A stretch of DNA of 64,000 nt from a bacterium (GTDB taxonomy: Bacteria; Patescibacteriota; Minisyncoccia; UBA6257; GWB1-50-10), in NCBI GenBank assembly GCA_002686365.1, contig NZBZ01000004.1:98752-162751 (forward strand), read 5' to 3'. Numbering within the stretch: position 1 is the stretch's first letter; every line of letters starts with the position of its first letter. Positions 1 through 64,000 of the stretch are shown piece after piece. The notes under the pieces were generated by a model. The model was given only the letters and a program-made list of their open reading frames with translations. It had not been told where the DNA came from and searched no databases. The position numbers and the translations under genes were made by a program.

Positions 1-308
1 CAATTGCATCGGGTAAGATTGGAGAGTCGCAAGCGAGGGTTCTGTTGGCTATTAAGGATTTAGATAAGCAAAAGGCGGCATTTGAACAGCTTTTGAAGGG
101 CGGGATGAGTGTTCGGACTCTTAAGGAGAAGGTAAGGGGTTCTCAATCTGATCCAGAGAAGAGTTTTTATGAGAAACAGCTTGAAGAGAAGATTGGTGCT
201 CCGGTTCAGATTTCAAGGCGAGGTGATAAGGGGAAGGTTGTGATTAGGTTTTTTTCAGAAGATGAGATGGATGGGGTTTTTAAAAGGCTTTTGGGGGATA
301 TTGAGTAA
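1..308 (+). CDS. parB: Chromosome partitioning protein ParB, C-terminal part; 5' end lies outside the window
   Basis: The frame is open from position 3. The translation ...IASGKIGESQARVLLAIKDLDKQKAAFEQLLKGGMSVRTLKEKV... matches the ParB HTH and C-terminal dimerisation region (the conserved GHARALL-type segment). Confidence 0.55.
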   Translation, partial: IASGKIGESQARVLLAIKDLDKQKAAFEQLLKGGMSVRTLKEKVRGSQSDPEKSFYEKQLEEKIGAPVQISRRGDKGKVVIRFFSEDEMDGVFKRLLGDIE

Positions 309-392
309 CAGAAAAAACTTTTTTCACTCACAAGTCTTTACGTGTCACCATGTGGGCCTGTTCTAGAAAGTTTTTTCTGTCTATTTTAGGCA

Positions 393-2036
393 ATGTTATT
401 TAATGATTTAAAAAATTTGGTAAAGGGGGAGGTGAGAGATGACGAGGAGACACTTGAGGAATTTAGTCATGATACGAGTTTATTTGGGGTGAGGCCGAAG
501 GTAGTTGTTTCTCCGGAAGATGTAGAGGATGTAAAGACTCTTGTCCGTTATATTTCGGAGCATAAAGATTCGGATTCTTCTTTATCTTTGACTGCGCGGT
601 CTGGTGGAACTGATATGAGTGGTGGACCTCTTAATGAGTCTATTGTTCTTGATTTTATACCGCACTTTAATCATTTTTCAGTTGATTCTGAGAGTTTGTG
701 TGCAGAGATAGAGCCGGGCGTGTTTTATCGTGATTTTGAGAAGGAAACAGGGCCTAAGGGCGTGCTTATGCCGTCATATCCTGCCTCGAAGTCTATTGCA
801 GCTTTGGGAGGGATGGTTATGAATAATGCCGGAGGCGAGAAGACTCTTAGGTATGGTCAGACAAGAAAATTTGTAGAGGAAGTTCGCATGGTGCTTCGAG
901 ATGGGAATGAGTATTCGTTTGGGTCTTTAGAGGCGGAGGAATTGGAAAGAAAACTCCAGCAGGATGATTTTGAGGGAGAGGTATATCAAGGCGTGCATAA
1001 GCTCTTGGAGGAGCATTACAAGCTTGTTCAGAGCGCGCAGCCAAAGACTTCAAAGAATTCCGCGGGATACGCGCTTTGGGATGTTTGGGATAAGGAGTCG
1101 GGCAGATTTGATCTTTCTCAGCTTTTTGTTGGTTCGCAGGGAACTCTTGGCATTATGACAGGTGCGAAACTTCGTCTTATTAAAGAGAAGAAGCATAAGA
1201 TTTTGATGCCTGTGTTTTTATCGAGCTGGGATGAACTTCCGGAGATTGTGCAGGCAGTTTTGCCTCATGATCCGGAGAGCTTAGAGCTTTTTGATATTGA
1301 GACACTAAAATTGGGTCTTCGGTTTATGCCAGAGGTTGCAAAAAAGGCGGGGTCTAGTTTTATTCCGTTTGCGCTTAAGTTTTTGCCTGAGGTGTGGGTT
1401 GGAATTCGACTTATGGGTCTTCCTAAACTTGTTGTGCTTGTTCATCTGGCTGAAGATTCAGAGAGCGAGGTAAGGAGTAAGGCTGCAAAAGTTGATGCTC
1501 TGGTTCGGAGGTTTCATGTGTGCGCTCGGACAATTTATAGTGAGGAGGAGGCGGAAAAGTATTGGATAATGAGACGGGAGAGTTTTAATTTACTTAGGCA
1601 GCATGTAAAAGGGAAGAGAACAGCGCCTTTTATTGATGACTTTTGTATTTTTCCTAAGGATGTTCCTGAATTCTTGCCGAAACTTTTGAAGATTTTGAAG
1701 GAGCATAAGATTGCGGTAAATATCGCGGGACATGCTGGAGACGGGAATTTTCATATTATTCCTCTTATGGATTTGACCAAGGAGGAGGAGCAAGCAAAGA
1801 TTTGGGTTGTGGCAGATAAGGTTTATGCTCTTGTTCTGCAGTATGGCGGAACTATAACTGCAGAACATAATGACGGGCTTATTCGGAGTCCGTATTTGGA
1901 GAAAATGTATGGAAAGGAAGTTTATGCGTTATTTGAGGAGGTGAAGCGTATTTTTGACCCTGAAGGTATTTTTAATCCTGGAAAGAAGGTGGGGTCTAGC
2001 AAGAAGTACGCGATGAGGCATTTGAAACAAGAATAA
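393..2036 (+). CDS. FAD-linked oxidase (GlcD / D-lactate dehydrogenase-like, PCMH-type FAD-binding domain)
   Basis: 547-aa ORF. N-terminal FAD-binding signature ...LTARSGGTDMSGGPL...; C-terminal FAD-oxidase_C-like region. Confidence 0.65.
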   Translation: MLFNDLKNLVKGEVRDDEETLEEFSHDTSLFGVRPKVVVSPEDVEDVKTLVRYISEHKDSDSSLSLTARSGGTDMSGGPLNESIVLDFIPHFNHFSVDSESLCAEIEPGVFYRDFEKETGPKGVLMPSYPASKSIAALGGMVMNNAGGEKTLRYGQTRKFVEEVRMVLRDGNEYSFGSLEAEELERKLQQDDFEGEVYQGVHKLLEEHYKLVQSAQPKTSKNSAGYALWDVWDKESGRFDLSQLFVGSQGTLGIMTGAKLRLIKEKKHKILMPVFLSSWDELPEIVQAVLPHDPESLELFDIETLKLGLRFMPEVAKKAGSSFIPFALKFLPEVWVGIRLMGLPKLVVLVHLAEDSESEVRSKAAKVDALVRRFHVCARTIYSEEEAEKYWIMRRESFNLLRQHVKGKRTAPFIDDFCIFPKDVPEFLPKLLKILKEHKIAVNIAGHAGDGNFHIIPLMDLTKEEEQAKIWVVADKVYALVLQYGGTITAEHNDGLIRSPYLEKMYGKEVYALFEEVKRIFDPEGIFNPGKKVGSSKKYAMRHLKQE

Positions 2037-2262
2037 GGATTCACTCTTTCCTTTCTCTCGATGACTTGTCTTTGTTCAAAGAGAACTTATCTCGCTCGGC
2101 AAAAAATCTTTTACGGAATACACCGAACTCGCTTCGCTCAGACAACGGCGTATTCCTAGATTTTTCTTCTCGCTCGGAGTTCTCTTGTTGACCAAAGATT
2201 TTTAGTCAGCTCTAAAAAAGAAAAAGTGAATTTATAGAGGAGATCTCATTGTCTCTGGGGTT
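2037..2262 (+). repeat. 3'-UTR repeat family B, copy 1; related copies at 23254-23440 and 61340-61560, and a fragment at 57916-58030
   Basis: A ~100-nt core (...CTCGCTCGGCAAAAAATCTTTTACGGAATACACCGAACTCGCTTCGCTCAGACAAC...TTTTTCTTCTCGCTCGG...) is about 80% identical to the segment after alaS and similar to the segment after groEL. Confidence 0.5.
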
Positions 2263-2282
2263 GGTGAGGGAGGTCTGAAGGT

Positions 2283-2306
2283 AGCCCCGCCTTGGCGGGG
2301 CTTTTG
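2283..2306 (+). terminator. Rho-independent terminator (AGCCCCGCC-TTGG-GGCGGGGCT plus T-run), preceded by a conserved GGGAGGTCTGAAGGT motif
   Basis: 9-bp GC stem followed by TTTTGTTT. The same hairpin type recurs at 23464-23490 and 48620-48648. Confidence 0.55.
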
Positions 2307-2317
2307 TTTAGTGTAAT

Positions 2318-2349
2318 AAAAAACCGCGGGATTTTCCCGTGGTTTTTAT
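2318..2349. terminator. Bidirectional terminator hairpin (AAAAACCGCGGGA-TTTT-CCCGTGGTTTTT) between convergent genes
   Basis: A stem flanked by an A-run and a T-run lies between the + strand oxidase and the - strand glycosyltransferase, and overlaps the stop codon of the latter. Confidence 0.4.
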
Positions 2350-3626
2350 TTCTTTCCATTCCCATTTTCTGTTTTGTAGAATTGCTTGTAAATTCTTTTG
2401 TATTTTCTTGCAGTAATTTTCCAGGTGAATTTTTGTTCAACTGTTTCTCGGGCTCGCTTCCCCATTTTTCTTCGCATTCTTTTTTTCGAAAGAAGTCTGT
2501 TAACTGCTTCTGCTACCTGTTTGCTGTTTCTTGGTCGTACAAAGGTGCCGTTTACTCCTTCTTTAACAGCTAGCGGAATTCCTCCTTTTTTTGTTACTAT
2601 TACTGGAGTTTTTGCAGCCATTGCTTCAAGGATTACAAGTCCAAGCGGCTCATCCCATACAGAAGGGGCAACAAAGACGTCTGCGCGATAGTAAAAATCT
2701 ACAAGCTCTTTTTTTCTGTTCTCTCCCATGTATCCCAGAAAGTGAACATTTTTTAGCTCTAGCTTGTGTTTTAAATCTTCTAGTCGTGCTCTTTCTGGTC
2801 CATCTCCTGCAAGATAGATTTGTCCTTTGATTTGCTTTGCTGCGTTTACAAGGTAGTACACGCCTTTTTTCTCAGTTAGTTTTCCAGAGAAAAGAACTAC
2901 CTTTTTCCCTTTGAGTTTATATTTTCTGTCTAATGTTTTTGTCTCTTTTTTTATTGGGTAGTCTTCAATTGTGATTCCGCCAGGTATGATTCTTGTTTTT
3001 GTAGAGAACTCCTCTCCAAATGTTCTTAGCATCCAGTCTTTTGTATCCTTGCTTACTGGTATTACTTTTTTTGAGTGGTGCAGAGCATCTGCTGTGAGTG
3101 GTACGTAGCTTTTGTTTTCTGTTCCAGCAAGTACTCCTGTGCCATGAGCAGTAGCTATATAGTTTATTCCATATAAAGCTTTTACGAGGTTTGCGACCCA
3201 CATCATAACTGAGATGTGATGGACGTGGATAATATCCGGTTTAAAGTCATCTACTGCGTGCATGACGCTTTGCGTGAAGTTGCGGTATACGTCTACCAAC
3301 TCTCTTGGCGTAAGGTCTTTGTAGAGTTTGCATACTGGCCATGCAGGGTGTCCGGTAAATGCAACTGGGAATGGAAGATGTAGAGGATAGAGTTTTAGTC
3401 CTTGAACTTTTTTTCTATTCTCTGGACAGACAATGGCGGTTTTGACATTGTCTGATTTATTAAGCTCCCGCGCGAGTTCTCGCGCGTAGGTTCCGGATCC
3501 TGACCCCCATAGAGGAAATGCGAGAAGCATAAGAACTTTTTTGGCCTCTTTTTTGCGCGGAGCTTTTCTTTTTTTTGGAGATTTTGATGGTTTGCCCCTT
3601 TTCTTTTTTTTAGATGCTCGTTTCAT
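2346..3626 (-). CDS. Glycosyltransferase family 4 (GT-B fold) with a 30-aa lysine-rich N-terminal tail
   Basis: C-terminal motif EPLGLVILEAMAAKTPVIVTKKGGIPLAVKEGVNGTFV is typical of GT4. The N-terminus reads MKRASKKKKRGKPSKSPKKRKAPRKKEAKK. Confidence 0.7.
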   Translation of the reverse strand: MKRASKKKKRGKPSKSPKKRKAPRKKEAKKVLMLLAFPLWGSGSGTYARELARELNKSDNVKTAIVCPENRKKVQGLKLYPLHLPFPVAFTGHPAWPVCKLYKDLTPRELVDVYRNFTQSVMHAVDDFKPDIIHVHHISVMMWVANLVKALYGINYIATAHGTGVLAGTENKSYVPLTADALHHSKKVIPVSKDTKDWMLRTFGEEFSTKTRIIPGGITIEDYPIKKETKTLDRKYKLKGKKVVLFSGKLTEKKGVYYLVNAAKQIKGQIYLAGDGPERARLEDLKHKLELKNVHFLGYMGENRKKELVDFYYRADVFVAPSVWDEPLGLVILEAMAAKTPVIVTKKGGIPLAVKEGVNGTFVRPRNSKQVAEAVNRLLSKKRMRRKMGKRARETVEQKFTWKITARKYKRIYKQFYKTENGNGKK

Positions 3627-3636
3627 GTATGTTAAA

Positions 3637-3654
3637 AGCTCACATTTGTGAGCT
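3637..3654. promoter_or_regulatory. 18-bp perfect palindrome AGCTCACA-TT-TGTGAGCT in the divergent intergenic region (candidate operator)
   Basis: Perfect 8-bp arms lie 11-30 nt upstream of the - strand GT4 start codon at 3626 and upstream of the + strand gene starting at 3807. A TATAAT at about 3791-3796 sits 11 nt before the 3807 ATG. Confidence 0.25.
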
Positions 3655-3806
3655 CTTTCCCGTGTATTGTATTCTATCTGATGTTTTTGGTCAAATTGGC
3701 TGTGTATATTGATACTGCAGTGATATTGTCTGCTTTTTTCCTCTTTTTTTCGGTCTTATGGCCATTTTTTGCGTTTTTCTTCTTTTGTTTTTAAGAGTAT
3801 AATGGT

Positions 3807-5024
3807 GTGTATATGTTTAGGGAAAAAGGAGGTTTTGAGGACCCTGCGTCTGTAGAGGGTACAGCTTCGGAGCGCGAGGAGCACAAAGAGGAGGTTTTGT
3901 GGGAAGGAGATGATATTTTCGTGCGTTTCCCTGATCGTCCGGCGATTTCTCCAGATGATGGGTCTCACATTAAAATTGTTCCTTCTGGTCAGGGAAATCA
4001 TGACTGGCGCACTGCCTCTGTTCGAGAAGTTGTTCATGAGGGGTTGTATGCTCTTCCTGCGGCGCGTATGCTGGCAGATAGCGGTCGCACTTCTGATTTG
4101 TGGGCGAACATTCATTGGAATTCTTTGGCCTCTGATGGCGCGAATGTGTTTGGTCGTGCGCCAGCATCTGAAGCTGGGTGGGCAAAGCCGGTTGTTATAC
4201 AGGAAAAAGGCGCTGATTTTCCTGATAGCGATAGTGCGCGAGAGAATTTGAAAAAGTTTTCAGAGCGGTATTTTTCAAAATGGAGTCGACTTAAGGAAGA
4301 AGGTATTAGTTTATTTTCGGGCGGGGTGCGTGAGCTTGATTCTGATAGTTCTGAGTTTCAAAAAGAGGTGGAAAGTTATGCGGAACGTGAGCATCCTTGG
4401 CAGGAAACTGTGTTGTGGGTAAATGAAAAGTTCGTTCTGGTTTCAGTGGACAATCCTCATCTTTCCGGCACGCATTTAGTCATTCATCCTAGAGACGAGT
4501 ATTGGAGTAAGAAAGGAGATTTTCGAAAGCCATGGCAGACAGAGGAGGCGCGTAGCGGAGACTTGTCTTATATTGAGGGCTTTCTTGAGTCTCTTGCGAT
4601 TCTAAAGTCCGCCCAGAAAGTTCTTTCTGAGCAGGAGGATGTTCCTTTTATGAATTCTGAAATTCATTACAGCGGTAATTGGGCTGGTGATCTTCAGTCT
4701 CAGGAGAGAGGAGGGCAATTAGCAGAGGGAGAATTCGCTCAAGCACTTTCTGAATCTGATCCTCGAATTTCGGTTCGTGATCAGAAGCGAAGATATCAAC
4801 GCGGTAGGCCGGAAGAGTTTCAAACTTCTATGCATGGGCATTTGTATGCTACTGAAGACTCTGGGGAATTTGTTCATCTTCCTACTCGTCCAAAATCAGA
4901 GGCTCCGGAAGAATGGCAAGGAATATCTCTAGCTGATCAGGGAGATGTTTCTAAGATACAGAAAGTTATTCAAGAGCGTCTTGGCGCTGTATTGGAGCGT
5001 GAGGCGAAAGAGTCTATAGTGTAA
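3807..5024 (+). CDS. Hypothetical protein with two degenerate HIT-like half-domains (GalT/HIT-like fold suspected)
   Basis: Two segments, DIFVRFPDRPAISPDDGSHIKIVP and KFVLVSVDNPHLSGTHLVIHPRDEY, resemble the HIT/GalT pattern AF.D..P...GH.LVIPK. No intact HxHxH triad was found. Confidence 0.4.
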   Translation: MYMFREKGGFEDPASVEGTASEREEHKEEVLWEGDDIFVRFPDRPAISPDDGSHIKIVPSGQGNHDWRTASVREVVHEGLYALPAARMLADSGRTSDLWANIHWNSLASDGANVFGRAPASEAGWAKPVVIQEKGADFPDSDSARENLKKFSERYFSKWSRLKEEGISLFSGGVRELDSDSSEFQKEVESYAEREHPWQETVLWVNEKFVLVSVDNPHLSGTHLVIHPRDEYWSKKGDFRKPWQTEEARSGDLSYIEGFLESLAILKSAQKVLSEQEDVPFMNSEIHYSGNWAGDLQSQERGGQLAEGEFAQALSESDPRISVRDQKRRYQRGRPEEFQTSMHGHLYATEDSGEFVHLPTRPKSEAPEEWQGISLADQGDVSKIQKVIQERLGAVLEREAKESIV

Positions 5025-5036
5025 TTTGTCTTTATT

Positions 5037-6101
5037 ATGGCTTTAAAGAAATCATTTCGTATTTGTGTTGTTGCCCCACCGTTTAGTATGGTTCCACCGC
5101 GTGGGCAGGGTGGTACTGAACGGATTGCGTATCAGATGGTGGAGGGGTTTTGCGCGCGTGATCATCGAGTTACGCTTCTTGGCGTGGGGCTGGATAAGAC
5201 GTCAGCGCGTTTTGTACAGATTTTTAAGCAGCCTATTTCTCAGCGTTCTTTTGACACTGCGAAAATTGAGGCTTCGCGCTCTTTGCGTCTTGAGCTTGCC
5301 TACACTGCTCGAGTTGTTCAGTTTTTGCGCAAACATCGCAGGAATTTTGATATTGTATTTAATCATTTGCGTGGAGGCACTGTTCTTGCAGCGCTTGGTG
5401 AGGAGATTGGGCTTCCAGTAGTATCTACTCTTCATCTTCCAATGTTTCAGGAGCTTGGGGAGGCTTATTCTTCTTTGCGGCATCCTAATCTTGTAAGTAT
5501 TTCAAATAATCAGCGTAAGGATTTTCCTAAACTTAAATATCTTGCGACAGTGTACAATGGTGTCTTATTAGATGAGTTTCCATTTTCTGCGGAGGCAGAT
5601 GATTATTTTTTGTTTATGGGTTCAATTGGGGAGCATAAGAATCCTTTGGATGCGATTCTGGCTGCTAAGAAGGCTCGAGTGAAACTTGTTCTTGCCGGAG
5701 GGAAGAAGCGGGAGCCCTATTTTTCGGAGAAGATTTTGCCTCTTATTGATGGAAAGCAGATTCAATATGCGGGAGAGGTTTCCGGCGCGAAGAGGATTCA
5801 GTTGATTCAGGGGGCTCGTGCTTTTTTGTTCCCTATCTCTTGGGAGGAGCCGTTTGGATTGGTTATGACTGAGGCAATGGCATGCGGGACTCCTGTTATT
5901 GCATATCGCAGGGGCGCGACCCGGGAAATTGTTATACATGGTAAGACTGGATTTTTGGTGTCTGGTGTTTCAGAAATGGCGCGTGCGATAGGGCGTATTG
6001 ATACTATTTGTCGGAGTGTTTGCAGAGAGCGGATTGAACGCCATTTTTCTTCTCAAAAGATGATTGAGGATTATGAGGCTCTTATTTCTAAAGTAATATG
6101 A
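5037..6101 (+). CDS. Glycosyltransferase family 4
   Basis: [39 protein letters not shown] (the GT4 E-x7-E region). Confidence 0.75.
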   Translation: MALKKSFRICVVAPPFSMVPPRGQGGTERIAYQMVEGFCARDHRVTLLGVGLDKTSARFVQIFKQPISQRSFDTAKIEASRSLRLELAYTARVVQFLRKHRRNFDIVFNHLRGGTVLAALGEEIGLPVVSTLHLPMFQELGEAYSSLRHPNLVSISNNQRKDFPKLKYLATVYNGVLLDEFPFSAEADDYFLFMGSIGEHKNPLDAILAAKKARVKLVLAGGKKREPYFSEKILPLIDGKQIQYAGEVSGAKRIQLIQGARAFLFPISWEEPFGLVMTEAMACGTPVIAYRRGATREIVIHGKTGFLVSGVSEMARAIGRIDTICRSVCRERIERHFSSQKMIEDYEALISKVI

Positions 6102-7174
6102 AGAAAAAATTACGCATAGCCATGTTTTGTTCTACTGAGTGGCCAACACCGCCTCCTCAGGACGTTATATTTGCTCCCTTGTGGATTCATTATTATGTTG
6201 CTGAGGGGTTGGCAAAGCGGGGACATGAAGTTTTTTATTTCGGACCTAAGGAGTCGAAGATGAAATATGCTAAGTTGGTATCTTGTGATATGTCTGCCAT
6301 GAGGAATAATACTGAGCTTTTTCCCCTTGTTAGCATGAAAACTAGATGGGAGGCTGTTATTTTTTATGAACAGACGTTTATTTCTAAAATGTATGAGATG
6401 AATTCAAAGAAGAAATTTGATGTTATCCATACTTATCGTAATAGTTTTCCTTTTGCCTCCCTTACAAAAACTCCTACTGTTGTAACTATCCATGATCCTA
6501 TTGAGAAGATTCGAAAATATAGATATGAGTGGACTCGTCAGTTTCCGCAAATTCATTTTATTTCTATTTCAGATGCGCAGCGGAGTCCTGCTCCTGATTT
6601 GAATTATCTGGATACGATTTATCACGGGATAGATCTTCGTAGGTTTCAATTTAACGCGAAGCCGGATGATTATTTTGTTATTGCCGGTCGGATGCTTCAG
6701 AGAAAGGGGATTGGTATTGCAATACAAGTTGCTAAGAAAGCTGGCGTGAAGCTTAAGATTGCCGGCGGTCCTGCGAAGGGTTTGTACTGGGAGAAGAGTA
6801 TTAAACCGTATCTTGGTAAGGATATAGAGTATGTGGGAATGGTGGATTATTATTGCATGGGTGATTTTTTCCGCAAAGCAAAAGGCTTTATTTCTCCTCA
6901 GCGTTGGAATGAGCCGTTTGGACTTACGTTTGTTGAGGCAATGGCATGCGGGACGCCCGTTATTACTTTTCACCGAGGATCTGCGCCTGAGGTTGTGGCC
7001 CATGGAAAGACAGGCTTTGTCGTGCGTAGTGTTCCGCAGATGATTGAGGCAATAAAGAATGTGGATACAATTAAGCGCGAAGATTGCCGGAAGCACGTTG
7101 AAGAACATTTTTCTGTTAAGAAGATGGTGGATCGTTATGAGGAGGTTTTTCTGAAATTAGCAGAGAGCAAGTAG
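6098..7174 (+). CDS. Glycosyltransferase family 4 (paralog)
   Basis: [40 protein letters not shown] 4-nt overlap with the upstream gene indicates translational coupling. Confidence 0.75.
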   Translation: MKKKLRIAMFCSTEWPTPPPQDVIFAPLWIHYYVAEGLAKRGHEVFYFGPKESKMKYAKLVSCDMSAMRNNTELFPLVSMKTRWEAVIFYEQTFISKMYEMNSKKKFDVIHTYRNSFPFASLTKTPTVVTIHDPIEKIRKYRYEWTRQFPQIHFISISDAQRSPAPDLNYLDTIYHGIDLRRFQFNAKPDDYFVIAGRMLQRKGIGIAIQVAKKAGVKLKIAGGPAKGLYWEKSIKPYLGKDIEYVGMVDYYCMGDFFRKAKGFISPQRWNEPFGLTFVEAMACGTPVITFHRGSAPEVVAHGKTGFVVRSVPQMIEAIKNVDTIKREDCRKHVEEHFSVKKMVDRYEEVFLKLAESK

Positions 7175-7237
7175 TGCTTTCGTGGTACTATATAAGATAA
7201 GGGGCGTAAGATAGCATTTTATATTAGTAGATAGTTT

Positions 7238-8434
7238 ATGAGGAAACAGCTCAAAATTGGCTTGGTACTTCCTTCAATGTATGCGGCACGGCGTTTTGCC
7301 AAGCGTATTTTTGCTCCCAAGGAGCTGCTTGCGGAATTAGGGAATTCTTTTCTAGAGAAGGGGCATAAGGTGTATGCGTATACTTCTCCGGGAGTTCTTC
7401 CTGACAAAATTACTTTTGGCGGAGATTTGGAGTTGGAAAATAAGACTATTCCGTCAGCTTGGGATATGGGCGAGAAAAGCAGGCCTCCTGCTTCTGCTGC
7501 TTCGCAGATTAATATTCGGAATGCGCGCGCATATGAGGCAACTGTTATGAGGCAGGCGGTTTTGGATGCGAATAGACGCGGACTTGATATTCTGCATGTG
7601 TATCTTGGGGATAGTCCGCATCAGTTTGTGCCGTTTGCGAACATGCCAGTCGTATTTACCGTACATGATCCTGTGTGGCCGGGAACGCTTGAAGCATGGT
7701 CTTTTAAGACGTTTGCTCAGCATAATTATATAAACATATCTCATTCACAGGCAGGTCAGTATAAAAAGGCATTTGGATTTCGGAACTCTATCGTGATTCA
7801 TCATGGAGTTGATTTAGATGATTTTTCTTTTTCTGAGAGTCCTCGTGGCGAATATGTTTCTTTTATCGGCCGGTACTTGGCAAAGAAGGGTGTTGAGGAA
7901 GCAATTCGGACAGCGCAGTCATTGAAGATTCCGCTTCTGATGGCCTCGAGTAAGGGGTATCGTACGTCAAAATATTACCAGAATCATATACGTCCTCATC
8001 TTTCTTCTCGGCTTGTCACAAGGGTTGGTTTTTTGACTCCTCATAAGAGAAATGAGTTTCTTCGGAATTCAAAGGCATTTCTTTTCCCAATCAAGTGGCC
8101 TGAGCCGTTTGGAATGGTGATGATTGAGGCAATGGCGTGCGGGACTCCTGTTGTTGCATTCGCAGAAGGGTCAGTGCCGGAAGTTGTAAAGGATGGTAAG
8201 ACTGGGTTTGTTGTAAGGCGTACTCCAGAAGCAAAAGGTAATTATATTGTGAAAAAGATTGGCATGGCAGGATTTAAGGAGGCAGTAAAGAGAGTTTATG
8301 ATATGAGTCCCGAAGAGTACAAGAAGATGCGTAATGAGTGTAGGGCTCATGTTGAGAAGTATTTTACGATTGAGAAGATGGCAGAGAATCATGAGAAGGC
8401 ATATAGGCACTTTATTAAAAGGTGGAAGAAATAG
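7238..8434 (+). CDS. Glycosyltransferase family 4 (paralog)
   Basis: [39 protein letters not shown]. Confidence 0.7.
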
Positions 8435-8457
8435 TAGTTTTTGGTACTATTTTAACA

Positions 8458-9720
8458 ATGCGGCAAACAGAACTTTTTACTAGAACTAGGAAAGAGGCGC
8501 CTAAAGATGAGGTGTCAGTAAATGCGCGGCTTTTAATGCGTGCTGGTTTTGTGAATAAGCTTATGGCTGGGGTATATTCCCTGCTTCCTTTGGGCTTGCG
8601 TGTGCATCAGAAGATAGAGAATATTATTCGTCGAGAGATGGATGCGATCGGGGGGCAGGAGCTTTTAATGCCTACGCTTCAGCCAAAGGCGAATTGGGAT
8701 AAGACAGACAGGTGGGAGACATATGACTCTCTCTTTCGATTTACGAGTCATTACACAAAGAATGAGTATGCTTTAGGTCCTACGCATGAGGAGGTGGTAA
8801 CGCCTCTGGTTCAGGATCAGAATCTCTCGTATAAGGATTTTCCTGTTTATGTATATCAGATTCAGACTAAGTTTCGGGATGAGCCAAGAGCAAAGTCCGG
8901 GCTTTTGAGGGGCAGAGAGTTTTCTATGAAGGATTTGTACTCATTTCATACGAATGAGAAGGACTTGGAGAAGTATTATGAGAAGGCAAGAGATGCGTAC
9001 TTTAAGATTTTTAAAGAGGTTGGACTTGGTGATGTGACGTACTTAACTTTTGCGTCAGGCGGGTCGTTTTCAAAGTACTCCCACGAGTTTCAGACAGTTA
9101 CAGATGCTGGAGAGGATATTATTTACTTGTGTAATAAGTGTAAGGTGGCAGTTAATAAGGAGATTATTCATGAGCAGAAGGACTGCCCAGAGTGCGGAGA
9201 GAAGAAGCTAAAAGAGGAGAAGGCAGTTGAAGTTGGAAATATATTTAAGTTAAAGACTAAGTATTCGTCTGCGTTTGGGTTGAAGTTTAAGGATGAGAAG
9301 GGAAAAGAGGGAGATGTAATAATGGGGTGTTATGGAATTGGGCTGACTCGGCTTTTGGGTACGGTTGTTGAGGCTCATTATGATAAGGATGGGATGATTT
9401 GGCCTGAGGCAGTTGCGCCATTTGCAGTACATCTTATTCGGCTTGGGATAGATTCTAAGGTAGTGAAGTTTGCAGATGATGTTTATAAAAAACTTGAGAA
9501 GAATAATGTTGAAGTTTTATATGATGACAGGGACGCGTCAGCTGGAGAGAAGTTTGCTGATTCAGATTTGATTGGGATTCCTTATCGGGTTGTGGTTAGT
9601 GAGAAGACCCTTCGACAGGCTCAGGGCAAGCTGGAAAAGAAGAAGGTTGAGTTAAAAAAGAGAAGTGAGAAGAAGGAGAAGTTGGTTGGGGTAGATGAGT
9701 TAATGAAGTTGGGGGCATAG
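8458..9720 (+). CDS. proS: Prolyl-tRNA synthetase, short form without the INS editing domain
   Basis: N-terminus MRQTELFTRTRKEAPKDEVSVNARLLMRAGFVNKLMAGVYSLLPLGLRVHQKIENIIRREMD matches bacterial ProRS. A zinc-ribbon CNKCK...CPECGEKK and a C-terminal anticodon-binding region are present. The track's GTG start at 8422 overlaps the upstream gene, so the ATG at 8458 is more likely. Confidence 0.8.
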   Translation: MRQTELFTRTRKEAPKDEVSVNARLLMRAGFVNKLMAGVYSLLPLGLRVHQKIENIIRREMDAIGGQELLMPTLQPKANWDKTDRWETYDSLFRFTSHYTKNEYALGPTHEEVVTPLVQDQNLSYKDFPVYVYQIQTKFRDEPRAKSGLLRGREFSMKDLYSFHTNEKDLEKYYEKARDAYFKIFKEVGLGDVTYLTFASGGSFSKYSHEFQTVTDAGEDIIYLCNKCKVAVNKEIIHEQKDCPECGEKKLKEEKAVEVGNIFKLKTKYSSAFGLKFKDEKGKEGDVIMGCYGIGLTRLLGTVVEAHYDKDGMIWPEAVAPFAVHLIRLGIDSKVVKFADDVYKKLEKNNVEVLYDDRDASAGEKFADSDLIGIPYRVVVSEKTLRQAQGKLEKKKVELKKRSEKKEKLVGVDELMKLGA

Positions 9721-9726
9721 GAAAGA

Positions 9727-9886
9727 TCTCTTTTTCTCGTTCGTAAGTCTCCACACATTAAAATTCTTTATTCGCTCATTACGGCAATTTGCCGCCCTGT
9801 TTCGCTTTGCTCCACGGGCACCCGGCAAATTGTCTATTCGCTCATAGAATTTAAGATGTGTTTCAACACACTCACTCTGAAAAAAA
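9727..9886 (+). repeat. Interspersed repeat family A, copy 1 (~160 bp); other copies at 48329-48485 and 63338-63495
   Basis: The copies are ~95% identical and each starts 1-9 nt after a stop codon (proS, uppS, and the hypothetical gene ending at 63336). The element carries a 12-bp inverted repeat, CGGCAATTTGCCG versus CGGCAAATTGCC, and an internal ATTCGCTCAT direct repeat. No ORF is conserved across the copies. Confidence 0.7.
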
Positions 9887-9957
9887 GTTCTTTCCTAAAG
9901 GGGAAGATGGTTTTTGTAATCTTCTGTGGGGAGGTGGTGGGAGGGCTGTTGGTGGCT

Positions 9958-9996
9958 CACTTCGTCCCGATTGGGGACTCGTGAGCTTTTTTATAT
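9958..9996 (+). terminator. Two-tier terminator hairpin GCTCAC-TTCG-TCCC...GGGAC-TCG-TGAGC plus T-run
   Basis: Followed by TTTTTTATAT. The equivalent hairpin at 63528-63570 has compensatory base changes in the inner stem (GTCCC/GGGAC versus TTCCG/CGGAA). Confidence 0.55.
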
Positions 9997-10037
9997 AAAA
10001 AAATACCCACCAAAGCGTGGGTGCTGGTGGGGTTGAG

Positions 10038-10385
10038 TCAGATGTGGAGGAGAATTGCTGCAGTACCGAGGAACGTGACGATGGCGCAGAAGATTGCGAG
10101 GCAGTTCATTGCTTGGGCAGTTCTCTTGCTCCAAGGTCTTCCTGCATCGTCGTCTATCTGTGCGAATATCCACACGTCCAGATTGAACAGGATGGTGCCG
10201 ATGGCGAACAAGAGTGCCGCCCCGATCCAGTTCGAGATCATGGCGTTTTCTTGTGCGCCTACCATGGCTCCTGAGAGACATATAAACGCTGTGATCAGAC
10301 TGACGAGGCCGGCAATGAAGGTTGCGTCGCGGCCACTGGTCTCGTGATTGCCACTTTTGTGTATTGCGGCAGCAGCGGCGGTCAT
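10038..10385 (-). CDS. Small membrane protein (115 aa); N-terminus paralogous to the 54-aa ORF at 10795-10959
   Basis: The N-terminus MTAAAAAIHKSGNHE... is followed by hydrophobic segments. The local GC content looks clearly higher than the genome background. Confidence 0.45.
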   Translation of the reverse strand: MTAAAAAIHKSGNHETSGRDATFIAGLVSLITAFICLSGAMVGAQENAMISNWIGAALLFAIGTILFNLDVWIFAQIDDDAGRPWSKRTAQAMNCLAIFCAIVTFLGTAAILLHI

Positions 10386-10433
10386 TGTGCGTTCCTTCTC
10401 GGTTAGGCGGCGGATGGCTTGTGTCCGTACGTA

Positions 10434-10751
10434 CTAGCCTCCGAAGATTAGGAAGTAGATGAGCCCTACGGCTCCGCAGAGCGCGTTGACGCCGAGGATC
10501 GTTGCAGCGTTGTAGAGTCTTCTGCGCATGTCGGGCTTTGGCTCGTTCTTTAGCCCTCCCATTCCTATCATCAGGATGAAAATGACACCGATGTAGAGCG
10601 TGAAGCCGGCGGAGTGATACCAGTGCCAGTTCGTGAGGCCTGGGGTTCCGCGTACGGCGAGTACGTTCGCCCAGAAGGAGAAGAATCCTGCAATGAGACC
10701 GAAGACAGTGTACGCGGAGAGCGAGAAGTTTCTTCGAAATGCGTCGGTCAT
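10434..10751 (-). CDS. Small membrane protein (105 aa)
   Basis: Three predicted TM segments (for example GLIAGFFSFWANVLAV and FTLYIGVIFILMIGMGGL). Same strand and same GC-rich block as its neighbours. Confidence 0.45.
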   Translation of the reverse strand: MTDAFRRNFSLSAYTVFGLIAGFFSFWANVLAVRGTPGLTNWHWYHSAGFTLYIGVIFILMIGMGGLKNEPKPDMRRRLYNAATILGVNALCGAVGLIYFLIFGG

Positions 10752-10794
10752 TGTCAGATCCCTTCGGGTTGCGGTGTGTGTGGGTGGTTTTGAG

Positions 10795-10959
10795 TTACGG
10801 GTTGAGGTAGATGTGGTAGAGAATTCCTGCAGTGCCTAGGATCGCGCTGCCCGCGTAGAAGGTTATGATGACTCCTGCGGTGATGTAGGTGATGAGGGCT
10901 ATGGCGCGATCGATGAGCCCATTGTTGCCACTCTTGTGTGTCGCTGCAGCAGCGGTCAT
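10795..10959 (-). CDS. Small membrane protein (54 aa), absent from the ORF track because it is under 60 aa
   Basis: Hand translation gives MTAAAATHKSGNNGLIDRAIALITYITAGVIITFYAGSAILGTAGILYHIYLNP. Its N-terminus is shared with the 115-aa ORF, and its start overlaps the upstream ORF's stop (ATGA). Confidence 0.4.
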   Translation of the reverse strand: MTAAAATHKSGNNGLIDRAIALITYITAGVIITFYAGSAILGTAGILYHIYLNP

Positions 10960-11153
10960 GGCGTGATCCTTTTAAGTGTTGTCGGACAGATGGGAACAAG
11001 TTTGAGTATTGTTATACGCAGCGCTATGGCGCCCACCATAACATCCAGTATGCTGTGAGAGTTGGCAACTCCGTATGCTGTGATCAGCAAGCTTGCGACA
11101 AAGAACAGCATTGTGAAGATGTATAGGGTGGACCACTTGACCTTTGTCTGCAT
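10956..11153 (-). CDS. Small membrane protein (65 aa), first gene of the - strand four-gene mini-operon
   Basis: MQTKVKWSTLYIFTMLFFVASLLITAYGVANSHSILDVMVGAIAL... is a hydrophobic helix. It is divergent from mreB. Confidence 0.35.
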   Translation of the reverse strand: MQTKVKWSTLYIFTMLFFVASLLITAYGVANSHSILDVMVGAIALRITILKLVPICPTTLKRITP

Positions 11154-11237
11154 CTACATGAAGTTCTTTGCCTCCAGGCCTTCAGTTTGGGTCGCTGAAA
11201 TTACTCTACATATTTTTGTTTTTAGTGTCAATTTTTA

Positions 11238-11266
11238 TTGATATCCTTTTTTTCTTGCAGTAGAAT
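11238..11266 (+). promoter_or_regulatory. Sigma-70-like promoter for mreB (-35 TTGATA, 17-nt spacer, -10 TAGAAT) with a near-leaderless start
   Basis: TTGATA at 11238-11243 and TAGAAT at 11261-11266. The mreB ATG at 11276 is only 9 nt after the -10 box. Confidence 0.4.
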
Positions 11267-11275
11267 CAGAGGACT

Positions 11276-12310
11276 ATGACTTTGAAGAAAATAGTAGGAA
11301 TTGACCTTGGAACAGACTCTACAAGGGTGTATTTGCGGAGAGCTGGGATTGTTGTTGATGAGCCGTCTATTGTTGCATTTAATAATAGGACTAATAGGAT
11401 TATTGCGGTTGGTCTTGAGGCTAAGCGTATGATGTCTCGGACTCCTACACACATCACTGCTATTCGTTCTATTGTGCATGGGATTGTTGGGGATTTTGAT
11501 ATGGCTCGGGAGATGCTTCAGAAACTTTTGCAGAATAAGAATCTTCCATGGTCTTGGATGACAGAGGTTGCGCTTTCTGTTCCTACGAATCTTACTGAGG
11601 TTGAGCGGAAGTCATTTGAAGATCTTGTGCGGGAGGCTGGTGCTGGACAGGTTTATTTAGTGGAGCAGCCGTTACTCGCAGCGCTCGGAAGCGGTCTTGA
11701 TATTTATCAGCCAACAGCCTACTTGGTGGTGGATATTGGGGCAGGGACGACTGATATGGCAGTTGTATCTATGAATGGCATTGTGATTTCTAAGCGTTTG
11801 AAGATTGCCGGGAATCATTTTAATAATGAGATTATTAGGGCAGTGCGGGACGAGATGAAGCTTCATATTGGAGAGCCTACTGCGGAGGAAATAAAGATTG
11901 GTGTGGGATCCGCGATTCCGCAGGAGGAGCGGCTTGAGATTATGGTTCGGGGTCGGGATGTGGCATCGGGGCTTCCTCGCGAGCTCACTGTGAAGGATGT
12001 GCAAGTCAGGACGTGGCTTGTTCGGTCCCTGAAGCTTATTCTTGAGAGCGTTCGGGATCTTGTTGAAGAGACTCCTCCGGAGCTTGTTGGAGATGTGCAT
12101 AAAAATGGAATATATATATGCGGAGGAGGAAGTCTTCTTCGCGGAATTGATGAATTGCTCGAGCGAGAGATTGGTGTTGAGGTGAAAGTTGTTGAGGATC
12201 CTCTTCATTGTGTTGCGCGCGGAGCAGGGATGATTGCCGATGACATGAAGACCTACCAGCCGATTCTTAATACATTTTCAAGCCTTGGTATTGGAGATGA
12301 GTCTGAATAA
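11276..12310 (+). CDS. mreB: Rod shape-determining protein MreB
   Basis: MTLKKIVGIDLGTDSTRVYL...; actin-like ATPase motifs; 344 aa. Confidence 0.85.
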   Translation: MTLKKIVGIDLGTDSTRVYLRRAGIVVDEPSIVAFNNRTNRIIAVGLEAKRMMSRTPTHITAIRSIVHGIVGDFDMAREMLQKLLQNKNLPWSWMTEVALSVPTNLTEVERKSFEDLVREAGAGQVYLVEQPLLAALGSGLDIYQPTAYLVVDIGAGTTDMAVVSMNGIVISKRLKIAGNHFNNEIIRAVRDEMKLHIGEPTAEEIKIGVGSAIPQEERLEIMVRGRDVASGLPRELTVKDVQVRTWLVRSLKLILESVRDLVEETPPELVGDVHKNGIYICGGGSLLRGIDELLEREIGVEVKVVEDPLHCVARGAGMIADDMKTYQPILNTFSSLGIGDESE

Positions 12311-12325
12311 TTTCTCTCTTTTTAC

Positions 12326-13069
12326 ATGAGATCATTGGGAGCATATATAGGAGTTCTGGTCTTTTTTATCGTTTTGTTTGTATTTGTTATTTTTTATCGT
12401 GAGTCTATTCGTGGGTTTTTTGTAACTCGAGGATTTTTGAAGAGTTTTTTTTCTGCTCCGTTTTATTATTCGAGGGTTGAGGATTTGGAGATAGAAAATG
12501 CAGTGTTAAAGGAGATGGTGTTTCTCTTGGCGCAGGAGTCTGAAGTTCAGCTAGACGATTCTTTTGGAGTCTCTTCGGGCGTGGAGGATGGGGGATACAA
12601 GAGAGTCGGAGTGTATTCTCGGTATCCTTATCAGGATAAGCGTTCTCTTGCGATTGATTTTGGAGAGAGGGATGGTGCAATTGTTGGTATGCCGGTTCTT
12701 GCTCATTCTCGTGTTCTTTTGGGAGAGATTGTGTCTGTTTCCCGTACACAGAGTGAAGTTCGGACTATGTTTGATACTTCGTGGGCGAGTAGCGTATCTC
12801 TTAGGTCCGCTGTAGAGCTTGGGCAATCTACACAGGGAGTTTTGAGAGGGGGATCGTCTCCTCACGTAGAACTTGTTTCTTCCGACTTTTCTCTTATGGA
12901 AGGGGATGTTGTTGTTAATGCATCTGAAGAATTTCCTTTAGGCATTTTGGTTGGTGTTGTTGAATCTTTAGAGATGGGAAGCGGAAATTTCTGGTCGCAG
13001 GTTTCTCTTAGGCCTGTTGTGCGGATTGAGGAGCTTCAAGAGGTGCTTGTTCCATTAGATTTCCCTTAA
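12326..13069 (+). CDS. mreC: Rod shape-determining protein MreC
   Basis: N-terminal TM segment, a coiled-coil (LEIENAVLKEMVFLLAQE) and a beta-rich C-terminus. It sits between mreB and mreD. Confidence 0.65.
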   Translation: MRSLGAYIGVLVFFIVLFVFVIFYRESIRGFFVTRGFLKSFFSAPFYYSRVEDLEIENAVLKEMVFLLAQESEVQLDDSFGVSSGVEDGGYKRVGVYSRYPYQDKRSLAIDFGERDGAIVGMPVLAHSRVLLGEIVSVSRTQSEVRTMFDTSWASSVSLRSAVELGQSTQGVLRGGSSPHVELVSSDFSLMEGDVVVNASEEFPLGILVGVVESLEMGSGNFWSQVSLRPVVRIEELQEVLVPLDFP

Positions 13070-13074
13070 AGAGT

Positions 13075-13575
13075 ATGATGTTTCTTTTTACTCGGTTTCT
13101 TGTGCTTTCTTTGCTTCTTTTTGCCGCTTTTGCGCTTCAGTCCGCGCACGTATTTGGTTTTTTTGGAATTCAGCCGAATATTGTACTTCTTTTGCTTGTT
13201 GTTTTCTCTCTTCTTGTTCCTATTTTTAGAATGGGCATCTTTCTTTTCTTTTTTATGGAGGCAGTGTTTCTTTTGCTGGTATTTGCTCTTTTTCCATTTT
13301 GGTTTTTCGAAACACTTTTTCTTATTCTTCTCGCTTCTTTTCTTTTTTTCGGGAAGAAGCTTCTTACAGGAACTTTTGGAATAGATTTCTTTATTTCTTT
13401 TGTTATTGTGTCTGTTGCATTTTATATAGTGCTTGGAATTTCTAATGCTTCGCTTGGATTTGTTTGGTTTGCGTTTTTTGAATTTATTTTTACTCTTTTA
13501 GTTGCGCTTTTCTTCTGGTATGTTCTTTTTTACCGGAGTAGGTTTGTTCAGGATTTTTTTCAGGTGTCACTTTAA
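13075..13575 (+). CDS. mreD: Rod shape-determining protein MreD (polytopic membrane protein)
   Basis: 166 aa, extremely hydrophobic, in the canonical mreBCD position. Confidence 0.5.
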   Translation: MMFLFTRFLVLSLLLFAAFALQSAHVFGFFGIQPNIVLLLLVVFSLLVPIFRMGIFLFFFMEAVFLLLVFALFPFWFFETLFLILLASFLFFGKKLLTGTFGIDFFISFVIVSVAFYIVLGISNASLGFVWFAFFEFIFTLLVALFFWYVLFYRSRFVQDFFQVSL

Positions 13576-13594
13576 TATTTTGTAAGTAGTTTAT

Positions 13595-15565
13595 ATGAAG
13601 AGACCCGAGTTTCATTTTGAGGATATATTGCTTGATAAGGAGGCAGAAGAAGATTTTGTGGGGTTTCCTATTGCTGAGAGGATTTTTCGGGGTTTTCGGG
13701 TGCTTGTGGTTCTTACTGTTCTTTTTGTTGGGATTCAGGTATTTCGAATTGGCGTGTTTCAGCATAGTGAATATGAGGGCTTGGCATTGCAGAATACAGA
13801 GAATTATCGAGTGCTTCAGGCAGGGAGAGGTATTATCGTGGATCGTTTTGGGAAGGTGCTTGCGGAGAATAAGAGCGCGTTTCAGGCCTATTTGGTTCCA
13901 AGGGAGATTTCAGATGATGCTAATGAGCGTGATCAGATGTTTTTATCCCTTAGTGAGTTTTTCGGAATAGACACAGAAGTTCTTCGGGAGGATGTTTCGC
14001 GGAAGGAGAAGTATTTTGATGCTCGTGTTTTTCTTTCTCGTGATGTTCCTCAGGAGGATCTTGTGCCTGCGGCATCTTTTTCTTTTCCCGGGTTTTATAT
14101 GGAGGAGGGCTCTCAGAGATTTTATGGTGAGCCGGAGATTTTTTCTCATATTTTAGGATATACGGCTCTTGTTGATGAGGAGGATTTGCTTGCGAATAGT
14201 AATCTTACTCCATATGACGAGGTGGGTAAGTCTGGGCTTGAGGCGTATTATGATGAAAGTTTACGTGGAATGCACGGAGCTGAAATATATGTTCGGGATT
14301 CGCTTGGAAGTGTTCAGGAGAGTAGGGTTTTGCGGCAGCCGGAGCAGGGATATTTTCTTCAGACATATATTGATAAGGAGTTTCAGGAGTATTTTTATAA
14401 CCGGATGAGTAAGGAGCTTCGCGGGTTGGGCCGTAGTGTTGGTGTTGGTATTGCGATGAATCCGCAGAATGGAGAGGTGCTTGCGCTTTTCGGAGTTCCT
14501 GGATTTGATTCGTCAGACCTTGTGGAATATTTAGATGACGAGAATCGTCCCCTTTTTAATCGGGCTGTGAGTGGTCTTTATAGTCCGGGTTCTACTATTA
14601 AGCCATTGGTTGCTCTTGCCGCGCTTTCAGAGGGAGTAGTGACTCCGCAAAAAAATATTTTTTCTGCTGGATTTATTGAAGTTCCTAATCCTTTTGATTC
14701 TGAGGCGTTGCCGAGCGTGTTTCGGGACTGGGCTCAACATGGGTGGGTTGATGTAAGGAGCGCGCTCGCCCGCTCTAGTAATGTATATTTTTATGAGGTT
14801 GGCGGCGGATTTGAAGATCAGGAGGGTTTGGGTATTCGTCGGCTTAAGAAGTGGTGGAAAAAGTTTAAGTTGGATAAGGAGACTGGGATTGATTTGCCTG
14901 CGGAGGCACTGGGATTTTTGCCCGATCCTCAATGGAAGGATGATGTTTTCGGTCGTATGTGGCGCGTGGGAGATACATATAACGTGAGCATTGGACAGGG
15001 AGATCTTCTTGTGACTCCTCTTGGGCTTTTGTCTTATATAAATGCTTTTGCAAATGGTGGAGAGTTTTATCGGCCTCGCCTTATGGAGAAGATTTATGAG
15101 GAGAGTGGAGGAGTTTTTGAAGAGAGTTCTCCTGCGCTTGCCGGAGATGTTGGCGGGGATGGTCAGGAGTTTTTTGAGTATGTTCAGGAAGGATTGGAAG
15201 ATGCGGTAGGTAAGCCGTATGGGACAGCGTACAAGCTTTATGACTTGCCGTTTCAAGTTGCTGCAAAGACTGGAAGCGCGCAGATTCAGAATAATTCGAA
15301 AACAAATGCGTTTTTTGTCGGGTATGGGCCTATACCGCCCCGAAACCACGAATTATCCGAATCTACAAATATTCAAATGGACGAAGATGAAATGGAGAGT
15401 GATGAGGTGAAGCCGGAGATTGCGATTCTTGTTTTGGTGGAGGATGCGCTTGAGGGGAGTTTGAATGCTATTCCTATAGCCAAAGATGTTTTTGCGTGGT
15501 ACTATGAGAATCGTATTCAGGCGCGGAATAACACGGATCTAGACGCGGATATACGCGAAGACTAG
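13595..15565 (+). CDS. mrdA: Penicillin-binding protein 2 (elongasome transpeptidase)
   Basis: N-terminal TM segment and a PBP dimerisation domain. Transpeptidase motifs STIK (SxxK), SSN (SxN) and KTGS (KTG) are present. Confidence 0.8.
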   Translation: MKRPEFHFEDILLDKEAEEDFVGFPIAERIFRGFRVLVVLTVLFVGIQVFRIGVFQHSEYEGLALQNTENYRVLQAGRGIIVDRFGKVLAENKSAFQAYLVPREISDDANERDQMFLSLSEFFGIDTEVLREDVSRKEKYFDARVFLSRDVPQEDLVPAASFSFPGFYMEEGSQRFYGEPEIFSHILGYTALVDEEDLLANSNLTPYDEVGKSGLEAYYDESLRGMHGAEIYVRDSLGSVQESRVLRQPEQGYFLQTYIDKEFQEYFYNRMSKELRGLGRSVGVGIAMNPQNGEVLALFGVPGFDSSDLVEYLDDENRPLFNRAVSGLYSPGSTIKPLVALAALSEGVVTPQKNIFSAGFIEVPNPFDSEALPSVFRDWAQHGWVDVRSALARSSNVYFYEVGGGFEDQEGLGIRRLKKWWKKFKLDKETGIDLPAEALGFLPDPQWKDDVFGRMWRVGDTYNVSIGQGDLLVTPLGLLSYINAFANGGEFYRPRLMEKIYEESGGVFEESSPALAGDVGGDGQEFFEYVQEGLEDAVGKPYGTAYKLYDLPFQVAAKTGSAQIQNNSKTNAFFVGYGPIPPRNHELSESTNIQMDEDEMESDEVKPEIAILVLVEDALEGSLNAIPIAKDVFAWYYENRIQARNNTDLDADIRED

Positions 15566-15593
15566 AGAAGTGTTTCCGTGTTTCTTTATTACT

Positions 15594-16049
15594 ATGGCTA
15601 AATATCTTACTAAAAAGAGGTATGGGGAATTAAAGGAGAAGCTTGATGAGCTTAAAAATAGTGGGCGTCGCGAGATTGCGGCGCGTCTTAAACACGCGAA
15701 GTCGTTTGGAGATCTTTCTGAGAACTCCGAATATCAGGAGGCGCGGGATTCTCAAAGACAGCTTGAGCGTCGTATTGGGGAGCTTGAGGAAGTTGTTCGA
15801 ACATCGCAGATTATTGAAAAGGCGGGAGAGTCTGAAGAGGTAGGGGTTGGCAGTAAGGTAACACTAAAGAAAAATGGGGATGAGATGGTTTATACGATTG
15901 TTGGATCGAATGAGGCGCAGCCCACACAGGGACTTATTTCTAATGAGTCTTTGATTGGTCAGGCGCTTTTAGGAAAGAAGTCCGGGGAGAGCTTTGAGGT
16001 TGAAACGCCGGCTGGAAAGATGACATATAAAATTCTTGATATAGAATAA
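15594..16049 (+). CDS. greA: Transcription elongation factor GreA
   Basis: MAKYLTKKRYGELKEKLDELK...RREIAARLKHAKSFGDLSENSEYQEARD... The ATG at 15594 is preferred over the track's GTG at 15570. Confidence 0.8.
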   Translation: MAKYLTKKRYGELKEKLDELKNSGRREIAARLKHAKSFGDLSENSEYQEARDSQRQLERRIGELEEVVRTSQIIEKAGESEEVGVGSKVTLKKNGDEMVYTIVGSNEAQPTQGLISNESLIGQALLGKKSGESFEVETPAGKMTYKILDIE

Positions 16050-16074
16050 TAACTAGGGTTGTAGACACTAGTTT

Positions 16075-17466
16075 ATGTTGAAGGATTTAATTAAGGATAG
16101 ACTGAATAAGCTCGAGAAGTATCGAGAGAGTTTTGGTGATCCGTATCCTGCCCAATCCAAGCGAACATCTGATATTGCTTCTGCGTTGAAGGATTTTTCA
16201 AAACTTGAGAAATCCTCAAAGAAAATTTCTTTGGTTGGGCGCATAACATCTTTGCGGGGGCAGGGTGGGATTTTGTTTGGAGATTTTTTTGATGAGAGTG
16301 GAAAGGCGCAATTTGTGCTTCGTAAGGGTGATACAAAAGACTTTGCGGAAAAGAAGGGGTTGTTTGATCCGGGAGACTTTGTTCAGGTTACTGGTAAGTT
16401 TTTCAAAACAAAGAGAGGGGAGAAGAGTGTTTTGGTTTCAGAGGTTGTTATGCTTTCTAAGTGTCTTAGGCCGTGGCCATCTTCGTTTTATGGTGTTTCT
16501 GATGAGGAGAAGCGTCACAGGAATCGATATTTAGATTTTATTTTTAATTCAGAGTCGAAAGAAAAGATAGAGCTTCGGACGCGGATTATCTCTGAATTAT
16601 GGGGAGCAATAGAGAAGGATGGCTTTTTAGAAGTTCAGACCCCGATTTTGCAGCCTATCCCTGGTGGTGCGCTTGCCAGGCCTTTTAAGACGCGTTTTAA
16701 CGCGTTAGATACTGATGTGTATCTGCGGATTGCCCCAGAGCTTTACTTGAAGCGTTTGCTTGTTGCTGGTTTTGAGAAAGTGTTTGAGATTGCGAAGAAT
16801 TTTCGTAATGAGGGAGTTGATAAAGACCACTACCCGGAGTTTACTATGCTTGAGCTTTACTGGGCCTATCAGGACTATGAAGGCATGATGGAGGCAACAG
16901 AGAAGTGGATTCAGTCTGCGGCAAAGAACGCGGGGATTAAGGAAGTTTCGTTCCGCGGGAAGAAACTTAAAAACTTTTTTAAGAAGTGGCCGAGGAAGAG
17001 GTATGGTGATTTGATAAAACAGTATAGCGGTAAGGAGTTGAAGGATTTGAAGACAGAGGAGATTGATGAGGTCTTTAAGAAGAGTGTTAGGCCAAAGCTT
17101 GTGGAGCCTGTGTTTGTTATAGATCATCCTAAGGCGATTTCTCCGCTTTCAAAGTCTAGGAATGACGATTCTGATTTAACAGAGCGGTTTCAGGTTGTGG
17201 TTGCGGGCACAGAGCTTTTAAATGGATTTTCAGAGTTGAATGATCCAATTGACCAGCGGGAACGAATGGAAGAGCAGGAAAAGCAGTTTCGGGCGGGAAA
17301 TGAGGAGGTCACTCGTATGGATGAGGACTTTTTGGAGGCATTGGAGTATGGTATGCCTCCTGCTGCGGGTGTGGGCATTGGTGTTGATAGACTCGTTATT
17401 TTACTTACAGACAGTCATTCAATTCGGGATGTGATGACGTTTACGAATCTGCGTCCAAAGAAGTAG
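16075..17466 (+). CDS. lysS: Lysyl-tRNA synthetase, class II
   Basis: An OB-fold N-terminus is followed by the class II core (...LRTRIISELWGAIEKDGFLEVQTPILQ..., ...GMPPAAGVGIGVDRLVILLT...). Confidence 0.85.
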   Translation: MLKDLIKDRLNKLEKYRESFGDPYPAQSKRTSDIASALKDFSKLEKSSKKISLVGRITSLRGQGGILFGDFFDESGKAQFVLRKGDTKDFAEKKGLFDPGDFVQVTGKFFKTKRGEKSVLVSEVVMLSKCLRPWPSSFYGVSDEEKRHRNRYLDFIFNSESKEKIELRTRIISELWGAIEKDGFLEVQTPILQPIPGGALARPFKTRFNALDTDVYLRIAPELYLKRLLVAGFEKVFEIAKNFRNEGVDKDHYPEFTMLELYWAYQDYEGMMEATEKWIQSAAKNAGIKEVSFRGKKLKNFFKKWPRKRYGDLIKQYSGKELKDLKTEEIDEVFKKSVRPKLVEPVFVIDHPKAISPLSKSRNDDSDLTERFQVVVAGTELLNGFSELNDPIDQRERMEEQEKQFRAGNEEVTRMDEDFLEALEYGMPPAAGVGIGVDRLVILLTDSHSIRDVMTFTNLRPKK

Positions 17467-17471
17467 TTCCT

Positions 17472-17879
17472 ATGAAAAAGGTTCTTGTGTTTGGTGTATT
17501 TGATGGGGTCCATGATGGGCACCTTTCTTTTTTGAAGCAGGCTCGCGAGTGCGGGGACTACTTAATTGTTGCAGTGGCTCAAGATGAGGTTATTCAGGCT
17601 TTGAAAGGAAGGGGCCCTTTAAAAGAATTAAAAATTAGAAAGCAGGAGGTGAAGGATACAAAATTTGTGGATGAGGTGATTGATGGAGATACTGATTTGG
17701 GAAGTTGGGGCGTGATTGGAAAAGTGAAGCCCAATGTTATAGCATTAGGATATGATCAAGAGGGGTTGAGGGGCGTTTTGGAAAGAGCCTTGAAGGAGAA
17801 GGGTCTAGATATTGAGATTGTGGTTATGGGTGGGTATAGGCCAGATAAGCTGCATTCTTCAATTTTGAGTCAAAAATAG
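17472..17879 (+). CDS. Cytidylyltransferase-like nucleotidyltransferase (FAD synthetase / RibL-like, HxGH motif)
   Basis: MKKVLVFGVFDGVHDGHLSFLKQARECGDYLIVAV is a Rossmann nucleotidyltransferase signature; 135 aa. Confidence 0.5.
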   Translation: MKKVLVFGVFDGVHDGHLSFLKQARECGDYLIVAVAQDEVIQALKGRGPLKELKIRKQEVKDTKFVDEVIDGDTDLGSWGVIGKVKPNVIALGYDQEGLRGVLERALKEKGLDIEIVVMGGYRPDKLHSSILSQK

Positions 17880-17882
17880 TTT

Positions 17883-19130
17883 ATGTTGGACGTTAATTTA
17901 ATTCGTAAAGAGCCGGATAAGGTTCGTGAGGGAGTAGAGAAGAAGGGAGTTGATCCAAAGCTCGTGGATGATTTTTTGGCTGTTGATGAGAAGTGGCGTG
18001 GTATTGTTGCATCTTTAGATGAGCTTCGGTCAAAGCAGAATGAGATTACTGATAAACTTTCAGCCGGTAAGAAGGATGATTTGATTGAGGAGGCAAAAAA
18101 GTTTAAGGAGAAAATTTCGAAACTTGAGGATGAATCGAAGGGGCTGGAGAATGAGCGGAATAAGATTTTGAATGATTTGCCGAACATTCCGTTTAGAGAT
18201 GTACTAGTTGGAAAAGATGAGAATGAAAATAAAGTTCTTCGAAAAGAGGGCAAGAAGCCAAAGTTTGGTTTTAAAGTAAAAGATTCGTTTTCTCTTGGCG
18301 AGGATTTGGGAATTATTGATACGAAAAAGGCATCTCAAGTTGCAGGTACGCGATTTGGATATCTGAAGGGAGATGCTGTGATGCTTCAGTTTGCTCTTAT
18401 GCGTCTTGGGTTTGAAATGCTTATGAAGGATGGGTTTGTTCCAGTTCTTCCTCCTGTGATGATTAAGCCGGAGGTTTTCGCGGGAATGGGGCGTCTTGCA
18501 GCAGATCAGGAGCAGGAGCGGTATCATTTTTCAAAAGATGATTTGTATCTTGTAGGAAGCGCAGAGCATACGCTCGGTCCTTTGCATATGAAAGACACTT
18601 TGGATTCAAAAGATCTTCCGAGGCGGTATGTTGGGTACTCTACTTGCTTTCGTCGTGAGGCAGGGTCTTATGGAAAGGATACAAAGGGAATTTTTCGAGT
18701 GCATCAGTTTGATAAACTTGAGATGTTTTCGTTTGTAGATCCGGAGAAGTCGGGAGAGGAGCATGAGTTTATGCTTTCTTTGCAGGAGAAGCTGATGCAG
18801 AAGCTGGAGCTGCCGTATCAGGTGGTTGATATTTGTACAGGAGATATGGGATGGACTGATGCAAAGCAGTACGATATTGAGGTGTGGTTTCCTAGTGAGG
18901 ACAGGTATCGTGAGACACATTCCTGCTCAGATACAACTGATTTTCAGGCGCGGGGAATTGGTGCAAAGTATCGAAAGGATGGTAAGACGGAATTTTTGCA
19001 CATGTTAAACGCTACTGTGTTTTCACAGCGTCCGCTTCTTGCGATTTTGGAAAACTATCAGAAGAAAGATGGGACTATTGAAGTTCCGAAAGTTTTGCAG
19101 AAGGACATGGGGAAGAAGGTTATTGGATAG
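17883..19130 (+). CDS. serS: Seryl-tRNA synthetase
   Basis: N-terminal coiled-coil (MLDVNLIRKEPDKVREGVEKKG...) and a class II core (...FRREAGSYGKDTKGIFRVHQFDKLE...). Confidence 0.85.
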   Translation: MLDVNLIRKEPDKVREGVEKKGVDPKLVDDFLAVDEKWRGIVASLDELRSKQNEITDKLSAGKKDDLIEEAKKFKEKISKLEDESKGLENERNKILNDLPNIPFRDVLVGKDENENKVLRKEGKKPKFGFKVKDSFSLGEDLGIIDTKKASQVAGTRFGYLKGDAVMLQFALMRLGFEMLMKDGFVPVLPPVMIKPEVFAGMGRLAADQEQERYHFSKDDLYLVGSAEHTLGPLHMKDTLDSKDLPRRYVGYSTCFRREAGSYGKDTKGIFRVHQFDKLEMFSFVDPEKSGEEHEFMLSLQEKLMQKLELPYQVVDICTGDMGWTDAKQYDIEVWFPSEDRYRETHSCSDTTDFQARGIGAKYRKDGKTEFLHMLNATVFSQRPLLAILENYQKKDGTIEVPKVLQKDMGKKVIG

Positions 19131-19151
19131 GATTTAGGCGATAGAAATAAA

Positions 19152-19186
19152 GAGGCGCATCTTGGTAGATGCGTCTTTTTTTCGTA
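19152..19186 (+). terminator. Rho-independent terminator after serS (GGCGCATC-TTGGTA-GATGCGTC plus T7)
   Basis: The hairpin is followed by TTTTTTT. Confidence 0.5.
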
Positions 19187-19225
19187 ACAGTGGTCCCTAT
19201 TGTCCACCTTTCGTTTGCGGTGCAG

Positions 19226-19513
19226 TTACTTTCGTCGGCTACCTTTTCTCAATGGTTTACGTCCTCTGGGTCTAGGAGGTATTGCTAGTGATGTTAGGGT
19301 TCCCTGTTCAAGGCCTAGAGCGTTTTCGTACGCTCTTAAGACTGGTTTAGATGCTCGAACTTTCCCTTTTTCAATGTATGATAGAGTCTGCCTTGTAAGC
19401 GGTTTTGGATCGACGAGTATTGCTATATTTGCCAAGCTGAGCCTTGGTCTTGTCGACTCTCTTCTTCTTCGCAGCTTTTTTCCTAATGCTCGGTCTTCAG
19501 GTCGTACTATCAT
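19226..19513 (-). CDS. Possible small XRE-family HTH protein (95 aa, basic)
   Basis: ...RLSLANIAILVDPKPLTRQTLSYIEKGKVRASKPVLRAYENALGL... resembles an HTH_XRE (helix, turn, recognition helix, then IE.G...P). It lies downstream of rel on the same strand. Coding status is uncertain; an ncRNA alternative was considered. Confidence 0.3.
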   Translation of the reverse strand: MIVRPEDRALGKKLRRRRESTRPRLSLANIAILVDPKPLTRQTLSYIEKGKVRASKPVLRAYENALGLEQGTLTSLAIPPRPRGRKPLRKGSRRK

Positions 19514-19609
19514 TGTCAGCTCTTTTCTTCTGTTTCTTGAGGGGGCGTGATGGGGAGGGGAGAGCGGAGGCCTAGTATATTTTTAAGGAATAAGTTTGTT
19601 GTTGTCAAA

Positions 19610-21226
19610 CTACTTTCTTTTCCAGAAGGATTGTTCTTTTTCTCTTAGAGCTTTTCTTATGTGAGTTTTTGCCATGGAAGTTTTTACAAATTTTAACCAT
19701 GATTCTGATGGTTTTTTCTTTTTCTGGCGCTGGATTTCTACAACATCGCCGGATTCCAGCTTGTGTTCTAATTGAACTATATTCCCGTTTACCTTTGCCC
19801 CAATACATTCATCCCCAACTTCAGAGTGGATGTGGTATGCAAAGTCAACTGGTGTTGCGTCATGAGGAAGATCTATAACATCTCCTTTTGGTGTTACTGC
19901 GAAGATTCGGTCCTTGAAGAAGTCTTTTAGAGAGTTTAGGAATTCTCCTCCTGATCCTCCGTGCGTTTCCTGCCATTCTTTTAACTGTTTTAGCCAAGCA
20001 GTCTCTTTTTTGTCCGCGAATACAGCCTTTCTTTTTTTGTATGATTTTTTTTCTTTTTCTTCTTCGTATGCCCAGTGTGCGGCCATTCCGTATTGGGCCT
20101 CTTCGTGCATCTTCTCTGTTCGTATTTGGAATTCTGCTATTTTGTTATCTAGACAGAAGACTGTGGTGTGGAGTGATTGGTAGCCGTTTGGTTTTGGTAG
20201 GGCGATATAGTCTTTTATTTTTCCCGGGAGTGGTTTCCATAGGCTGTGTATGATTCCGAGGACTTTATAACACTCCTCAACGTTTTTTACGATTATTCGC
20301 ATTGCGATAAGGTCGTGGATCTGTTCAAAGTTCATGTCGTACTTTTTGAGTTTTTTATAGATGCTTGAGAGACGTTTTGCTCTAAAGTTTATTCTTGTTG
20401 GCGTTAGATTATTTTCTTTCAGTTCTTTTTCTATAACCTTTCTTACTTTTTTTAAATACTTCTCTCTCTGCTCGAGCTTTTCCGAAACGTTTTTTTGTAG
20501 CCACTTGTAGTCTTTTGGAAAGAGATAGGGGAGACAGAGGTCTTCGAGCTCTCCTGCAACTGATGCCATTCCAAGGCGATAGGCAAGAGAGGCATAGATC
20601 TCATATGTTTCTAAAGCGATACGATTACGCTTTTCTTCTGGGAGGGCGTCCAGGGTTTTCATGTTGTGCAGGCGGTCAGCAAGTTTTATAAAGATGACGC
20701 GTATGTCATCACTTATTGCAAGGATCATTTTTTTAAAGTTTTCTCCTCGCTCTTTTTCCCGCTTTTTGTCTTCTTTTCTTTCTCGGAATTTGAAGTGTCC
20801 GAGTTTTGTTACTCCGTCTACGAGGCAGGCAATTTCTTCTCCGAATTCTTTTTTTATTTCACTTAGTGAGCTGTGCGTATCTTCTGTAGTGTCGTGGAGG
20901 ATACTGGCTGCAATTACATATGGTCCTAAGCCCCACTCACAGAGAGTTTTTGCTGTTTCAAATGGATGAATAAAATAGTCTTCTCCGGACTTTCGTTTTA
21001 GGCCTTCGTGGGCCATTTTTGAGAACTCGTAGGCGCGTTTAATAAGGTCTTTTTCCTGCTTTGAGAGCTTTCCGTTTTTTATTTTTAGTAGGTCGTTTAA
21101 GTCGTACATGATTTTTGGTGTATTTTGATGATACCTTCTTTTTCTTGACTTTTCTATGGGTCTTTTTATATACTTGGTAGGCATTAGCAGGGAAAGGTCG
21201 TCACTGCTAATAAGGCGCATATTCAC
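19610..21226 (-). CDS. rel: (p)ppGpp synthetase/hydrolase Rel/SpoT, short form (HD + synthetase + TGS, no ACT)
   Basis: HD motif ...ILHDTTEDT..., a RelA/SpoT synthetase core, and a C-terminal TGS (...FAVTPKGDVIDLPHDATPVDFAYHIHSEVGD...). 538 aa. Confidence 0.8.
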   Translation of the reverse strand: MNMRLISSDDLSLLMPTKYIKRPIEKSRKRRYHQNTPKIMYDLNDLLKIKNGKLSKQEKDLIKRAYEFSKMAHEGLKRKSGEDYFIHPFETAKTLCEWGLGPYVIAASILHDTTEDTHSSLSEIKKEFGEEIACLVDGVTKLGHFKFRERKEDKKREKERGENFKKMILAISDDIRVIFIKLADRLHNMKTLDALPEEKRNRIALETYEIYASLAYRLGMASVAGELEDLCLPYLFPKDYKWLQKNVSEKLEQREKYLKKVRKVIEKELKENNLTPTRINFRAKRLSSIYKKLKKYDMNFEQIHDLIAMRIIVKNVEECYKVLGIIHSLWKPLPGKIKDYIALPKPNGYQSLHTTVFCLDNKIAEFQIRTEKMHEEAQYGMAAHWAYEEEKEKKSYKKRKAVFADKKETAWLKQLKEWQETHGGSGGEFLNSLKDFFKDRIFAVTPKGDVIDLPHDATPVDFAYHIHSEVGDECIGAKVNGNIVQLEHKLESGDVVEIQRQKKKKPSESWLKFVKTSMAKTHIRKALREKEQSFWKRK

Positions 21227-21243
21227 TAATTTAAAGGAATTTT

Positions 21244-21537
21244 ATGAATTTTAAGCCACTTTCGAATCATGTCTTCATTGAGCCTCTAGATGAGGAGAAG
21301 ACAACAGAGTCGGGGATTGTGATTCCTGATACTGCGGATAAAGAGAAGCCTATGCAGGGCAAGGTTATTGCTGTTGGCCCTGGAAAGAAAGATGATGGCG
21401 GGAAGGTTGTCCCAATGTCAGTTAAGGTCGGAGACGTTATTCTTTTTAAGAAGTATGGTCCTGATGAGATAGAGTTCGGGGGCACGGAGTATCTTGTTGG
21501 AAGCGAGGATGACATACTTGCGATAATCGAAAAATAA
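21244..21537 (+). CDS. groES: Co-chaperonin GroES
   Basis: MNFKPLSNHVFIEPLDEEKTTESGIVIPDTADKEKPMQGKVIAVGPG... Confidence 0.85.
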   Translation: MNFKPLSNHVFIEPLDEEKTTESGIVIPDTADKEKPMQGKVIAVGPGKKDDGGKVVPMSVKVGDVILFKKYGPDEIEFGGTEYLVGSEDDILAIIEK

Positions 21538-21570
21538 TTAATGTAGTGGTGGGGCTCGTTACGCTCATAG

Positions 21571-23253
<1,683 letters not shown>

Positions 23254-23440
23254 TACTTTCTCTTTCCTCGTTTCGTGCGCTTCGCTCGAATTTTCTCATC
23301 TTTACTTGTCGTAAGAAATAACGAAATTTCGCGAACTCGCTTCGCTCAAACACCGCTCGATTTCTATTTCTTGATACTCCTCGTTCAGTGAGCATTCTCT
23401 CGCTACGCGATACTCAACAAAGGAAAGATAAAGTATCTTT
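23254..23440 (+). repeat. 3'-UTR repeat family B, copy after groEL
   Basis: ...CGCGAACTCGCTTCGCTCAAACACCGCTCGATTTCTATTTCTTGATAC... and ...CGCGATACTCAACAAAGGAAAG... are shared with the copies at 2037, 61340 and 57916. Confidence 0.45.
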
Positions 23441-23463
23441 GGGGTTGGAGGGTGATTATTGAA

Positions 23464-23490
23464 AGCCCCGCCTTGGCGGGGTTTTTGGTT
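23464..23490 (+). terminator. Rho-independent terminator AGCCCCGCC-TTGG-CGGGGTTTTT
   Basis: Same hairpin family as at 2283 and 48620. Confidence 0.5.
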
Positions 23491-23562
23491 GTAAAAAAAA
23501 TGACCCTAGCATGGTGCGTAGGGTCTATATTGCGAGGCGGCATTGGGGGACTTGCTTGTCGG

Positions 23563-23952
23563 CTAGGAGGTCGCCGAGAGTTCCGGGTCCTCGGGTTCGT
23601 CATCGAGGAGCGCCATGCTAGCTGCTTGCGGGTCGAAGTGCTCGGGGAGCTTAGTCGTGTCACTATAGCTTGCCCCGAGAAGTTTCGCTCCTGCAAGGTC
23701 TGTCTTGCTAAGATCCGCCCCCCGAAGATCTGCTCCGTGAAGATTCGCGTCTCGGAGATTCGTTTCGAGAAGAGTCGCTCCTCGGAGACTTGCTCCGCGG
23801 AAATCTGCGCCTTGTAGGTTTGCCATGCTTAGGCTTGCCATGCGTAGGTCTGCCCCTGGCGCGTGTACTCCGGGTCCGAGAGCGAGGACGACGGTAACAG
23901 TGAGCCTGCCGTTCTCTTGGTTCAGGGTCGTGATCGTGCGGGGCTTGTGCAT
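23563..23952 (-). CDS. Pentapeptide-repeat protein (129 aa) in a GC-rich islet
   Basis: Tandem A(D/N)LxG pentapeptides (ANLQGADFRGASLRGATLLETNLRDANLHGADLRGADLSKTDLAGAKL). GC content looks far above the genome background. Confidence 0.6.
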   Translation of the reverse strand: MHKPRTITTLNQENGRLTVTVVLALGPGVHAPGADLRMASLSMANLQGADFRGASLRGATLLETNLRDANLHGADLRGADLSKTDLAGAKLLGASYSDTTKLPEHFDPQAASMALLDDEPEDPELSATS

Positions 23953-24155
23953 CTTGGACTCCTGTTTCAGGTTGTTTCTGGGGAGTGGTAGCGCGGGGTT
24001 GAAGAGGGGTTGGGCCTTGAGCTTCTTAGCTTGTTATGTTGTATGATATTTTTGTCTTTGTGTCAATGTTTTTTGATTTTGTCTGGCTTTTGGTTTTTTG
24101 CGCTAGTGGGGTATAATGCTAAAAAGGCCGGATTAGTTAAATATTAAGTATTTTT

Positions 24156-24734
24156 ATGTTTTTAGGTATTTCTATTGGTTTGTGGGTTGTTATCGGGGTC
24201 GTTCTTATTGTTGTACTGTGGTTTATCGGTACATATAACCGATTTGTGCGGCTTAGGAATCGCGTAGATGAGGCATGGTCGGATATTGACGTGCAGTTAA
24301 AGCGTCGCGCTAATCTTATCCCTAATGTTATAGAGACTGTAAAGGGGTATGCAAAGCATGAAGAGGGAGTGTTTACAAAGGTAACAGATGCTAGAACGCG
24401 TGTGATGGATGCGGAGAAAAAGGGTGACGTAAAGGGAACAGCACAGGCTGAAAATATGCTTTCCGGCGCACTGAAGACTCTTTTCGCGGTTTCAGAGAAT
24501 TATCCTGATTTGAAGGCAAATGCGAACTTTTTGGATTTGCAGAGAGAGCTTGCTGATACAGAGAATAAGATTCAGGCATCACGCAGATTCTATAACACGA
24601 ACGTGAAAGAACTGAACGTGAAGATAGATTCTGTGCCGAGCAATGTTGTGGCAAGTATGATTGGCGTTAAGAAGCGTGAGTACTTTGAGGTTGAGGAAGA
24701 GGGAGAAAGGAAGCCGACTAAGGTTAGCTTCTAG
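24156..24734 (+). CDS. lemA: LemA family membrane protein
   Basis: An N-terminal TM segment followed by ...YNRFVRLRNRVDEAWSDIDVQLKRRANLIPN... (LemA signature). Confidence 0.75.
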   Translation: MFLGISIGLWVVIGVVLIVVLWFIGTYNRFVRLRNRVDEAWSDIDVQLKRRANLIPNVIETVKGYAKHEEGVFTKVTDARTRVMDAEKKGDVKGTAQAENMLSGALKTLFAVSENYPDLKANANFLDLQRELADTENKIQASRRFYNTNVKELNVKIDSVPSNVVASMIGVKKREYFEVEEEGERKPTKVSF

Positions 24735-24775
24735 CTTCTAGCTTTTAGCTTATAGCTTCATTAGCTTATAGCTTT
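24724..24775 (+). repeat. Tandem TAGCTTN heptamer repeats (family D), seven units, overlapping the lemA stop codon
   Basis: TTAGCTTCTAGCTTCTAGCTTTTAGCTTATAGCTTCATTAGCTTATAGCTTTT. A 30-nt stretch is identical to the one after rpoD. Confidence 0.55.
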
Positions 24776-24823
24776 TATTTTTAGTAGATAATAGTTACAG
24801 ACTAAAGACTATTAGCCGCGTTA

Positions 24824-25729
24824 ATGGCAACTCTTTATACACACAAGGATTCGAATATCCGGAAGACATTTTTGCTCTTTACGGTATTTTTGGTATTTGT
24901 AATTGGTGTTGGATGGATTTTTGCGCAAGTGTATGGGAATTCGCTGATTTTGTATGTTGCTGTTGCATTCAGTCTGATTATGAATGTTTTGGCGTACTGG
25001 TATTCAGATAAGATTGTTTTGAAGATGGCCCGCGCTAAGGAGATTTCTAAGAAGGATTATAGAGAGCTTTATAACATTGTAGAAAATCTTTCTATTACAG
25101 CGGGTTTGCCTACGCCAAAGATATATCTAGTTGATGAGGTTCAGCCTAATGCGTTTGCAACTGGCAGGGATCCAGAGCATGGAGTGGTGGCTGTTACGCG
25201 TGGACTTTTAGAGCGATTGGATAGGAGCGAGCTTGAAGGGGTGATTGCCCATGAGCTTTCGCACATTGGAAATCGGGATATGCTTATTTCTACTGTTGCA
25301 GTTGTGCTTGTTGGGTTTATCTCTATTCTTTCTGATATATTTATGCGTTCCATGCTTTGGGGAGGGCTTGGGAGGCGGGATAGTCGGGATAGCGGGGGAC
25401 AGGTTATGTTCTTGATTGGAATTGCCGCCTCGATTTTGGCTCCTATTGGAGCAGTTTTAATGCAGCTTGCTATTTCCAGAAAGAGAGAGTTTTTAGCTGA
25501 TGCTTCTGGGGCCTTGCTTACTCGGCATCCAGAGGGGCTTGCCCTAGCGCTTGAGAAGATTTCATCTGATCAGACTCCCATGAAGAAGGCAGCTAGTTCT
25601 ACAACAGCGCACTTGTGGCTCTCCTCTCCGTTTCGGGGGCGGAAGGGCACGCCATGGTTTGCAAAAATGTTTATGACTCATCCTCCGACTCATGATAGAA
25701 CAAAGGCTCTTCGTGGGATGGATGTTTGA
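24824..25729 (+). CDS. htpX: Zinc metalloprotease HtpX (peptidase M48)
   Basis: N-terminal TM helices, the HELSHIGNRD HExxH motif, and further C-terminal TM segments. Confidence 0.8.
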   Translation: MATLYTHKDSNIRKTFLLFTVFLVFVIGVGWIFAQVYGNSLILYVAVAFSLIMNVLAYWYSDKIVLKMARAKEISKKDYRELYNIVENLSITAGLPTPKIYLVDEVQPNAFATGRDPEHGVVAVTRGLLERLDRSELEGVIAHELSHIGNRDMLISTVAVVLVGFISILSDIFMRSMLWGGLGRRDSRDSGGQVMFLIGIAASILAPIGAVLMQLAISRKREFLADASGALLTRHPEGLALALEKISSDQTPMKKAASSTTAHLWLSSPFRGRKGTPWFAKMFMTHPPTHDRTKALRGMDV

Positions 25730-25747
25730 TTGTGTGTGTGATAAACT

Positions 25748-26449
25748 TTGTTCGCTATGAGACATGAATTTGGAAAGACAATAATTATTGCGCTTGGGGG
25801 GTCTGTTATTTTTCCAGAGAAGATTGATATAAAGTTTTTGAAAGAATTTCGGGCTCTTATTATGAGTCAGATTAATCGTCACAAGAGGCGATTTATTATT
25901 GTTACTGGTGGTGGAAGAATTTGCCGGGTGTATCAGCAGGCCGCGAAAAGAGTTGTGCGTGTTGCAGATGAGGATACGGATTGGCTTGGGATTCATACTA
26001 CAAGGTGTAATGCGCATCTTTTGCGGACTATTTTTCGGAAGGATGCAAATCCTATTGTGTTTGATAAGCGGCATCGAATAAAGGGTTTGAAATATCCAAT
26101 TACGATTGCATCTGGTTGGAGGCCGGGCAATTCAACGGATTATATTGCAGTTCGTCTTGCTTGTGATTTTAAGGTGTCAGAAATTGTGATTTTAGGAAAA
26201 CCAAAGTATGTGTATGATAAGGATCCAGATAAATATAAGGGAGCAAATCCTATTCAAGATATGAGTTGGAAGGAGTGTCGCAAGCTTGTCCCTGAAAAGT
26301 GGGTGCCGGGAGCTAATTCTCCGGTAGATCCTATTGCTGCGCGAATTGGAGAGGAGCGTAATGTGAATGCTCTTGTTTTGGGTAAGAATTTAAAAAACCT
26401 TAAAAACCTTTTGGAAGGACGCGATTTCCAAGGAACTTTAATTTCATAA
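25748..26449 (+). CDS. pyrH: UMP kinase, archaeal-type (amino-acid kinase family)
   Basis: IIIALGGSVIFPEKIDIKFLKEF...FIIVTGGG...GIHTTRCNAHLL...SGWRPGNSTDYIAVRLA...VDPIAARI. This follows the archaeal PyrH pattern rather than the bacterial KRVLLKLSGE type. Confidence 0.7.
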   Translation: MFAMRHEFGKTIIIALGGSVIFPEKIDIKFLKEFRALIMSQINRHKRRFIIVTGGGRICRVYQQAAKRVVRVADEDTDWLGIHTTRCNAHLLRTIFRKDANPIVFDKRHRIKGLKYPITIASGWRPGNSTDYIAVRLACDFKVSEIVILGKPKYVYDKDPDKYKGANPIQDMSWKECRKLVPEKWVPGANSPVDPIAARIGEERNVNALVLGKNLKNLKNLLEGRDFQGTLIS

Positions 26450-26517
26450 TGTATTGCGGGGGTGTTTAGTAGGTATGGTTCTTGGCAGTTTTTTGTTATT
26501 TTACTATTTTACGATTT

Positions 26518-26557
26518 ACGATGCAGTTATGTGACGGTCGTGCTATAATTGCATCGT
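26518..26557 (+). promoter_or_regulatory. Hairpin element E (arms ACGATGCA/TGCATCGT, inner ACGGTCGTG) overlapping a TATAAT (26544-26549) and the GTG start of the downstream gene
   Basis: It forms a direct repeat pair with 27085-27124 (~85% identical). The -10-like TATAAT is 6 nt before the start codon, so the transcript is likely leaderless. Confidence 0.4.
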
Positions 26558-27056
26558 GGGTGTTGCAGATGACATTTTAACAATACTTTTTAGCTATTCC
26601 GCTGGGTATAAGCGTCTGCGTCAATTGACGTATGGGGGCTCTCCTTATCAATCGTCAGATTCTCGAAGGAAGATTAGAGATGAAACTCTTCGTTCTACAC
26701 TTTCTCGAATGAGGAAGAATAAGCTTGTGTCCCGCAAGGGGGATGAATGGGTTATCACCGCGAAAGGCAAGGCTTTTTATCGTCGTCGTAGGGAAAAGCG
26801 GAAACTTGAAGAGATTTCTGATGAATTGCGAAGTAGAAAGAAGTCTGTGATTATTGCGTTTGATGTTCCAGAAGAAAGGCGTGTTATTCGCGCATGGTTG
26901 CGGAGAGAATTAGTATTTTTAGGATTTGAGCCTATTCAGAAGAGTGTTTGGTTTGGTCCGGGTCCTTTGCCCGAGATATTTATTCAAGAATTGGGTGATA
27001 GAGATCTTTTGGGCTGTTTAAAATTTTTTAGGGCGACTGAGGATGATGTTGTTTAA
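26556..27056 (+). CDS. Winged-helix + Cas2/PaaX-like domain protein (166 aa), paralog 1
   Basis: The N-terminal wHTH region is ...TLSRMRKNKLVSRKGDEWVITAKGKAF.... The C-terminus VIIAFDVPEERRVIRAWLRRELVFLGFEPIQKSVWFGP matches the Cas2 N-terminal strand pattern (hhhYDI...RR...L...G.R.Q.SVF) and the PaaX middle domain. 57% identity-level paralog at 50061-50546. Confidence 0.5.
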   Translation: MGVADDILTILFSYSAGYKRLRQLTYGGSPYQSSDSRRKIRDETLRSTLSRMRKNKLVSRKGDEWVITAKGKAFYRRRREKRKLEEISDELRSRKKSVIIAFDVPEERRVIRAWLRRELVFLGFEPIQKSVWFGPGPLPEIFIQELGDRDLLGCLKFFRATEDDVV

Positions 27057-27084
27057 ATATTGTTTAGTATTGTTTAGTGATTTT

Positions 27085-27124
27085 ACGATGCACTTTTAGC
27101 ACGACCGTGCTATAGGTGCATCGT
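27085..27124 (+). repeat. Hairpin element E, downstream copy (ACGATGCAC...ACGACCGTG...GTGCATCGT)
   Basis: A 9-bp outer stem plus a 6-bp inner stem. Direct repeat of 26518-26557. Confidence 0.4.
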
Positions 27125-27699
27125 TGGTTGGTTTTTGATTGATAGATTAATGCTTGAGGGTTTTGGGGATTTGCAGATTCGCGGATTTGCGGATTTATCT
27201 CATTGTTTGTATATTGTTTGTACGTTCTTTGACCTATGGAATGGAGAAAATGCGCTATGTCGTTAAGAAAAGGCGTCAGGCGGCAGGTTCGCAAGAGGCG
27301 CGCTTCTAAGGCGCGCAGAGAGGCTCTGGTTAATGAGCAGTTCTTAAGTCTAGTCGGTCGAATTCCAGGAGAAGGAGAATTGGATCGTCTTGCTGCTCAG
27401 ATATAATTCGGAGATGCTCAGCCCTTGTCTGAGGCATTGGGCTTTGTGGGCGCCTATGTGGTGGCAACTGATGATCGTGATGTCTGGGTAAGTGTCCGCT
27501 TTAATAGCGCCACCAGGCAGATCTTCGGTGTGTCGCGGCCGCCCTCTAATGAGCATCTTGACAGCTTGCACAATCTCAGTGCCTGTGGGGAGTCTTCTGG
27601 TTCTGATTGGGTTTCGTCGTAGACGTCCCGCATGCCTTTATGGATGCGGGACGTTGTCATGTTTAGATAATGCTTATAACTTGAGAAGTTTGGATTTTT

Positions 27700-27733
27700 C
27701 CATGTATCAGTGTACTAGTACACTGATACATGG
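27700..27733. repeat. 34-bp perfect palindrome CCATGTATCAGTGTAC-TA-GTACACTGATACATGG
   Basis: Reverse-complement identity checked base by base. Located ~110 bp upstream of tRNA-Ser, and preceded by an 11-bp-stem hairpin at 27634-27667 (ACGTCCCGCAT...ATGCGGGACGT). Confidence 0.6.
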
Positions 27734-27841
27734 AGTGGGCGGAGCGGACTGCGGAGAGGACTTGAGAAATTTGGGGGTTTGGGTATTGTAAGTGTATTGA
27801 AGGTCGTTTTTTCCGCCAATTGGCGGATTCGGCGTACCAAT

Positions 27842-27926
27842 GGAGGGATGCCGGAGTGGTCAAACGGAACGGCTTGGAAAGCCGTGGCCCTAACAGGCCC
27901 CGTGGGTTCGAATCCCACTCCCTCCG
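27842..27926 (+). tRNA. tRNA-Ser (anticodon GGA), long variable arm, no encoded CCA
   Basis: Acceptor stem GGAGGGA/TCCCTCC. Anticodon stem-loop ACGGC-TTGGAAA-GCCGT. Long variable arm. T-arm GTGGG-TTCGAAT-CCCAC. Discriminator G. Confidence 0.85.
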
Positions 27927-28014
27927 CAGAATGCTTCTCCAAGAGCCCCCATGGGGCTTATGGAGAAGCATAGTGTTGATGAAGTAGCGGGATTCGAAGG
28001 GTGTTTTTAGAAAG

Positions 28015-28046
28015 CAAACTGCTTTGCTTTCTAAAAAACCCGGGCT
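28015..28046. other. Perfect 14-bp-stem hairpin TTTTAGAAAGCAAA-CTGC-TTTGCTTTCTAAAA
   Basis: Perfect inverted repeat with a 4-nt loop, lying between the tRNA and repeat C. A/T-rich ends suggest a terminator or attachment-site-like element. Confidence 0.4.
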
Positions 28047-28077
28047 CCGAAGGAGGAGCGGAGCATGTGCCAGAGGC

Positions 28078-28200
28078 ACCGCGGAGCGACGGGTGAGGAG
28101 GAATTCCTGCCTACCGGCAGGCAGGTCACTCTTACATTCATTTAGCCATTCAACAATTCCATGGAATTGTTGAATGGGCGGGGGAGCGGGAATCCCACCT
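28078..28200 (+). repeat. Repeat family C, copy 1 (X module GAGCGACGGGTGAGGAGGAAT, 30-bp palindrome CATTCAACAATTCCATGGAATTGTTGAATG, Y module GGGCGGGGGAGCGGGAATCCCACCT)
   Basis: Near-identical copy at 31478-31565. Partial Y-X copy at 49937-49990, and a related hairpin at 33926-33948. Confidence 0.6.
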
Positions 28201-28217
28201 ATGTTAAAATAAATACA

Positions 28218-30593
28218 ATGATGGAATTAACAAAAAATTTTAGAAATTTAAATAAAGATGATGTTTTTTTAGCTGGCGGCAAAGGTGCTTCTCTTGGCGA
28301 GATGACGTATGCAGGAATTCCAGTGCCCCCTGGCTTTGTTGTGTTATCTACTACTTTTGATGAATTTATTAAAAAATCTGATTTGGCTCAAGAGATAGAT
28401 GCTATTTTAGACAAAGTTGATCACAAGGAAGTTCATTTGGTTGAAAATGCTTCAGAAAAAATTCAAGGTTTGATTAAAAATGCGGTGATGCCAGAAAATA
28501 TCGCTAAAGAAATCAAAAAAAAGTTCAAACAATTGAATACTGAGTATGTTGCTGTTCGTTCTTCTGCTACTGCAGAAGATGGTGTTGAAAATGCTTGGGC
28601 TGGACAGCTTGACTCATTTTTAAACACGAAAGACGATAATTTATTGGGAAAGATACAACATTGTTGGGCGTCTCTTTTTACTCCGAGAGCAATATTTTAT
28701 AGATTTGAGAAGGGTTTGCACTCAACCAAAATATCAGTAGCCGTAGTAGTGCAGAAAATGGTCAATTCTGAAATTTCAGGCATTGCTTTTTCTGTCCATC
28801 CAATTACAGAAGATCGAAATCAAATTATTATTGAGTCAGGGTTTGGATTAGGTGAAGCTATTGTGTCGGGACAAATTACACCAGATAGTTATGTGGTAGA
28901 AAAAGAACCGAGAAGAATTATTGATATTAATATTGCTACTCAAAGCAAGGGACTTTATCGTATTACCACTGGTGGTAATGAATGGATTGATATTCCTGAG
29001 CCAAAATCATCGTCTCAGGTTCTTTCTGAAGCTCAGATTTTAGAATTTGCTGATTTGATAATGAAAATCGAAAATCACTATGGCTTCCCCTGTGATATTG
29101 AATGGGCATATGAAGACGGGAAATTTTATATTGTTCAAAGTAGACCGATCACCACTCTCTTGAATGAGAAACATAATGATTTAAACAGGTTTACAAATAA
29201 AAATACATCACTTGAGCATGCGGACGGATTGCCTGTGTATTTTGAAATGACAATGGCAGGATTTACCGATAGATTGAGAAATAATAATTTATCATCGTAC
29301 GAAATTGGAATCAGTCACTTCATGAAAGATGAGCTTGATTACATTTCTCTTATTCAAGATCAGAATAAAATTGGTAGCGCAATTATAAAAGATTTTCTAA
29401 ATAATCCATCGAGTATATACAATCTCTATAAAGAATGGGCGATCGGGTACGAAAAAATGCTTGATCGTTTTAGTGTGGTTTTTGATTACGATTTAAAGAA
29501 ATTTAGTGATAAAAAACTTTTGTCATTATCAGATGATCTTTACTCTTTTTATCGCGAAGAGGTGTCAATGCCCGGTTTTACTGATGGCTTTATGTTCTAT
29601 GCCGAGAAGCGCTTGAACGATTTAATAATGGAATATTGCGATATTAATAAATTAAAGAATTTTACAGAAATATTCACAACGCTTACAGCTTCTACTGAAC
29701 CATCATTCTTTAACGAAAAAGAGTCTGATTTAAGTCATGTTTCGGATACAGAGTCAAAAAATAATTTATTAAAAAAATATGCGTGGTTAAATTCAAGTTA
29801 TTCAGGCTATAAACCATATTCAAAGAAAAATCTTGAGGATGACTTAAAAGATGTTAAAGACCCAGCTTTGGCGAAAAAACAATTGTCTGACAATAAATTA
29901 GCAAAGCAGGATTTAATAAAGAAGCATAAATTTAATGATGAGATATTGGCAATAGTTAAGCTAACTGATTTATTTATTAAATGGCAAGATCAAAGAAAGG
30001 TCTACACTCTTTCGTATGCAGTATTGCGAAGCAGGATATTGCATGAAATTGCTCAGCGTTTTAAGTTTGATATAAAACTTCTTGAATTTGCATTAACAGA
30101 AGAACTTCCACTAGTTTTAAATAGAAGTCTCAGTATCGATGTTTTAAAAAATCGTAGAGATAGTGGAGTGTTATTTATTCATAAAAATGGAAAATTGCAG
30201 GAAATTATAGTTGGCGAGGCGTCTGAATCTTTTGTTGCCAAATTGCAGGCTCCAGAAAATAGTGGGGCTTCTGAAATTTCAGGAACAATTGCCTCAAGAG
30301 GTAAAGTTACTGGAAAAGTTAGAATAGTTATGACTGCAAAAAATATAAACGAGGTTGAGGAAGGCGAAATTTTGGTTGCTCCAATGACTAGACCCGAACA
30401 CTTAATAGGCATGAAAAAAGCCGCGGCGATTGTTACTGATGATGGCGGAATCACATGTCATGCGGCAATTGTTTCTCGAGAGCTTGGCAAACCTTGTATT
30501 ATTGGAACAAAGAATGCCACTAAGATTTTAAAAAATGGCGATTTGGTTGAGGTTGACGCGGAAAATGGCGTAGTGAAAATTATTAAGAAGTAA
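28218..30593 (+). CDS. PEP-utilising phosphotransferase, PEP-synthase-like N-terminus and C-terminal phospho-His swivel domain but no PEP-binding TIM barrel (rifampin-phosphotransferase-like architecture)
   Basis: N-terminus: LAGGKGASLGEMTYAGIPVPPGF and VAVRSSATAEDGVENAWAGQLDSF (PPDK_N ATP-grasp). C-terminus: DDGGITCHAAIVSRELGKPCIIGT (PEP-utilisers mobile His domain). The ORF ends immediately after it. The ATG at 28218 is preferred because the track's start at 28161 lies inside repeat C. The gene is noticeably AT-rich. Confidence 0.65.
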   Translation: MMELTKNFRNLNKDDVFLAGGKGASLGEMTYAGIPVPPGFVVLSTTFDEFIKKSDLAQEIDAILDKVDHKEVHLVENASEKIQGLIKNAVMPENIAKEIKKKFKQLNTEYVAVRSSATAEDGVENAWAGQLDSFLNTKDDNLLGKIQHCWASLFTPRAIFYRFEKGLHSTKISVAVVVQKMVNSEISGIAFSVHPITEDRNQIIIESGFGLGEAIVSGQITPDSYVVEKEPRRIIDINIATQSKGLYRITTGGNEWIDIPEPKSSSQVLSEAQILEFADLIMKIENHYGFPCDIEWAYEDGKFYIVQSRPITTLLNEKHNDLNRFTNKNTSLEHADGLPVYFEMTMAGFTDRLRNNNLSSYEIGISHFMKDELDYISLIQDQNKIGSAIIKDFLNNPSSIYNLYKEWAIGYEKMLDRFSVVFDYDLKKFSDKKLLSLSDDLYSFYREEVSMPGFTDGFMFYAEKRLNDLIMEYCDINKLKNFTEIFTTLTASTEPSFFNEKESDLSHVSDTESKNNLLKKYAWLNSSYSGYKPYSKKNLEDDLKDVKDPALAKKQLSDNKLAKQDLIKKHKFNDEILAIVKLTDLFIKWQDQRKVYTLSYAVLRSRILHEIAQRFKFDIKLLEFALTEELPLVLNRSLSIDVLKNRRDSGVLFIHKNGKLQEIIVGEASESFVAKLQAPENSGASEISGTIASRGKVTGKVRIVMTAKNINEVEEGEILVAPMTRPEHLIGMKKAAAIVTDDGGITCHAAIVSRELGKPCIIGTKNATKILKNGDLVEVDAENGVVKIIKK

Positions 30594-30599
30594 TTAAAT

Positions 30600-31427
30600 A
30601 TGCGTGGAGAAGATTTTTTTACAAGACATTCAACCAAACCAAAGGATGAAGATCCAGAATCCTCGGAATTTTCCGGCATTTCTGAAAAAGGGGTTGAACT
30701 TGCAAAAGAGAGAGCAGGAGAAATTTTAGCGAATTTAGAGAAACAAGAAAATGGAACTGTGATGTTAATTAGTGGTGTTTCGGAAATGCCGAGAACAAAA
30801 TCAACGGCCATGATTTATGGTCAGGAAATTAAAAATATAATAGAACTGCAAAAAATAGATGATGTGCTTGTTTTTTTGCCAGAGGATTTAGGGAATATTG
30901 ATGGATATACAAATAAAGTTAATTTTTTGATTGAACAAATTAAAGCAAATCCAAACAAAAAAATAGTATTGGATTTCCCGTTGTTTATTAAAGAACTTTC
31001 TTTCAAAGATAGATGGGCAGATGAAGAAGGAAATTTATCAGAATATACGAAACAATTATTAGAACGAAACAGTGACGATGACGAGGAAGCGATGAAGGAT
31101 TGGTTTGATAATCAAGGCAGAATTGATGATTTAATTGGTCCAAATCCAACTGAAGTTGCGGAGCAGCAATTGGCTGGAATTGAAAGATTAAGAGAGTTTG
31201 CCAAAAAATATATTTCAGACAGGCCATTAGTCATTGGTTCGGTTGGACATAGTTGGAGTTTAGACGCAGTTGCTGTTTATCTGGCAAACAACGGAGAAAT
31301 AAACAAAGAATCGTTTGAGAAAATGAAAGCTAAAATGATTGGAGAAACAAAAATGATTAAACTATCGGAACGAGATGGAAAACAAGTTTTGGAGTATGGA
31401 GATCTTGTAATTCCTTTAGAAAAATAA
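30600..31427 (+). CDS. Hypothetical protein (275 aa), possibly a degenerate histidine-phosphatase (SixA/PGM-like) fold
   Basis: The C-terminal PLVIGSVGHSWSLDAVAVYL resembles the second His motif of the histidine-phosphatase superfamily. The N-terminal RHG motif is replaced (VMLISGVSEMPRTKS). It is 6 nt downstream of the phosphotransferase gene. Confidence 0.4.
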   Translation: MRGEDFFTRHSTKPKDEDPESSEFSGISEKGVELAKERAGEILANLEKQENGTVMLISGVSEMPRTKSTAMIYGQEIKNIIELQKIDDVLVFLPEDLGNIDGYTNKVNFLIEQIKANPNKKIVLDFPLFIKELSFKDRWADEEGNLSEYTKQLLERNSDDDEEAMKDWFDNQGRIDDLIGPNPTEVAEQQLAGIERLREFAKKYISDRPLVIGSVGHSWSLDAVAVYLANNGEINKESFEKMKAKMIGETKMIKLSERDGKQVLEYGDLVIPLEK

Positions 31428-31477
31428 GACAGCGCGTCAATGAAATTGGTACAGCTACATTATTCGTAGGAGCGACG

Positions 31478-31565
31478 GGTGAGGAGGAATCCCACTCCTA
31501 CATTCATTTAGTCATTCAACAATTCCATGGAATTGTTGAATGGGCGGGTGAGCGGGAATCCCACC
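31478..31565 (+). repeat. Repeat family C, copy 2 (same X, palindrome and Y modules)
   Basis: ...GGAGCGACGGGTGAGGAGGAATCCCACTCCTACATTCATTTAGTCATTCAACAATTCCATGGAATTGTTGAATGGGCGGGTGAGCGGGAATCCCACCT... Confidence 0.6.
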
Positions 31566-31594
31566 TCCTCTAGCTAGCCTTAGGTGGGTTTTAT

Positions 31595-31789
31595 ATGAAA
31601 ATTTTTACAAGGACAACAATTAATATTATATCGGTAATTGGTATTACTTTTGTTTCGATTCTTATACAAATGGCAGATAGTAGGTTAACGTCTCATCAAA
31701 ATGAAATTATTATCAAACAAGGTTCTATTAACCAAACGCTGATTGAGCAGGCGGAGATATCTCGCGATTTGTATGACTTGTATGAATAG
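31595..31789 (+). CDS. Small membrane-anchored hypothetical protein (64 aa)
   Basis: An N-terminal TM helix (TINIISVIGITFVSILIQ). AT-rich. Confidence 0.25.
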   Translation: MKIFTRTTINIISVIGITFVSILIQMADSRLTSHQNEIIIKQGSINQTLIEQAEISRDLYDLYE

Positions 31790-32121
31790 CATGGTGATGC
31801 CACATCTCAACCGATTAAGCTGTTTTTAGAAGGTAGAATTGGGAATCAAAGAAGAAGTTATTTTGAATTTGTCTCAAGTACTGATGAATTGATAATAGGG
31901 CGAGATGAATTGAAGGGCGAGACCCCGCATTTTCTTGGATTCAATGCCGAGACAATAAAGAGCGTCTTGTATGTTGTTCAGTTTTTTACGATTATTCTTT
32001 TAATTATTTCACAAAACTGGACTAACAAAAAAGAAGATCATGTCTAAAAAACAAGGTGTTTGAGGATTCTTGTTTTAATAAAACAAGCTTGGCACGCGGA
32101 TTATAAGAGATAAACCCTCCC

Positions 32122-32793
32122 ATGAAAAACCGTTACGAAAATAAGTTAAAAAAATATAACGCGCAAATACTTAATTTGTATCCTGCGCATTTCATTTCAA
32201 GGCTTATTCTTGCTCTTGAAATGAAAAAAATTGAGAAAGAGGGCTTAATCGTATTAGAAATAGGTTGTGGCGAGGGGGATTCGGCAATGCCGATTTTGGA
32301 AAACACTAATCTGCATTTGGATTTGTCTGATGTTTCAGAAGAAATGATTGAGGAGTGCAAATCCAAGTTGAGTTCTTACAAAGACCGTATTAATTATATC
32401 TGCGAAGATGGTTTATCGTATTTACAAAATTGTAAGCCCTACGACATTATATTTTCAGAATGGGTAATTCATAATTTTACTTGGGATGAAAAAAAAGATC
32501 TGTTTAGCGCGATTTACAACAAATTGAATCAGGGAGGATCCTTTTTTCTTATGGATAAAATTTATCCAGCTGAAGGCGCAAAAGAAATGTTTGATACGCA
32601 GATGAAGAGATTTGAATATTTAGAGACTGAAGCAAAAGAAGGAATAGTGAAATACGAAACTCAAGATTGCCTTCCTGAGTTTAAGATGGATGAAAAAAAT
32701 ACAATGGAGGGTCTGAAAGATGCAGGATTCAATGATGTTGTCATTGTTGATAGATTAGAAAGAGATGTGGTTTTAATAGCTAAGAAAGAATAA
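32122..32793 (+). CDS. Class I SAM-dependent methyltransferase
   Basis: Motif I VLEIGCGEGDSAMPILE, followed by the acidic loop and DIIFSEWVIHNF (motif IV region). Confidence 0.6.
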   Translation: MKNRYENKLKKYNAQILNLYPAHFISRLILALEMKKIEKEGLIVLEIGCGEGDSAMPILENTNLHLDLSDVSEEMIEECKSKLSSYKDRINYICEDGLSYLQNCKPYDIIFSEWVIHNFTWDEKKDLFSAIYNKLNQGGSFFLMDKIYPAEGAKEMFDTQMKRFEYLETEAKEGIVKYETQDCLPEFKMDEKNTMEGLKDAGFNDVVIVDRLERDVVLIAKKE

Positions 32794-32826
32794 GTCGTGC
32801 GAGAAAAATCTCATTAAATTTATTGT

Positions 32827-33396
32827 ATGACTAAGATTATACTTCACGGTGGGTTTACTAGTGAGGATAATGAGCTAAATAGGGGATATTATCGTGAAAT
32901 AACCAAAGACTTGAAAGATGGAGCAACTGTTCTGGCGGTTTTATTTGCCAGAGAGAAAGAGGAACATTCAAAACTATTTCAAGATGAAATACAAAAACTT
33001 ACTGCAAGCATAGATAAGCATTTGGATATAGTTCAGGCCTCAGAAGATAAATTTATCAATCAGGTTAAAGAAGCTGATGTGATAGTAATTAGGGGAGGTG
33101 ATACATCTAAGTTAATTAAGACATTTAAACAGTATCCAGACTTTATGGAATCGGCCAGAGATAAGGTGATAGGTGGTTCCTCTGCGGGAGCGTATTTGTT
33201 TTCTAAATATTATCACTCGGCTAGCAAGGGCAAGGTATTTGAGGGATTAGGGATTTTACCTATACGTATTGTTTGTCATCACAACAGCAAGGAGTTCAAG
33301 GTGAAGAAAAGCGCTGTTGAGCAACTAGAAAAATATCCTAATGATTTAGAATTAGTTATTCTCAAAGACTACGAATGGCGAGTGTTTGAGATATAA
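32827..33396 (+). CDS. Peptidase S51-like (dipeptidase E / cyanophycinase family) protein
   Basis: VIVIRGGDTSKLIKTF and VIGGSSAGAYLFS (G-x-S-A-G nucleophile elbow). Confidence 0.45.
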   Translation: MTKIILHGGFTSEDNELNRGYYREITKDLKDGATVLAVLFAREKEEHSKLFQDEIQKLTASIDKHLDIVQASEDKFINQVKEADVIVIRGGDTSKLIKTFKQYPDFMESARDKVIGGSSAGAYLFSKYYHSASKGKVFEGLGILPIRIVCHHNSKEFKVKKSAVEQLEKYPNDLELVILKDYEWRVFEI

Positions 33397-33443
33397 ATCT
33401 TTTTTATCTTGAAACGTATTTGTTACGAATATATCATGGAGAT

Positions 33444-33839
33444 ATGGCTAAATTGGTAGCAAGGAAAGGGGGCACTGTCGTATACAGAGTTGCTTTTGGT
33501 TTTGGGCTTGCAGGAGCCTTTCTCCTTTTTTGGGTAAATGGCGCTGTTGGTATTATTGGGAATGAGGCACAGCCTGCTAATTTGTTGTATGGAGCAGTAT
33601 TTGCTGTTGGGCTTGTTGGTTCTCTTATATCACGTTTTAAGCCGCGCGGAATGGCGCGTACACTCATTGCTGCAGCATTTACTCAAATGTTAGTTCCTAT
33701 AGTCGCGCTTTTTATCTGGCCTCCTCCAGCTATTTCATGGTCGCCTAGTGTATTTGGTGTGTTTGTTCTTAGCGCGTTCTTTGCTATGCTGTTTATCATA
33801 TCAGCCTTGCTTTTTCGACGCGCAAGCGCTGCGGGCTAG
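33444..33839 (+). CDS. Hypothetical membrane protein (about four TM segments)
   Basis: Hydrophobic throughout. ATG at 33444; the track's TTG start at 33420 is less likely. Confidence 0.4.
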   Translation: MAKLVARKGGTVVYRVAFGFGLAGAFLLFWVNGAVGIIGNEAQPANLLYGAVFAVGLVGSLISRFKPRGMARTLIAAAFTQMLVPIVALFIWPPPAISWSPSVFGVFVLSAFFAMLFIISALLFRRASAAG

Positions 33840-33982
33840 GGCCTATTGGTAGACAGGCCATTTATGTTTATGACCACAATCAATTACGACGAATTTGAAA
33901 AAGTAGATATTCGTTTGGAAAAATAGATTAGGGGAGTGGAATTCCCACTCCCCTCTGAGCGCTTCTCCTTTGTATTGGGTCG

Positions 33983-34765
33983 CTATGTAGCCTTTACTAC
34001 TAGGGGCTTGTGGTCTGAACCGGGCATGTCGAGCATGTAGGCTGAATCGATGCCCATGTTTTTGGTGAAGATGTAGTCTAACCGGAATCGTAACTTCACC
34101 CTCAGCACTCTGCATATTTTTGCGACGGTTTCCCACTTGTCCTGTGGAGCCGTATAGGACATGTCACAACTCCATGGAAGATCCGGCAAGACATTTCTGT
34201 ACTTTTTGCCTAATAGCACCTCTATCTGTTGTATGTGGCGCTTTTTAGAACCGGGCGGTGTGACTGTGTTGAAATCTCCGGCAAGGATGACCCCGCCGGT
34301 TTTGTGCAAATCCATCACTTCTTTGATACATCGCAATTGAGCTAATCTGTGGCGCGTGCCGCCTTCCCATGCTAAATGGGTATTCACGACGATCACAACT
34401 TTATTGCCGTATCGGAACGTTCCGAATACGGCTGCTCTCTGTATCACCGTGTTGGGAAACTTTAGGCGCTGTATTGGGCCCGGTGATGTGGTTGGAAGTA
34501 AAAGCGTCTCCGTGTTTTCCAGTCGTACTCTAGAGCTGTTCCGCACAAAGGCCAGATGAGTGCCTACTCCGTGATGGGTGGAGCTTATTTTCCAAGAGCT
34601 TAAACCGTTGGCGTCGAGATGTTTCCCAAGACTCGTCTCAAATGGACTGTCGGCCTCTTGGAGGCAGATGATATCCATTCCTTTTTGGATCAATGCGCTT
34701 ACGTTCCCTAGGATAAGGCCTTCATAATGCCCGTGAAGAATGTTATATGTAGCCAATGTGAACAT
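33983..34765 (-). CDS. Endonuclease/exonuclease/phosphatase (EEP) family protein
   Basis: MFTLATYNILHG...DIICLQEAD...GDFN...SDHKPLVVKAT (EEP catalytic motifs). Confidence 0.7.
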   Translation of the reverse strand: MFTLATYNILHGHYEGLILGNVSALIQKGMDIICLQEADSPFETSLGKHLDANGLSSWKISSTHHGVGTHLAFVRNSSRVRLENTETLLLPTTSPGPIQRLKFPNTVIQRAAVFGTFRYGNKVVIVVNTHLAWEGGTRHRLAQLRCIKEVMDLHKTGGVILAGDFNTVTPPGSKKRHIQQIEVLLGKKYRNVLPDLPWSCDMSYTAPQDKWETVAKICRVLRVKLRFRLDYIFTKNMGIDSAYMLDMPGSDHKPLVVKAT

Positions 34766-34831
34766 AGCTTTAACCCTTCTCCTACTTTGTTCTTATGTGG
34801 TGATCTATAGGTAGATTATCAACACTGTATT

Positions 34832-35464
34832 TTGGTTGCAAGGGTTTGTGCTATAGTGTTATTAAGTATGAGTATATTACGTATCCGTAAAGAGCTTTTA
34901 CCTCTTTTATATGTGAACCTCGCAGTTATCGGGGTGTTTTCAGTCCTCTTTTTTCAGCGGAAGAATTATGAGTTTTTGATTTATGAGGGGGTGGTGGTGT
35001 TTTTCTTTCTTCTTATTATATATAGCGATAAGAAGGTTCAATATCCTTTAGATGTGCTTTGGGGACTTAGCTTCTGGTCTCTTATGCATATGGCAGGGGG
35101 AGGGATTTTTATTAAAGGAGTGAAGCTTTATGAGATGATGATACTTCCGCTTTCTTCTGAGTATTCAATTTTGCGATATGATCAGGTGGTGCATATTATT
35201 GGTTTTGGAGTGGCAACGTATCTGATGTATATTCTTTTGCGACCGCTTTTGGACATGGAAAAAATCACGTGGGTCAGACTTGGTATTGTTGTGGTCATGG
35301 CTGGGCTTGGAGTGGGCGCATTAAATGAGATTATTGAGTTTTCTCTTGTTGTTATTTTGCCGGAAACAGGAGTTGGGGGATATATAAATACCTCGCTTGA
35401 TTTAGTTGCGGACCTTGTTGGAGCGCTTTTGGCGCTTTGGTATATCAAGTTTCGTAAAATTTAG
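34832..35464 (+). CDS. Hypothetical polytopic membrane protein
   Basis: About five TM segments; no recognised motif. Confidence 0.45.
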   Translation: MVARVCAIVLLSMSILRIRKELLPLLYVNLAVIGVFSVLFFQRKNYEFLIYEGVVVFFFLLIIYSDKKVQYPLDVLWGLSFWSLMHMAGGGIFIKGVKLYEMMILPLSSEYSILRYDQVVHIIGFGVATYLMYILLRPLLDMEKITWVRLGIVVVMAGLGVGALNEIIEFSLVVILPETGVGGYINTSLDLVADLVGALLALWYIKFRKI

Positions 35465-35481
35465 AATATAGATAACTCATT

Positions 35482-36099
35482 ATGAAACCCCCCATCAAAC
35501 ACATTTGGTTTGATTTTAGTCAGACACTCGCGTTTATTAAAAAAGAGCCGCACGATCGATTGTGCTATGAAACCTATTCTCAAATAATAGGGAAGCCTGT
35601 TAGTGAAGAGCTGATTGCTGAATATAAAGATTTGTATAAAAAATACAGCAGTAATTCAGCTGTTTTTCGTTCTCTGGGCCAGACTTCGAATTTTTGGTCT
35701 GAAAAGCTTAATTCTCTCGAGTCTGGTGACTTATACAAGATTACAGATGAAAATGTGCCAGAGGTTTTGCAGAAGGTTAGGGAGCTTGTTCCTATGTCGC
35801 TTTTTTCTAATATGCATCTTGAAAAGGTTTTACCAGCGCTTAATATTAATCTGGATTGGTTTACGCATATTATTAGCGCTGGAATGGTTAAGGAGCCTAA
35901 GCCGGTATTGGATGGCTTTTATAAAATGATTGAGTTGAGCAAGGTGTCTGCTAAAGAGATTTTGTATATTGGTGATGATATTGAAAAAGATGTAAGGCCT
36001 GCAAAAAAAGTAGGAATTCAAACAGGATTAGTGTGGAAGAAGTCATATGAGGCAGATTACTCATTTGAGAAGTTTGAGGATATTTTAACGATTTTTTAA
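35482..36099 (+). CDS. HAD-superfamily hydrolase
   Basis: Motif I IWFDFSQTL and motif IV LYIGDDIEKDVRPAKKVG. Confidence 0.55.
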   Translation: MKPPIKHIWFDFSQTLAFIKKEPHDRLCYETYSQIIGKPVSEELIAEYKDLYKKYSSNSAVFRSLGQTSNFWSEKLNSLESGDLYKITDENVPEVLQKVRELVPMSLFSNMHLEKVLPALNINLDWFTHIISAGMVKEPKPVLDGFYKMIELSKVSAKEILYIGDDIEKDVRPAKKVGIQTGLVWKKSYEADYSFEKFEDILTIF

Positions 36100-36150
36100 A
36101 TAATTCTTGGTTTAGCATTCTCCTTCTGTATAATATGGTATACTGGTTTT

Positions 36151-37404
36151 ATGGCAAATCAGCAGTTGCTTGACTATATTAGGGGGCAGAAACAGCAGGG
36201 TGTAGATCAGCAGAGTCTTCGAGGCTCGCTTCTTGCAAGTGGTTGGGATACTGCTCAGGTTGATGAGGCATTCCGTCTTTTAGATTCTCCTGTTCAACAG
36301 CCCGTTCAGCCAGTTCCTCCAGAGAGCAGTGCGCCCGCACAGACATTTTCTGCTCAGCCATCGCGAAAGCTTATTCGAATCTTGCTGATAAGCATTTTTG
36401 TGATTGCGGTCTTAGTGATTGGCGCAGGAGCGTTTGGCTATTTGCCTGGTTTTCAGTCACTTGCACCTGAGGAAGTTATCCAGAAAATGTTTTCTCGTTT
36501 GTCTGATATTCGGTCTTTAGAGTATTCGGGAGAGGTGGAGGCTTTATTTGATACTGGGGGAGTGCCTATTGGCGGGGCTGGTTTTTCTTCGCTTACTCGA
36601 TCATTTTCAGGAGGGGTAGGTATTTTTTCCATTAGCTTTGACGGGGCTTTTGATTATCGTGATTCTGAAGATCCTTTGTATTCTTTATCTTTGCGAGTGG
36701 AAGATGATTCATTGTTGGAGAAGAGTGTTGTTGCTGATGTGGAGGCGAGGGTTCTTGATGGGATTGTATACATTAAGCTTAATCGTGTGCCGGAATTAGA
36801 CATTTTTGATATTAGTTTTCTTCAGGGTCAGTGGGTGAAGATTGATCCTGAAGTTCTTAGAAAGCAGTTCGGATTGAATGCGGAGGAATATTTTGCCAAC
36901 ATACAGGAGCAGCAGGGAGTATCTTTGCGTCAAGCCGAGGACATTAGAGAAGCTGTTTCGCGTGTTCAGATCCTTGATGTGACTGATGTGCTGCCGGATG
37001 AAAAGATTGGGGGAGTAGATACGCATCATTATGCGTTTACTGTTCGTAAGGAGGGCTTGAGAGAGTTGGTTATTGATCTGTATTATAATACGCAGGGCCA
37101 TTCATTAGATGAGAGAGAACTTGCTGAGTTTGATAGAAACTTGGAATTAGCAGAGTTTCCTAATGGTGAGATTTGGATTGGCAAGAAAGATTCATTCCCT
37201 TATAAGCTTGTTTTGAGTTCTGTTGCTGAAGATTCTTATGGATATGGGTTTACTGGATCGTTTTCTACTGTTTTGCTGTTTAAGAGCTTTAATCAGCCTG
37301 TTCGTGTGGATGTTCCTGCTTCGGCTATTCCGCTGGAGGAAATTTTTGGCGCATTACTTGGGGGCGTACAGGGTTCCTCAAGTGGTACATTTTTTCCTGA
37401 ATAA
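36151..37404 (+). CDS. Hypothetical membrane-anchored protein (N-terminal soluble domain, Pro-rich linker, TM segment, large ectodomain)
   Basis: PVQQPVQPVPPESSAPAQ, then the TM segment LIRILLISIFVIAVLVIGAGAF. No catalytic motif seen. Confidence 0.45.
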   Translation: MANQQLLDYIRGQKQQGVDQQSLRGSLLASGWDTAQVDEAFRLLDSPVQQPVQPVPPESSAPAQTFSAQPSRKLIRILLISIFVIAVLVIGAGAFGYLPGFQSLAPEEVIQKMFSRLSDIRSLEYSGEVEALFDTGGVPIGGAGFSSLTRSFSGGVGIFSISFDGAFDYRDSEDPLYSLSLRVEDDSLLEKSVVADVEARVLDGIVYIKLNRVPELDIFDISFLQGQWVKIDPEVLRKQFGLNAEEYFANIQEQQGVSLRQAEDIREAVSRVQILDVTDVLPDEKIGGVDTHHYAFTVRKEGLRELVIDLYYNTQGHSLDERELAEFDRNLELAEFPNGEIWIGKKDSFPYKLVLSSVAEDSYGYGFTGSFSTVLLFKSFNQPVRVDVPASAIPLEEIFGALLGGVQGSSSGTFFPE

Positions 37405-37506
37405 ATAAGTTGATGAGGGTTCTGATTTTGTCTGCGTTGGTTTTTAGCAGGTTGGTTTGAGATTTTTTCCTCCGCCATTTTTGAAAAGAGTGTATAATAA
37501 AAAGCA

Positions 37507-39051
37507 ATGAAAAAGTTTCTAATATTTTTTCTCATTATTTTGATTGGGATTGTGGTGGGGGTGTTTTTGCTTACATCTCGTGATGAGGAGTCTGCATATG
37601 ATACGGTTGAGGCAGAAAGAACCGAGCTTATTCAGGAGGTTAATGTAACAGGAAGTGTTCGGCCTGCTGATGAGGTTCAGCTTGCGTTTGAGAAGGCAGG
37701 AAAGGTTACTTCAGTTTTGGCTCGTGTGGGGAGTCAGGTTCGCACTGGGGATTCGCTTGTTCGGCTTGATAGTGATGAGCTTGAGGCTCAGCTTGCAGGA
37801 GCAGAGGCAACGCTTCAGAAACGAAATGCTGAGCTTGATGAGCTTCTTCGCGGAACTCGTGAAGAGGAGGTGAAGATAAAGGAGTCTGAGCTTGATACAG
37901 CAAAACAGACTCTTCAGAATTATTATGATAATGCACTTACTGTTTTGGACGATGTATATTTGAAGGCGGATGACGCGGTTCTTACTAAGACTGCCGGAGT
38001 TTTTCAGGGCACTGGAGGGGCAAGTATTTATAGTCTTACATTTACGACATGCAATAGTGAGTTGGAGCTGGATGTTGTTGCAGGAAGGGTTCAGAGCGCG
38101 GATAAGCTGAATTCTTGGCTTGGAGAATTAAATGAGTTTGACTCTGGTTTTATTCAGTCTGAGCTTGATGATGCTTTTCAGAGCAGTAAGGCGTATCTCA
38201 CATTTTTCAGAGGCTTTTTGGATGATGTGAGCGCGGCGCTTACTGATAATTGTGTGGCAGATGATTCCTCTTTGGATACATATCGTACAGCTGTAAGTAC
38301 AGCCCGTACGAATATTCTTACAGCGCTTACTTCTATAGATAGTCAGGAACAGGATATTGCTTCACAGAAGATAGCAGTTCAGTCTGCCTTAGACGAGCTT
38401 GATTTGAAGCTTGCTGGCTCAAGGCCGGAGCAGATTTCAGCGCAGAGAGCATTGGTGCTGCAGGCAGAGGCAGATATTGATGTTATTGAGGCTCAAATTA
38501 TAAAGACTGTGCTTATCTCACCTATTGATGGTGTTGTGACATTGCGGGATGTTGAGGTTGGAGAGATTGTGTCTGCCAATACATCAGTTGTTTCTATTAT
38601 TTCTGATGGCGCGTTTGAGATTGAGGCGAATATCCCAGAAGTTGATATTGCAAATGTTAGGGCGGGAAATTTGGCAGAGGTTACTCTTGATCCATATGGA
38701 GATGATGTGAAGTTCAGGGCAAAGGTGCTTTCTATTGATCCTGCAGAGACGGTTATTGACGGCGTTGTTACTTACAAGACTACTCTGCTTTTTGAGGAAG
38801 ATGATTCCCGCATAAGGTCTGGGATGACTGCAAATGTTGATATTCTTACTGCTGAGCGATTTGGTGTGATTACTATTCCTCAACGGACAGTTATATTTAA
38901 GAATGGCTCGAAGATTGTTCGTCTGCTTGAAGGAGAAAAGGTAGTAGAGACAGAGGTTCGCACTGGTCTTAGCGGAACTCATGGAGAGATTGAGATTCTG
39001 GATGGGATTCAGGAAGGGGATATTATTGTTACCTCAATTAGAGAAAAATAA
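37507..39051 (+). CDS. Periplasmic adaptor / membrane-fusion protein (HlyD/MacA-like)
   Basis: N-terminal TM segment, a long coiled-coil (LEAQLAGAEATLQKRNAELDELL...) and C-terminal beta-barrel domains. Confidence 0.7.
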   Translation: MKKFLIFFLIILIGIVVGVFLLTSRDEESAYDTVEAERTELIQEVNVTGSVRPADEVQLAFEKAGKVTSVLARVGSQVRTGDSLVRLDSDELEAQLAGAEATLQKRNAELDELLRGTREEEVKIKESELDTAKQTLQNYYDNALTVLDDVYLKADDAVLTKTAGVFQGTGGASIYSLTFTTCNSELELDVVAGRVQSADKLNSWLGELNEFDSGFIQSELDDAFQSSKAYLTFFRGFLDDVSAALTDNCVADDSSLDTYRTAVSTARTNILTALTSIDSQEQDIASQKIAVQSALDELDLKLAGSRPEQISAQRALVLQAEADIDVIEAQIIKTVLISPIDGVVTLRDVEVGEIVSANTSVVSIISDGAFEIEANIPEVDIANVRAGNLAEVTLDPYGDDVKFRAKVLSIDPAETVIDGVVTYKTTLLFEEDDSRIRSGMTANVDILTAERFGVITIPQRTVIFKNGSKIVRLLEGEKVVETEVRTGLSGTHGEIEILDGIQEGDIIVTSIREK

Positions 39052-39178
39052 TAAATAATAAATGCGTAGCGGATACCCACGCACTCATTTTGTAAACGTG
39101 TAGAGTAGGAGACGGCAAAATGAGTGCGGGATGCTCATATTTCTAGCTACTCGCTGCGCTCGTAAAGAAATATGGCAC

Positions 39179-39901
39179 ATGGCACTCATTGAGGTCAATG
39201 ACTTAGAGAAAACCTATTTTGGAGAGGAGGTAGAGACGCGCGTACTTCACGGGCTTACTTTTGATATTAAAGAGGGCGAGTTTGTAACGATTATGGGTCC
39301 ATCCGGCTCTGGCAAATCTACTCTTATGCATATTTTGGGATTTTTGGACAGATTGACTGGGGGGCGGTATATATTTGACGGGAAGAATGTTGATACGTTT
39401 TCAGACAAGGAGCTTGCTTTGCTTCGCGGTGAGCAGATTGGATTTGTTTTTCAGGCATTTAACTTATTGCCTCGGACTACTTTGTTTGAGAATGTGAAAC
39501 TTCCTCTTACTTATATTAAGAGGCGCGGGAGTATGAAGGACAGGGTTGAGAGCGTGCTTGAAAGTGTTGGGCTTTCTCATCGGCTTCATTATTATACTAA
39601 TCAGATTTCTGGAGGTGAGCAGCAGAGAGCTGCGATTGCGCGCGCCTTAGTGAATGAGCCGTCTGTTGTATTTGCTGATGAGCCCACCGGGAATCTGGAT
39701 TCAAAGTCCGGAGCGCAGGTTATAGAGGTTTTGCAGAAATTAAATGACGCGGGTACTACTATTATCTTGGTTACTCATGATGGGAATCTTGCAAAGAGCG
39801 CAAAGAGGATAATTCATATAAAGGATGGGCTCATTACTACTGATAGTGAGGTAAAGCACAGGAGGATTGCTCGGGATGGGGAGATACATATTAGCGAGTG
39901 A
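39179..39901 (+). CDS. ABC transporter ATP-binding protein (MacB/LolD-type)
   Basis: Walker A GPSGSGKST; signature LSGGEQQRAAIARAL; Walker B VVFADEPTGNLD. The ATG at 39179 is preferred over the track's 39131. Confidence 0.85.
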   Translation: MALIEVNDLEKTYFGEEVETRVLHGLTFDIKEGEFVTIMGPSGSGKSTLMHILGFLDRLTGGRYIFDGKNVDTFSDKELALLRGEQIGFVFQAFNLLPRTTLFENVKLPLTYIKRRGSMKDRVESVLESVGLSHRLHYYTNQISGGEQQRAAIARALVNEPSVVFADEPTGNLDSKSGAQVIEVLQKLNDAGTTIILVTHDGNLAKSAKRIIHIKDGLITTDSEVKHRRIARDGEIHISE

Positions 39902-39951
39902 CCTGTAACGTGGGACCAGTAACCAGTAATTTGTAACCTGTAGTTCGTACA

Positions 39952-41205
39952 ATGATTCAGATGTTTGCACAATCTGTTCGGATGGCAATTACTGCTCTCC
40001 TTTCTAACAAAGGAAGGAGCTTTTTAACTATGCTTGGGATTATTATTGGTGTTTCAGCTGTGATTATTATTGTTTCTATTGGGGCTGGAGCGCAGAGTAT
40101 GATTTTGTCGCAGATTGAGGATTTGGGAACTAATCTGGTTGGCGTTATGCCCGGATATTCTGAAGAGGGTTCTCCTCCTACTTCTGTTATGGGCATTGTT
40201 ATTACTACTCTTACCTATGAAGATGCGATGGCTTTGGGGGAGAAGAGAAATGTTCCGAATATTGTAGAGGCGGTTGCGTATTATAAGAGTGTTGGGACTG
40301 TGACGTGGAGGTCTGAGTCGTATGATACGAATTTGAATGGTGTGAGTGCGGGCTATCTTGATGTGGAGGGCGGTGAGATAGAGAAGGGACGATTTTTTAC
40401 AGAAGAGGAGGAGAGAACTTTGGGAAGAGTTGCAATTTTGGGCAGCGCTGTTCGAGATGAGCTCTTTGGCCCGTCTGAAGCAATAGGGCAGAAGGTAAAG
40501 ATTGAGAATCAGGCATTTGAGGTGATTGGAGTTATGGAGGAGCGTGGGGTTGTTGCTATGCAGGATTATGATGATCAGGTGTTTGTTCCGGTTCGTACTA
40601 TGCAGAAACTCGTTGCAGGCGTAAATCATCTAGGGCTTATTCGCGCTAAAGTTGATTCAGAGGATAATATAAATGCTGCATTGGAAGACATTAGAGCAGT
40701 GCTTAGGGAGCGTCATGATATTCGGGATTCGAGCGGGGCAGGTGATGATTTTACGGTTCGGAGCGCAACGCAGGCGCTTGAGATGATTACTTCTATTACT
40801 GATGGGCTTAGATTTTTTCTTGCTGGAATGGCAGCTCTTTCTTTGATTGTTGGGGGGGTGGGAATAATGAATATTATGCTTATCTCTGTTGCAGAGAGGA
40901 CGCGGGAGATTGGTTTGCGTAAGGCGATTGGCGCGGACAATCTTCATGTGTTTATTCAATTTTTGGCAGAGGCGATTACCATTACTGTTTTGAGCGGAGC
41001 TTTGGGAGTTGTTGGCGGAATTCTTATCTCGTATCTTATCTCGCTTGGCGTGCAGTTTGCCGGATTTGACTGGGAGTTTATTGTTTCTCCTTTTTCAGTA
41101 GGCTTGGCTTTATCAGTATCTCTTTTTGTTGGACTTTTGTTTGGTATGTATCCCGCAAGTAAGGCGTCTCGGCTCGATCCTATTGATGCTTTACGATACG
41201 AATAG
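39952..41205 (+). CDS. ABC transporter permease, MacB periplasmic core domain + FtsX
   Basis: N-terminal TM segment, a large periplasmic domain and a C-terminal FtsX four-TM bundle (...AIGADNLHVFIQFLAEAITI...). Confidence 0.75.
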   Translation: MIQMFAQSVRMAITALLSNKGRSFLTMLGIIIGVSAVIIIVSIGAGAQSMILSQIEDLGTNLVGVMPGYSEEGSPPTSVMGIVITTLTYEDAMALGEKRNVPNIVEAVAYYKSVGTVTWRSESYDTNLNGVSAGYLDVEGGEIEKGRFFTEEEERTLGRVAILGSAVRDELFGPSEAIGQKVKIENQAFEVIGVMEERGVVAMQDYDDQVFVPVRTMQKLVAGVNHLGLIRAKVDSEDNINAALEDIRAVLRERHDIRDSSGAGDDFTVRSATQALEMITSITDGLRFFLAGMAALSLIVGGVGIMNIMLISVAERTREIGLRKAIGADNLHVFIQFLAEAITITVLSGALGVVGGILISYLISLGVQFAGFDWEFIVSPFSVGLALSVSLFVGLLFGMYPASKASRLDPIDALRYE

Positions 41206-41231
41206 GACATAAGATATAGGACATAAGACAC

Positions 41232-42521
41232 ATGAGATTTTTAATACTTTTTAAAATTTCAATTAAGGCCATGCATTCGAATCTTGTTCGGACTGGTCTT
41301 ACAGTTTTAGGAATGGTGATTGGTATTGCAACTATTGTTGTTGTATTTTCCGCAGGAGAAGGTGTTCGCGGGCTTCTACTTGGACAGATTGAGGCGTTTG
41401 GTACTGATGTGATTGAGACAGAGATTAAGGTTCCTTCCAGTAAGACTGGGGGAGCGAGTGAGCGGCAGAGCGCTACAAATCTTGCCCAGGGTGTTCAGGT
41501 TACTACTCTTACTTTGGATGATATGGAGGATATTATGAGGTTGCCTAATGTGAAGGATGGATATGCTGGAATTATGAGTCAGGAGACGGTTAGTTATGAG
41601 GGGGAGAGGAGGAAGGCATTTCTTTTGGGCGCGAGCGCGAGCTATATTGATATTGATCAGAGTGAGATGGGTGAGGGGCGGTTTTTCACTGATGGAGAGG
41701 ATCGTTCCCTTTCTCCTGTTGTTGTTTTGGGTACGAAGATGAAGGAGATACTTTTTGGAGAGAGTGATGCTATTGGGAGGTCTGTTAAGATTCGGGATGC
41801 CAAGTACAGGGTGATAGGCATTATGGAGGAGCGGGGCGCGGTTATGGGTATAGACTTTGATGATTTTGTGTATATGCCTTTAGAGACTCTCCAGAAGCGG
41901 GTGTCGGGGATTGGTCACATTCTTTATATGGTTCATCAGCTGCATGATTTAGAGATTGCAGAGGAGACTGCAGAGGATATTCGGGCTATTTTGAGGATGA
42001 ATCATAGTATTCCGCCTCCTGCCTTGGATGAGAAAAGGGGATGGGCTGATACAGGCAAGGATGATTTTCGAGTAATGACTATGGCTGAGGCTATGGATGT
42101 ATGGGAGAACATTATGAGTACCCTTACTATTCTTTTGCTTGGCATTGTGGCTGTCTCTCTTGTGGTTGGCGGAGTTGGGATTATGAATGTGATGTACGTT
42201 ATTGTTACAGAAAGGACGCACGAGATTGGTTTGCGTAAGGCAGTTGGAGCAAAGTATTCGGATATTATGTGGCAGTTTTTGATTGAGGCAGTTCTTATTG
42301 CTCTTACTGGAGGGATTGTTGGTATTATTCTTGGGTTGCTTCTTTCATATGGAATGTCTATTGGGGCGGGCTCGTATGGTTTGGATTGGGGCTTTTCAGT
42401 GCCTATTCAGGCGTTTGTTGTATCAATTCTTTTCTCTTTTGGATTTGGAATACTTTTTGGAGTTTTCCCTGCGCGAAAAGCAGCGCGAATGGATCCTATT
42501 GTTGCGCTTAGAAGTGAATAG
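41232..42521 (+). CDS. ABC transporter permease, MacB periplasmic core domain + FtsX (paralog)
   Basis: Same architecture as the preceding permease. Confidence 0.75.
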   Translation: MRFLILFKISIKAMHSNLVRTGLTVLGMVIGIATIVVVFSAGEGVRGLLLGQIEAFGTDVIETEIKVPSSKTGGASERQSATNLAQGVQVTTLTLDDMEDIMRLPNVKDGYAGIMSQETVSYEGERRKAFLLGASASYIDIDQSEMGEGRFFTDGEDRSLSPVVVLGTKMKEILFGESDAIGRSVKIRDAKYRVIGIMEERGAVMGIDFDDFVYMPLETLQKRVSGIGHILYMVHQLHDLEIAEETAEDIRAILRMNHSIPPPALDEKRGWADTGKDDFRVMTMAEAMDVWENIMSTLTILLLGIVAVSLVVGGVGIMNVMYVIVTERTHEIGLRKAVGAKYSDIMWQFLIEAVLIALTGGIVGIILGLLLSYGMSIGAGSYGLDWGFSVPIQAFVVSILFSFGFGILFGVFPARKAARMDPIVALRSE

Positions 42522-42532
42522 GTTGTTTGGAA

Positions 42533-44335
42533 TTAGGCAACTTCTTTTTGGTAGCAAGTCTCGCAGTAGACAATTTCTTTTCGTTCTGGGTCGTAGGATG
42601 TTTCGAATTCATTTGTACATCGTCCTTCTGGATGGTGTTCGTGTTTTGCGGAATTTTTGTATACTTCGTAGTCACATACGCACTGTCTATGCCAGAGTTT
42701 TAATGGGGTTCGTTTTGCAAGGCGCGCGTAATGCCTACAGTTTGGGCAGAGGCGAGGAAGGGGGAGCGATGCGTTTTTATACATCTGGAGTTCCTCGGGC
42801 AGAATACGGAATGCTGTTGTGCACTGGTGTGTGCATTTTCCCCCATGTTCGCATCCTATGATGTCTTTCGTTATAGAAGTTGGTGCGTTTTCTATATTGT
42901 CTGGCAGGGTCTCTGTTGGAAGGGAAATTTTATAATTTTTGGTTTCTGGCTCATTCCATTGGTATCCTTGTTTTTCTATCTCGTTTTTTGAGAGTGGAAA
43001 AAATTCTTGACTTAACGATTCATTATATGCGTGAGGTGAGCAATTAAATGGAAAGAATTCGCCGTAGCGGTATTTTTTTTCTTTTGTGTCTGTGTATGGT
43101 ATTGCATTCATCTGCTCTATTATTTCCGGAACAAGTTTTTCGTATTCCTCTTTTGAGTATTTCTTATTTAAGATGTAGTATTCTGCGTTTTGAAGACCAA
43201 TACATCCGAAAAGGTTTTTTGAGTTGTGGCAGTTCATTACATATTGGCTTTCTGTAAGTCCGCTCCAGCATTCGTGTGCAAATGCGACATTCGAGCATTG
43301 GATTCCTATGTTTACGGCTTCGTAGATGAGTTCTGACTCTTTTCCCCAATATGTATAGTCCATTACATCTTTTGCTCCGCTTATTGCAAAGCAATATCGT
43401 CCGTCTTCGACGTCGAGTGAGCTAAATGAATCCCGTAGGTTTTTTGAGTTCTCAATCCAGTTTCCGCTTACGTTTTTATTTCGGTGGCCCGAGATTGCGG
43501 GGACTATGAATTGCTTTCGAAAATCTTGAAATTTTGCGTGGATCCCCGCGAGCGTAAGTGCACTTCCGGATCGGAGTGGCTGAACCATTTTTTCGTATTC
43601 TTCTTTGGAGTATTGCTTATTCCAAATGCAGTAGTTTTTGTTTCTGAGATTGACGCACCCAAAGCAGTTTTGGCAATTTATGCAGTCCATAAGAAACCAA
43701 GAGTCTATGCAGTTTGAAGATTCTTCAGAAAATGCCGTTTGGTAGCATTGCACGCAGTCAATGCATTCGTAGCATTGTTCGGACTTTTGGACGTTGTAGC
43801 AGTCCATACATTCTTTGGAGTCGTTCAGCCACACGCTGTATTTGCAAAATTCATCGTTGATGGCTCCGAAGACTAGGTAGCAGTTTCGCATGTCCGTTAC
43901 TCGATTGGTATATTCGCTGTCTGTATTATTTCCTTGTTGAATTGTACCTGGCCTAGGTACAGCGTGGAGAAGTTCTTTGAATTGTTTGAAGAATGGTTTT
44001 GATGGATTATATTCTTTTGCATATGATTTTGGGTCCCATGTATCAGACCACCAGCATTCTTTGCAGTAGACCGTATATGGGGCGTTTGTGTGGTACATGA
44101 AGATTTTTTCCTTTTTACAGAGATCGCAGGTGCGTTTGTAGAGCGACCTCTCATTTCGGAAAGTCATTCGTCGTACGAGGCGGCACTCTGGGCACCATGT
44201 TGGCGGAGGGGTTTTTACCTTCTCGTAGAAATCGAGGTCGTCAGGAGTGATTTGGAAGTCTGTGTTGCAGTTTGCGCACTTTTTGGTTTCTGTAGTCATG
44301 CTGGGATTATATCTTGTTTTTTTGCGCGAGTACAT
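42533..44335 (-). CDS. Large cysteine-rich protein (~600 aa) with multiple CxxC zinc-ribbon pairs and an internal duplication
   Basis: N-terminal CANC...CPEC and CDLC...CKEC. The central repeats NCQNCFGCVNLRNKNYCIWNKQYSKEEYEKMV and NCHNSKNLFGCIGLQNAEYYILNKKYSKEEYEKLV are duplicates. C-terminal CPNC...CVC. The ATG at 44335 is preferred because the track's first ~84 codons look like low-complexity read-through. Confidence 0.5.
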   Translation of the reverse strand: MYSRKKTRYNPSMTTETKKCANCNTDFQITPDDLDFYEKVKTPPPTWCPECRLVRRMTFRNERSLYKRTCDLCKKEKIFMYHTNAPYTVYCKECWWSDTWDPKSYAKEYNPSKPFFKQFKELLHAVPRPGTIQQGNNTDSEYTNRVTDMRNCYLVFGAINDEFCKYSVWLNDSKECMDCYNVQKSEQCYECIDCVQCYQTAFSEESSNCIDSWFLMDCINCQNCFGCVNLRNKNYCIWNKQYSKEEYEKMVQPLRSGSALTLAGIHAKFQDFRKQFIVPAISGHRNKNVSGNWIENSKNLRDSFSSLDVEDGRYCFAISGAKDVMDYTYWGKESELIYEAVNIGIQCSNVAFAHECWSGLTESQYVMNCHNSKNLFGCIGLQNAEYYILNKKYSKEEYEKLVPEIIEQMNAIPYTDTKEKKYRYGEFFPFNCSPHAYNESLSQEFFPLSKNEIEKQGYQWNEPETKNYKISLPTETLPDNIENAPTSITKDIIGCEHGGKCTHQCTTAFRILPEELQMYKNASLPLPRLCPNCRHYARLAKRTPLKLWHRQCVCDYEVYKNSAKHEHHPEGRCTNEFETSYDPERKEIVYCETCYQKEVA

Positions 44336-44375
44336 ATTGTTTGCTTTCCCAGCCTTCTCTTTGTAGACTGGATAG

Positions 44376-44942
44376 ATGAGTGATACAGAGATTGAAATTA
44401 AGGTTGGGGTAGAGCATACAGACAAGCTTTTAGAATTCTTGGAGAAGGAGGGAAAGTTTTTAGGAGAAAGACAACAGAAGGATGAGTATTTTACTCCAGC
44501 ACATCGTGACTTTTTGAAAGTGCGGCCTGTTAAGGAGTGGCTTCGTTTGCGGGATGCGGATGGGCAGTGTTCTTTCACGTACAAGAACTATTACTATGAT
44601 GAGCGCGGCAAGAGTAGTCATTGTGATGAGTATGAGGCGGAACTTACAAGCATGGATCAGTCTAAGAAGATGTTTAACGCGCTTGATTTTAAATCTATCT
44701 GCTTGGTGGATAAGGTACGGAGGAGTTGGATGTATAAGGATTATGAAGTATCACTCGACTCGGTGAAGGATTTAGGAGATTTTGTGGAAATTGAGTATAA
44801 AGGCAAGGATGAGAACGTGGAGCCAAAAAAGGTAACAGCAGATATGGTGAAGTTTTTAAAGGATTTGGGGTGCGGAAAGATTCAGAGGGATTATGTTGGG
44901 TATCCGTTTCTTTTAATGTTTCCAGATGAGGCAGATAGGTAG
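44376..44942 (+). CDS. CYTH-domain protein (class IV adenylate cyclase CyaB / triphosphate-tunnel metalloenzyme-like)
   Basis: The N-terminal EIEIKV motif is the hallmark of the CYTH tunnel (ExExK). 188 aa. Confidence 0.55.
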   Translation: MSDTEIEIKVGVEHTDKLLEFLEKEGKFLGERQQKDEYFTPAHRDFLKVRPVKEWLRLRDADGQCSFTYKNYYYDERGKSSHCDEYEAELTSMDQSKKMFNALDFKSICLVDKVRRSWMYKDYEVSLDSVKDLGDFVEIEYKGKDENVEPKKVTADMVKFLKDLGCGKIQRDYVGYPFLLMFPDEADR

Positions 44943-44993
44943 GAGGTTTGACGAAATTTTCAATTTCTAATTTTCAATATTTTTGATAATTTA

Positions 44994-45308
44994 ATGGATC
45001 ATTATCTAAAACTTGAGCTTGCAGCAACGTCTGAGGAAGAGGCAGGACAATTTTTGGATGTGCTCTTGGAAAAGCATTTAGTTGCGGGCGGACACCTTTT
45101 TCCTGGTGAGACGCGGCATTGGTGGAAAGGAAAAATTGATATTGCGAAGTATTGGTATGTGAAGGCGTATACAGTTTCTGCTCACAAAAAGAAAATTATT
45201 TCGGAGATTGAGTCTATTTCAAAAGACGAGGTTCCGGGTATCGTGTTTTATGAAATCAGTTCTGCGAATGAGAGCTTTTTGAAGTGGATTCGAGATAATA
45301 CATTATGA
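44994..45308 (+). CDS. cutA: Divalent-cation tolerance protein CutA-like
   Basis: ...HLVAGGHLFPGETRHWWKGKI...DEVPGIVFYEI...FLKWIRDN fits the CutA1 pattern (AC..Q.P..S.Y.WKG.I...HPYE.PE...YL.WI). Confidence 0.45.
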   Translation: MDHYLKLELAATSEEEAGQFLDVLLEKHLVAGGHLFPGETRHWWKGKIDIAKYWYVKAYTVSAHKKKIISEIESISKDEVPGIVFYEISSANESFLKWIRDNTL

Positions 45309-45862
45309 AGAAGCGTTGTGCGTGGGCTACGGAGGAGTCTTTGCTCGAGTATCATGATAAGGAGTGGGGAGTGCCATCGCATGATGATCGGCTGCTTTTT
45401 GAGTTTTTGATTTTAGAGGGAGCTCAAGCAGGACTTAGTTGGACTACTATTTTGAAGAAGCGGGAGAATTATCGGAAAGCATTTGATAATTTTGATGCAA
45501 AGAAGATTGCGAAGTATGGAGAGAAGAAGATTCAGTCTTTATTGCAGGATGAGAGTATTGTGCGTAACCGTCTGAAGATACGGGGGGCAGTGCAGAATGC
45601 GAAAGTATTTTTGGAGATTCAGAGAGAGTTTGGGTCCTTTGACGCATATATCTGGCAGTTTGTTGTTGGTCGAGTGAAGAAGAATAGATTGAGAAGCGAA
45701 AAGCAGATTCCAGCAACAACTTTAGAGTCAGATGCAATGAGTAAGGACTTGAAGAAGCGCGGATGCACATTCGTAGGGGCAACGATTTGTTATGCCTTTA
45801 TGCAGGCAGTAGGGATGGTCAATGACCATACAGTGAACTGTTTTCGTTACAAGCAGGTTTAG
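45305..45862 (+). CDS. tag: DNA-3-methyladenine glycosylase I
   Basis: EYHDKEWGVPSHDDRLLFEFLILEGAQAGLSWTTILKKRENYRKAF... is the canonical Tag sequence. Confidence 0.8.
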   Translation: MKKRCAWATEESLLEYHDKEWGVPSHDDRLLFEFLILEGAQAGLSWTTILKKRENYRKAFDNFDAKKIAKYGEKKIQSLLQDESIVRNRLKIRGAVQNAKVFLEIQREFGSFDAYIWQFVVGRVKKNRLRSEKQIPATTLESDAMSKDLKKRGCTFVGATICYAFMQAVGMVNDHTVNCFRYKQV

Positions 45863-46431
45863 GATACTATATGGTCTAAGATTGCGTGTAGGATGACAGA
45901 GTGTGAGCTTTCCGCAACTCCATAAGAGGCGGTAGGAGTGTAGATGTTTATGTCGCCTTTTTGGGAAAGTGGATTTCCTTCCTCAAATCCTGATAGTGTA
46001 ATTGTTTTACATCCAATACTTTTTGCTGCTTTTACACCATTCAAGATGTTTGGAGACTTGCCAGAGCTTGAGATTGCAAAGAGTACATCGCCCTCATCAG
46101 CATATATTTCAATTGCTTTTTCAAAGGCCTCCTCAAATGAGTAGTCATTTGAAAGGCAGGTTAGGAGGGGTCCGTTATTAAATGAGAGTCCGCGGATATT
46201 TGCCATTTTTGAGAAGTCTTCTGCAAGATGGTCTGCTATTGTGGCGCTTCCTCCATTTCCAATAAAGAGAAGTTTTTTCTTATTCGCTTTTACTTCTTTT
46301 ATTGTGTTTTCTATCTCTTTTAGCGCCTCTTCTTTGGAGATTTCTTTTTGTCCTTGTCTAAGGAACTTTGCGTTTTTGATGCAGTTTTGGATTCCAGAGA
46401 TATAGGCCTCAAGATTTGTATTTTGTGTCAT
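45859..46431 (-). CDS. gmhA: SIS-domain phosphoheptose isomerase (GmhA/DiaA-like)
   Basis: ...LLFIGNGGSATIADHLAEDF... and ...DVLFAISSSGKSPNIL... Confidence 0.6.
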   Translation of the reverse strand: MTQNTNLEAYISGIQNCIKNAKFLRQGQKEISKEEALKEIENTIKEVKANKKKLLFIGNGGSATIADHLAEDFSKMANIRGLSFNNGPLLTCLSNDYSFEEAFEKAIEIYADEGDVLFAISSSGKSPNILNGVKAAKSIGCKTITLSGFEEGNPLSQKGDINIYTPTASYGVAESSHSVILHAILDHIVS

Positions 46432-46481
46432 TGGAACATTATACTACAGTAGTAAGTATTGGGTATCAATAGTAAATAATT

Positions 46482-46817
46482 ATGAAAGACACAATTTCTT
46501 TTGGTGATTTTCAAAAATTGGATTTGCGAATAGGCAAGGTTTTGGAGGCAGAGTCTGTGGAGGAGTCAGATAAACTTGTGAAACTGCAGGTTGATTTGGG
46601 GCCTGATATTGGAGCGCGGCAGATTTTGGCTGGTGTGGGAAAGAAGTACTCTGCTGCAGACTTAGTTGGGCGTATGATTGTAGTAGTTGTGAATCTTGAA
46701 TCAAAAGAGATGATGGGTTTGGAGAGTGAGGGAATGCTTTTGGCTGCAAGTAAAGATGAAGGGCCTGTTTTACTTACGATTTCAGAGGATATTTTGCCTG
46801 GGGCAGAGGTTGGGTGA
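46482..46817 (+). CDS. tRNA-binding protein (CsaA/Trbp111, EMAP-like OB fold)
   Basis: ...DLRIGKVLEAESVEESDKLVKLQVDLG... (Myf-domain pattern). Confidence 0.65.
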   Translation: MKDTISFGDFQKLDLRIGKVLEAESVEESDKLVKLQVDLGPDIGARQILAGVGKKYSAADLVGRMIVVVVNLESKEMMGLESEGMLLAASKDEGPVLLTISEDILPGAEVG

Positions 46818-46928
46818 TTTTTGCCTTTTTTTGAGGATTTTGATAGGATATTTGTCGTATACAGAGCTTCCATAATTTGAGGGAGCAAGGGGGTATAGGT
46901 CGATTTTTTCTATTTTTCTTGAATAATT

Positions 46929-47543
46929 ATGAATAAAAATACTTGGATTGCGGCAATTATAGCCTTTATTCTTGGATTCGTTATTTCTTGGGGCATTTTT
47001 GGACGTAATGATGTTCCTGCGCTTCAGGATGGTGATGATGCTGATATTTCTGATATAGGGGAAGTATTAGAAGATGGTACACCTTTGGATTCTTCTGATT
47101 CTTTGGGTCTAGATGAGGTGATTCCTCCTTCTTCTTCTACTCAGACAGGAGAGGGATCTATCATAGTTTCTAATCAGTTGGCAGGAGATATGGTTTCGAT
47201 TGCTGAAGCTACTCTTGGAGCTGGTGGATGGATTGCTATTCGGGAAGATCTTGATGGAGAGCCATGGAATATTCTTGGAGCTGGCTGGTTCCCTGAAGGA
47301 GTTTCGAATTCTGTAATTGTTGAGCTTCTTCGCGCAACAGATCCCGGAAGTGTATATTATGCAGAACTTCGAAGTGATGATGGCGATCGAGAGTTCGACA
47401 ACAAGAAAGATTTGCTGCTTGAGGATCTTGATGGAAAGATCTTGAGGGTGAGTTTTGAGACTCTTCCTGATTCTGTTGATTTAGTTCCTGATGATTCAGA
47501 GGAGGCATGGGATTCAGGGGAGTCAGAGGAGGTAGAGCTTTAG
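46929..47543 (+). CDS. Hypothetical membrane-anchored acidic protein
   Basis: An N-terminal TM segment followed by an Asp/Glu-rich ectodomain. Confidence 0.4.
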   Translation: MNKNTWIAAIIAFILGFVISWGIFGRNDVPALQDGDDADISDIGEVLEDGTPLDSSDSLGLDEVIPPSSSTQTGEGSIIVSNQLAGDMVSIAEATLGAGGWIAIREDLDGEPWNILGAGWFPEGVSNSVIVELLRATDPGSVYYAELRSDDGDREFDNKKDLLLEDLDGKILRVSFETLPDSVDLVPDDSEEAWDSGESEEVEL

Positions 47544-47607
47544 TAGATATTATGCAAGACTGCCCATAGCTGGGCAGTCTTGTGTTTTATAGTGGTATAC
47601 TAAGTAG

Positions 47608-48327
47608 TTGAAATGGATAAATAATATGGAAAATGTTCCACAACATGTTGCTGCTATCCCTGATGGGAATAGGCGGTGGGCAAAGAAGCGGGGCCTTCCC
47701 GGTACTGCTGGCCATACAGAAGGGGTAAAGCGTTTTTATGATGTAATGGAGGAGGCGTTTGATAAGGGCGTCAAGTACTTTACGTTTTGGGGCGCATCAG
47801 AGAGTAATCTTACCAATCGTACAAAGGTAGAGGTGAAATTTTTGATGGATATTTTTCAAAATGAGATTTTGCGGCATTTTGATTCAAAGAAGTTTAAGGA
47901 GAATAAGATTCGGGTTCGGGTTCGCGGCAAGGGTGTGGAAATGATTGATAATCCAAAGCTTACTGAGACTGTGAAAAAGCTTGAGGAGGAGTCTGCGGAG
48001 TTTACAGATAAGAACTTAACAATTCTTTTTGGATATAGCGGGACTACAGAGATACGTGAGGCGATTTCTAAAATAAAGGAAGAGGATTTGGAAGTTACTG
48101 ATGAGAATATAAAGAAGTCTTTGTGGACTGGGGATTTGCCGCCAGTAGATTTTGTGATAAGAACTGGAATAGAAGGAGATCCTCATGTTTCTGCTGGATT
48201 TATGATGTGGCAGACAGCAGAGAGTCAGCTTTACTTTACAGAAATGTGCTGGCCTGATTTTGGAAAGAAGGAGCTTGCAAAGGTTTTGGAAGAGTATGGG
48301 GCAAGGGAGAGGAGGTTGGGGAAATAA
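47608..48327 (+). CDS. uppS: Undecaprenyl-diphosphate synthase
   Basis: HVAAIPDGNRRWAKKRGLP... is the canonical cis-prenyltransferase motif. Confidence 0.85.
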   Translation: MKWINNMENVPQHVAAIPDGNRRWAKKRGLPGTAGHTEGVKRFYDVMEEAFDKGVKYFTFWGASESNLTNRTKVEVKFLMDIFQNEILRHFDSKKFKENKIRVRVRGKGVEMIDNPKLTETVKKLEEESAEFTDKNLTILFGYSGTTEIREAISKIKEEDLEVTDENIKKSLWTGDLPPVDFVIRTGIEGDPHVSAGFMMWQTAESQLYFTEMCWPDFGKKELAKVLEEYGARERRLGK

Positions 48328-48328
48328 A

Positions 48329-48485
48329 ATCCTTTTTCTCGTTCGTAAGTCTCCACACATTAAAATTCTTTATTTGCTCATTACGGCAATTTGCCGCCCT
48401 GTTTCGCTTTGCTCCACGGGCACCCGGCAAATTGCCTATTCGCTCATAGAATTTAAGATGTGTTTCAACACACTCACTCTGAAAA
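48329..48485 (+). repeat. Interspersed repeat family A, copy 2
   Basis: Starts 2 nt after the uppS TAA; ~95% identical to copies 1 and 3. Confidence 0.7.
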
Positions 48486-48619
48486 ATAATTTTATTTTTC
48501 TATGGGAAGTCGTTCTAGGTGCTTTTTACAAAGTAACTTTTTTAAGTCGTCTCAAGAAAGAAAAGATGAATTGTGAGTAATAGAATTTTTCCTCATTCTG
48601 TAGTGGGATGGAGGAGGTC

Positions 48620-48648
48620 TGTAGGTAGCCCCGCCAGGGCGGGGCTTT
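48620..48648 (+). terminator. Rho-independent terminator AGCCCCGCC-AGG-GCGGGGCT plus T7, preceded by GGAGGAGGTCTGTAGGT
   Basis: GC-rich hairpin followed by TTTTTTT. Confidence 0.55.
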
Positions 48649-48697
48649 TTTTGTAATTTCTTGAACCTTTTGGGAGGTTTGGTACAATTGGTTTTGT

Positions 48698-49765
48698 ATG
48701 GAGCTTTTATCCTTTTTAGACCGCATTCCATATGCGGATTATGTAATTTTAGGGAATAGTGTGCGGGATTATGTTGTTGCTTTGGCAGTGCTTGCTGCAG
48801 CGCTTATTGTGTTTCGAATATTTCAGCAGGTTCTTATACAGCGTTTTAAGAAGTTTGCAAAGCAAACAAAGACAGATATTGATGATATGTTTTTGCAGAT
48901 TGTGGAGAGCTTGAGACCTCCTTTCTATGTATTTCTCGCGTTTTATGTTGGGATTCGATTTTTGGCAGTTGATGTAACAGTTCAGAAGGTTATTGATTCT
49001 CTTCTTGTTATTTGGGTTGTGTATCAGGTGGTTTTGGCAGTTCAGATTTTGATTGATTATGGAATAAAGAAGGGTGTTCGTGGAGGGGAGGATAAGGGTA
49101 CAAAGGCGGCGCTTGGGGCAATGAGCAGAATTGTTAAGTGGGTGCTTTGGGCAGTTGCTATACTTTTTGTACTTTCTAACTTGGGGGTGAATGTGAGTTC
49201 TGTTCTTGCAGGGCTTGGTATTGGCGGAATCGCGATTGCGCTTGCTGCTCAGAATATCTTGGGAGATTTGTTTAGTTCGTTTGCAATTTATTTTGATAAG
49301 CCGTTTATGGTTGGGGACTTTATTGTATTGGGTAAGCATAAGGGTACGGTTGAGAAGATTGGCATAAAGACTACGCGACTTCGGTCTTTAAGCGGTGAGG
49401 AGATTGTTATTTCTAATAAGGAGCTTACCTCTACTAGAATTCAGAACTTTCGGAGAATGGAGAAACGGAGGATTGCTTTTAAGATTGGAGTTATATATGA
49501 GACTTCAACGGAGAAATTGAAGAAAATACCAAAGATTGTAAAGGAGATTTTTAATAAAGTTGAAACAGCAGAGTTAAACCGAGTACATTTCGCGCAATTT
49601 GATGATTTTGCTTTAACGTTTGAGATTGTGTATTATGTGACCTCGCGAGAGTTTGAAATATATATGGATACACAGCAGGATGTGAATTTTGCTCTGAAAG
49701 AACGGTTTGAAAAGGAGGGTATTGAATTTGCCTATCCAACGCAGATGGTATATGTAAAGAAATGA
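48698..49765 (+). CDS. Mechanosensitive ion channel, MscS family
   Basis: N-terminal TM helices and an MscS beta domain (...GDFIVLGKHKGTVEKIGIKTTRLRSLSGEEIVISN...). Confidence 0.75.
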   Translation: MELLSFLDRIPYADYVILGNSVRDYVVALAVLAAALIVFRIFQQVLIQRFKKFAKQTKTDIDDMFLQIVESLRPPFYVFLAFYVGIRFLAVDVTVQKVIDSLLVIWVVYQVVLAVQILIDYGIKKGVRGGEDKGTKAALGAMSRIVKWVLWAVAILFVLSNLGVNVSSVLAGLGIGGIAIALAAQNILGDLFSSFAIYFDKPFMVGDFIVLGKHKGTVEKIGIKTTRLRSLSGEEIVISNKELTSTRIQNFRRMEKRRIAFKIGVIYETSTEKLKKIPKIVKEIFNKVETAELNRVHFAQFDDFALTFEIVYYVTSREFEIYMDTQQDVNFALKERFEKEGIEFAYPTQMVYVKK

Positions 49766-49784
49766 TACGGGCAAAGAAATGGTG

Positions 49785-49855
49785 CGGGCCGTAGTATACC
49801 GGTAGTACGCCTGTTTTGGGAACAGGTAGACCGGGTTCGATTCCCGGCGGCCCGA
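49785..49855 (+). tRNA. tRNA-Pro (anticodon UGG)
   Basis: Acceptor stem CGGGCCG/CGGCCCG. D-arm GTAT-ACCGGTA-GTAC. Anticodon stem-loop CCTGT-TTTGGGA-ACAGG. T-arm CCGGG-TTCGATT-CCCGG. Discriminator A. Confidence 0.8.
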
Positions 49856-49865
49856 CTAAGGTATC

Positions 49866-49894
49866 AAAAGGAGCTCTCATGAGCTCCTTTTGAG
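49866..49894 (+). terminator. Terminator hairpin AAGGAGCTC-TCAT-GAGCTCCTT plus TTTT
   Basis: 9-bp stem followed by a U-run, directly after tRNA-Pro. Confidence 0.5.
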
Positions 49895-50019
49895 ACTCTA
49901 TGTGGTCGGGAATCGAAGGGAACCCCGACATTTATCGTCGGGGTGGGGGAGCGGGATTCCCGGCCTCCTATTGAGCGACGTGAGATTCCCCGGCCCGACA
50001 GCGATTTTTATAGATTTTT

Positions 50020-50054
50020 ATAACATTTCCTACGATCGTAGGAAATGTTATAAT
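50020..50054 (+). promoter_or_regulatory. 32-bp perfect palindrome ATAACATTTCCTACGA|TCGTAGGAAATGTTAT overlapping a TATAAT (50049-50054) 6 nt before the start codon: candidate autoregulated, leaderless promoter-operator
   Basis: Perfect 16-bp arms with the same ACGATCGT core as hairpins 26518, 27085 and 50556. Confidence 0.45.
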
Positions 50055-50060
50055 TTGTGT

Positions 50061-50546
50061 ATGGCTTTTAATAATGATTTGCTTACAGTTCTTTTTCGCA
50101 ACACGATGAGCTATAAACTGCTTAGGGAGTTTGCGCATAAACGTCGTCAAAAAGAAGTAAAGGATTCGGTTTTGCGAACAACTCTCTATCGTTTACGAAA
50201 ACAGGGCTTGGTTGTTCAAAAAGATGGAAAGTGGAGCATAACAAATCTAGGTAAGGACTTTTTGAAACGTAAGGAAAAGGCAAAGATTTGGGAGCATGGT
50301 TTGTACGACAAGTCTTTACGTGAGCGTGACAAGAATATGATTATTGCTTTTGATATTCCAGAATCTGAAAGGAGAAAACGGGATTGGTTAAGAGTTGAGC
50401 TGCGTCTTCTTGGCTTTGATCCTATTCAGAAGAGTGTTTGGTTTGGTCCATATCCGTTGCCTCGAGAGTTTATTCAGTCTTTGGGTAAATTGGAGCTTAT
50501 TACGTACTTGAAGTTTTTTCGTGCTCGGAAAGATGAGGTTGTTTGA
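50061..50546 (+). CDS. Winged-helix + Cas2/PaaX-like domain protein (161 aa), paralog 2
   Basis: MAFNNDLLTVLF...TLYRLRKQGLVVQKDGKWSITNLGKDF...MIIAFDIPESERRKRDWLRVELRLLGFDPIQKSVWFGPYPLP. It aligns end to end with 26556-27056. The ATG at 50061 is preferred; the track's 49890 start runs through repeat sequence. Confidence 0.5.
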   Translation: MAFNNDLLTVLFRNTMSYKLLREFAHKRRQKEVKDSVLRTTLYRLRKQGLVVQKDGKWSITNLGKDFLKRKEKAKIWEHGLYDKSLRERDKNMIIAFDIPESERRKRDWLRVELRLLGFDPIQKSVWFGPYPLPREFIQSLGKLELITYLKFFRARKDEVV

Positions 50547-50555
50547 CTTTTTGTA

Positions 50556-50583
50556 AACAAACCTTACGATCGTGAGGTTTGTT
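50556..50583 (+). repeat. Hairpin element E (AACAAACCT-TACGATCGTG-AGGTTTGTT) downstream of paralog 2
   Basis: Direct repeat of the upstream palindrome, with the ACGATCGT core. Confidence 0.4.
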
Positions 50584-50621
50584 ATATTTTTTTGAGTGTG
50601 ATTTTTTGGTATACTAAAAGC

Positions 50622-51005
50622 ATGAATAAAAAAGATTCGAAGACAATACTTTTAGTCGAGGATGATCAGATTTTATTGAAGACTGTTACGGAGGAGCTAG
50701 AAGAGCATGGGTATAATGTCCTTTAGGCTATAGATGGTGAGGTTGGTTTGAAGTCCGCATTTGAAGCTCATCCGGATTTGGTGATGCTTGATGTAAAGCT
50801 TCCTGGTATGGATGGAATGGAGGTGATGAAAAATATCCGTGAGGATTCGTGGGGGAAGAATGTTCCTCTTATTATTTTTACTGTTATTCATCCTGATGAT
50901 GAGATGGTAAAAATGATAGAGAAGTATGAGCCTTCGCATTATCTTGTAAAGTCTGAGTGGAGTTTGGAGAAGGTTGTTGAAAAGGTAAAGGATGTTTTGA
51001 AATAA
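50622..51005 (+). pseudogene. CheY-like single-domain response regulator (REC) interrupted by an in-frame TAG at about 50724-50726
   Basis: MNKKDSKTILLVEDDQILLKTVTEELEEHGYNVL*AIDGEVGLKSAFEAHPDLVMLDVKLPGMDGMEV... The stop falls between V-L and A-x-DG of the conserved receiver core. The track reports only the C-terminal 85 aa (50748-51005, TTG start). The minus-strand track ORF 50697-50939 is consistent with a single TAG and no frameshift. By eye I could not exclude an additional 1-nt indel near 50700. Confidence 0.45.
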
Positions 51006-51103
51006 GTAGAATGTCGGGGGCTATGAGAAATAATTTATTTATAGCTGAATCTTTGGTTTGGCTTTTTATTGATTAGTTTAGGGGCCATAGATTTTCTTAT
51101 GTA

Positions 51104-51319
51104 GTGAAATTGCGTATAGTGAAAAAGCGTAAGAAGCAGACTCGAGAAATGAATCAGATACTTCGTAAGGCGTTTGATTCGCTAGATAAGGGTGTTCGTG
51201 AGCAAATTAAAGTATTAGAGAAAGCTAAATCAAAACGTAGACTTACTAAAGAAGAGGAAGAGGTAATGAGGGGGCTTAGAAAGGAGGTGCGCGACGCAAA
51301 AAAGTCAGCAAAGAAATAG
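51104..51319 (+). CDS. Small basic hypothetical protein (71 aa)
   Basis: Lys/Arg/Glu-rich helical sequence with no motif; weak support. Confidence 0.25.
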   Translation: MKLRIVKKRKKQTREMNQILRKAFDSLDKGVREQIKVLEKAKSKRRLTKEEEEVMRGLRKEVRDAKKSAKK

Positions 51320-51395
51320 GGTAATCAATAAGGAATAATTATCTTAGTAATACACAGAGGTCTTCTTCTGGGATGGTTTTTTGTGGTACATTTAG

Positions 51396-52673
51396 GTGTA
51401 TATGAGAATACAAAATTATAAAGAGCTTGCTCAGTCGGATTTGCGGGAGAAGGCATTTCAGATTGTTAATGCTGGCTTGGAGGCGATTGATACGGAGAGG
51501 GCTGTACGTAATGGAATTCGTTTAGAGGGTAATACATTTTTTGTCAGGGATGAGAAGTTTTCTCTTACAGGAGTAGAGAAGATTCATGTAGTTGGATTTG
51601 GGAAGGTGTCTTTGGACGCGTGCAAAGCCTTAGAGGAGGTTTTGGGAGATCGTTTAGATGGAGGCATTTGTTTGGATGTCCGAGAAGGAGATTTGAAGAA
51701 GATTCAGGTGTTGGTTGGGACGCATCCATTTCCATCTGAAGATAATGAGAGGGCAACAAAGGAGATTATTGAGTTTTTGTCTGGGCTTACAGAAAAGGAT
51801 TTTGTGATTTTTGTGATTTCCGGCGGAGGATCTACGCTTTTGGTTCAGCCTGAAGGTATGTCTGTTGAAGATGAGGTAGAGACCTTAAAGGCGCTTTTCG
51901 TAGGAGGCGCGAATATTGAAGAGATGAATACGATTCGTAAGCATGTTTCGCATGCGCGCGGAGGATGGCTTGCGCGCCATGTGTATCCCGCATCATCTTT
52001 GTCTTTGATTTTTTCTGATGTGCCGGGTGATGATGTTCAAGTGATTTCTTCAGGACCAACTGTGAAAGATGGAACCACAATGGAAGATGCGCGTCGTGTT
52101 ATGAAGAGGTATAAGGTTAGCTTGCCAAATGAGGCGATTTTTGAGACGCCAAAAGAAGAGAAGTGTTTTAAGAATGCAAAGCATGTGATTTTTGTTTCAA
52201 ATAAAATTGCGCTTGGTGCTATGGAGGAGAAGGCAAAAGAGCTTGGTATGAGTCCGGATATACGAGAGACCGCGCTTCAGGGTGAGGCGCAGGATGTTGG
52301 CAAGAAGGTTTTGGGCGATTTGCGTAAAGCTTCGTCTGGGGATGTGCTTTTGTATGGCGGGGAGACTACGGTTACGATTTCTGGGGATGGTAAGGGAGGA
52401 CGGAATCAGGAGGTTTCTCTTGGAGCACTTTCAGGCGTGGAGGATGGAGAGCTCTTGCTTCCGTTTGCTTCAGACGGGAGAGATAATACTGATTTTGCGG
52501 GAGGAGTGTGTGATATACTAACTAAGAAGAAGGCAGAGAGGATGGATTTGAGTCCAGAAGAGTTTCTTAAAAATAATGATTCGTTTCATTTTTTTGAGAG
52601 AGTTGGGAGTGCTTTGATTTTGGGGAGGACAGGGTCAAATGTTTCAGACTTAATTATTGCTATGAAGGCCTAG
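51396..52673 (+). CDS. Glycerate 2-kinase (MOFRL family)
   Basis: N-terminal DUF4147-like region (...HVVGFGKVSLDAC...) and C-terminal MOFRL (...LLYGGETTVTISGDGKGGRNQEVSLGAL...). Confidence 0.7.
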   Translation: MYMRIQNYKELAQSDLREKAFQIVNAGLEAIDTERAVRNGIRLEGNTFFVRDEKFSLTGVEKIHVVGFGKVSLDACKALEEVLGDRLDGGICLDVREGDLKKIQVLVGTHPFPSEDNERATKEIIEFLSGLTEKDFVIFVISGGGSTLLVQPEGMSVEDEVETLKALFVGGANIEEMNTIRKHVSHARGGWLARHVYPASSLSLIFSDVPGDDVQVISSGPTVKDGTTMEDARRVMKRYKVSLPNEAIFETPKEEKCFKNAKHVIFVSNKIALGAMEEKAKELGMSPDIRETALQGEAQDVGKKVLGDLRKASSGDVLLYGGETTVTISGDGKGGRNQEVSLGALSGVEDGELLLPFASDGRDNTDFAGGVCDILTKKKAERMDLSPEEFLKNNDSFHFFERVGSALILGRTGSNVSDLIIAMKA

Positions 52674-52682
52674 TGGTAGATT

Positions 52683-53885
52683 ATGACAATACAGGATATA
52701 CGAATTCGGCAGATATTTGATTCGAGGGGGGATAAGACTCTTGAGATAGTTTTATATGATGCAGGGGGTCGAGAGTTTACTGCGCAGATTCCTTCTGGTA
52801 AGGGAAGAGGCGAGGAGGAGGTTCAGTCATTTGATTATGAAAAGGCAGAGGATGTACTTTTGAATATTTTGAAGAAGGAGATTGTTGGGAAAGACCTCCC
52901 TTCAGTTATGGAGCTGGATAAGGCGCTTATTGCGCTTGACGGGACTCCTTCTAAAGAGAAGATTGGAGGGAATGTGATGCTTGGTATATCGATTGCGTTT
53001 GCTAGGGCCTTGGCTTTTCAGGAAAAGAAGCAGTTGTGGGAGATTTTTAGGGGGGAGTTTTTTTCTGGGATAGCAGAAGAAAAGAAGCCGCTTATTTTTT
53101 CGAACTTTATTAATGGCGGGGTTCATGCGCGGAATAATCTGGATATTCAGGAGTATTTGGTAGTTGTAGATCCAAAGGATTCTTTGGTGGACAGTATTCA
53201 TCGTTTGAGTGTGCTTTATAAGAACTTGGGGACGTTTTTGGAGCAGAGGGACAATGTGAATAATCCTCCTATTGGAGATGAGAGCGGGTATTCTGTTGAT
53301 TTTCCGAATAATTTTGAGCCTTTGAATGTGTTGGGTGAGTTTATTACAGAGTTTCATTTGGAAAATGAGGTTTTGATTGGTCTTGATGCTGCTGCTTCAG
53401 GATTTTATAAGGATGGCAAGTATGTATTTGAGAGCAATACATTCTCAAATGAGGATTTGCTTTCTCTTTATGTTGATTATTACAGGCGATCCAAGTTTCT
53501 GTATTCGATTGAGGATCCGTTTGATCCAGAAGATGGGGAGTCGTTTAGGAAGCTTTTGGGAGAGTTGCGGGATAAGCTCGTAGTTGGAGATGATCTTACT
53601 ACGACGCATCCTGATTCTATTGAGAAGTATGCGACAATGGAGGCGGTAAATAGTGTGATTATTAAGCCGAATCAGATTGGGACGGTTTCAGAGGCGTGCC
53701 AGGCAATGAAGATTGCTCGGGAGAGGAAGGTGAAGACGATTGTGTCGCATAGGTCAGGGGAGACAGAGGATAATTTTATTATTCATCTTGCAAAAGCCGG
53801 AGGAGCGGATGGAGTGAAGATTGGAGTTCCTGTTCATGAGCGTATTTTTAAATTCAACGAGCTCATAAGAGTTTATGAGGATTAG
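52683..53885 (+). CDS. eno: Enolase
   Basis: ...IRIRQIFDSRGDKTLEIV...IPSGKGRGEEE... and the C-terminal ...SHRSGETEDNFIIHLA... Confidence 0.85.
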   Translation: MTIQDIRIRQIFDSRGDKTLEIVLYDAGGREFTAQIPSGKGRGEEEVQSFDYEKAEDVLLNILKKEIVGKDLPSVMELDKALIALDGTPSKEKIGGNVMLGISIAFARALAFQEKKQLWEIFRGEFFSGIAEEKKPLIFSNFINGGVHARNNLDIQEYLVVVDPKDSLVDSIHRLSVLYKNLGTFLEQRDNVNNPPIGDESGYSVDFPNNFEPLNVLGEFITEFHLENEVLIGLDAAASGFYKDGKYVFESNTFSNEDLLSLYVDYYRRSKFLYSIEDPFDPEDGESFRKLLGELRDKLVVGDDLTTTHPDSIEKYATMEAVNSVIIKPNQIGTVSEACQAMKIARERKVKTIVSHRSGETEDNFIIHLAKAGGADGVKIGVPVHERIFKFNELIRVYED

Positions 53886-53896
53886 ACTTATTCGGT

Positions 53897-53930
53897 TTTA
53901 GGAAAAAAACCGACCTTGCGGTCGGTTTTT
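53897..53930 (+). terminator. Rho-independent terminator AAACCGACC-TTGC-GGTCGGTTT plus T-run
   Basis: 9-bp stem followed by TTTGATTT, directly after eno. Confidence 0.55.
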
Positions 53931-53943
53931 GATTTAGGGTACA

Positions 53944-54219
53944 ATGGTGAACATGGTAAAACAGATGGAAAAAATGCTGGAATTGTACCAGTTTGAGGAG
54001 TGTCCGTATTGTAAGGTAGTTCGAACTAAGCTCACAGACTTGGGAATTAGCTATATTATTCATAATGTGTCGCGAGAGCAAGAGGAGCGAACAGATCTGG
54101 AGAAAATTTCAGAGCAGAAGTTTGTTCCGGTTTTAGTTGATCCAAATACTGATATGATGATTTCAGATGATGATGAGAAGGCAGTTAAGTATTTAGAAGA
54201 GACATATGGGGCTGAATAA
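53944..54219 (+). CDS. Glutaredoxin-like protein (CPYC active site)
   Basis: ...LELYQFEECPYCKVVRTKL... is a thioredoxin-fold CxxC motif. Confidence 0.6.
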   Translation: MVNMVKQMEKMLELYQFEECPYCKVVRTKLTDLGISYIIHNVSREQEERTDLEKISEQKFVPVLVDPNTDMMISDDDEKAVKYLEETYGAE

Positions 54220-54254
54220 ATATATAGGTCGAGTTTATTAATTTTTTTGTTCTT

Positions 54255-54716
54255 ATGAAGAAATTTTTAATTTTTGTGATTTTGGTGGCTGCAGTCGGGG
54301 TTTTGGTATTTTTGCTTCGAACAGATAGGAGTCTTTTGCCTGGGTCTGGAGATGAAGGTTCGGAAGATGCGGCGACAGAGGAGGATGCTGCTGCAGACTA
54401 TGGAGAAAATACAATAGTGTACACTGATGATGGATTCTCTCCTGTTGAGATTATTGTAAGTGTTGGTGAGATAGTTACATTTGTGAATGACTCAAGCCGT
54501 GTGGTTTGGCCTGCGACAGCAGAGCATCCTACACATACTGTCTATCCTGGGAGTGATATAACAAAGTGTGATTCTGCAGAGGCAGCAGATATGTTTGACT
54601 CCTGTGGACCTGTGATGTCAGATGAGAGTTGGTCTTTTGCGTTTGATGAGGTAGGAGAGTGGGGATACCACGATCATCTGGATTCTAGTTATTTTGGAAA
54701 AGTTATCGTTGAATAA
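54255..54716 (+). CDS. Secreted or membrane-anchored cupredoxin-like protein (plastocyanin/amicyanin fold suspected)
   Basis: An N-terminal TM or signal segment. GEIVTFVNDSSRVVWPATAEHPTH resembles the amicyanin GDTVTWVN.D..HN strand. The C-terminal YHDHL...GKVIV lacks the canonical Cys. Confidence 0.35.
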   Translation: MKKFLIFVILVAAVGVLVFLLRTDRSLLPGSGDEGSEDAATEEDAAADYGENTIVYTDDGFSPVEIIVSVGEIVTFVNDSSRVVWPATAEHPTHTVYPGSDITKCDSAEAADMFDSCGPVMSDESWSFAFDEVGEWGYHDHLDSSYFGKVIVE

Positions 54717-54744
54717 CTTCGTTAGCTTATTAGCTTCAGATCCG
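54717..54744 (+). repeat. TAGCTT-type short repeat (family D) immediately after the stop codon
   Basis: CTTCGTTAGCTTATTAGCTTCAG. Confidence 0.4.
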
Positions 54745-54807
54745 TTGTTCTTTATAGAGCGGCGGATTTGTTTTGCTTTTGGGTTTTTGAGTGATAGAAT
54801 CTAGGTA

Positions 54808-56538
54808 ATGTCTGGTGAGGTTGAAGAGATAAAAAAGAGGATTGACGTGGTGGAGTTTTTGAAGGGTTATCTGGACTTACAGCCGGCTGGGAAGAATTTT
54901 AAGGCGCTTTGTCCATTTCACTCGGAGAAGACGCCGTCTTTTGTTGTGTCTCCTGATAGATCAAGGTGGCACTGCTTTGGCTCGTGCGGAGAGGGAGGTG
55001 ACATCTTCACCTTTCTTATGAAGTATGAGAATTTGGAGTTTTATGAGGCGCTTCAGGTTTTAGCAGAACGGGCAGGAGTTCCTTTGAGACAGCTTGATCC
55101 GCAGAAGCAGAAAGAGTTTGGAATTCTGTACGATATTAATGAGGAGGCAAATAATTTCTTTCAAGAAGAGTTAAAGAAGAATGAGGAGGCATTAGGATAT
55201 CTTCGGGCGCGTGGTTTGAAGGATAAAACTATAGAGGAGTTTGAGCTTGGTTATTCGCCCGGAGGTGAGGCTCTTACTATGCACTTACTTCAGAAGGGTC
55301 ATTCTATTGAGGATATTGTTCGTGCCGGAGTTTCGTATAAAAATAGGCGGGGTATGTATTGGGATAAGTTTCAGCGCAGGATTATGTTTCCTATTGCCAG
55401 CGGCGTAGGCAAGACAGTAGCGTTTACCGGACGGATGATGCCTTCGGATGAGGAGCGCGGGATTGAGGCGCCGAAATATTTGAATAGTCCCGAAACTCTT
55501 ATTTTCAGCAAATCAAAGATTTTGTACGGGCTTCATCTTTCAAAAAGAGACATTTCAAAGTCGAGGACTGCGTTTTTAGTGGAGGGGCAGATGGATGTTT
55601 TGATGGCGTGGCAGTCAGGAGTGAAAAATGTTATTGCAGTCTCTGGTACCGGACTTACGCAGTTTCATCTGCAGAGACTTGGGCGTATTGCTGATACTAT
55701 ACTTCTTAGTTTTGATAATGATGAGGCAGGGCTGAAAGCTATGGAGCGTGGACTTGATATTTTTGGTGATTTCGACTTTTATGTTAAGGTAGTTCATTTG
55801 GGGGAGCATAAGGATCCGGCAGATGCTGCGCAGGCGGATCCTGAATTTTTGAAAGGCGCGATGGAGAAGGCGCGAGGCGCGTTTACCAATCTTTTTGAGA
55901 CTCGTTTTCATGGGGTTCAGGGGGATGATGTGGCAGAGCGGAAGCGGTTAGTTCGGCACTTTCTTTCAAAGATAAGGGGGGTTCGAAGCGCTACAGAGCA
56001 GGATGCATGGATAAAGGAGCTTTCTAGAGTGTCTGGAGTGCCGGAGACAGCTCTTCTTGAGGAGTTTTCTTCAGCTGAAGCGCCTTCTTCCGGTAGCCCT
56101 AATGTGATTTCTGAGGCAGAGGGTAGTGAATCTGAAACATTGGATTTTTCTTCCTCGAATCTTCAGAGAGTTGATAGGATTTGCAGAAGGTTGTTTTCTT
56201 TAGCGTTTGCCTATGATGGATTTCTTGAAGAGCTAAAAAAGAAGGCAGAGCTTGTTCCTAATGAATATAGGAAGATGCTTGATAATCCAGAGAGTGAAGA
56301 TGCACTTCAATTTAGTATGCAGGGGACGTATAATGCAGGAGATTTGGAAGAAGAGATACTTCAGGCAGAATTTGAGGGTCTTTTACTTCAGCTTCATATA
56401 GAGGCGTTAAAGAGGCAGAAGAATGAGATTCGTACAAAAATACGTGAATCAGAACAGCAGGGGTCAGAGGAGGATTCCTTGCGATTTTTAGAAGAGTTTC
56501 AGCAGGTTGCGATTGAGATGGATAAGTTGAAGCAGTAA
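54808..56538 (+). CDS. dnaG: DNA primase
   Basis: Zinc-binding CPFHSEKTPSF...WHCFGCGEGGD and TOPRIM (...FLVEGQMDVLM...). Confidence 0.85.
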   Translation: MSGEVEEIKKRIDVVEFLKGYLDLQPAGKNFKALCPFHSEKTPSFVVSPDRSRWHCFGSCGEGGDIFTFLMKYENLEFYEALQVLAERAGVPLRQLDPQKQKEFGILYDINEEANNFFQEELKKNEEALGYLRARGLKDKTIEEFELGYSPGGEALTMHLLQKGHSIEDIVRAGVSYKNRRGMYWDKFQRRIMFPIASGVGKTVAFTGRMMPSDEERGIEAPKYLNSPETLIFSKSKILYGLHLSKRDISKSRTAFLVEGQMDVLMAWQSGVKNVIAVSGTGLTQFHLQRLGRIADTILLSFDNDEAGLKAMERGLDIFGDFDFYVKVVHLGEHKDPADAAQADPEFLKGAMEKARGAFTNLFETRFHGVQGDDVAERKRLVRHFLSKIRGVRSATEQDAWIKELSRVSGVPETALLEEFSSAEAPSSGSPNVISEAEGSESETLDFSSSNLQRVDRICRRLFSLAFAYDGFLEELKKKAELVPNEYRKMLDNPESEDALQFSMQGTYNAGDLEEEILQAEFEGLLLQLHIEALKRQKNEIRTKIRESEQQGSEEDSLRFLEEFQQVAIEMDKLKQ

Positions 56539-56541
56539 TAT

Positions 56542-57873
56542 ATGGCTACTAAAAGAAAAAAAACTACAAGCTCACGAACTCGAAAAAAGACAAAAGTTCG
56601 AAAGAATGCAGCTCCTCGGAAAAAGGCGTCTAAGAAACGGGCACAGAAGAGAGCTGCGCGAGGCCGTAAGCCGACAAAGAGACAGCCTCGAAAAACTTCG
56701 TCTCGTGGCAGGCCTAAAAAGACTTCTGCGCAGGTTCGTAAGGCGTATCCGCGTAAGAAAGTTCCGCGCAGGAAGCTTACAAAAAAGCAGCAGGAGCTTT
56801 TGGATGAGTATAATAAGCGGCTTGATGATCTTGCATATCGTGGGCGGTCCCGCGGATTTGTTACTGATTCAGAGGTCTTGAGTTTCTTCCCTGATATTGA
56901 GCAGTATCTTCCATTTTTGGAGACTGTGTATGAGCGTCTTGAAAATGATGGAATTAAGATTCGTGAGTCATCTTCTTTGAAGGGCGATGTTCGGGAGGAG
57001 ATCTCCGCGAAGGAGTTAAAGGATGCTACGCGTATTGGGCAGGACTTGCCGGATGCAGTACAGATGTATTTGAAAGAGATTGGGCGGACTCTATTGCTTA
57101 CTTCAAAGGATGAGAAGGAGCTTGCAAAACGCGCTGAAGGAGGAGATGAGGAGGCGCGTAAGAAACTTATTCAGGCGAACTTGAGACTCGTTGTCTCTAT
57201 CGCAAAGCGGTATGTGAATCGCAGTCCGCATCTTTCGATTTTGGATTTGATTCAGGAGGGGAATATTGGGCTTTCGCGGGCGGTTGATAAGTTTGATTAT
57301 CGAAAGGGATTTAAGTTTTCAACGTATGCAACATGGTGGATTCGTCAGGCGATTACTCGCGCTCTTGCGGATTATTCTAGGACAATCCGCATACCTGTGC
57401 ATATGGTTGAGACGATTACAAAATATACACAGTTGAAGCGGCGGCTTATGCAGGAGCTTGGGCGTGAGCCATTGCCGGAAGAGGTGGCAGCAGAGATGGG
57501 TGTGGAGGTAGATAAGGTGCATTATATTCAGAAGATTTCACAAGAGGTTGTATCTTTAGAGGCGCCAATTGGAGATGATGAGGAGGACTCGGTTTTATCT
57601 GATTTTATTAAGGATGAGCAGAGTTTGTCTCCGGACCAGCAGGCAAGTTTTGGGCTTTTGAAAGATCAGATTCGGGAGGTAATGTCAGACCTTAGTGAGC
57701 GGGAGAGGAAAATTTTGTCTATGCGGTTTGGGCTGGATGATGGAATTTCTCGTACTCTTGAGGAGGTTGGAAAGGTGTTTGGAGTTACACGTGAGAGGAT
57801 TCGGCAGATTGAGGCAAAGGCTTTAGAGAAGATTAGGCAGAATGATAAGGTTAGGAAGTTGGAGGGATATTAA
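56542..57873 (+). CDS. rpoD: RNA polymerase sigma factor RpoD with an ~85-aa Lys/Arg-rich N-terminal tail
   Basis: Regions 2-4 are conserved (...[29 protein letters not shown]..., ...[23 protein letters not shown]...). The N-terminus reads [51 protein letters not shown]... Confidence 0.9.
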
Positions 57874-57915
57874 CGTTAGCTTTTAGCTTATAGCTTCATT
57901 AGCTTTTAGGTTTTC
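57874..57915 (+). repeat. Tandem TAGCTTN heptamers (family D) directly after the rpoD stop
   Basis: CGTTAGCTTTTAGCTTATAGCTTCATTAGCTTTTAG shares a 30-nt identical stretch with 24740-24770. A B-family fragment follows (GCGATACTCAAAGACGAAAAGGA). Confidence 0.55.
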
Positions 57916-58076
57916 GCCTTTTTCTTTGTTTTCGTCGTTTAATATTTCATTTCCTCACTTTGCGATACTCAAAGACGAAAAGGATGTGTGCTTCCTAGCC
58001 TTTTCATTTTTTGAGAGGTTGGGGGGTGGATGGTTATTGACACTGGGCCTGTAGAGTGTAGGATATAGGCCATTAT

Positions 58077-59402
58077 ATGAGATATCTTTCTTTTCTGGTT
58101 TTTGGCTTTATTTTTTTTGGCCTTGTAATTGGAGCGCGAGTTATAGGGGATAATCCGGGAGGCCGGGCTCTTTTAACTGAGCCAAAGATTTCCAGAACAA
58201 GAACAATGCCGGGAAGTTCTTTGTACTTTTTTAAGGAGTTTCGTAGGAGCATTGATCAGGCGCTTTCATTTGGAAGTCTTTCAAAAATTCGAAATCGGCT
58301 AGATGTTCTTGATGAGCGCCTTGGCGAGCTGCATGAGCTTTTAGTGCATCGTGAGGCTTCTCCAGATGAGTTTTTGAGTGTTTCAGGGGAGTATCAGAAT
58401 GATTTAGATTATATTCGTTCGAAGATTGGCGCGTCTGAAGAACGCGCTTTGGATTTTTCAGATGAGTTTTTGGAGAGGACTTTTTATCATTTCCAGATTT
58501 TTGAGAAGCTTCGATGGGAAGTTCCTGAATTTCGTTCTGATGTAGTTTTTTTGGAGGAGAAGATGCTTGAGACAGCGGCATTTGTTTTTGGTATAGCAGG
58601 GGATGGGGCAGAGGTTGATACTGATATATTTGAAAAAAACTCTCTTCCTGGGCTTCAGTTTCTTCAGAAATTTGCTGATTTTTTGCCGGCAGCAATTTCT
58701 CGCGCGCGTGTTTCCGCGGCCAAGCAGGAAATTGTTTCCATTCTTCGGGGATACTACTTAGCTAACGAACTTTCTCCTACCAGCCTTGTTGGATTTTTAA
58801 TAGATGAGGCGAATGGTGATTTTATTTCTCGCGTGAGGGCTGTAGATGTTTTGCGGGAGGGTTTTCAGGATGAGGAGATGAAGAATCAGCTTGTATTTTT
58901 GCGGCAGAAGATGTTTGAGGAAGTTGATGCGTCTTTGTTTTTTGAGGATGGAGTGATTGATGATGAGATTGAGCGTCTTTCTTCTTTTATTTCTGAGCTT
59001 AGGGAAAATGATGCTGATTTGAGTGAGGATCTGCAGGAGAAGTTAGAGAAGGCGGAGTTTACTTATGATAGATCTCTTGAGTTTTATTCTTCAGGGCTTT
59101 ATGATCGGGTGTTTAGCCAGCTTTCTCTTACTTCTGTAACTTTGGATTCTTTGCTTTTGGATGTTTCTCTTCCTTCTGCTTTTTTTGAACACTCTGTAAA
59201 TTCTTTGAAGAATGAGTTTGAGTCGTTGAAGGGTAAGATTGACGGCAATGGAGAGGATGGTGTTATTTCGGAATTTTTTCATGAGGCAGAGGAGAATATC
59301 GCGGAACTTTTGGTTTCTATAGGACAGGAAGTTTCTTTTGACTTTCGTCTTATTTCTAGAACCAAGTCTATTTTGGTGGCGTTGAGGGAGGCGCTTCGTT
59401 AG
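58077..59402 (+). CDS. Hypothetical membrane-anchored helical protein
   Basis: An N-terminal TM segment; Glu/Leu/Phe-rich and predicted helical; no motif. Confidence 0.45.
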   Translation: MRYLSFLVFGFIFFGLVIGARVIGDNPGGRALLTEPKISRTRTMPGSSLYFFKEFRRSIDQALSFGSLSKIRNRLDVLDERLGELHELLVHREASPDEFLSVSGEYQNDLDYIRSKIGASEERALDFSDEFLERTFYHFQIFEKLRWEVPEFRSDVVFLEEKMLETAAFVFGIAGDGAEVDTDIFEKNSLPGLQFLQKFADFLPAAISRARVSAAKQEIVSILRGYYLANELSPTSLVGFLIDEANGDFISRVRAVDVLREGFQDEEMKNQLVFLRQKMFEEVDASLFFEDGVIDDEIERLSSFISELRENDADLSEDLQEKLEKAEFTYDRSLEFYSSGLYDRVFSQLSLTSVTLDSLLLDVSLPSAFFEHSVNSLKNEFESLKGKIDGNGEDGVISEFFHEAEENIAELLVSIGQEVSFDFRLISRTKSILVALREALR

Positions 59403-59459
59403 CTTATAGCTTCGTTAGCTTTCAGCTTCGTTAGCTTCTGGAGCTTCCGGAGCTTTTTT
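59393..59459 (+). repeat. Family D repeat variant (GCTTCGTTAGCTTATA x3, then GCTTC(T/C)GGAGCTT) overlapping the stop codon
   Basis: GCTTCGTTAGCTTATAGCTTCGTTAGCTTTCAGCTTCGTTAGCTTCTGGAGCTTCCGGAGCTTTTTT. Confidence 0.5.
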
Positions 59460-59473
59460 GATACCATAACTTC

Positions 59474-61339
59474 ATGACCATTCATGAGGTTCGAAAAAAG
59501 TACCTCGAGTTTTTTGAGAGTAGGGGGCATGTTGTTATTTCTTCAGCCTCTCTTTATCCAGAGAATGATCCAACAACTTTGTTTACGGGTTCTGGCATGC
59601 AGTCTATGATTCCGTATCTGCTTGGCGAGGAGTATCCAAAGGGCAATAGAGTTGCTGATTCGCAAAAGTGTTTTCGAACACAGGACATAGAAGAAGTGGG
59701 CGATAATCGGCATACGACATATTTTGAGATGCTTGGGAACTGGTCTTTGGGCGACTATTTTAAGAAGGAACAGATTCCGTGGGTGTTTGAATTTTATACA
59801 AAGGTTCTTGGACTTGATCCTAAGCGGCTTTACGTTACGGTATTTTGTGGAAATGAGGATATAGGTATTCCAAAAGATGAAGAGAGCGTGAATATTTGGA
59901 AGGAGGTGTTTTCAAATGTTGGGATTGAGGCAAAGGATGTGGATAATTCAGAAGATAGGGGCATGTGTGATGGGAGAATTTTTTATTATGATGAGACTAA
60001 AAATTGGTGGTCACGCGCAGGAGCTCCTCAAGATATGCCGGAGGGAGAGTTGGGTGGGCCGGATTCGGAAGTGTTTTGGGATTTTGACCCTGATGAGTTA
60101 AAGAAAACTCATGAAAATTCAGAGTTTTCAAAAAAACCATGCCATGTGAATTGTGATTGCGGGAGATTTTTGGAGATTGGGAATAGCGTGTTTATGGAGT
60201 ATCAGAAGACTGCGGATGGATTTGAGCAGTTGAAGCAGAAGAATGTAGACTTTGGCGGAGGGCTTGAGAGAATGGTTGCGGCAGCTTTAGATGAGCAGGA
60301 CATGTTAAGGATTCCCGTGTTTACATCTTCTCGAAGAGTTTTAGAGTCTTTGTCTGGAAAAAAGTATGGTGATGACAAGGAAGAGACTCGCGCGTTTCGG
60401 GTTATTCTGGATCATTTGCGCGCCGCATCATTTCTTATGGGTGATGAGTGTGGAGTAGAGCCGTCGAATACTGATCAGGGATATGTTGTTCGTCGGCTTG
60501 TTAGAAGAGCTATTCGGTATGGAAGGCAGCTTGGGATAAAGGAGGGTCCTTGGACGCAAAAGCTTGTAGAGGCAGTTGCAGGCGAGTATGAGGAGTCGTA
60601 TCCGGAAATTCGTAAGAACGAGAAGCGAATTTCAAAATGGATGCAGGACGAGGAGGAGAAATTTATGAAGACTGTTGAGAGGGGACTGAAGGAACTGCAG
60701 AAGATGGAAAAGCCGACTGGCAAAGAGCTTTTTGTTCTTTATTCCACCTATGGATTTCCTCTTGAGATGAGCTTTGAGGAGCTTGGGACTTTGGCAAGTG
60801 ATCAAGAGGTGCTTACAGAGGAGTTTCATAAGGAGGCAAAGAAGCATGGTGAGCTTTCGCGGACTGCTTCAGCAGGGAAGTTTACCGGAGGATTGGCAGA
60901 TCAGTCAGAGGAGGTTATTCGTCTTCATACTGCAACGCATCTGCTGAATGAGGCTCTTCGGCAGAAAGTTGATCCTAGTATTACGCAGAAGGGATCAAAT
61001 ATAACATCAGAGCGGCTTCGATTTGACTTTAGTTTTGACAGGAAACTCACAGATAAGGAGGTTGCAGATGTTGAAGAGCTTGTGAATAAAAAGATAGGGG
61101 AGGGGATTTCAGTTGAGCGAAAGGAGATGCCTTTACAGAAGGCATTGGATTCCGGAGCACAGGCTGAGTTTGGAGCAAAATATCCTGATACGGTTTCCGT
61201 ATATTCTATTGGAGATTTTTCTAAGGAGCTTTGCGCAGGTCCGCATGTTTCAAGTACTTCGGAAATTGGGAAGTTTAAGGTTTTAAAGCAGGAGGCAGTT
61301 GCAGCAGGAGTGCGGAGGATTAAGGCTACGGTTGAGTGA
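59474..61339 (+). CDS. alaS: Alanyl-tRNA synthetase, short form lacking the C-terminal C-Ala domain
   Basis: The N-terminal catalytic core (...FFESRGHVVISSASLYPENDPTTLFTGSGMQ...WSLGDYFK...) and the editing-domain HxxxH (HTATHLLNEAL) plus CAGPHV are present. 621 aa. Confidence 0.85.
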   Translation: MTIHEVRKKYLEFFESRGHVVISSASLYPENDPTTLFTGSGMQSMIPYLLGEEYPKGNRVADSQKCFRTQDIEEVGDNRHTTYFEMLGNWSLGDYFKKEQIPWVFEFYTKVLGLDPKRLYVTVFCGNEDIGIPKDEESVNIWKEVFSNVGIEAKDVDNSEDRGMCDGRIFYYDETKNWWSRAGAPQDMPEGELGGPDSEVFWDFDPDELKKTHENSEFSKKPCHVNCDCGRFLEIGNSVFMEYQKTADGFEQLKQKNVDFGGGLERMVAAALDEQDMLRIPVFTSSRRVLESLSGKKYGDDKEETRAFRVILDHLRAASFLMGDECGVEPSNTDQGYVVRRLVRRAIRYGRQLGIKEGPWTQKLVEAVAGEYEESYPEIRKNEKRISKWMQDEEEKFMKTVERGLKELQKMEKPTGKELFVLYSTYGFPLEMSFEELGTLASDQEVLTEEFHKEAKKHGELSRTASAGKFTGGLADQSEEVIRLHTATHLLNEALRQKVDPSITQKGSNITSERLRFDFSFDRKLTDKEVADVEELVNKKIGEGISVERKEMPLQKALDSGAQAEFGAKYPDTVSVYSIGDFSKELCAGPHVSSTSEIGKFKVLKQEAVAAGVRRIKATVE

Positions 61340-61560
61340 TTTCACCCCTTCTTTCTTTCGTCTCCTTTTCCGTTCCTTAGATAACACAATTTTCACTCGT
61401 CAGAAAAAACTTACGGAAAAGAGTGAACTCGCTACGCTCAAACAACACTCTTTTCCTATTTTTTCTTTCTCGCTCAACGTGTTCTTTACGAAGGAACTCT
61501 TTTAAGTCGTCGAGAAGAAAGAAGCGGTGAAGTTAAGGAGGAAAATGTTTGGTTGAGGTT
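61340..61560 (+). repeat. 3'-UTR repeat family B, copy after alaS
   Basis: ...CACTCGTCAGAAAAAACTTACGGAAAAGAGTGAACTCGCTACGCTCAAACAAC...TTTTTTCTTTCTCGCTCAAC... Confidence 0.5.
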
Positions 61561-61608
61561 TTCCACTGGTCAGAACAGCTTTTCGGGTTTATAATTTAAG
61601 TAATCATT

Positions 61609-63336
61609 ATGGCGAAAGCAGGTTCAACAAAGAAGCTTTTTTTGGAGGCAGAGGATGATATAGATGAAGCATTGGAGAGGATTTCCGCGTTTGAAGGGAA
61701 GAATGTTGTTTTGAATATTCCAAAGGGTTCTGTGCTCGGAGGTTCTGTTAAGAACTTCCGTTTTTTGCGTAAGAAGACGGATGAGCTTGAGAAGAATTTG
61801 GTTATTGAGTCTGTTGATGATCATGTGCTTGAGCTTGCAGAGGTTGCTGATATTGATGCTGTAAATCCCGTGTTTCGTACAAAAGGCAAGGCAGTTGTTG
61901 ATATTGTTCCGGGCGGTTCTGGAGAGTCTCGTTCAGGGCGCAGTAAAAAGACTGAGAAAATATCTCTTCAGCAAGTAAAAGAAGAGGAGGTTGAAGAGGA
62001 AGAGGGTGAAGAAGAGCCTGACGCAGAGCCAGAGGAGAAAGCAGAGGATGTGGTTCAGGATGAGATTCCGCAAAAGGTAGTTCATTTTTGGGAGAGAGAT
62101 CGTGCAGCAAAGGCGCCTCAGCCCGCGAAGATGGGTTTTCTTTCGTTTTTGCAGAGAGGTAAGAAGTCGAAGGGCGGCATTCAGCTTCCTTCTGCGCGTT
62201 TTGTCCGGTTTGCTGTAGTTTTTCTTGTGATTATTGCTTTAGGTTGGGGACTTGCGACAATTCTTCCTAAGGCAACTATTACACTTGCGCTTAAGCGATA
62301 CCCAGTATCTTTTGTTGAGACGGTGAAGGTTGATACAAAGACTCCTCTGCCAAGCTTTGCCGGAGAGACGGTCTTTTTACCCGGAGAGCTTCTTACTGCA
62401 GTAAAAAATCTTGAGATGAGTTTTCCTGCTACTGGAGAGGATGAGGTAGAGCGGAAAGCAACAGGGAAGATTAAAATTTTTAATGAGTTTAGTTCAAAAT
62501 CTCAGGCTTTGGTTGCGCGTACTAGATTTGAGACGCCGGATGGGCTTGTATACCGATTGTTTGAGCAGGTCACTGTGCCTGGGGCAGATGTTGTAGAAGG
62601 GGAGATAGAGGCATCATCTATTGAGGTTGAGGTATATGCTGATGAAGCAGGAGAGGAGTATAACATTGGGCCGGTTCCGAAGTTTACTATTCCCGGATTT
62701 AAGGGAGGACCTCGGTACGATGGATTTTATGCCGCGTCCGTCGGGTCCATGAAGGGAGGATTTGTAGGAGTTCAGAGAGTTCCAACAGATGCGGACTTAG
62801 AGGTGGCTACAGAGACAATTACGGACAGCTTGCTTGATTCTCTTGAGGGAGAGCTTGCTATTTTAATGAGTGACAGCTTTAAAGTTTTTGATGACACAAC
62901 ATTGTTTCAGATAGTTCGGGAGGAGGTTTATCCGCCTTCCCCCGGAGAGGAGATGTTTAGCGTATTTGTTGAGGGGCAGCTTCAGCAGTTTGTGTTTCGG
63001 GAGGATGATTTGGAGGAGGCTCTTGTTGGCCGCGCTAAGGAGAGTTTAACAGAGGATGTGAGTTTTAATGTTGATGATTTTTCCGTGGAGTTTACAGACC
63101 TTTCAGTTGATTTGTCAGCTGAACGTTTACAGTTTGGAGTTGAGGGAGAGGCTGTGTTTATCGCGGACATTGATTCTTCTGGGCTTACAGCAGAGCTTTT
63201 AGGTAAGAGTTCTGAAGATGTGAAAAAGGAGATTTTTAAACTTCCTGGGCTTGATAGGGCACGTGTGTCGCTTTGGCCATTCTGGGTAAAGAAGGTTCCT
63301 GGGAAAGAAGGGAAGGTGACGATTGAGGTAGAATAA
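61609..63336 (+). CDS. Hypothetical membrane protein with a poly-Glu acidic segment
   Basis: EEEVEEEEGEEEPDAEPEEKAED, then the TM segment FVRFAVVFLVIIALGWGLATIL, then a large C-terminal domain. Confidence 0.45.
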   Translation: MAKAGSTKKLFLEAEDDIDEALERISAFEGKNVVLNIPKGSVLGGSVKNFRFLRKKTDELEKNLVIESVDDHVLELAEVADIDAVNPVFRTKGKAVVDIVPGGSGESRSGRSKKTEKISLQQVKEEEVEEEEGEEEPDAEPEEKAEDVVQDEIPQKVVHFWERDRAAKAPQPAKMGFLSFLQRGKKSKGGIQLPSARFVRFAVVFLVIIALGWGLATILPKATITLALKRYPVSFVETVKVDTKTPLPSFAGETVFLPGELLTAVKNLEMSFPATGEDEVERKATGKIKIFNEFSSKSQALVARTRFETPDGLVYRLFEQVTVPGADVVEGEIEASSIEVEVYADEAGEEYNIGPVPKFTIPGFKGGPRYDGFYAASVGSMKGGFVGVQRVPTDADLEVATETITDSLLDSLEGELAILMSDSFKVFDDTTLFQIVREEVYPPSPGEEMFSVFVEGQLQQFVFREDDLEEALVGRAKESLTEDVSFNVDDFSVEFTDLSVDLSAERLQFGVEGEAVFIADIDSSGLTAELLGKSSEDVKKEIFKLPGLDRARVSLWPFWVKKVPGKEGKVTIEVE

Positions 63337-63337
63337 A

Positions 63338-63495
63338 CTCCTTTTTCTCGTTCGTAAGTCTCCACACATTAAAATTCTTTATTCACTCATTACGGCAATT
63401 TGCCGCCCTGTTTCGCTTTGCTTCACGGGCACCCGGCAAATTGCCTATTCGCTCATAGAATTTAAGATGTGCTCCAACACACTCACTCTGAAAAA
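63338..63495 (+). repeat. Interspersed repeat family A, copy 3
   Basis: Starts 2 nt after the TAA at 63334-63336. Confidence 0.7.
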
Positions 63496-63527
63496 GGAGT
63501 TTATTCTTATGGGTTTATGGGAGGTCT

Positions 63528-63570
63528 GATGGTAGCTCACTTCGTTCCGGCTCGGAACTAGTGAGCTTTT
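63528..63570 (+). terminator. Two-tier terminator hairpin GCTCAC-TTCG-TTCCG-GCT-CGGAA-CTAG-TGAGC plus T5
   Basis: Covaries with the hairpin at 9958-9996. Preceded by TGGGAGGTCTGATGGTA. Confidence 0.55.
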
Positions 63571-63623
63571 TAATTATGTATAGGGGTTTACATGTTTGGT
63601 TTTATGTGGCATAATTGTCCATT

Positions 63624-64000
63624 ATGAAACTTGGGTATTTTGCGCTTATATCTCTTATAGTATTTACCCTGCTTTTTGCAGTTTTAGGGCTATTTGGGCC
63701 TGTTTTTGCGCATTCTGGGGTATCAGTGGATGAAGATGGGTGTCATGAGTGTCGTTCTGAAGATGGATGCTTATTTTTCAATTATTGGAGTGTTCCATAT
63801 GTTAGGAAGCACTGCCATGGCTTGCCTGCGACTTCCACTATTCACATAGGATTTTTTGCAGCAACTTCTACTACAAAAGTTATTGAGGTTTTGCAGGGAG
63901 ATTTGCTTGAAGTTGAGTTTTCTGATGGAGACACTGCGGAGATTCGGCTTCTTGGAGTTCAGAATCCTGATGCTCATGAGTCTCATGACGCATCAGAGTG
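63624..64000 (+). CDS. Secreted thermonuclease (SNase-like) protein; 3' end lies outside the window
   Basis: Hand translation gives MKLGYFALISLIVFTLLFAVLGLFGPVFA... (signal peptide), then ...KVIEVLQGDLLEVEFSDGDTAEIRLLGVQNPDAHE, which matches the SNase pattern V.RVIDGDT......G....VRL.GID.PE. Confidence 0.4.
   Translation, partial: MKLGYFALISLIVFTLLFAVLGLFGPVFAHSGVSVDEDGCHECRSEDGCLFFNYWSVPYVRKHCHGLPATSTIHIGFFAATSTTKVIEVLQGDLLEVEFSDGDTAEIRLLGVQNPDAHESHDASE

What the first reader, a model, noticed from the sequence alone, without database searches (positions are those of the whole stretch)
50622..51005. CheY-like receiver gene with an in-frame TAG inside the conserved core
Reading from the ATG at 50622 gives MNKKDSKTILLVEDDQILLKTVTEELEEHGYNVL-TAG-AIDGEVGLKSAFEAHPDLVMLDVKLPGMDGMEV..., a textbook REC domain interrupted only by an amber codon (about 50724-50726). 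An extended -10 (TGGTATACT, 50607-50615) precedes it. TAG terminates several other genes in the window (proS, lemA, the 58077 gene), so genome-wide reassignment is unlikely. The options are a recent pseudogene, a sequencing or assembly error, or programmed read-through or recoding.
Basis: seen in the sequence. Interest (0 to 1): 0.55.

Follow-up and report, generated by a model that had tools for sequence, protein, structure and literature searches.

The report
Receiver gene killed by real amber mutation
A small signalling (CheY-like receiver) gene of an uncultured marine Patescibacteria bacterium carries a genuine premature TAG stop at codon 35, which most likely makes it a very young pseudogene rather than a case of recoding, so it is ordinary.

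Summary
ATG 50622 to TAA 51005 reads as a complete 127-codon receiver (REC) domain (Pfam PF00072, E=1e-20, whole profile). It is broken only by TAG at 50724-50726.

The TAG is not an assembly error. The same base is present, in otherwise identical DNA, in assemblies of two different Tara Oceans runs, in a third ENA assembly of unknown read origin, and in the public MAG. No intact allele exists among about 5.8 billion public protein clusters, GTDB genomes or JGI metagenomes.

TAG is a normal terminator here: 19 of 52 long ORFs end with it, several at the natural C-terminus. No tRNA(CUA), read-through context or downstream RNA structure was found. The nearest relatives (44-45% identity) have Val, Glu, Ser or Thr at this variable surface position (CheY E35).

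The promoter (extended -10 placed 6 nt before the ATG, a leaderless design shared with intact genes), the codon bias and all catalytic residues are intact, so the lesion is recent. No histidine kinase lies in the 64 kb. A second possible nonsense variant (CAA>TAA) sits in the next small ORF.

Verdict: a recent loss-of-function allele of an orphan response regulator. Low interest. Read-through is unsupported but not strictly excluded.

The parts
50556..50583 (+). 28-nt palindrome AACAAACCTTACGATCGTGAGGTTTGTT followed by a T-run. It lies between the stop of the PaaX-like gene and the REC promoter. It is either a terminator of the upstream gene or an operator-like site, and it is related to the palindrome at 50018-50053.
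50607..50615 (+). Extended -10 box TGGTATACT, 6 nt upstream of the ATG (leaderless design, no Shine-Dalgarno sequence).
   Evidence: The identical box and spacing occur at 36151 and uppS 47608. The pattern TGNTATAMT-N6-ATG occurs 3 times against 0.03 expected.
50622..50726 (+). N-terminal fragment of the REC gene (34 codons: beta1 with the acidic pair E13-D14-D15, alpha1, beta2), ending at the premature TAG.
50724..50726 (+). Premature amber codon. It aligns with CheY E35, the variable residue at the end of beta2 just before a nearly invariant Ala.
50727..51005 (+). Remainder of the REC reading frame (92 codons plus TAA). It holds the phospho-acceptor Asp (MLDVKLPGMDG), Thr (IIFTV), the switch Tyr and Lys (YLVK). 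Public annotations call it as 73-, 85- or 91-aa 'proteins' from internal ATG, TTG or ATA starts.
50061..50546 (+). Upstream neighbour: a PaaX_M / winged-helix protein (161 aa from ATG 50061). Its own extended -10 (TGTTATAAT) lies inside a perfect 36-nt palindrome at 50018-50053.
51104..51319 (+). Downstream 71-codon Lys/Glu-rich ORF of unknown status. Codon 34 is CAA in the window (C at 51203) and TAA in contigs L002 and L003.

Best explanation
The locus is a single-domain (CheY-like) response-regulator gene of a marine Patescibacteria population that a single-base nonsense mutation at codon 35 has recently inactivated. Transcription probably still starts at the leaderless promoter. Translation then ends after 34 residues, before the phospho-acceptor Asp, the Thr and the Lys, so no working receiver domain is made. 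The allele is the only one seen in public data, so it is fixed or dominant in the sampled population. The gene has had no time to decay further. Shown: the TAG is real, TAG is a normal stop in this genome, the rest of the gene and its promoter are intact, relatives have sense codons, and no intact allele is on record. Inferred: loss of function, recency, and relaxed selection on an orphan regulator with no kinase nearby.
For: The TAG occurs in identical sequence context in L001 (run ERR594345), L003 (run ERR594290), L002 (ERZ5402418) and the window, which matches the NCBI MAG contig. The P0001 cluster holds only truncated calls of 85, 91 and 73 aa from NCBI, ENA and the Tara catalogue, and no 127-aa form. 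The next best homologue in about 5.8 billion clusters is 44% identical. GTDB genomes and JGI metagenomes hold nothing closer than 43-45%, and a DNA pattern allowing any codon at the site found nothing. Stop usage is TAA 25, TAG 19, TGA 8. The TAG-terminated lemA, proS and glycerate-kinase-like genes end at the ends of their Pfam profiles. Only tRNA-Ser(GGA) and tRNA-Pro(UGG) are present in the window and flanks, and Rfam finds nothing else. RNA downstream of the TAG folds no better than shuffles (z=+0.42). Homologues have V, E, S, T or I at the site, and the query keeps D14, D57, P61, D64, G65 and K110. Coding bias on both sides of the TAG equals that of intact genes. The promoter and start design is identical to that of intact genes. 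No HisKA or HATPase_c protein is found in 64 kb. A second nonsense variant lies in the adjacent ORF.
Against: There is no second lesion (no frameshift, no lost catalytic residue, no damaged promoter). 'Dead' therefore rests on the stop alone, and a functional leaky gene would look the same. All copies are identical, so dN/dS cannot be measured. Only 64 kb of the genome, plus a few kb of flanking contigs, could be screened for a suppressor tRNA or a kinase. The stop lies at a surface position that tolerates many residues, so any read-through product would probably fold. The assemblies may all come from neighbouring Tara samples, and L002 and L003 may derive from the same reads, so 'fixed' means fixed in the population sampled.
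Confidence: 0.8

Rival explanations
1. The gene is still functional at a low level. Near-cognate or suppressor-mediated read-through of the TAG makes small amounts of full-length receiver, either by chance leakiness or as a regulatory device.
For: Everything except the stop is intact: the promoter, all catalytic residues, the codon bias and a 74-bit Pfam score. The stop sits at a variable, exposed position where relatives have V, E, S, T or I, so any inserted residue would be tolerated. The TAG allele is the only one seen, and it occurs with both variants at 51203.
Against: TAG ends 19 of 52 genes, several at their natural C-termini. No tRNA(CUA) is present in the DNA available. There is no downstream structure. 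The context CUU-UAG-G is not a known leaky context (general knowledge, not tested here). No relative carries the stop. No literature was found on TAG read-through in this phylum.
Confidence: 0.08
2. An N-terminally truncated protein is made from the region after the TAG by re-initiation at an internal start (ATA 50730, TTG 50748 or the in-frame ATG that gives MLDVKLPG...), and it has some function. This is how public annotations present the locus.
For: Gene callers output products of 91, 85 and 73 aa. The genome does not use Shine-Dalgarno sequences, so the lack of one is no argument against re-initiation.
Against: Such products lack beta1, alpha1 and beta2 and the Mg2+-binding acidic pair (E13-D14-D15), which are part of the invariant REC core. 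A Rossmann-like alpha/beta fold missing its central first strand is unlikely to fold (inference). The three callers disagree on the start, as expected for an artefact.
Confidence: 0.04
3. The TAG is a sequencing, assembly or consensus artefact, and the cells carry a sense codon.
For: The source is a metagenome-assembled genome. L002 has only 2.3x coverage. L002 and L003 have nearly the same ends, so they may derive from the same reads.
Against: The same base is found in assemblies of at least two separate runs (ERR594345, ERR594290), made with different assemblers, and in the NCBI MAG contig. The truncated 73-aa call in the Tara gene catalogue suggests the same stop there (inference). No assembly anywhere gives an intact 127-aa product. 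The site is not in a homopolymer or repeat.
Confidence: 0.03
4. TAG is decoded genome-wide or gene-specifically as an amino acid (pyrrolysine or code reassignment).
For: None beyond the in-frame TAG itself.
Against: TAG is the second most used terminator and ends genes at their natural C-termini. It is the only in-frame stop of this kind in about 55 genes. No pylT-like tRNA is present in the window.
Confidence: 0.01

Closest known systems
Single-domain CheY-like response regulators (Pfam PF00072), stand-alone receiver proteins
   Same: It matches the full-length REC profile and has the acidic pair, the phospho-acceptor Asp, the Thr, the aromatic switch residue and the Lys. At about 125 aa with no output domain, it resembles its nearest relatives P0002-P0007, L009 and L023.
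   Different: The reading frame is interrupted at codon 35. No histidine kinase lies within 64 kb, whereas P0002 sits directly after two kinases.
Young nonsense pseudogenes / loss-of-function alleles in bacterial populations
   Same: A single premature stop in an otherwise undecayed gene. Automatic annotation hides it as a shorter 'hypothetical protein' (MAF79759.1). A second possible nonsense variant lies next door.
   Different: Nothing is unusual. The only notable point is that no intact allele is on record, so the ancestral codon is unknown.
REC genes of distant Patescibacteria relatives (L009, isolate PMV_2_maxbin.003, 45% identity; L023, 45%; P0002, 44%)
   Same: They share the subfamily motifs (ED.WGK, S/D-WSLEKVVEKVK C-terminus). 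In L009 the REC gene is 25 nt upstream of an mscS homologue (46% identical to the window's mscS), and the window's REC lies 857 nt downstream of mscS.
   Different: Those genes are uninterrupted, with Ser (TCT), Thr or Val at the site. Gene order differs: the window has tRNA-Pro and a PaaX-like gene between mscS and REC.
Programmed stop-codon read-through or recoding (pyrrolysine, suppressor-tRNA-based TAG recoding in phages)
   Same: Only the presence of an in-frame TAG.
   Different: The stop is not conserved in relatives. No suppressor tRNA was found. TAG is not depleted as a terminator. There is no stimulatory RNA element.

Membership tests
Response regulator receiver domain (PF00072, CheY-like) | Profile match above the curated threshold over the whole domain | tested here: met
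   74.2 bits against a cut-off of 30.2, profile 1-110 of 111, residues 9-122, with X at the stop
Response regulator receiver domain (PF00072, CheY-like) | Catalytic and switch residues (CheY D12/D13, D57, T87, Y106, K109) | tested here: met
   E13-D14-D15, D57 in MLDVKLPGMDG, T in IIFTV, and Y and K in YLVK. D14, D57 and K110 are invariant columns in alignment A2.
Response regulator receiver domain (PF00072, CheY-like) | Uninterrupted reading frame encoding the whole domain | tested here: not met
   TAG at 50724-50726, present in every assembly
Response regulator receiver domain (PF00072, CheY-like) | Partner histidine kinase encoded nearby | tested here: not met
   No HisKA or HATPase_c hit in any of about 55 ORFs of the window.
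Nonsense pseudogene | The lesion is real in the DNA, not an artefact | tested here: met
   Same base in L001, L002, L003 and the window, from at least two sequencing runs and different assemblers
Nonsense pseudogene | The truncated product lacks essential parts | tested here: met
   The 34-aa product ends before D57, T87 and K109
Nonsense pseudogene | Relatives have a sense codon at the site | tested here: met
   V, E, S, T or I in P0002-P0007, P0010, P0015, L009 and L023. These relatives are only 29-45% identical.
Nonsense pseudogene | Further decay (frameshifts, lost motifs, relaxed dN/dS) | tested here: not met
   No other lesion, and coding bias is intact. dN/dS cannot be tested because all copies are identical. 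This points to a recent lesion.
Programmed read-through / stop-codon recoding | The stop codon is conserved at the site in orthologues | tested here: not met
   No relative with TAG. No relative closer than 45% exists in the protein clusters, GTDB or JGI metagenomes.
Programmed read-through / stop-codon recoding | Cognate suppressor tRNA(CUA) or pylT | tested here: inconclusive
   None in the 64-kb window or in the fetched flanking contigs, the longest of which (L021) extends 7.3 kb beyond the window end. The whole genome could not be searched.
Programmed read-through / stop-codon recoding | Stimulatory downstream RNA structure or known leaky context | tested here: not met
   MFE -29 kcal/mol against a shuffle mean of -30.4, z=+0.42. 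The context is CUU UAG GCU.
Programmed read-through / stop-codon recoding | TAG avoided as an ordinary terminator in the genome | tested here: not met
   19 of 52 long ORFs end in TAG

The most novel reading that the evidence does not exclude
The amber codon is kept on purpose. In this Shine-Dalgarno-free organism with leaderless mRNAs, a TAG early in the mRNA is read through at a low, condition-dependent rate, for example when RF1 activity drops. That would keep an orphan receiver protein at very low dosage, making it a translational throttle rather than a dead gene.
Probability: 0.04. Interest if true: 0.6.

Novelty: already known. Interest (0 to 1): 0.12.

Why it matters
It matters little beyond annotation hygiene. 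The public record (MAF79759.1) and gene catalogues present the 3' remnant as 73-91-aa 'hypothetical proteins' with a Response_reg domain, when it should be flagged as a disrupted gene. It is a small, clean example of ongoing gene loss (signal transduction) in a reduced Patescibacteria genome. The lesion is seen in at least two sequencing runs, which shows that in-frame stops in MAGs can be real. It would only become interesting if read-level or proteomic data showed that the TAG is decoded.

Tried and rejected
1. Genome-wide TAG reassignment is rejected by stop usage and by the natural C-termini of TAG-terminated genes.

2. Suppressor tRNA: ARAGORN on the window and on flanking contigs, plus Rfam, found only tRNA-Ser(GGA) and tRNA-Pro(UGG).

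3. Read-through-stimulating RNA: the fold of 50700-50830 is no better than shuffles.

4. Search for an intact or a TAG-bearing allele elsewhere:
- The protein search gave only truncated calls and then 44% homologues.
- A DNA pattern with NNN at the codon found 0 hits in JGI metagenomes.
- Protein-guided scans of GTDB genomes and JGI metagenomes found nothing closer than 43-45%.
- An exact look-up of NCBI's 91-aa product found nothing on record.
- A look-up of the 34-aa N-terminal piece found only L003.

5. Strain variants reached through neighbouring genes did not help. L020 (mscS 91% nt identity) loses synteny right after mscS and has no REC. L021 and L022 start downstream of the locus.

6. 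P0002 as positional orthologue is rejected: it sits after two histidine kinases in a different context. L009 is the better candidate because of its mscS adjacency.

7. A perfect TATAAT at 50712-50717, 6 nt before the TAG, was considered as an internal leaderless promoter. It is rejected as chance (codons Tyr-Asn), because no start codon follows at the right place.

8. Literature searches for TAG read-through or recoding in Patescibacteria/CPR found nothing relevant.

Full report
**Observation.** From ATG 50622 the frame reads MNKKDSKTILLVEDDQILLKTVTEELEEHGYNVL, then TAG (50724-50726), then AIDGEVGLKSAFEAHPDLVMLDVKLPGMDG...KDVLK and TAA (51003-51005). With X in place of the stop, the 127-aa product matches Pfam Response_reg from profile position 1 to 110 of 111 (74.2 bits, curated cut-off 30.2, E=1.2e-20). 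Aligned with its nearest homologues and E. coli CheY, it keeps the acidic pair (E13-D14-D15), the phospho-acceptor Asp57, the Thr of IIFTV, and the aromatic switch residue and Lys of YLVK. The stop falls on the variable residue at the end of beta2 (CheY E35), just before a nearly invariant Ala.

**Is TAG a stop in this organism?** Yes.
- Of 52 non-overlapping long ORFs in the window, 25 end in TAA, 19 in TAG and 8 in TGA.
- TAG-terminated genes end where their families end: LemA at profile 149 of 149, ProRS at the end of the anticodon-binding domain, and the DUF4147/MOFRL protein at MOFRL 106 of 106.
- A codon-bias scan of all frames found only two stops with coding-like sequence on both sides. 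One is the REC TAG. The other (17877) is the normal boundary between a cytidylyltransferase-like gene and serS.
- The window holds only tRNA-Ser(GGA) and tRNA-Pro(UGG) and no other Rfam family. The flanking contigs that could be fetched add no tRNA.

**Is the TAG real?** Yes, as far as assemblies can show.
- The 85-aa ORF downstream of the stop is a cluster of three truncated gene calls (85, 91 and 73 aa) from NCBI, ENA and the Tara Oceans gene catalogue.
- The contigs that encode it include L001 (29 kb, run ERR594345), L003 (run ERR594290) and L002 (a SPAdes-style assembly, ERZ5402418, coverage 2.3). NCBI contigs of 137 kb and 197 kb also carry it. The 197-kb contig carries proteins identical to those of the window (MAF79757-MAF79769, 'bacterium', locus tags CL629_016xx).
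- In a four-way alignment the REC region is identical in all contigs, TAG included.
- L002 and L003 differ from the window by a single C>T at 51203. The TAG is therefore seen with both variants at that site.
- Two caveats apply. L002 and L003 end at almost the same positions and may derive from the same low-coverage reads. All samples may also come from neighbouring stations.
- No 127-aa intact form exists in the roughly 5.8 billion-cluster protein collection; the next hit is 44% identical. A DNA pattern allowing any codon at the site found nothing in JGI metagenomes. Protein-guided scans of GTDB species genomes and JGI metagenomes found nothing closer than 43-45%.
- The stop is thus specific to this nearly clonal population. 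Only 4 variable positions were found in about 17 kb of window sequence compared across contigs.

**What relatives show.**
- The closest full-length homologues have a sense codon at the site: Val (P0002, P0005, P0006), Glu (P0003, P0004, P0007, CheY), Ser (L009, codon TCT) and Thr (L023).
- L009, from a distant Patescibacteria-like MAG, is the best candidate orthologue. It shares the ED.WGK and WSLEKVVEKVK motifs. Its REC gene lies 25 nt upstream of an mscS homologue that is 46% identical to the window's mscS (48698..49765), and the window's mscS ends 857 nt upstream of the REC ATG.
- P0002 sits behind two histidine kinases in a different context.
- A closer relative of the window's organism, L020 (mscS 91% nt identity), loses synteny immediately after mscS and has no REC there.

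**State of the gene.**
- Apart from the stop, nothing is damaged.
- The start has the same design as intact genes of this genome, which lacks Shine-Dalgarno sequences: an extended -10 box exactly 6 nt before the start codon, implying leaderless mRNAs. Examples are TGGTATACT-N6-ATG at REC, TGGTATACT-N6-ATG at 36151, TGGTATACT-N6-TTG at uppS 47608, TGTTATAAT-N6-ATG at the PaaX-like gene 50061, and TGCTATAAT-N6-GTG at its paralogue 26556.
- The strict pattern occurs 3 times against 0.03 expected by chance.
- Codon bias downstream of the TAG is as strong as in intact genes.
- RNA downstream of the stop has no unusual structure (z=+0.42). The context CUU-UAG-G is not one I know to be leaky (own knowledge, not tested).

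**Context.** The window is a typical reduced Patescibacteria chromosome segment. It has a strong positive GC skew, and nearly all genes are on the + strand. It encodes glycosyltransferases, ProRS, MreBC, PBP2, GreA, class II aaRS, RelA/SpoT, GroES/EL, LemA, HtpX, a PEP-utilising enzyme, a MacB-type ABC system, uppS, mscS, enolase, primase, RpoD and AlaRS. No histidine kinase is present in the 64 kb. The small ORF after REC (51104..51319) carries CAA>TAA in L002 and L003. If that variant is real, it is a second nonsense change within 500 bp and fits relaxed selection on this block. It is a C>T change on the + strand, the direction that the G>C, T>A skew of this strand suggests (inference).

**Explanation.** The best-supported reading is a young nonsense pseudogene, or equivalently a loss-of-function allele that is fixed or dominant in the sampled population, of an orphan single-domain response regulator (confidence about 0.8).
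- The 34-residue product cannot form a receiver domain.
- The 73-91-aa 'proteins' in public annotation are artefacts of gene callers that restart at internal ATG, TTG or even ATA codons.
- Functional low-level read-through cannot be excluded, because an intact-looking gene with a tolerated stop position is what both hypotheses predict. Nothing positive supports it, however (about 0.08).
- Assembly error (about 0.03) and recoding (about 0.01) are contradicted by the data above.

**Novelty and verdict.** This is a real but ordinary feature: a known kind of lesion in a known kind of gene. Its practical value is as an annotation correction and as a small example of gene loss in a streamlined genome. 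Interest is 0.12.

Noticed in passing
window 9730-9884, 48323-48506, 63332-63513; L020 305-477: A repeat of about 170 nt (93-98% identical between copies) sits directly after the stop codons of proS, uppS and the 61609..63336 gene. It folds as one long hairpin (58 pairs). A related species shows compensatory changes. The outermost stem is built from copy-specific flanks that differ between copies but stay complementary. It could be a MITE-like element inserted into terminator hairpins, or a structured 3' RNA. There is no Rfam match.
   Followed up: partly
window-wide; e.g. 26541-26558, 36136-36153, 47593-47610, 50046-50063, 50607-50624: The genome has essentially no Shine-Dalgarno sequences. 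Several genes have an extended -10 box exactly 6 nt before the start codon, which implies leaderless mRNAs. TGNTATAMT-N6-ATG occurs 3 times against 0.03 expected.
   Followed up: partly
window 50018-50053 and 50556-50583; also 26510-26556 and 27083-27127: Two related palindromes (core CCT(T)ACGATCGT(G/A)AGG) flank the PaaX_M/winged-helix gene 50061..50546. One overlaps that gene's own -10 box and the other lies just upstream of the REC promoter. The paralogous PaaX-like gene 26556..27056 likewise has its promoter region repeated after its stop. These may be operator sites of these regulators.
   Followed up: partly
window 51203 (ORF 51104..51319): A C>T variant in contigs L002 and L003 turns codon 34 (CAA) of the 71-codon Lys/Glu-rich ORF into TAA. 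Coverage is low (2.3x), so it may be an error. If real, either the ORF is dispensable or it is not a gene.
   Followed up: partly
L009 2732-4241 versus window 48698-51005: In the closest REC homologue's genome, the REC gene is followed 25 nt later by an mscS homologue. In the window, mscS and REC are 857 nt apart, with tRNA-Pro and the PaaX-like gene between them. This may be a conserved REC-MscS linkage in Patescibacteria.
   Followed up: partly
L020 2422-4338 versus window 49761 onward: A related population (mscS 91% nt identity) has a B12-binding radical-SAM gene directly after mscS, where the window has tRNA-Pro, the PaaX-like gene, REC and the 71-aa ORF. This block next to the tRNA gene is therefore variable between relatives.
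   Followed up: no
window 9990-11160, minus strand: A cluster of four small hydrophobic ORFs lies on the otherwise almost gene-free minus strand, in a segment of raised G+C (0.50 against about 0.42). None of the ORFs scanned has a Pfam match. It may be an acquired cassette.
   Followed up: no
window 50730-51005: The NCBI record annotates the 3' remnant as a 91-aa hypothetical protein (MAF79759.1, CL629_01635) that would have to start at ATA 50730. ENA and Tara callers give 85 aa (TTG start) and 73 aa (ATG start). None flags the disruption.
   Followed up: yes
window 1-64000: GC skew is strongly positive and uniform (+0.06 to +0.41 per 2 kb, never negative). T exceeds A in 28 of the 32 2-kb windows, and nearly all genes lie on the + strand. 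The whole window therefore lies on one leading-strand replichore with marked strand-asymmetric mutation pressure.
   Followed up: no
window 17877-17885: The TAG of the cytidylyltransferase-like gene (17472..17879) is followed after 3 nt by the in-frame ATG of serS (17883..19130). This looks like an in-frame stop within one ORF, but it is the boundary between two separate genes.
   Followed up: yes
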